In this document: one piece after another, positions 1-328 of the stretch
Layout of the letters: every line of letters begins with the position of its first letter
How positions within the stretch are numbered: position 1 is the first letter of the stretch
Assembly (NCBI RefSeq): GCF_003334385.1
Contig: NZ_QOWN01000202.1
Source: Escherichia coli
GTDB taxonomy: Bacteria > Pseudomonadota > Gammaproteobacteria > Enterobacterales > Enterobacteriaceae
Strand: one strand, 5' to 3'
Length of the DNA: 328 bases
Position numbers and translations under genes: made by a program
The notes under the pieces: generated by a model
What the model was told of the DNA's origin: nothing
Databases searched by the model: none
What the model saw: the letters and a program-made list of their open reading frames with translations, nothing else

Positions 1-230
1 TGCACACCGGATTCCATCCCGCCATCGCGGGAACGCCGGGAAAGGACCACCACATTGCGGCGCAGTTTTCCCCTGCGTACCGGTGCCCGTGACACCACTT
101 CTTCTTTCAGCACATTCGCACCCGCACGGGTTGCCTCACGCAGCACCCGGTTATTTTCCGCACCACTCAGAAGCTGCAAATCACGGCTTATTTCTTCAAG
201 TCCCGAAAAATCCAGCAGGGTTTCGATCAT
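1..230 (-). CDS. Phage neck/tail-component protein, HK97 gp10-like family (putative); N-terminal 76 codons, gene continues past window position 1
   Basis: Seen in sequence: minus-strand ATG at 230-228 with a GGAGG core 6 nt upstream; the frame is open for 76 codons to the window edge. Codon choice is enterobacterial-like (ctg, gaa, gcg, gtg, cgt, ccg, aaa dominate). Translation: MIETLLDFSGLEEISRDLQLLSGAENNRVLREATRAGANVLKEEVVSRAPVRRGKLRRNVVVLSRRSRDGGMESGV. Family call is from memory: the 'GL-EL' N-terminus followed by an 'APV-x-G-LRR-' motif resembles the HK97 gp10-like family (Pfam PF04883, as I recall). No search was run. Confidence 0.78.
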   Translation of the reverse strand, partial: MIETLLDFSGLEEISRDLQLLSGAENNRVLREATRAGANVLKEEVVSRAPVRRGKLRRNVVVLSRRSRDGGMESGV

Positions 231-328
231 TTTTCCCCTCCCAGCCGACAAAGAATTTCCAGGCGCCCGCCGGTCGCATCCGGCACGGGCACCCCGACAA
301 CATTCAGGATACAGTCACGCCAGGGACC
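227..328 (-). CDS. C-terminal 33 codons of an upstream phage morphogenesis gene (possibly a head-closure/head-tail adaptor protein); 5' end lies beyond window position 328
   Basis: Seen in sequence: minus-strand frame open from position 328 to the TGA at 229-227, translating GPWRDCILNVVGVPVPDATGGRLEILCRLGGEK*. The stop overlaps the downstream ATG (ATGA), a typical coupled-gene junction. Codon usage is reasonable (ctg, ccg, gcg, ggc, gaa). The product guess is inference from the usual gene order in siphophage neck modules, not from recognisable sequence similarity. Confidence 0.5.
   Translation of the reverse strand, partial: GPWRDCILNVVGVPVPDATGGRLEILCRLGGEK
235..242 (-). promoter_or_regulatory. 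Shine-Dalgarno / ribosome-binding site for the gp10-like gene
   Basis: Seen in sequence: minus strand reads GGGAGGGG (plus-strand cccctccc at 235-242). The GGAGG core at 241-237 sits 6 nt upstream of the ATG at 230-228. The site lies inside the last codons (G-G-E-K) of the upstream gene. Confidence 0.6.

Follow-up and report, generated by a model that had tools for sequence, protein, structure and literature searches.

An ATGA overlap preceded by a ribosome-binding site joins the head closure and tail completion genes of an HK97-like Escherichia coli prophage

The DNA analysed here (the window, 328 nucleotides of Escherichia coli, GCF_003334385.1 NZ_QOWN01000202.1) carries on its minus strand the junction of two phage neck-module genes. 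The junction is an ordinary, already-annotated 4-base ATGA overlap preceded by a ribosome-binding site and belongs to an HK97-like E. coli prophage. The anatomy and identities of the genes, the start codon of the second gene and the conservation of the overlap were all read from the window and its homologs. Taken as a whole, the data are best explained by a head closure (Hc1)/tail completion gene boundary with a coupled ATGA overlap, a reading to which we assign a probability of about 0.8; the coupling component leans on analogy with gene pairs that have been studied experimentally.

The minus-strand sequence across the junction (242..227) is GGGAGGGGAAAAATGA, the reverse complement of window positions 227-242. 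The upstream gene occupies 328..227 and contributes its last 33 codons plus the stop codon TGA at 229..227; it is the 3' end of a phage head closure gene (Hc1, SPP1 gp16-like). Its frame translates as GPWRDCILNVVGVPVPDATGGRLEILCRLGGEK followed by the stop, with GGRLEILCRLGGEK as the C-terminal end. The last codons are CTG GGA GGG GAA AAA TGA, and the downstream frame starts one base back with ATG ATC GAA ACC (ATG at 230..228). The latter is the 5' part of an HK97-gp10-family tail completion/Neck1 gene (230..1, 76 codons), of which the translation begins with MIETLLDFSGLEE and stays open as far as the window edge; the full in-window product is MIETLLDFSGLEEISRDLQLLSGAENNRVLREATRAGANVLKEEVVSRAPVRRGKLRRNVVVLSRRSRDGGMESGV, running off the window. 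Stop and start codon share the tetranucleotide ATGA at 230..227. A Shine-Dalgarno-like stretch, GGGAGGGG (242..235), lies where the upstream gene encodes Leu-Gly-Gly-Glu and is composed of the third base of the Leu codon (242), the Gly codons GGA (241-239) and GGG (238-236) and the first base of the Glu codon GAA (235). Its GGAGG core (241..237) is separated from the ATG by a spacer of 6 nt (GGAAAA, 236..231), of which the A run extends into the ATG. The description of this overlap and its embedded Shine-Dalgarno sequence in the earlier note, which placed them at 227-242, is accurate to the base. The ATGA at 230..227 is the only one in the window when both strands are scanned, and about 2.6 occurrences of the bare tetranucleotide are expected by chance in 2×328 nt; what lies beyond chance is that this ATGA joins two long, conserved open reading frames that are recognised by Pfam. 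The CDS boundaries in RefSeq/GenBank fall exactly on the ATGA in loci 99% and 95% identical to the window (L001 and the Stx2 phage locus L002) and in HK97. In the best genome match (L001, 99.1% identity), the co-directional genes for the closure protein (5752-6102) and the gp10 homolog (6099-6545) share 4 nt.

Both genes were placed in neck-module families, as had been claimed. The closure homolog of L001 matched PF05521 (3.5e-16, residues 3-111), TIGR01563 (gp16_SPP1; 23.7 bits, above the curated cutoff of 20.6), phrog_25 'head closure Hc1' (4.3e-31) and the PDB entry 2KZ4 (1.9e-21). The downstream homolog matched PF04883 (9.2e-10), TIGR01725 (82.5 bits, above the curated cutoff of 30.8) and phrog_5 'tail completion or Neck1' (1.1e-34). 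A profile built from 40 diverse gp10 homologs matched PDB chain 9MU2_P, named 'HK97 gp10 family phage protein'. A search of the PDB with the single gp10 protein returned only designed 'Bagel' repeat proteins, which are spurious matches. The gene order agrees with these assignments: in L001, in Stx2 phage WGPS6 (L002, a Pankowvirus) and in HK97 the order is adaptor, closure, gp10, terminator and major tail, and the gp10 gene sits between closure and tail terminator, upstream of the major tail gene. The HK97 gp10 family tail completion protein is the functional equivalent of lambda gpZ, SPP1 gp16.1 and 80alpha gp51.

The window matched 1244 of 5426 complete E. coli genomes at 90-99% identity (megablast), nearly always in the chromosome, and the annotation under these matches reads 'phage head closure protein' and 'HK97-gp10 family putative phage morphogenesis protein'. 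Many Stx1- and Stx2-converting phages match as well (∼95% identity) and have the junction annotated identically. In L001 and L002, the genes for terminase, capsid/protease, portal and head-tail connector (5416-5742) precede head closure (5752-6102), and the HK97-gp10 family gene (6099-6545) is followed by tail terminator (6542-6886), major tail, chaperones and tape measure. The E. coli prophage to which the window belongs is HK97-like and lambdoid, the type known as an Stx carrier among Pankowvirus phages; the window sits in its late (morphogenesis) operon, and both genes would be read from the minus strand off one polycistronic mRNA. A consensus pattern scan of the coding strand found no promoter-like or terminator-like sites between the closure and gp10 genes, and an Rfam scan of the window gave no matches at E≤1.

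Several features of the surrounding locus were noted in passing. Overlaps of 4 nt join portal/connector, closure/gp10 and gp10/terminator, whereas connector and closure are separated by a gap of 9 nt. The portal/connector junction of L001 (5416-5419) is GTGA with a Shine-Dalgarno duplex of −11.6 kcal/mol, and the gp10/tail terminator junction (6542-6545) is ATGA with a weaker one (−6.9). Terminator-like hairpins with T-runs are present between the tail terminator and major tail genes (L001 plus strand, 6873-6889 and 6916-6930), coinciding in position with a 'putative terminator' annotated in the HK97 record; they may tune neck versus tail gene expression. The portal gene is annotated as frameshifted/pseudogene in the closest E. 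coli genome (L001 2835-5419) but is intact in WGPS6 (L002 2834-5413), and the capsid gene of 1938 nt (L001 686-2623) bears in WGPS6 the annotation of a fusion, 'major head protein/prohead protease'. Within the window itself a direct repeat of 12 nt occurs in two copies, CAGTTTTCCCCT and CATTTTTCCCCT (63-74 and 228-239). On the minus strand, it amounts to a second AGGGGAAAA motif within the gp10 gene, where CTG takes the place of the ATG that follows the first (codons Arg-Gly-Lys-Leu); this match is most likely due to chance. Other repeats in the window were set aside as short two-copy chance matches.

Coding of both frames was assessed on an alignment of 173 distinct homologs of the window region, scored for the frequency of the majority base at each codon position. 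The values at positions 1, 2 and 3 were 0.78, 0.80 and 0.54 for the upstream frame and 0.89, 0.93 and 0.67 for the downstream frame. The relaxation at third positions in both minus-strand frames is as expected of translated frames and supports their coding, next to the Pfam, NCBIfam and PHROG matches. All 8 differences between the downstream part and phage WGPS6 fall at third codon positions. The N-terminal motif M-I-x-x-x-L-D-F-S-G starts at the identical codon in homologs down to ∼45% identity. In the gp10 frame, a single other possible start lies between the preceding stop and the ATG, namely TTG at 251..249. It was rejected, as the nearest relatives have CTG there and the first-base column is only 49% conserved. 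This TTG, 21 nt upstream of the ATG, is private to the window, which has T at 251 where the closest relatives L001 and L002 have C; the change is synonymous at a third position of the closure gene, and no Shine-Dalgarno sequence stands in front of the TTG. Neither a downstream start at another in-frame codon nor a non-coding upstream frame, either of which would speak against the junction as it was read in the earlier note, was found among the homologs; start and coding are both conserved.

The overlap was followed over increasing evolutionary distance. A set of 162 close loci comprises the window-like clade and a Cronobacter/Enterobacter-type clade that is ∼73–77% identical; 160 of these could be scored and 159 have the 4-nt overlap. 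When viral and genomic loci were taken together, a 4-nt NTGA overlap was present in 239 of 263 loci. Their junctions comprise 44 distinct sequences of 24 nt, with ATGA as the commonest form and GTGA in several lineages. The columns T229, G228 and A227 are 99–100% conserved. The overlap is likewise 4 nt in Proteus phage Pm34, and it is 8 nt in Burkholderia phiE125 and Pseudomonas phita81A. In eight representatives at 31–63% identity, with the starts as called by the source pipelines, the overlaps were 4, 8, 4, 8, 8, 4 and 8 nt, plus one gap of 6 nt, the 4-nt overlaps being those of the representatives at 63%, 48% and 40% identity. PF05521 lies directly upstream of PF04883 in these eight distant lineages, wherever the neighbours could be scored. 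Scans of viral contigs with two further queries (P0123 and P0130) gained little extra diversity. In one lineage at 45% identity (L273 1166-1212) the motif GGGGGTGAAAAATG before the start is kept and the upstream gene is one codon longer (ATGCTTAA), resulting in an 8-nt overlap; this case shows how 4-nt and 8-nt overlaps can interconvert via small changes at the stop codon. The exact ATGA is a feature of the clade, and 'overlap or near-abutment' a feature of the family.

The predicted duplex of the window's Shine-Dalgarno stretch with the 3' end of 16S rRNA (ACCUCCUUA) has an energy of −10.7 kcal/mol, a value reached by only 1.5% of 20-nt segments on the coding strand of the homologous 12-kb locus L001. 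Comparable sites in the same locus precede the genes for capsid (−10.3), connector (−11.6) and closure (−12.8). Over the 44 distinct junctions the duplex energies ranged from −12.4 to −3.3 kcal/mol (median −8.15). Conservation had been expected of both the overlap and the Shine-Dalgarno sequence; the ATGA/GTGA overlap and the start position are indeed kept, also in HK97, but the strength of the Shine-Dalgarno is not. The strong GGAGG is particular to the lineage of the window rather than a requirement kept by all, and a strong site is not essential to the arrangement because its strength is not conserved over the clade. The commonest form in the enterobacterial clade is GAAAAATGA, with A233 and A231 each at 94%. 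G241 and G240 of the Gly codon are 99–100% conserved and positions 239-236 are variable. G242 stands at a third codon position, for which the mean is 54%, yet it is 94% conserved, which suggests a degree of selection for a run of G.

How would the tail completion gene be translated? Two bases are common to the Hc1 stop UGA and the following gene's AUG, and GGAGG stands 6 nt upstream within the last Hc1 codons. A ribosome ending at the UGA would already have its small subunit above the AUG, where it could be kept by pairing of the Shine-Dalgarno with the anti-Shine-Dalgarno sequence, and the terminated ribosome could then reinitiate on the tail completion gene (termination-reinitiation). Free 30S subunits can probably initiate there too, since the site is strong and unstructured; such a site would serve independent initiation equally well. 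Translational coupling, to whatever degree, is plausible on the precedent of other E. coli gene pairs. In the work of Huber et al. 2019, ATGA is the commonest overlap type, and for four of the five native E. coli ATGA pairs translation of the second gene depended on that of the first within a context of −99 to +30; removal of the Shine-Dalgarno lowered reinitiation in four of the five pairs tested (PMC6728339). By analogy, termination-reinitiation probably contributes at the present junction, assisted by the Shine-Dalgarno, with independent initiation also possible.

The main alternative is that the overlap is a by-product of genome compaction, with gp10 translated wholly by de novo binding of 30S subunits to its own Shine-Dalgarno, independent of translation of the closure gene. 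The site itself would allow this (−10.7 kcal/mol, A-rich spacing of 6 nt, no masking structure), and one of the five E. coli ATGA pairs tested, bioBF, did use de novo initiation (PMC6728339). The drift of overlap length among lineages (4 nt, 8 nt or a short gap) is likewise what compaction would give. Against it stand the coupling of the other four tested pairs (PMC6728339) and the members of the clade with a very weak Shine-Dalgarno (−3.3 to −5 kcal/mol), which keep NTGA, suggesting that the overlap aids initiation there. The retention of the overlap in these members lends mild indirect support to a role for the overlap itself. We regard exclusive de novo initiation as possible, but as clearly the less probable reading.

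A second mechanism of coupling would have the gp10 start masked by RNA structure, opened only by ribosomes that translate the closure gene. RNA unfolding is a recognised mechanism in other E. coli gene pairs (PMC6728339; PMC12548453), and the minimum-free-energy fold of the junction pairs part of GGGAGGGG with the downstream sequence ACCCUGCUGG. However, folds of the junction were no more stable than those of shuffled sequences, with z = −0.42 over 111 nt and z = +0.19 over 56 nt. RNAalifold predicted 0 conserved pairs over 29 diverse homologous junctions. Because no structure beyond the shuffled controls was detected, the masking model was rejected and is considered highly improbable. The 2025 review by Brown and Wade describes the mechanism, RNA unfolding versus 30S/70S reinitiation, as not firmly established (PMC12548453).

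Very improbable is a programmed −1 slip on the A run (GAA AAA UGA), in which the P-site tRNA-Lys would re-pair one base back and AUG would be read next. If true, it would yield a closure/tail completion fusion of 264 amino acids in addition to the two separate proteins; made at low frequency, such a fusion would be a minor virion or assembly component, by a logic like that of the G/GT tail chaperone frameshift. The frame −1 after AAA is exactly that of gp10, and conservation of GAAAAATGA is high among the enterobacterial loci, but Glu-Lys-stop, Met and the start codon account for all of the conserved bases. The upstream frame (GGA GGG GAA AAA TGA) offers no canonical X XXY YYZ heptamer, and a slip there could at most involve a single tRNA on A-AAA; neither folding nor RNAalifold on 29 junctions revealed a downstream stimulatory structure, a conserved fusion product was not found, and lineages with 8-nt overlaps are without the arrangement. 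Fusions do exist in the databases: phrog_23409 (264 positions) spans closure residues 1-98 and the entire gp10 protein, and four proteins contain both Pfam domains (P0002, P0004, P0008 and P0046). These proteins have internal deletions or frame changes that trace to indels in the DNA, and each is a singleton or doubleton versus a cluster of 1197 members for the normal protein. P0046 joins GAEK straight onto MIET because its contig (L278, 980-1000) has A6 (GAAAAAATGA) rather than A5, along with further disruption upstream. The fused frames are probably signs of prophage decay or of sequencing errors in homopolymers. Least credible of all is a true gene on the plus strand that would make the minus-strand junction unreal: plus-strand frames 0 and 1 are without stop over all 328 nt and L001 has an antisense frame of 141 amino acids with a TTG start (5969..6394, minus strand of L001), but the substitution periodicity tracks the minus-strand frames, which effectively refutes it, every Pfam, NCBIfam and PHROG match belongs to minus-strand products, and the opposite-strand gene is annotated in none of the inspected annotated records. 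A GC-rich antisense artefact is the most likely origin of these open frames.

With coupling at the ATGA overlap as the preferred reading, the junction can be set beside known systems. HK97 (NC_002167) has the same two families in the same order (closure Hc1 5545-5883, gp10 family 5880-6329), a 4-nt ATGA overlap with acgggagctgaaaaATGAttgag at the junction, a C-terminal G-x-E-K before the stop and an N-terminal MIET. The next junction, to the tail terminator, is a 4-nt overlap as well, and gp10 homologs in HK97-like phages share ∼75% protein identity. HK97 differs in its weaker Shine-Dalgarno (GGGAG, −6.6 versus −10.7 kcal/mol in the window) and in its head genes, since protease and major capsid are fused in one gene and the portal gene is long in the lineage of the window. 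The neighbouring HK97 junctions (L264, 3327-3330 and 2546) are overlaps too, that between adaptor and closure being 1 nt. The feature is already known, as it is annotated in HK97 and in the inspected E. coli genome and phage records; the view that such an arrangement is typical of phage morphogenesis operons rather than novel holds.

In the trpB-trpA pair the overlap is 1 nt, in a TGATG geometry; besides this other geometry, the pair differs from the window in that it encodes metabolic enzyme subunits of a 1:1 complex. It is the classic case, in the E. coli trp operon, of downstream-on-upstream translation dependence at a stop/start overlap (as cited in PMC6728339). The pairs of Huber et al. 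[quoted passage not shown] They are, however, cellular genes with experimentally proven reinitiation, whereas the window holds a prophage structural pair for which it is proposed by analogy; moreover, local structure was proposed to suppress de novo initiation in those pairs (PMC6728339), and none is detectable at the window junction.

A functionally equivalent pair is gp50/gp51 of Staphylococcus phage 80alpha, which has the same order and overlapping genes and from which the PDB chain matched by the gp10-family profile (9MU2_P) derives; the overlap is 1 nt instead of 4 nt and the proteins are only distantly related. In the neck structure of S. aureus phage 80alpha/SaPI1, gp50 forms the hexameric head-tail joining protein. 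The tail completion protein, gp51, is present as one monomer within the tail, where it binds the tape-measure trimer and the end of the DNA; gp51 was equated by the authors with HK97 gp10, lambda gpZ and SPP1 gp16.1 (bioRxiv 10.1101/2024.12.10.627806). The RefSeq name of gp50 (L280 1767-2069), 'Holliday junction branch migration helicase', is at odds with the hexameric head-tail joining protein seen by cryo-EM and is likely a misannotation.

The 80alpha structure bears on the proposal in the earlier note that the arrangement fixes the stoichiometry of structural proteins, which comes out weak: in 80alpha, the one phage whose virion has had the homologs placed in it, they are present at 6:1, yet their genes overlap (gp50/gp51 by 1 nt, gp49/gp50 by 4 nt), and overlap does not track virion copy number. 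If equimolar amounts were meant, the proposal is probably wrong by this analogy. The copy numbers (hexamer versus monomer) are those of 80alpha itself and not of the window's phage (bioRxiv 10.1101/2024.12.10.627806), but if the latter resembles 80alpha, its virion needs many more copies of Hc1 than of the tail completion protein, and the overlap would not be explicable as a means of matching equimolar subunits. The overlap may set a fixed unequal ratio, or may simply reflect compaction and co-expression.

Overall, the importance of the junction is small beyond annotation. The start codon of gp10 is confirmed, and the boundary of the Hc1 and tail completion genes is a 4-nt or 8-nt overlap over a wide range of HK97-like siphophages. 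The clade, in which the overlap is otherwise kept and the Shine-Dalgarno strength varies between −12.4 and −3.3 kcal/mol, is a natural test series for reinitiation versus de novo initiation. The comparison with 80alpha also carries a caution, namely that an ATGA overlap between structural genes is not evidence for an equimolar need of their products.

Follow-up and report, generated by a model that had tools for sequence, protein, structure and literature searches.

In phages SPP1 and HK97, the head closure proteins gp16 and gp7, respectively, form a ring below the adaptor, which retains the DNA and serves as docking site for the tail. The proteins of the Pfam 04883 superfamily, for which HK97 gp10 is the reference, are designated tail completion proteins, alias Ne1; further members of the Ne1 superfamily are SPP1 gp16.1, lambda gpZ, T5 p143, P2 gpS, and Mu gpG, and mutants are not viable (PMC11099176). 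In the case of SPP1, the lack of gp16.1 leads to poor joining of heads and tails, and the DNA is released outside the cell rather than into it (PMC11099176). The first structure of a tail completion protein within a virion is that of gp51 of phage 80alpha, one copy of which is lodged within the neck channel (bioRxiv 10.1101/2024.12.10.627806). The last base pair of the packaged DNA is stacked by residues Y78 and F81 of gp51, and, through a beta-hairpin, the protein pairs with three tape measure chains at their N-termini (bioRxiv 10.1101/2024.12.10.627806). The same authors point out that it has yet to be established where the tail completion protein is located in HK97-type virions, and that the HK97 adaptor is devoid of the beta-hairpin that holds gp51 in 80alpha (bioRxiv 10.1101/2024.12.10.627806). 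Here, we describe a short segment of Escherichia coli DNA in which a gene of the gp10 type adjoins a head closure gene, and we compare it with these systems.

The segment, referred to as the window in the following, is the whole stretch of 328 bases that was analyzed; its G+C content is 58.8%. The gp10-type gene is represented by half of its length and the head closure gene by a quarter (Table 1). The frame that starts with the ATG of the gp10-type gene contains no stop codon in its 76 codons and is translated as MIETLLDFSGLEEISRDLQLLSGAENNRVLREATRAGANVLKEEVVSRAPVRRGKLRRNVVVLSRRSRDGGMESGV. The strings FSGLEEISRDL and RAPVRRGKLRRNVVV, which the original prediction had pointed out in this 76-residue N-terminus, are both present in the translation. 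The second minus-strand frame is translated as GPWRDCILNVVGVPVPDATGGRLEILCRLGGEK, followed by the TGA stop codon. The GGAGG motif of the gp10-type gene is located within the end of the head closure gene and, judged by its agreement with the consensus, is a putative Shine-Dalgarno site. The closest relative among complete genomes is a locus on the chromosome of E. coli S1-KEN-03-A (termed L001), which is 99.1% identical to the window. The 4-base overlap of the head closure and gp10-type genes is also annotated in L001 (19784-20230 and 20227-20577), in phage YYZ-2008, and in HK97 (5545-5883 and 5880-6329), and an ATGA overlap of this kind is an arrangement typical of translationally coupled phage late genes. 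Other feature scans of the window gave little: Rfam returned no structured RNA at E-values up to 1 on either strand, and no promoter-like site was found. A terminator-like hairpin on the plus strand (171-189), which is antisense within the coding region and of a kind for which 0.3 occurrences are expected by chance, was treated as a chance match, as were the repeats, which consist only of two-copy matches of 10-12 nt.

Table 1 Features of the 328-base window
Feature	Position	Strand	Remarks
Tail completion gene, HK97 gp10 family (TCP / Neck1), 5' part	1..230	-	Codons 1-76 of 148; exits the window at base 1
Head closure gene, 3' end (Hc1; HK97 gp7 / SPP1 gp16 type)	227..328	-	Last 33 codons and TGA
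ATGA stop/start overlap	227..230	-	TGA 229..227 on ATG 230..228; read from the sequence
GGAGG, Shine-Dalgarno-like	237..241	-	6 nt upstream of the gp10-type ATG

The window differs from its best genome match at three bases. All three differences are synonymous third-position changes, and the full-length L001 proteins were therefore used as stand-ins for the truncated window products within the comparable parts. The relative of the gp10-type protein (L001:19787-20230, minus strand) has 148 residues and is identical to the window protein at residues 1-76. The 76-residue fragment itself is matched by PF04883 with an E-value of 5.5e-8 (model positions 2-59 of 78) and by the PHROGs profile phrog_5, 'tail completion or Neck1 protein', with an E-value of 1.6e-14; the full-length relative is matched by PF04883 over model positions 2-78 (E = 9.2e-10). 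TIGR01725, an NCBIfam model of the type 'equivalog' with a curated cut-off of 30.8 bits, assigns 82.5 bits to the full-length protein and 28.7 bits to the fragment, the latter being slightly below the cut-off as expected of a half-protein. HK97 gp10 (NP_037704.1; 149 amino acids compared to 148 in the relative) can be aligned end to end with the L001 protein, with 74% identity, i.e., 26% sequence difference, over 149 residues (E = 5e-84), and its gene likewise has the head closure gene on one side and the tail terminator gene on the other, the 4-base overlap being shared as well. The upstream head closure neighbor is seen in the window; the downstream tail terminator and major tail genes are seen in L001 and in a second annotated relative, L002, only. 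In every respect that could be tested, the gp10-type window gene thus agrees with the HK97 gp10 family, as originally predicted.

The coupled upstream reading frame had been proposed to be of the head closure or adaptor type, and it is a head closure gene. The L001 head closure protein has 116 residues and is identical to the window product across the 33 residues of the latter. It is matched by PF05521 with an E-value of 3.5e-16 over 104 of the 106 model positions, by TIGR01563 with 23.7 bits (cut-off 20.6), and by phrog_25, 'head closure Hc1', with an E-value of 4.3e-31; the 33-residue window fragment alone is matched by phrog_25 with an E-value of 2.8e-4. These three models place the upstream window gene in the Hc1 head closure family, and the name used in RefSeq is 'phage head closure protein'. 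The L001 protein is 44% identical to HK97 gp7 and matches the structure 2kz4, 'putative head-tail adaptor', from end to end (E = 1.9e-21); in the comparison with HK97 gp7, SPP1 gp16, and 2kz4, the window itself supplies the last 33 residues only. The head closure gene comes after the head-tail adaptor gene in L001, L002, and HK97.

By megablast, the window was matched in 1244 of 5426 complete E. coli genomes. The 2912 placements, up to eight per genome, are nearly all chromosomal, and the best identity is that of L001. In the matched genomes, the gp10-type gene carries the RefSeq name 'HK97-gp10 family putative phage morphogenesis protein'. In addition, 92 phage records match the window at about 90-96% identity. 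These phages are mostly long-tailed and Stx1a-, Stx2a-, or Stx2c-converting, and they also include YYZ-2008, 2851, 1717, and BP-4795. The genomic context was read from relatives which are 95-99% identical to the window, not from the flanks of the source itself. In L001, the genes follow each other on the same strand in the transcriptional order HNH endonuclease, small terminase, large terminase, major capsid, a small ORF, and portal; then, in the neck part, head-tail connector (adaptor), head closure, gp10-type, and tail terminator; and finally, in the tail part, major tail, two tail chaperones, tape measure, minor tail proteins, gpJ, Lom, and tail fibre. On the far side of the terminase genes lie those for the antiterminator, RusA, holin, and lysis. 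In YYZ-2008, the head, neck, and tail-shaft genes are arranged in this order too, up to the minor tail genes, and the neck order of HK97 (adaptor, head closure, gp10-type, tail terminator, major tail, chaperones, tape measure) matches that of L001 and YYZ-2008. HK97 differs in that the host element of the window genes is a larger, Stx-phage-like lambdoid prophage. The flanks of the closest relatives thus contain the terminase, capsid, portal, adaptor, tail terminator, major tail, chaperone, tape measure, and gpJ genes, and the placement in a tailed-phage neck cluster that was put forward originally is supported both by these flanks and by the matching phage and E. coli records. One label has to be refined, not reversed: the gp10-type protein is, strictly speaking, not a connector of the head side but a tail completion protein, which is attached to the tail.

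The identity and the order of the window genes are established, as is their operon context in near-identical relatives. Taken as a whole, the window is read as the place where two neighboring late genes meet in a lambdoid, long-tailed, HK97-type E. coli phage or prophage, and we assign a probability of roughly 0.93 to this reading.

Several other genes of the relatives deserve mention. The major capsid gene (L001:23706-25643; L002:11708-13645) comprises 1938 bp compared to 1158 bp in HK97, and the portal gene (L001:20910-23494; L002:8911-11496) about 2585 bp compared to 1275 bp. The presence of oversized capsid and portal genes beside HK97-like neck genes suggests that the head genes contain additional or fused domains. 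At the tail fibre end of L001 (1-8426), genes for an Ail/Lom family outer membrane protein (7827-8426), a YadA C-terminal domain adhesin-like protein (3866-5026), and an S6 family peptidase of the serine protease autotransporter type (1-3033) are located, which may be cargo or neighboring virulence genes. The interval between antiterminator and holin is the slot occupied by stx in related converting phages. In L001 (32390-39207), it contains genes for a DNA methyltransferase, tRNA-Ile, tRNA-Arg, a TolA-like protein, and a SASA family carbohydrate esterase, and no toxin gene is annotated in this interval.

The two genes could be correctly identified and nevertheless belong to a decayed, cryptic prophage, which no longer builds virions and persists as a remnant. 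This is possible, if rather doubtful, and it would leave the gene identities unchanged. Copies of the element can be defective, because the portal gene of L001 is annotated as frameshifted and the L001 lysozyme gene (30988-31521) contains an internal stop; the L001 copy may be unable to form or release particles. The multiple copies of the segment found in single genomes point in the same direction, and strains rich in lambdoid prophages commonly hold defective ones. Decay is not apparent in the window, however, as neither of the frames is interrupted and the divergence from relatives is largely synonymous, and the segment occurs at 95% identity in records deposited as Stx-converting phages.

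Phage-inducible islands and gene-transfer-agent-like clusters can carry HK97-type head and connector genes. An origin of the window from such a phage-derived element that is not a full prophage, for example a phage-inducible chromosomal island that forms capsids or a cluster resembling a gene transfer agent, with connector genes of its own, is nevertheless very unlikely: all annotated contexts inspected at 95-99% nucleotide identity are lambdoid phages or prophages of 40-60 kb, a complete tail module follows directly downstream in each of them, L001 also has lysis and antitermination genes, and a tail completion protein is without an obvious role where tail genes are absent.

A further consideration arises from phrog_23409 ('unknown function'), a profile of 264 positions which spans both proteins. 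Positions 1-98 lie on the head closure protein and positions 117-264 on the gp10-type protein, and the minus-strand gp10-type fragment is matched with an E-value of 1.2e-50. The gp10 frame is the -1 frame relative to the head closure gene (junction GGGGAAAAATGA). The number 264 is the sum of the two protein lengths (116 + 148). The same total results from 98 + 18 + 148, provided that AGCDRRAPGNSLSAGRGK is read in the gp10 frame following a -1 shift after Val98. That the head closure and gp10-type proteins are sometimes expressed as one fused protein by means of such a shift is highly improbable. No canonical slippery heptamer was seen in the head closure frame, and the cessation of the profile match to the head closure protein at residue 98 points to an indel in a few records, or to mistakes in their sequencing or annotation, rather than to a frameshift. 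When a constructed fusion protein was searched against the phage collection, each of the 25 top-ranking records was matched in two pieces, corresponding to two separate frames, and the fused frame was rejected. The profile looks as if it had been built from fused ORFs, probably because some records contain an indel or are wrongly annotated.

With regard to the coding strand, an open frame by itself is weak evidence, as 857 of 20,000 mononucleotide shuffles were also free of stops over the 76-codon frame. On the plus strand, frames 1 and 2 contain no stop in the whole window (109 codons) and remain open for 143 and 119 codons in L001. Since the plus frames are open as well and the open frame is only mildly unusual, the case for the genes rests on homology. 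The minus frames match families with E-values of 1e-14 to 1e-50, whereas the translations of the open plus frames 1 and 2 gave no PHROGs or NCBIfam family at E-values up to 1. The sense frame is open in all eight homologues compared (31-98% protein identity, 44-65% G+C), whereas their antisense frames are nearly all interrupted, by as many as 13 stops. Moreover, the genes of the L001 morphogenesis and lysis operon lie nearly all on the minus strand. Compared to YYZ-2008, 13 codons differ, nine of them synonymously; the ratio of synonymous to non-synonymous changes in the minus frames is 5:2 for the gp10 part and 4:2 for the other part, and the plus frame that shares the wobble position yields 6:2 for the gp10 part, which is as good as the minus frame. 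The synonymous-count test demonstrates constraint and does not discriminate between the strands. Plus-strand coding in frames 1 and 2, with the minus reading being incidental, was rejected for want of family matches and in view of the broken frames in homologues, and its probability is negligible; the open plus frames are most likely a by-product of the codon pattern of the sense strand.

On the preferred reading, i.e., two late genes of a lambdoid, long-tailed phage or prophage read from the minus strand, a role can be proposed for both products. Both genes would be transcribed within one long late operon, translation of the gp10-type gene being coupled via the ATGA overlap. The head closure protein, by comparison with its relatives, would form a ring below the adaptor, closing the DNA-filled head and accepting the tail. 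The gp10-type protein would be incorporated at the head-proximal end of the finished tail, as suggested by its relatives. After joining, it would occupy the neck channel, flanked on one side by the terminus of the packaged DNA and on the other by the N-termini of the tape measure protein. There, it would contribute to stable head-tail joining, to the routing of the DNA into the cell, and to infectivity.

This plug-and-link role of the E. coli gp10-type protein is modeled on 80alpha gp51 and SPP1 gp16.1, the two proteins of the family for which a place in the tail or neck and a need for infectivity are known. SPP1 gp16.1 is likened to it by superfamily and position as given in the literature, and SPP1 gp16.1 and lambda gpZ share with gp10-type proteins the position in the neck/tail module as well as the superfamily (PMC11099176), their loss resulting in non-infectious particles. 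A BLASTP comparison of lambda gpZ with the gp10-type protein revealed no detectable pairwise similarity (E = 13), and membership in a gpZ family was rejected; the equivalence to gpZ is positional and taken from the literature. With respect to 80alpha, a search with a profile of seven family members found the PDB chain 9mu2_P, 'HK97 gp10 family phage protein', with an E-value of 7.8e-5. Judged from the name of the chain and its length of 115 residues, 9mu2_P is probably 80alpha gp51. The match is carried by the conserved motif Y-x-x-F-x-E-x-G-T...PF, and only this C-terminal motif aligns significantly. In the L001 full-length protein, the motif Y-x-x-F-x-E-x-G-T ... P-F-x-R-P is present at residues 100-121, outside the window, which ends at residue 76. 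R104, E107, G109, T110, P117, F118, R120, and P121 are invariant in the seven sequences. Residues 78 (Y) and 81 (F) of 9mu2_P align with Y102 and F105 of the E. coli protein. On the assumption that 9mu2_P is gp51, the full-length E. coli protein and 80alpha gp51 share the profile match and, beyond the window, the motif with both DNA-capping aromatic residues; the gene position is equivalent as well. Headful packaging is a feature of 80alpha, and HK97 uses cos ends. In view of the reservations of the 80alpha authors about HK97-type virions, in which the adaptor is without the holding hairpin, the mechanism is transferred by analogy. A single-sequence search of the PDB with the gp10-type protein matched only the designed 'Bagel' beta-propeller repeats; the E-value is a sum over eight weak repeats with no single stretch being significant, and the match was dismissed as an artefact. 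In the profile search, FliG matched the helical N-terminal part of the protein with an E-value of 0.02, which was considered insignificant.

The two window genes are textbook neck components which are already known, and standard pipelines name both of them correctly. The feature is an ordinary one: the lambdoid prophage concerned is present in about a quarter of the complete E. coli genomes. The window can be assigned to a very common lambdoid prophage operon for morphogenesis, of a type that long-tailed Stx-converting phages have as well. Otherwise of little consequence, this assignment helps to annotate the genome of origin and to find cargo that the element may carry elsewhere.

Follow-up and report, generated by a model that had tools for sequence, protein, structure and literature searches.

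Genomic context of the window

The window, by which we mean the whole 328-nt stretch of Escherichia coli DNA analysed here (58.8% G+C), is part of a lambdoid prophage that is Pankowvirus-type and Stx-phage-like. Megablast detected matches of 90-99% identity in 92 phage records, most of them from Stx1- and Stx2-converting phages, Pankowvirus YYZ-2008 among them, and in the same range of identity in 1,244 of 5,426 complete E. coli genomes, the E. coli matches numbering 2,912. The best match to a complete genome was NZ_CP145698.1 (locus L002), which is 99.1% identical, whilst an exact copy of the window was not found in IMG/VR. The portal gene in this best match (L002 3910-6328) is annotated as a frameshifted pseudogene, and with its portal frameshifted that copy of the prophage may be defective.

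Among the matches listed, gp10-family and head closure genes are annotated on the opposite strand at the window, and no plus-strand CDS is annotated there. The order of the sense genes is portal, Ad1 adaptor, head closure, gp10-family, tail terminator, major tail, chaperones and tape measure, which is that of an HK97-type head-tail joining module. The window covers the junction of two of these genes (Table 1). The ATG of the gp10-family gene is the reverse complement of 228-230, and codons 1-76 together with part of codon 77 fall within the window. When the full-length L002 protein was used as the query, its residues 1-76 being identical to the window translation, it matched TIGR01725 (NCBIfam) across the full profile, 1-120 (82.5 bits against a cut-off of 30.8, E = 3.5e-23). 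The head closure gene ends in a TGA stop codon, which corresponds to 227-229 in reverse complement. Its product matched TIGR01563, the SPP1 gp16 / HK97 gp7 type of NCBIfam, at 23.7 bits against a cut-off of 20.6 (E = 3.8e-5), and the gene sits between Ad1 and gp10, like its counterpart in HK97.

On the sense strand, the window corresponds by homology to the gene 7 / gene 10 junction of HK97, the gp10-family protein being about 74.5% identical to HK97 gp10. Both share the order Ad1, Hc1, gp10 and tail terminator, as well as the same 4-nt overlap of gene coordinates. The window differs in being of the Pankowvirus / Stx-phage lineage, in sharing about 68% of its nucleotides with HK97, and in having a head closure gene of 116 codons compared with 112 in HK97. 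The GGAGG that precedes the gp10-family gene lies in the sense-strand context tgtcggctgggaggggaaaaATG. Its position 6 nt upstream of an ATGA overlap is an arrangement that would suit translational coupling of the head closure and gp10 genes.

Table 1. Features of the window and of its stop-free plus-strand frames (window coordinates; position 1 is the first nucleotide)
Feature	Position	Strand	Remarks
HK97-gp10-family gene, 5′ part (Ne1 neck / head-tail joining)	1..230	-	Annotated in relatives; TIGR01725; third-position variation
Phage head closure gene, 3′ end (Hc1, HK97 gp7-like)	227..328	-	Annotated in relatives; TIGR01563
ATGA start/stop overlap of both sense genes	227..230	-	Sequence; CDS 2784-3230 and 3227-3577 in L001 and L002
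GGAGG Shine-Dalgarno of gp10-family gene	237..241	-	6 nt upstream of ATG, within end of head closure gene
Stop-free frame +1	1..328	+	109 codons; judged non-coding
Stop-free frame +2	2..328	+	Six-frame translation; unreported in the original prediction
TTG start candidate	55..57	+	Only canonical frame +1 start in window; AAGGA 8 nt upstream
Terminator-like hairpin, AAGCTGCAAATCACGGCTT then ATTTCTTCAA	171-189	+	6 pairs, 3 G-C
Possible stop site Leu18-Gln19	gp10		P = 0.10
Possible stop site Val76-His77	gp10		P = 0.14
Possible stop site Leu91-Asn92	Head closure		P = 0.16
Possible stop site Ala101-Thr102	Head closure		P = 0.12

Extent and composition of the open frame

The original prediction concerned the plus strand, where frame +1 was said to run through all 109 codons without TAA, TAG or TGA. 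Six-frame translation bore this out and returned the same product as had been quoted (CTPDSIPPSRERRERTTTLRRSF...). The accompanying descriptions were equally accurate. There is no in-frame ATG within the window and the TTG at 55-57 is the sole candidate start; an in-frame GTG is absent as well. Arg, Ser, Thr and Pro, in which the frame was said to be rich, make up 55% of its residues. The rare codons that had been pointed out are also present, with AGG occurring three times and AGA and CGA once each among 19 Arg codons.

The frame is longer than the window reveals. In the closest relatives (loci L001 and L002) it runs past both window ends and extends for 143 codons from stop to stop, between window -71 and 360, with an in-frame ATG at window -44. 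Together with the AAGGA preceding TTG 55, this ATG just beyond the window is among the features that would favour a real antisense overlapping gene of Pankowvirus-type prophages, having about 134 codons if read from ATG -44 or about 101 if read from TTG 55. Of the other two plus-strand frames, frame +3 has one stop within the window. Frame +2 is open for 119 codons in L002; one or more stops interrupt it in 68 of 78 close relatives, mostly at window 188-190.

Chance expectation and the geometry of possible stops

Mir et al. 2012 (PMC3454372) argued that long alternative-frame ORFs in bacteria exceed the expectation from codon bias genome-wide, so that dismissing all such ORFs outright is disputed in the literature. 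Because of this argument, we used a null that fixes the sense proteins rather than one that fixes codon frequencies alone. Both sense proteins were held constant and their codons redrawn from local usage in 20,000 trials. Frame +1 was stop-free across the window in 57% of these synonymous resamplings (P = 0.57), and a run of at least 143 codons arose in 52%. Frame +2 was open in 19%, and frames +1 and +2 were both open in 11%. A first-order Markov model of the window gave a probability of 0.37 that frame +1 is open.

Long antisense runs are also abundant in the surrounding genes. Within the structural module of YYZ-2008 (23.2 kb), stop-free antisense runs reach at least 109 codons in 42 cases and at least 143 codons in 26, the longest having 340 codons. 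Such runs cover 65% of this module, and at least one antisense frame is fully open in 31% of all its 328-nt windows. The length and openness of frame +1 are within expectation given the sense proteins and their codon usage. Openness no greater than chance predicts under each of the three nulls (0.37, 0.57 and 0.31) argues against an antisense gene. As a separate observation, two open antisense frames, as seen here with +1 and +2, occur in 2.5% of the 328-nt windows of the YYZ-2008 structural module.

The reason that frame +1 is so readily open lies in its phase. It is the codon-aligned antisense frame of neither sense gene and, because the window spans the junction of the two, its phase relative to the sense codons shifts at 227-230. 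Opposite gp10, frame +1 pairs with sense positions 3|1,2, and a stop there needs NNY|TAN, that is a Tyr codon, or NNT|CAN, a His or Gln codon. Opposite the head closure gene it pairs with sense positions 2,3|1, and a stop needs NTT|A, NCT|A or NTC|A. Residues 1-76 of gp10 contain no Tyr, no His and a single Gln; Val76-His77 provides a further possible stop site that straddles the left edge of the window. With both proteins fixed, there are only four dipeptides in the window at which a stop could be created (Table 1), and 0.51 stops are expected. At probabilities of 0.10-0.16 for each of these sites, frame +1 is therefore open more often than not. Moreover, with just four possible sites in its 109 codons, its openness is nearly uninformative. 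Counting the sense dipeptides able to create a stop in a given antisense phase is a check that can be reused at other loci.

These counts refine the reasoning given with the original prediction, in which the composition and rare codons of the frame were those expected of a shadow ORF opposite a GC-rich gene. The shadow-ORF part of this explanation holds. However, G+C content and rare codons are not the main effect, given that there are only four possible stop sites. Openness is instead a passive consequence of the proteins that the two minus-strand genes encode and of their codon choices. The start of the run is set by a conserved gp10 motif, NAFYWRF, in which Phe-Tyr (TTY TAY) always yields an antisense TAA or TAG. 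This Phe-Tyr lies at gp10 codons 101-102 (window about -74 to -72), and the stop opposite it is a shared ORF boundary in 12 of 15 homologues (among loci L003-L007 and L088-L095), ranging from E. coli to Burkholderia and Pseudomonas phages; the remaining three have a stop earlier than the Phe-Tyr. The other end of the run is simply the first suitable trinucleotide that the head closure gene happens to supply. Among homologues, the position of this head-closure-side end varies between 25 and 424 nt upstream of the gp10 ATG.

Frame +1 in close relatives and divergent homologues

We compared the window with 78 close relatives from IMG/VR, which share 91-99% nucleotide identity with it. Frame +1 is open in 77 of these and has identical boundaries in 76, an observation that could be counted in favour of an antisense gene, although the null expects openness too. 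The one exception is L048 (IMGVR_UViG_3300015183_000013), a contig 95% identical to the window, which carries TGA at window 1-3 through a sense-synonymous change of the Val76 codon to GTT. The other relatives encode this residue with GTC (44) or GTG (33). The GTT allele is a singleton, since an exact-pattern scan of IMG/VR returned L048 alone, as one metagenomic contig; by itself it counts for little, and the stop could be a sequencing error.

Divergent homologues gave a divided answer to the question, posed with the original prediction, of whether the frame stays open. The same phase is open for 124 codons in HK97-like phages and for 116 in Klebsiella phages, as a gene would require, but this too is expected under the null. 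It is closed in three others, where a stop in the same antisense phase falls at sense codon 64 in Evi (Thr-Gln), at sense codon 68 in OS31 (Gly-His) and at sense codon 3 in H4907 (Ile-His). The stops in homologues fall at Tyr, His and Gln contexts, matching the geometric prediction. Where the frame is open, the null predicts as much, with a probability of about 0.57, and it is not kept open beyond chance. Stops in homologues had been named beforehand as the mark of a compositional artefact; their occurrence in L048, as well as in the divergent Evi, OS31 and H4907, speaks against an antisense gene.

Sequence variation in the sense genes

The second mark of an artefact named beforehand was normal synonymous variation in the sense genes. 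Diversity was calculated from 55 unique haplotypes across the head closure, gp10 and tail-terminator genes. Inside the antisense run, diversity at sense codon positions 1, 2 and 3 was 0.009, 0.003 and 0.077, respectively. Sense third-position diversity was therefore not suppressed, at 0.077 inside the run (57 of 143 sites polymorphic) versus 0.039 outside it (70 of 233), which supports the shadow-ORF reading over that of an overlapping gene. This test has little power in the gp10 part, where the third positions of sense and antisense codons are the same nucleotides. For the same reason the gp10 part cannot discriminate between the readings, and 35 of its 49 variants are silent in both frames. 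Conservation of the antisense amino acids in the gp10 part was considered as a sign of constraint and rejected, since it follows automatically from the coinciding third positions.

The head closure part is more telling. Here sense position 3 corresponds to antisense position 2, and therefore every change that is silent in the sense gene alters an antisense residue. We identified 32 variants in this part: 24 are synonymous in the sense frame and nonsynonymous in the antisense frame, 4 are the reverse and 4 change both. An antisense residue is thus altered by 28 of the 32, and purifying selection on the antisense peptide was not detected among them. Such free accumulation of antisense-nonsynonymous changes counts further against a gene. 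The pattern of variation as a whole is fully explained by the sense coding frames.

A side observation from the same haplotypes is that third-position diversity around the Hc1/gp10 junction (L002 2929-3360) is approximately twice that of the flanks of the same genes, and that the tail terminator gene has the lowest value, 0.028. The raised diversity at the junction may reflect mosaic recombination among lambdoid prophages.

Gene signals and database searches

We also searched for gene signals and for relatives of the antisense product. The antisense peptide had no match in PHROG, Pfam or NCBIfam. Its codon log-odds relative to local sense usage were negative, at -0.41 for the window and -0.32 for the full run, whereas sense gp10 scored +0.60. 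No Shine-Dalgarno sequence was found at the ATG at window -44 and no sigma-70-like site was found upstream on the plus strand, both by consensus scans, which are weak tests. The Arg-Asn and Val-Leu codons of the sense strand account for both TTG 55-57 and its AAGGA.

A search of the 143-aa antisense translation against 5.8 billion protein clusters returned one match, P0001, at 39% identity. This is a protein of 181 aa encoded at L097 1501-2046 (GCA_008711435.1, VXJR01000001.1), in a region where the gene calls are short fragments. When its contig was examined by tblastn, homologues of the head closure and gp10 proteins were found on the other strand, each split between reading frames. P0001 itself is stitched together from segments of all three antisense frames and is therefore an annotation artefact rather than a protein family. 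As evidence for a gene it was rejected, being an antisense call on a frameshifted assembly and a mosaic of the three antisense frames. Save for this one miscall, the antisense frame has never been called as a gene.

An alternative that leaves the open frame irrelevant is that the plus strand produces a non-coding antisense RNA modulating the late head-tail joining genes. Pervasive antisense transcription is known in E. coli (PMC7457138), which lends this idea general plausibility, and the locus itself contributes nothing specific to it beyond one weak terminator-like hairpin at window 171-189. The number of terminator-like hairpins found, one, is what shuffling would give (0.9 expected), and this hairpin is probably a chance occurrence. 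Neither strand of the window matched Rfam at E up to 1, and the consensus scan of the plus strand gave a single sigma-70-like match, at L002 3520-3547 beyond the downstream end of the frame, and none upstream. Given in addition that the sense coding frames account for the variation, we regard an antisense RNA as very improbable.

Comparison with known systems

In EHEC, genes that overlap others in antisense have been put forward and in part validated (PMC9927249, PMC5960689, PMC6294744, bioRxiv 10.1101/2020.11.18.388249), and the reports based on Ribo-seq (PMC9927249; bioRxiv 10.1101/2020.11.18.388249) speak for looking upon frame +1 as a gene. It resembles ano and asa of E. coli O157:H7 (PMC5960689, PMC6294744, PMC9927249) in being an antisense ORF within annotated genes of an EHEC-type genome. 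However, candidates of the ano/asa type are backed by RNA-seq and Ribo-seq signals as well as by mapped promoters and phenotypes. For frame +1, consensus scans gave no promoter or Shine-Dalgarno support, the frame contains stops in homologues and its antisense residues are unconstrained. Moreover, the main text of the EHEC overlapping-gene preprint makes no mention of phage head or tail genes, and a literature search found, in the main texts examined, no Ribo-seq-supported antisense gene within EHEC prophage structural genes.

That frame +1 is a real antisense gene is likewise very improbable. The most specific form of this idea, in which Pankowvirus-type Stx prophages express the 134-codon ORF (ATG at window -44 to the stop at 358-360) as protein in lysogeny or on induction, as a young, lineage-restricted overlapping gene, too recent for signals of conservation or constraint, is no likelier. 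If the frame were a gene, the head-tail joining module of Shiga-toxin-phage relatives would harbour an overlapping gene, which would be of moderate interest for phage genome annotation. Frame +1 is almost certainly a shadow ORF, a by-product of the head closure and gp10-family genes, and we infer that no protein is made from it. The original prediction had judged the frame most likely to be non-coding for the same reason, and the stops in homologues together with the normal synonymous variation of the sense genes support that judgement. The outcome is a clean negative of little consequence, and frame +1 can leave lists of candidate overlapping genes.

The frame shares several properties with the shadow ORFs treated by Mir et al. 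2012 (PMC3454372). It is likewise a long stop-free frame opposite real genes, with a pseudo-protein composition rich in Arg, Ser, Pro and Thr and a non-native codon usage, and such frames are likewise common locally, as the 42 runs of at least 109 codons in the 23 kb of the YYZ-2008 structural module attest. The classical shadow ORF, however, is codon-aligned and takes its stops from the rare codons TTA, CTA and TCA, whereas frame +1 is not codon-aligned. Unlike the classical case, it is open because the N-terminal part of gp10 has so few Tyr, His and Gln residues, and it crosses a gene junction with a shift of phase relative to the sense codons.

Follow-up and report, generated by a model that had tools for sequence, protein, structure and literature searches.

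Long-distance RNA interactions are known to control coupled translation in phage mRNAs, as exemplified by the Min Jou interaction in MS2, and, at the level of DNA, short sequences present in two copies serve either as paired operators that act with DNA looping (lac and gal) or as sites at which invertases carry out recombination (hix and gix). Translational coupling has a classic layout of its own, namely an ATGA stop/start overlap placed after GGAGGGG. The window considered here, a stretch of 328 nucleotides of Escherichia coli DNA in which all bases are coding on the minus strand, carries an exact 10-bp inverted repeat that resembles these systems in outline: like the Min Jou partners in MS2, its arms belong to adjacent cistrons, are complementary to each other and lie on either side of a translational start, and, like the lac/gal operators and the hix/gix sites, they are two inverted copies of a short sequence lying ~200 bp apart. 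Should such a pair be regarded as a control element of one of these kinds, or do we look at a functionless chance coincidence between two adjacent coding sequences? The evidence assembled below makes the latter very probable. The features concerned are:

Positions 1 to 230, minus strand: first 76 codons of the gene for an HK97-gp10-family head-tail joining protein (tail completion/Neck1 type), with its ATG at 230-228, running past the left end of the window
Positions 227 to 328, minus strand: last 33 codons and stop of the gene for a phage head closure protein (Hc1; SPP1 gp16/HK97 gp7 type), with its TGA at 229-227
Positions 227 to 241, minus strand: gene junction GGAGGGGAAAAATGA, comprising an SD-like GGAGGGG, a run of five A and the ATGA stop/start overlap; it lies between the arms and is part of neither
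Positions 82 to 91: left arm GGTGCCCGTG, read on the minus strand as (T)CA CGG GCA CC(G), Ser-Arg-Ala-Pro, codons 47-50 of the HK97-gp10-family gene
Positions 284 to 293: right arm CACGGGCACC, read on the minus strand as (GG)G GTG CCC GTG, Gly-Val-Pro-Val, towards the 3' end of the closure gene

The locus itself is readily placed. It corresponds to genes 7 and 10 of the HK97 head-tail joining module in the order of its genes, in the ATGA overlap and in the protein families, and the AAA TGA/ATG junction overlap is identical in HK97 and mEp234. By translation, the closure protein ends within the window in ...GPWRDCILNVVGVPVPDATGGRLEILCRLGGEK* (328-227) and the gp10-family protein begins with MIETLLDFSGLEEISRDLQLL... 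(230-1). Among 5,426 complete E. coli genomes, megablast found the window in 1,244, frequently more than once per genome, with roughly 2,900 copies in all, and always under the annotations ‘phage head closure protein’ and ‘HK97-gp10 family putative phage morphogenesis protein’. The best match (99.1%) belongs to E. coli S1-KEN-03-A, where the neighbours on the same strand encode terminase, capsid, portal, head-tail connector, closure, gp10, tail completion gp17, major tail and tape measure proteins. Stx-converting and other lambdoid phages carry the stretch at 94-96% identity; HK97, mEp234 and their relatives are ~68-71% identical to the window (HK97 ~68% over the part that aligns). Family models agree with the annotation: the full-length gp10-family protein of the 99.1% locus scores 82.5 bits with TIGR01725, above the curated cut-off of 30.8 bits, and the full-length relative also matches phrog_5 (‘tail completion or Neck1 protein’), while the 76-aa window fragment alone reaches 28.7 bits (E = 1.5e-6) against the same cut-off of 30.8. 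The full-length closure relative scores 23.7 bits with TIGR01563 (curated cut-off 20.6 bits) and matches phrog_25, ‘head closure Hc1’, at E = 4.3e-31; the 33-aa closure fragment from the window, taken alone, had no family-model match. The preliminary description was thus right, by RefSeq annotation and family models, in assigning a gp10-like gene and a gene upstream of it, and the host element is a lambdoid E. coli prophage, the window lying in its late structural operon.

Some observations concern the junction and the two genes rather than the repeat. There is a 12-nt direct repeat with one mismatch between 63-74 (CAGTTTTCCCCT) and 228-239 (CATTTTTCCCCT), so that gp10 codons 53-56 (RGKL), read on the coding strand, contain AGGGGAAAACTG, a near copy of the ribosome-binding region of gp10, AGGGGAAAAATG; positions 63 and 69, which fall within it, are variable among relatives, and this near-repeat of the ribosome-binding region is probably due to chance. 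The profile phrog_23409 (length 264) is matched by the closure protein on 1-98 and by the gp10-family protein on 117-264, as seen in the locus that holds the equivalent of the window with both genes in full (L001 3784-4577). Since 264 equals 116 plus 148 amino acids, it looks as if some deposited phage genomes carry both genes fused. Just such a fusion would result from one additional A in the A-run, or from a -1 slip of the ribosome on A AAA A ahead of the TGA; a fused closure-gp10 ORF arising at the junction A-run was nonetheless rejected, the extra A being found in 0 of 198 junction copies of the fetched loci. In one related viral contig (L086, IMGVR_UViG_2531839449_000039), small indels break the gp10-family reading frame, which points to decay of this prophage copy or else to errors in the draft assembly.

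The repeat is exactly as the preliminary description had it. Positions 82-91 and 284-293 are reverse complements in 10 out of 10 bases, with a spacer of 192 nt (described earlier as about 190 bp) and 202 bp from start to start; each arm is part of the minus-strand coding sequence of its own gene, and translation bears out the reported SRAP in the gp10-like gene and GVPV in the gene upstream. The 7-mer GCACGGG, also pointed out there for its recurrence at 124-130, is indeed present at that place and again at 283-289. No longer imperfect palindrome surrounds the 10-bp arms, as neither flank adds any match.

How surprising is an exact match of this length in a window of this size? The longest exact inverted repeat reached at least 10 bp in 2.9% of 5000 dinucleotide shuffles of the window and likewise in 2.9% of its mononucleotide shuffles. 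Retaining both proteins made little difference to the figure, which was 3.7% when synonymous codons were permuted within each gene and 2.7% when they were resampled according to the usage of the neighbouring structural genes; if 10-bp direct repeats are also counted as a finding, 12.8% of shuffles contain one or the other. At P = 0.027-0.037 per window under these four nulls, and with the scanning of many windows considered, the repeat is not significant. Real phage DNA contains such pairs more often still: in the closest relative, 27 exact inverted repeats of at least 10 bp and with a span of at most 328 were counted across the 50-kb prophage region, 10 of them inside the 19-kb structural module, and 8.5% of the 328-nt windows in this region (about 8% in the module) include at least one. 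With roughly one in twelve real prophage windows bearing a 10-bp inverted repeat, a scan of many windows will constantly meet them. The shuffling test proposed in the preliminary description, giving ~3% in composition- or codon-matched sequences, counts against a function. The further suggestion of a coincidence driven by GC-rich codon usage holds up only in its first half. Codon-preserving nulls add nothing beyond composition, their frequencies being equal to those of plain shuffles, so that GC-rich codon usage is no special driver and simple chance suffices; codon usage was rejected as an explanation on these grounds.

Two further groups of inverted repeats were noticed in the closest relative (L204). 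A second exact 10-bp pair, AAATCACGGC, occupies 23139-23148 and 23315-23324 with a spacer of 166; one of its arms falls in the equivalent of the window (178-187) and the other just past the right end, which illustrates how common such pairs are. Outside the window, four overlapping inverted repeats built on CAGTTAACATTTGC fill ~130 bp of intergenic DNA (30960-31090) just upstream of the terminase small subunit gene, and this cluster could be a candidate terminase-binding/cos region or an element of the late transcript.

Frequency alone speaks of windows in general, and the history of the two arms was followed in related viral contigs from IMG/VR. One sample comprised 80 loci retrieved via the gp10 protein, 78 of which were used for the arm comparison; a second, less biased sample comprised 120 loci retrieved via a 27-nt anchor (204-230) lying outside both arms, and 113 of these had a full window equivalent at 91-99% identity. 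In this second sample the left arm GGTGCCCGTG is identical in all 113 contigs. The right arm occurs as CACGGGCACC, complementary at 10/10 positions, in 13 of the 113; as CACGGGCAGC, complementary at 9/10 and encoding Leu for Val, in 87; and as AACCGGGACC, CACCGGCCCC or CACCGGGACG, complementary at 7-8/10, in the remaining 13. The first sample gave the same picture, with the 10/10 match in 13 of 78 loci. There, positions 284, 287, 290, 291 and 292, i.e. 5 of the 10, vary within the right arm, the larger sample adding 293, and all four third-codon positions of this arm are variable. Hence, in 100 of the 113 relatives, the right arm differs and the left is unchanged, with no compensating change in the latter. 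The comparison of homologs, which the preliminary description had put forward as a check, thus counts against a function as well, given that the right arm varies also at all its third-codon positions and that the exact match is confined to 13/113.

What distinguishes the minority that has the perfect match? The window's allele has GTG (Val) where the common allele has CTG (Leu), a non-synonymous change; because this one codon decides the match, the exact 10/10 complementarity rests on an amino acid difference in one closure allele. According to the haplotype table, the 10/10 carriers also agree with the window at several further variable columns of the closure 3' end, and every closure allele occurs together with the same left arm. 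As judged from these sequences, the 10/10 match fits inheritance of one allele, on which it would have hitch-hiked within a population of mosaic phages. It is conceivable in principle that the minority Val (GTG) allele might allow an allele-specific mRNA contact which, by bracketing the ATGA, would slightly tune the closure:gp10 ratio, but we see only a very slim chance of this. As a more general observation on the region, the closure 3' end exists as several distinct alleles, with linked differences at ~263-313, joined to almost identical gp10 5' sequences (L084-L203); variable columns number 25 of 98 in the closure part (231-328) as against 33 of 230 in the gp10 part (1-230), a pattern of ordinary mosaicism among phages, its boundary lying close to where the two genes meet.

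The behaviour of the left arm deserves a separate comment, as does the fact that an exact core of at least 8 bp (TGCCCGTG/CACGGGCA) is kept in 100 of the 113 relatives. Within the gp10 segment, 34 of 76 third positions (~45%, by a hand count of variable columns) are variable, and the left arm contains only three third-codon positions, for which the probability that all stay fixed is ~0.17. Unusual conservation of the left arm was accordingly considered and set aside as unremarkable. Both its invariance and the 8-bp core are accounted for by the fact that the sampled relatives diverge little (91-99% identity) and that the arm offers few synonymous sites; they are not by themselves decisive, and weak constraint is possible. 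At greater distance, HK97 and mEp234 keep the R-A-P and G-x-P-V residues with different synonymous codons (CGC/CGT, GCT, CCT/CCG, GTA), and the equivalents of the arms are complementary at 2/10 and 3/10 positions, respectively, which is the random level.

These results bear directly on a first functional reading, in which the closure-gene segment GGUGCCCGUG would pair, in the mRNA, with the gp10-family segment CACGGGCACC situated 192 nt downstream, looping out the ATGA junction and modulating the coupled translation of gp10. The arms do flank the gene junction together with its SD-like sequence, and a G+C-rich helix of 10 bp would be stable if formed. However, the lack of covariation, with 100 of 113 relatives changed in the right arm without a change in the left, largely refutes such pairing, and neither HK97 nor mEp234 possesses the complementarity. 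Folding predictions point the same way: on the mRNA-sense strand the predicted probabilities of arm-arm pairing are only 0.0000-0.0002, and the minimum free energy fold engages the 5' arm in local helices. The fold shows no extra stability relative to shuffled sequences (z = -1.15; 9 of 100 shuffles fold as well), and a search of both strands with the Rfam 15 covariance models at E <= 1 returned no match. Taken together, these observations leave the long-range mRNA contact with very little credibility.

Could the arms, then, act at the level of DNA? Two identical 10-mers in inverted orientation might in principle be sites for a candidate protein, be it a regulator, a recombinase or a packaging factor, which on binding both would loop the intervening DNA or recombine it. 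Yet both are embedded in coding sequence, midway along a late structural operon, where the promoter/terminator scan found no promoter-like site within the window, and 88% of relatives carry another sequence at the right site. Nor is the motif enriched in the 50-kb prophage, which has 7 matches to the 10-mer with at most one mismatch versus 4.7 +/- 2.0 expected; a count so near expectation argues that there is no dispersed binding motif. The same 50 kb contains 26 other inverted repeats of this kind, and, on general grounds, an inversion between the arms would be expected to destroy both genes. Paired protein-binding sites are for these reasons highly improbable. The same scan picked up a terminator-like stem-loop followed by a T-rich tract at 171-189 on the plus strand, i.e. 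antisense to the genes; with 0.3 +/- 0.6 such structures expected per shuffle, it is attributable to chance.

A third reading does without any protein and assumes that the arms form a single-strand DNA stem or a cruciform that affects replication, packaging or recombination. Apart from the exact 10-bp complementarity itself, it could draw on the predicted arm-arm pairing probability of ~0.06 obtained when the plus strand is treated as RNA. A spacer of 192 nt makes cruciform extrusion from duplex DNA very unfavourable, though, and the match is not conserved, and such pairs are common in prophage DNA. Of all the readings discussed here we hold this one to be the least probable.

A chance coincidence between two adjacent coding sequences accommodates all these findings in a simple manner. 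The head closure (Hc1) and HK97-gp10-family genes are adjacent and, by the layout of their junction, translationally coupled in the late operon, each arm would be present owing to the amino acids of its own gene (SRAP in one, GVPV in the other), and the exact 10/10 match appears only in the one closure allele that has Val GTG where most relatives have Leu CTG. We infer that the repeat is in itself functionless, whether as DNA or as RNA. The earlier reading of it as ‘most likely coincidence’ gains support from the shuffles, the relatives and the fold alike. Being without biological importance, the repeat has its use in calibration: in DNA of this type, roughly 3-9% of 328-nt windows contain an exact 10-bp inverted repeat whose arms lie hundreds of bases apart, and with such a background, scans should not flag these pairs unless conservation or covariation lends support.

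How does the locus finally compare with the systems mentioned at the outset? The HK97 module provides the context of the repeat and no explanation for it, as HK97 itself lacks the repeat. Compared with interactions of the Min Jou type, pairing is here not predicted, covariation is missing, and the complementarity is absent in homologs with the same junction. As opposed to the lac/gal operators and the hix/gix sites, the arms here sit within genes of a structural operon, one of the two copies is unconserved, the motif is unenriched and no promoter-like site is present; moreover, known recombination sites are longer than the 10-bp arms, and no recombinase or regulator gene occurs among the annotated neighbours within 4 kb on each side in the locus of the closest relative. 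The system that the repeat does resemble, in the same length, the wide spacing, the arms fixed by reading frame, a frequency like that in shuffles and in the real DNA nearby, and the unconserved match, is the background of short inverted repeats in coding DNA, from which no difference sets it apart.

Follow-up and report, generated by a model that had tools for sequence, protein, structure and literature searches.

[quoted passage not shown] The Arg-rich stretch at residues 47-71 of this product (SRAPVRRGKLRRNVVVLSRRSRDGG; minus strand, 18..92), which in the predicted structure spans the junction of a long N-terminal helix and a beta-hairpin, probably helps to position and hold the end of the DNA within the neck, by analogy with a solved relative, gp51 of Staphylococcus phage 80alpha. 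As judged by alignment of homologues, the positive charge of the segment is a family-wide feature, and the individual arginines are specific to the lineage. The family is a known one and the protein was annotated already, RefSeq naming the gene HK97-gp10 family protein.

The tail completion gene and its locus

The minus-strand reading frame begins with an ATG at 230-228 and meets no stop codon down to position 1, so that translation of 230..1 yields 76 residues (MIETLL...SRAPVRRGKLRRNVVVLSRRSRDGGMESGV); the gene continues past the edge of the window at position 1, and the full protein has 148 amino acids. A lambdoid prophage of an E. coli chromosome contains a locus (L001) with 99.1% identity to the window; there the same ATG is the annotated start in RefSeq, and it aligns with Met1 of HK97 gp10. 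The counterpart of the window product in L001 is WP_016232511.1 (L001:6099-6545, 148 amino acids; 'HK97-gp10 family putative phage morphogenesis protein' in RefSeq), of which residues 1-76 are identical to the window product; by reading of the alignment, all three nucleotide differences between the window and L001 are silent at the amino acid level. Matches to the window of at least 90% identity are present in 1,244 of 5,426 complete E. coli genomes, and Stx-converting and related lambdoid phages match it at 95-96% identity.

The last 33 codons and the stop codon of the gene for the head closure protein (stopper, Hc1) occupy 227..328 on the minus strand, as seen from translation and from the RefSeq annotation (L001:5752-6102); the protein encoded in L001 is 44% identical to HK97 gp7 and matches PHROG 25 and TIGR01563. 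The TGA of the head closure gene (229-227) overlaps the ATG of the gp10-like gene (230-228) as ATGA, and the stop codon of the gp10-like gene likewise overlaps the start of the downstream gene (L001 6542-6545). These stop/start overlaps at both ends of the gene suggest translational coupling of the neck genes. By reading of the sequence, a Shine-Dalgarno-like element, GGGAGGGG (minus strand, 235..242), precedes the gp10-like ATG, falls within the 3' end of the head closure gene, and has a putative ribosome-binding role for the gp10-like gene.

In L001, the order of genes is adaptor, head closure, gp10-like, terminator ('gp17'), major tail protein, chaperones and tape measure protein, with the families of the genes neighbouring the gp10-like gene confirmed by profile matches. 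The diagnostic slot of a TCP gene is between head closure and terminator, upstream of the major tail protein (PMC11099176), and the gp10-like gene of L001 occupies this slot. The region L001:686-5419 is unusual in gene order and sizes: a 645-amino-acid 'major capsid protein' directly follows the large terminase gene, and after it the portal gene is annotated as a frameshifted pseudogene. This oddity of the portal and capsid annotation may reflect either naming errors or a defective prophage.

Family assignment

The initial annotation had placed the window product in the HK97 gp10-like family, and profile searches bore this out. Against TIGR01725 (cut-off 30.8) the full-length protein reaches 82.5 bits, and it also matches Pfam PF04883 (E=9e-10) and PHROG 5 'tail completion or Neck1' (E=1e-34); the 76-residue fragment by itself scores 28.7 bits against TIGR01725, slightly below the curated cut-off, with E=1.5e-6. 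HK97 gp10 (AAF31101.1), the founding member of PF04883 and TIGR01725, is 74.5% identical over residues 1-148 (tblastn, E=9e-62), and the pairwise alignment contains one single-residue gap only. The two proteins are similar in length (149 amino acids in HK97, 148 here) and in gene context, each being encoded after a head closure gene and before a terminator gene. The minus-strand frame is taken to be the selected frame because dN/dS in comparison with HK97 is about 0.08, with synonymous sites saturated.

Two of the three plus-strand frames are free of stop codons across the window (1-328), and a 141-amino-acid antisense open reading frame overlies the start of the gp10 gene in L001 (L001:5969-6394, minus strand). 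An antisense gene is unlikely, given the low dN/dS of the sense frame and the presence of one, three and five stop codons in the antisense frames of HK97 gp10; because the openness is not conserved in HK97, it is probably a by-product of composition. An explanation at the RNA level was also rejected: neither strand has an Rfam match at E<=1, and the repeats are trivial, of 10-12 nucleotides only.

Some entries in the databases reflect imperfect copies or gene calls. The first 98 positions of the PHROG 23409 profile (264 positions) match the head closure protein and positions 117-264 match the gp10-like protein, as if the profile had been built from gene calls that fuse the two genes. Some database relatives with 77-95% identity (P0004, P0005) are cut short and finish with sequence that is unrelated, such as the ...AFYRLCARHLMCAVNRRHRWRLRG of P0004, and this suggests frameshifted gene copies in decaying prophages or in poor assemblies.

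The basic stretch

Translation confirms the peptide at residues 47-71 and its content of eight Arg and one Lys as originally described; there is also one Asp, and the net charge is +8. The coordinates first given for it, 27-92, were wrong, the true span being 92..18: positions 27-92 cover residues 47-68 only, yet include all of the basic residues. The whole protein is Arg-rich (22 of 148 residues). Shuffling the sequence 20,000 times produced windows of 25 residues with at least nine Lys or Arg at p=0.21 from the full protein and at p=0.10 from the 76-residue fragment; thus, the cluster of arginines is not beyond chance within its own sequence, and the case for the basic stretch as a real feature is one of comparison with relatives, drawn from aligned sequences.

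Searched exhaustively, a set of 1.84 billion representative proteins yielded 2,334 relatives at E<=0.001, and an alignment was made of the query and 130 representative full-length relatives of about 26-74% identity (131 sequences). Among the 130 homologues, the segment aligned with residues 47-71 has a median of seven Lys or Arg and a median net charge of +5; its net charge is +4 or more in 68% of them and zero or less in 5%. In the charge profile averaged over the family, the most positive window of 25 residues is that of residues 45-69.

The segment of HK97 gp10 also has nine basic residues, several of them at other positions. The rate of nonsynonymous change (dN) in comparison with HK97 is 0.49 in residues 47-71, the highest in the gene, against 0.23 in residues 1-46 and 0.14 in residues 72-148. 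Thus, charge appears to be more conserved than residue identity, since the count of basic residues stays at nine despite the highest dN. HK97 gp10 shares the motif RAPVRxGKL[KR][KR]NVVV, and differs in having Thr at position 53 where the window product has Arg, KK where it has RR at positions 57-58, and VTQKSRRRGE where it has LSRRSRDGG in the hairpin.

These comparisons bear on whether the arginines do anything at all. It is conceivable, but improbable to a considerable degree, that the cluster has no function of its own and merely reflects a generally basic family combined with a preference of this lineage for Arg over Lys, in which case only the uncharged residues (A, P, G, L, N) would matter, for folding of the loop. 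Such a reading would account for the result of the shuffling, and is in keeping with the basic character of the family throughout (median net charge +16.5), with an R/(R+K) ratio of 0.88 in this protein as compared to 0.55 in the family, with the preponderance of Lys-to-Arg changes among the motif differences from HK97, and with the variability of positions 61-65 and 67-71. It does not account for the charge maximum of the family falling exactly on the segment, for columns 57, 58 and 66 being basic in 69-83% of diverse homologues, or for the functional positive surface that a solved homologue has at the same place (10.1101/2024.12.10.627806). Furthermore, nearly all of the net positive charge of the protein is in the segment: the charge of the whole protein is +6 and that of the segment +8, so the remainder is slightly acidic.

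Conservation of the motif

The initial annotation took APVRRGKLRR to be the conserved core of the family, which is correct for part of the motif. Column conservation defines a family block APxxTGxL[KR][KR]N[IV] at residues 49-60 (APVRRGKLRRNV; minus strand, 51..86), the full form of which is RAPxxTGxL[KR][KR]N[IV]. Four residues of the motif, A49 (107/131), P50 (122/131), G54 (125/131) and L56 (118/131), are each kept in 82-95% of the 131 sequences, and Lys or Arg is usual at positions 57 (83%) and 58 (69%). The other charged residues are poorly kept: the position of R52 is basic in 46% of sequences and acidic in 32%, and that of K55 is basic in about 51%, with Asn and Thr also occurring. At position 53, the 130 homologues have Thr in 90 cases, Ser in 20, and Arg in none, so R53 is, on the evidence of the alignment, a departure from the family Thr/Ser that is specific to its clade. 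V51 is moderately conserved (73/131) and N59 is kept in 78/131; position 60 is Ile or Val in 127/131 and position 66, Arg in this protein, is basic in 70%. The codon of Arg53 (AGG, window positions 72-74) thus replaces the Thr or Ser of 110 of the 130 homologues, and Arg53 lies two residues ahead of position 55, where the alignment puts the Asn55 of 80alpha gp51 that binds a DNA phosphate.

Multiple alignment therefore upholds the motif as one of two family blocks, but conservation in the family is strongest elsewhere. The second block, AFYWRFxEFGTxxMxAxPFxRPAF, lies beyond the window, and it is there that the most invariant residues of the family are found (Y102, E107, G109, T110, P117, F118, R120, P121 and A122). 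Both blocks are present in the full-length protein.

Predicted structure and the solved relative in 80alpha

An AlphaFold2 model computed from 114 sequences (mean pLDDT 90.8, pTM 0.83) predicts helices at residues 9-19 and 23-48, a loop at 49-56, a turn at 57-59, strands at 60-66 and 72-78, a long loop, and helices at 103-108 and 119-147, and this predicted structure has the TCP fold. Within the window, on the minus strand, the predicted elements are a long bent N-terminal helix (residues 9-48, comprising the first two helices; 87..206), the loop and turn of residues 49-60 that join this helix to the beta-hairpin, the first strand (residues 60-66, VVVLSRR) and the turn of the hairpin (residues 67-71, SRDGG), which together occupy 18..53 and whose limits also draw on column statistics, and the start of the second strand (residues 72-76; 3..17), cut by the end of the window.

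The comparison with solved neck proteins that had been proposed at the outset gave a single credible relative. A profile search of all PDB sequences found 9mu2 chain P, 'HK97 gp10 family phage protein' (E=3e-8), and the same chain was the top match of the model in a Foldseek search of the PDB, with probability 0.99, a target-normalised TM score of 0.52, 18% identity and a weak E-value of 0.02. Among predicted viral structures, the matches were HK97 gp10-family and 'tail component' proteins. Other candidates were discarded: designed 'Bagel' beta-propeller repeats, found by a single-sequence search of the PDB, match a 31-residue piece outside the window with an E-value distorted by the summed repeat score, and are spurious; amicyanin and other profile matches with E>0.1, and ribosomal proteins matched by Foldseek with TM scores below 0.26, are noise. 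No solved structural relatives of the adaptor and terminator were found, and the stopper has only one (2kz4). Papers on Brochothrix and OE33PA yielded no additional TCP structure.

The chain 9mu2_P is gp51 of Staphylococcus phage 80alpha, which has a layout of helix, loop, hairpin and helix, with a bent N-terminal helix of 55 A, and which lies as a monomer within the neck channel, directly beneath the end of the packaged DNA and between it and the tape measure protein (10.1101/2024.12.10.627806). Asn55 and the backbone of the loop bind the terminal 5' phosphate, Tyr78 and Phe81 stack on the last base pair, Arg87 holds the last 3' phosphate, and three N-termini of the tape measure protein join the hairpin in a five-stranded sheet; of the positive surfaces of gp51, one faces the DNA and another is at the base of the loop (10.1101/2024.12.10.627806). 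The predicted helix of residues 9-48 resembles the bent helix of gp51, and the two proteins share the motif TGxLxRN[IV] and the capping Tyr and Phe in the same register. In gp51, residues 43-67 are also basic, with six Lys or Arg, two Asp or Glu and a net charge of +4 as counted from the sequence. The differences are considerable: gp51 is only 18% identical and 115 amino acids long, lacks the long loop of residues 79-101, and has Asn55 and Arg87 where the E. coli protein has K55 and V111. Moreover, 80alpha packages its DNA by the headful mechanism and has an adaptor with a hairpin in the lumen, which is absent from HK97-type adaptors (10.1101/2024.12.10.627806).

Three methods (MAFFT, hmmalign and hmmsearch) place the proteins in one register, in which T53-G54-N55-L56-S57-R58-N59-I60 of 80alpha corresponds to R53-G54-K55-L56-R57-R58-N59-V60 of the window product, Tyr78 to Y102, and Phe81 to F105. 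The four residues of gp51 at the DNA end (N55, Y78, F81 and R87) thus align with K55, Y102, F105 and V111: the aromatic residues are kept, position 55 has a basic residue in place of Asn, and the counterpart of R87 is not basic. Because the registers agree, the first half of the stretch would be the loop found at the end of the DNA, its K55 occupying the phosphate pocket; by the same analogy, the second half would correspond to the strand and turn of the hairpin to which the tape measure protein binds in 80alpha.

Position in the neck and proposed role

The suggestion that the basic patch is an interaction surface within the neck is supported as far as homology to 80alpha gp51 extends, since the equivalent surface of gp51 faces the channel, where it meets the DNA end, the adaptor ring and the tape measure protein; the location itself has been shown for 80alpha only. 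Its discoverers established the interior location for 80alpha and do not extend it to HK97-type TCPs (10.1101/2024.12.10.627806).

By the preferred reading, in which the basic stretch helps to hold the DNA end, one copy of the TCP would be wedged in the neck channel with the end of the packaged DNA on one side and the N-termini of three tape measure chains on the other. The conserved loop of residues 49-60 would lie at the DNA terminus, with K55 taking the place of the phosphate-holding Asn55 of 80alpha, and the stacking on the last base pair would fall to the aromatic Y102 and F105, beyond the window. The Arg and Lys residues around the loop would form a positive face to grip the end of the DNA and would also seat the protein against the negatively charged wall of the channel, and the hairpin would zip onto the tape measure protein. 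The DNA end would be held in such a way that the DNA trails the tape measure protein out at infection. Several facts count against this reading: the HK97 adaptor lacks the beta-hairpin that touches the TCP in 80alpha (10.1101/2024.12.10.627806), the TCP of T5 was placed at the tail tip and not in the neck, the identity to gp51 is low and its Foldseek E-value weak, about 5% of the family lack a net positive segment, and the segment has the highest dN.

The same protein in the same place might use its basic residues differently, docking them mainly on the negatively charged inside of the rings formed by adaptor and stopper, so that the stretch would be an anchor and not a DNA-binding element. 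As the whole explanation this seems unlikely, even though in 80alpha the contact between TCP and adaptor makes up 60% of the surface buried between the interior and the exterior proteins of the neck (10.1101/2024.12.10.627806) and the lumen of neck and tail is negatively charged. A segment that evolves fastest, beside an adaptor that has diverged beyond detection by BLAST, would fit co-adaptation to a changed partner. However, the basic count is nine both in this protein and in HK97 gp10 despite nearly unrelated adaptors, the contact is made in 80alpha by a hairpin missing from HK97-type adaptors (10.1101/2024.12.10.627806), and position 55 aligns with a residue of 80alpha that contacts a DNA phosphate. 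Docking on the wall and holding of the DNA end are not mutually exclusive.

Other tail completion proteins

The Bacillus phage SPP1, whose host is Gram-positive, has in gp16.1 a homologue of HK97 gp10; this protein has the same gene context, helps to build the connector-binding end of the tail, the tail-to-head interface, and when missing leaves virions that are normal in appearance but eject their DNA outside the cell, so that it does not reach the cytoplasm (PMC11099176); the likeness to the E. coli protein is drawn here through this published homology. Gp Z of lambda (gpZ) and p143 of T5 are TCPs defined by gene position, in the same slot before the terminator and major tail protein, and are of the same general predicted fold class as the HK97 gp10-type TCP. 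Pairwise sequence comparison finds no homology between gpZ and HK97 gp10, and low similarity between T5 p143 and HK97 gp10 that is confined to the N-termini (PMC11099176); gpZ carries an extra beta domain (10.1101/2024.12.10.627806). The T5 protein, of 255 amino acids, was assigned to a lateral density at the tail tip.

The assignment in T5 raises the question of whether the TCP of this phage type is in the neck at all. If it were elsewhere, for instance at the tail tip, or had only a transient role in assembly, the basic stretch would bind some other partner. Besides T5 p143, many other neck maps have no density for a TCP, the HK97 gp10 family protein of Sf11 was detected by mass spectrometry and is not placed in the structure, and gpZ is not seen in structures of lambda (10.1101/2024.12.10.627806). 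A location outside the neck nevertheless appears very unlikely. Symmetric reconstruction averages away a monomer on the axis, which accounts for the TCP being missing from neck maps (10.1101/2024.12.10.627806); the T5 authors set p143 apart from other TCPs in predicted structure and call it atypical among them; and the DNA-capping and phosphate-binding positions of 80alpha are kept in the E. coli protein.

Comparison with the neck and tail module of HK97

The neck and tail module of the prophage (L001:5416-8800) was compared with that of HK97 (L002:2340-5945). The adaptors have no similarity detectable by BLASTP, though both belong to the PHROG 40 / TIGR01560 family. The major tail protein shares 68% identity with its HK97 counterpart, the chaperone 63%, and the first 130 residues of the tape measure protein 80%, the first 22 of them being identical. 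[quoted passage not shown] The identity of the TCP goes with that of the N-terminus of the tape measure protein rather than with those of the adjacent gene products, which is consistent with the two proteins pairing physically, a suggestive hint from a single comparison of sequences (L001 with HK97).

Significance

As a more speculative extension, which we regard as doubtful, the basic loop and strand might be the main clamp on the genome end in HK97-type necks, where the adaptor has no lumen hairpin of the kind that holds the TCP in 80alpha, and might have been sharpened in the clade of E. coli and Stx prophages by concentration of nearly all the net positive charge of the protein in the segment and by Arg53, which stands beside the phosphate-binding position in place of a nearly universal Thr or Ser, perhaps in adaptation to a cohesive, single-stranded cos end.

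The finding is of little importance beyond correct annotation, the gene having been named already and its solved relative known since 2025. What is added is a residue-level map of the window motif on 80alpha gp51, in which K55 would fall in the pocket for the DNA phosphate and residues 60-71 in the tape-measure-binding hairpin, and with it a shortlist of residues for studies of how the genome end may be held and released in HK97-like and Stx-converting phages.

Follow-up and report, generated by a model that had tools for sequence, protein, structure and literature searches.

Base composition of a 328-nucleotide Escherichia coli segment with two partial phage genes: host signature or late-module signature

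Can the base composition of a few hundred nucleotides be read as a signature of the genome that carries them, or does it belong to the genetic module of which they are a part? The question is raised by a stretch of 328 nucleotides from Escherichia coli (the window), for which the original prediction gave about 58.8% G+C by hand count (193/328) together with a C-rich and pyrimidine-rich plus strand, and held that the GC level, along with a bias toward CTG, GCG and CCG codons, suggests a moderately GC-rich gammaproteobacterial host. A computational recount over positions 1..328 returned the identical figure (193/328, 58.84% G+C; plus strand C 120, G 73, A 71, T 64; coding, minus strand G 120, C 73, T 71, A 64). 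The C-richness of the plus strand was borne out as well, with a GC skew, (G-C)/(G+C), of -0.244 (C versus G, two-sided binomial p = 0.0009). The strand is pyrimidine-rich in a weaker sense (184/328 or 56.1%, p = 0.03), but the excess is all C since T (64) is less frequent than A (71). This composition is real; it is unusual for host DNA and ordinary for the prophage context of the window, which very probably belongs to the late (morphogenesis) operon of an Stx-phage-type lambdoid prophage in the E. coli chromosome and would owe its composition to the late module.

Two partial phage genes on the minus strand

The window carries parts of two genes, both on the minus strand. The gene at 1..230 (ATG at 230-228) is represented by its first 76 codons plus 2 nt, with MIETLLDFSGLEE... 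as its translation in minus frame 3, and runs past position 1. It is predicted to encode an HK97-gp10 family morphogenesis protein of the Ne1 neck class (neck/tail completion), an assignment in which the curated family cut-off is passed. The fragment encoded in the window matches phrog_23409 (1.2e-50) and phrog_5, 'tail completion or Neck1' (1.6e-14), and the full-length protein reaches 82.5 bits against TIGR01725 (cut-off 30.8, profile positions 1-120 of 120 covered) and matches PF04883 (9.2e-10). Full-length proteins for these family tests were taken from the best match among E. coli genomes, which is 99.1% identical to the window (3/328 differences, all synonymous); these differences alter no residue in either minus-strand frame, and the gp10-family protein of this copy shows 0 residue differences across the 76 residues of the window. 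The gene is located between the Hc1 gene and the tail terminator/completion gene (Tc1) in both the best E. coli copy (L001) and the phage YYZ-2008 (L002), the position that marks a member of the Type 1 neck module. The Ne1 superfamily takes in SPP1 gp16.1 and lambda gpZ, and the literature on these two proteins bears only indirectly on a putative role of the gp10-family protein as a neck/tail part of the virion needed for infectivity (Lopes et al., 2014, PMC4362835).

The second gene, at 227..328, encodes a phage head closure protein (Hc1), of which the window holds the last 33 codons and the stop (TGA at 229-227; minus frame 1 translation ...GRLEILCRLGGEK*); it begins beyond position 328. The 33-aa fragment matches phrog_25, 'head closure Hc1' (2.8e-4), and the full-length protein of the 99.1% copy matches PF05521 (3.5e-16, residues 3-111) and lies barely above the cut-off of TIGR01563 (23.7 bits vs 20.6). 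In every annotated match the two genes are named 'phage head closure protein' and 'HK97-gp10 family putative phage morphogenesis protein', and RefSeq gives the same names on the minus strand.

Because the pattern of variable sites and the family matches both fall on the minus strand, and RefSeq annotation agrees, the plus strand is the template for both genes, as had been claimed. Seven related copies vary at 34 sites, of which 26 occupy the third position of a codon in the minus-strand frames, and no single plus frame reaches more than 17/34 by the same count. Coding on the plus strand was therefore rejected (26/34 vs at most 17/34, with all family matches on the minus strand). No stop codon interrupts plus frames 1 and 2 anywhere in the window, and an antisense ORF of 141 aa spans it in the best-match locus (L001 19935-20360 (+)); both were judged to be an artefact of composition, such as would be expected in GC-rich antisense DNA.

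The two genes overlap by the sequence ATGA at 227..230 (minus strand CTGGGAGGGGAAAAATGATCGAAACC), where the head closure stop (229-227) and the gp10-family start (230-228) are interleaved. The same 4-nt overlap of coding sequences is annotated in the best E. coli copy (L001 19784-20230 and 20227-20577), in HK97 (5545-5883 and 5880-6329) and in YYZ-2008. A Shine-Dalgarno-like GGAGG is located at 237..241 on the minus strand, 6 nt upstream of the gp10-family ATG and within the 3' end of the head closure gene, and may serve as a ribosome-binding site. Together, the overlap and the putative ribosome-binding site look like the classic arrangement of translational coupling that is typical of phage late genes. 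A 12-nt direct repeat (63-74 and 228-239; minus strand AGGGGAAAACTG and AGGGGAAAAATG) places one copy at the gp10 ribosome-binding site and start and the other inside gp10, over codons for R-G-K-L; it is probably due to chance. The same probably applies to the short repeats of the window in general, which consist of two-copy families of 10-12 nt. A terminator-like hairpin was found on the plus strand at 171-189, at chance level (1 found vs 0.3 expected) and antisense to the genes. The window showed no match to Rfam at E <= 1 and no sigma-70-like promoter.

Prophage context and distribution in E. coli

Genomic context, host GC and the statistics of the module were read from the 99.1%-identical E. 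coli copy (L001 and L004), which stands in for the window's own flanks. The gene order in this copy is TerS-TerL-MCP-portal-Ad1-Hc1-gp10-Tc-major tail-G/T-TMP-M-L-K-I-J, and the neck genes follow one another in L001 and L002 as head-tail connector, head closure, gp10 family, tail completion gp17 and major tail. This order matches Ad1-Hc1-Ne1-Tc1, described as the 'Type 1 neck' order (Lopes et al., 2014, PMC4362835), which supports the identification of the region as a lambdoid late module. The portal gene of the best E. coli copy is annotated as frameshifted and its lysozyme gene has an internal stop (L001 20910-23494 and 30988-31521), so that this prophage copy is probably defective, to judge from its reading frames. 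It sits beside ompW, with the integrase gene adjoining ompW (L004 13364-15178), and phage records named 'PPompW' carry gp10 proteins that are 98.6% identical (H38). The prophage also carries tRNA-Arg and tRNA-Ile genes downstream of the Q antiterminator region (L001 36551-36712). Stx-type lambdoid phages commonly have tRNA genes at this site. In the stretches of this closest prophage that were retrieved (L001, and L004 as far as the integrase), the annotation lists no Shiga toxin genes.

Among named phages, YYZ-2008 (genus Pankowvirus) encodes the same pair, a head closure protein (YYZ_gp56) and an HK97 gp10 family protein (YYZ_gp57), with 95.4% DNA identity over the whole window and with the 4-nt overlap and the module order of the best E. 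coli copy. It differs from the window at 15 nucleotides and 4 amino acids, and it is Stx-converting, whereas the 99.1% E. coli copy is a prophage beside ompW without Shiga toxin genes in the region examined. HK97 itself places its gene at the same site, between Hc1 and the tail terminator, and its gp10 protein is 74.5% identical to that of the 99.1% copy; for comparison, an Ne1 identity of 76% has been given for HK97 and phage phi4795 (Lopes et al., 2014, PMC4362835). Lambda is less alike in this respect, since it has gpW/FII/Z/U head and neck genes whereas the prophage of the window is HK97-like.

The segment is widespread in E. coli. A megablast search found it in 1,244 of 5,426 complete genomes (1,249 records), and in 1,248 of these 1,249 records at least 80% of the window is covered at some place. 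In a phage collection 92 records match, mostly Stx1- and Stx2-converting phages at 95-96%. Every match with at least 90% identity comes from an E. coli chromosome or an E. coli phage, and since the close matches are thus all from E. coli, the gammaproteobacterial part of the predicted host stands; a low-GC host was not found among the best BLAST matches, but a mid-GC one instead. A 50-mer covering the first 50 nt, with two window-specific variants, is shared by five IMG/VR contigs that differ from the full window at 6-24 positions. A conserved 32-mer had no match among 100,044 species-representative genomes, which, being an exact-match test, is a weak one. In all, 2,912 places in the 1,249 E. 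coli records carry the segment; a single genome has it at no more than 8 of them, and 6 lie on plasmids. A prophage segment so often repeated in E. coli could confuse assembly or mapping.

Six of the differences among copies are clustered (positions 183, 189, 192, 195, 198 and 201), the window carrying A/T where the other allele has G/C. The G/C allele of the patch is common to YYZ-2008 (L002) and the IMG/VR contig L009, and the best E. coli copy carries the allele of the window. From the clustering of these sites, the patch at 183-201 looks like a short stretch of recombination of the kind that ordinary lambdoid mosaicism would leave.

G+C level of the window, the late module and the host

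The host baseline consisted of 217 kb of E. coli chromosome from five sites outside the prophage, cut into 5,259 overlapping windows of 328 nt, with a mean of 51.2% GC (sd 5.4%). Only 4.4% of these host windows reach the GC of the window, 0.67% reach its absolute skew and 0.02% reach both. Among 328-nt windows of the structural module of the best prophage copy (57.5% GC, sd 2.7%), the corresponding figures are 31.6%, 12.6% and 4.6%. The module is thus elevated compared with both the chromosome (51.2%) and the prophage's own lysis and early regions (48.7%). At the boundary of the small-terminase gene (TerS) the 2-kb GC profile falls by a step, with about 57% on the side of the module and about 49% beyond it. 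This is the segmentation known from lambda, whose late genes (191-18903) are at 57.2% GC and the rest at 42.0% and 47.1% (computed on NC_001416). In the explanation favoured here, lambdoid phages are compositionally segmented, with a head-tail module at about 57% GC in a host at about 51% and the rest of the phage at 42-49%.

The comparison with the chromosome does not uphold the GC-rich part of the predicted host. In the genome of the 99.1% copy, the chromosome stands at 51.2% over 217 kb, far below the window, and its GC3 (55.8% over 42 genes) nearly equals that of the window, values that are not those of a native gammaproteobacterial genome of about 57-60% GC. The host is a mid-GC gammaproteobacterium and not a moderately GC-rich one. 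Nor do the codons bear on the matter as had been supposed: ordinary host genes use CTG (53%), GCG (35%) and CCG (53%) as E. coli's own preferred codons, and because these are common in host genes they say nothing in favour of a GC-rich host. By codon position, GC1/GC2/GC3 amounts to 72.5/46.8/56.9% in the window, 64.0/45.6/63.5% in the structural module and 59.9/41.6/55.8% in the 42 host genes. The excess of the window falls almost entirely at positions 1 and 2 and reflects amino-acid composition, with Arg (13.8%), Leu (12.8%), Gly (11.9%), Val (11.9%) and Glu (9.2%) prominent among the encoded residues, and its GC excess comes mostly from protein segments rich in these five residues rather than from synonymous choice. 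Taken as a whole, the structural module has more GC than host genes at each codon position, synonymous sites included.

It is accordingly very improbable that 59% GC and CTG, GCG and CCG codons mirror a moderately GC-rich gammaproteobacterial host. Such a host is suggested by the resemblance of the value to the whole-genome GC of Klebsiella or Serratia, and by gp10 homologues at 68-70% amino-acid identity in Klebsiella phages. Against it stand the confinement of every match of at least 90% to E. coli and its phages, the 51.2% GC of the sampled host DNA, and the equality of GC3 between window and host, the cited codons being normal host preferences. Moreover, Klebsiella is a GC-richer host than E. 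coli, but the gene pair of the sampled Klebsiella phage, Kp4872-1, is at 52.3% GC and so less GC-rich than the E. coli copy of the window. The same Hc1 and gp10 pair is at 43.0% in Proteus phage Pm34, 54.9% in HK97 (skew 0.081; in both values HK97 differs from the window) and 61.1% in Burkholderia phage Bcep176. Since the homologous pair spans 43% to 61% across phages, the value does not identify the host, a caution that the original prediction had itself expressed and that is well founded.

A different explanation is that the late module is a recent import whose source was a phage infecting a GC-richer host, with too little time since for its composition to approach that of E. coli. The module does lie 6 points over the host and 9 over the remaining prophage; lambdoid phages are mosaic, as the six-site patch at 183-201 in some copies illustrates, and the GC of the gene pair broadly tracks that of the host in the Proteus, E. 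coli and Burkholderia phages, which makes a GC-rich past host conceivable. However, the same offset is found in lambda (57.2%) and, more weakly, in HK97, Pm34 and Bcep176, the three phages with separable regions, whose structural modules are 2-7 points richer in GC than their early regions. Recurrence across phages points to a property that structural modules share, not to a single recent transfer. The segment is also very common in E. coli and repeated within genomes (8 places at most), and the conserved 32-mer occurs in 0 of the 100,044 species-representative genomes, the exact-match test being weak. A recent import thus appears quite unlikely, and the composition is better attributed to the lambdoid late module as such. 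Why this module is GC-rich and G-loaded may lie in mutational asymmetry, in selection on the long late mRNA and/or in the ancestry of the module.

The biological weight of these observations is small and the lesson is methodological: the G+C of a 328-nt fragment is an unreliable guide to host GC if the fragment may be prophage, the value here being about 8 points above the host. The GC-rich late arm of lambdoid phages and their G-rich late coding strands have long been known, and both genes are routinely annotated.

G excess of the coding strand

The plus strand is C-rich because the coding strand is G-rich, especially at third positions. The coding-strand GC3 skew is 0.271 in the structural module of the best-copy prophage and 0.272 in the lysis/Q-region genes of the rightward unit, which are at 49% GC; it is 0.160 in the early-right genes, about -0.05 in the oppositely oriented racR, exo, xis and int, and 0.037 in 42 host genes. 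The G excess therefore goes with the rightward transcription unit, whatever the GC level of its genes. Along this unit the third codon positions of the coding strand are 40% G and 23% C, and the skew of 0.27 extends throughout the rightward, Q-dependent late unit (L001 12312-39584 and L004 1-14494). Per gene, the coding-strand GC skew averages 0.173 in the module (0.089-0.284) and 0.057 in host genes (maximum 0.151). In the oppositely oriented genes the G3 excess neither flips nor persists, and this near-zero skew fits neither a purely strand-fixed nor a purely coding-linked cause clearly. Lambda resembles the prophage of the window in having a GC-rich late arm with a G-rich coding strand (skew 0.109; GC3 64.6%), but its G3 excess (GC3 skew 0.138 in the late genes) is about half that of the window's prophage, and HK97 differs more strongly, its late genes having no G3 excess (-0.02).

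Replication could be thought to leave the same mark, the C-richness of the plus strand then being the lagging-strand C excess of the chromosome. Host DNA near the prophage does have the same sign (plus-strand skew -0.026 to -0.041), but this is six to nine times too small, an absolute skew of 0.244 is reached by 0.67% of host windows, and the skew is concentrated in the rightward transcription unit of the prophage. Replication-associated skew is an extremely improbable cause and was rejected on magnitude. Copies of the segment lie on both strands across E. coli genomes.

As regards the origin of the G3 excess in the late unit, it is an unlikely but conceivable proposal, drawn from composition, that the excess is selected, the long late mRNA being kept poor in C-rich/G-poor Rho-loading stretches while C-rich antisense RNA would be an efficient target of Rho; or it might reflect a mutational asymmetry specific to the lineage. 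The G3 excess is a minor curiosity rather than a finding. Szybalski's transcription-direction rule, the purine loading of coding strands, was first described on lambda DNA. The window conforms to it in that its template strand is pyrimidine-rich (56.1%) and its coding strand G-rich, and departs from it in that the asymmetry concerns G versus C alone: with A (64) below T (71), the coding strand is as much G+T-rich as purine-rich. Within the module, the absolute skew of the window (0.244) is near the upper end, being reached by 12.6% of module windows. In the window codon position 2 contributes to it as well, with a skew of +0.29 owing to the abundance of Arg and Gly, where the module has -0.13 and host genes have -0.15.
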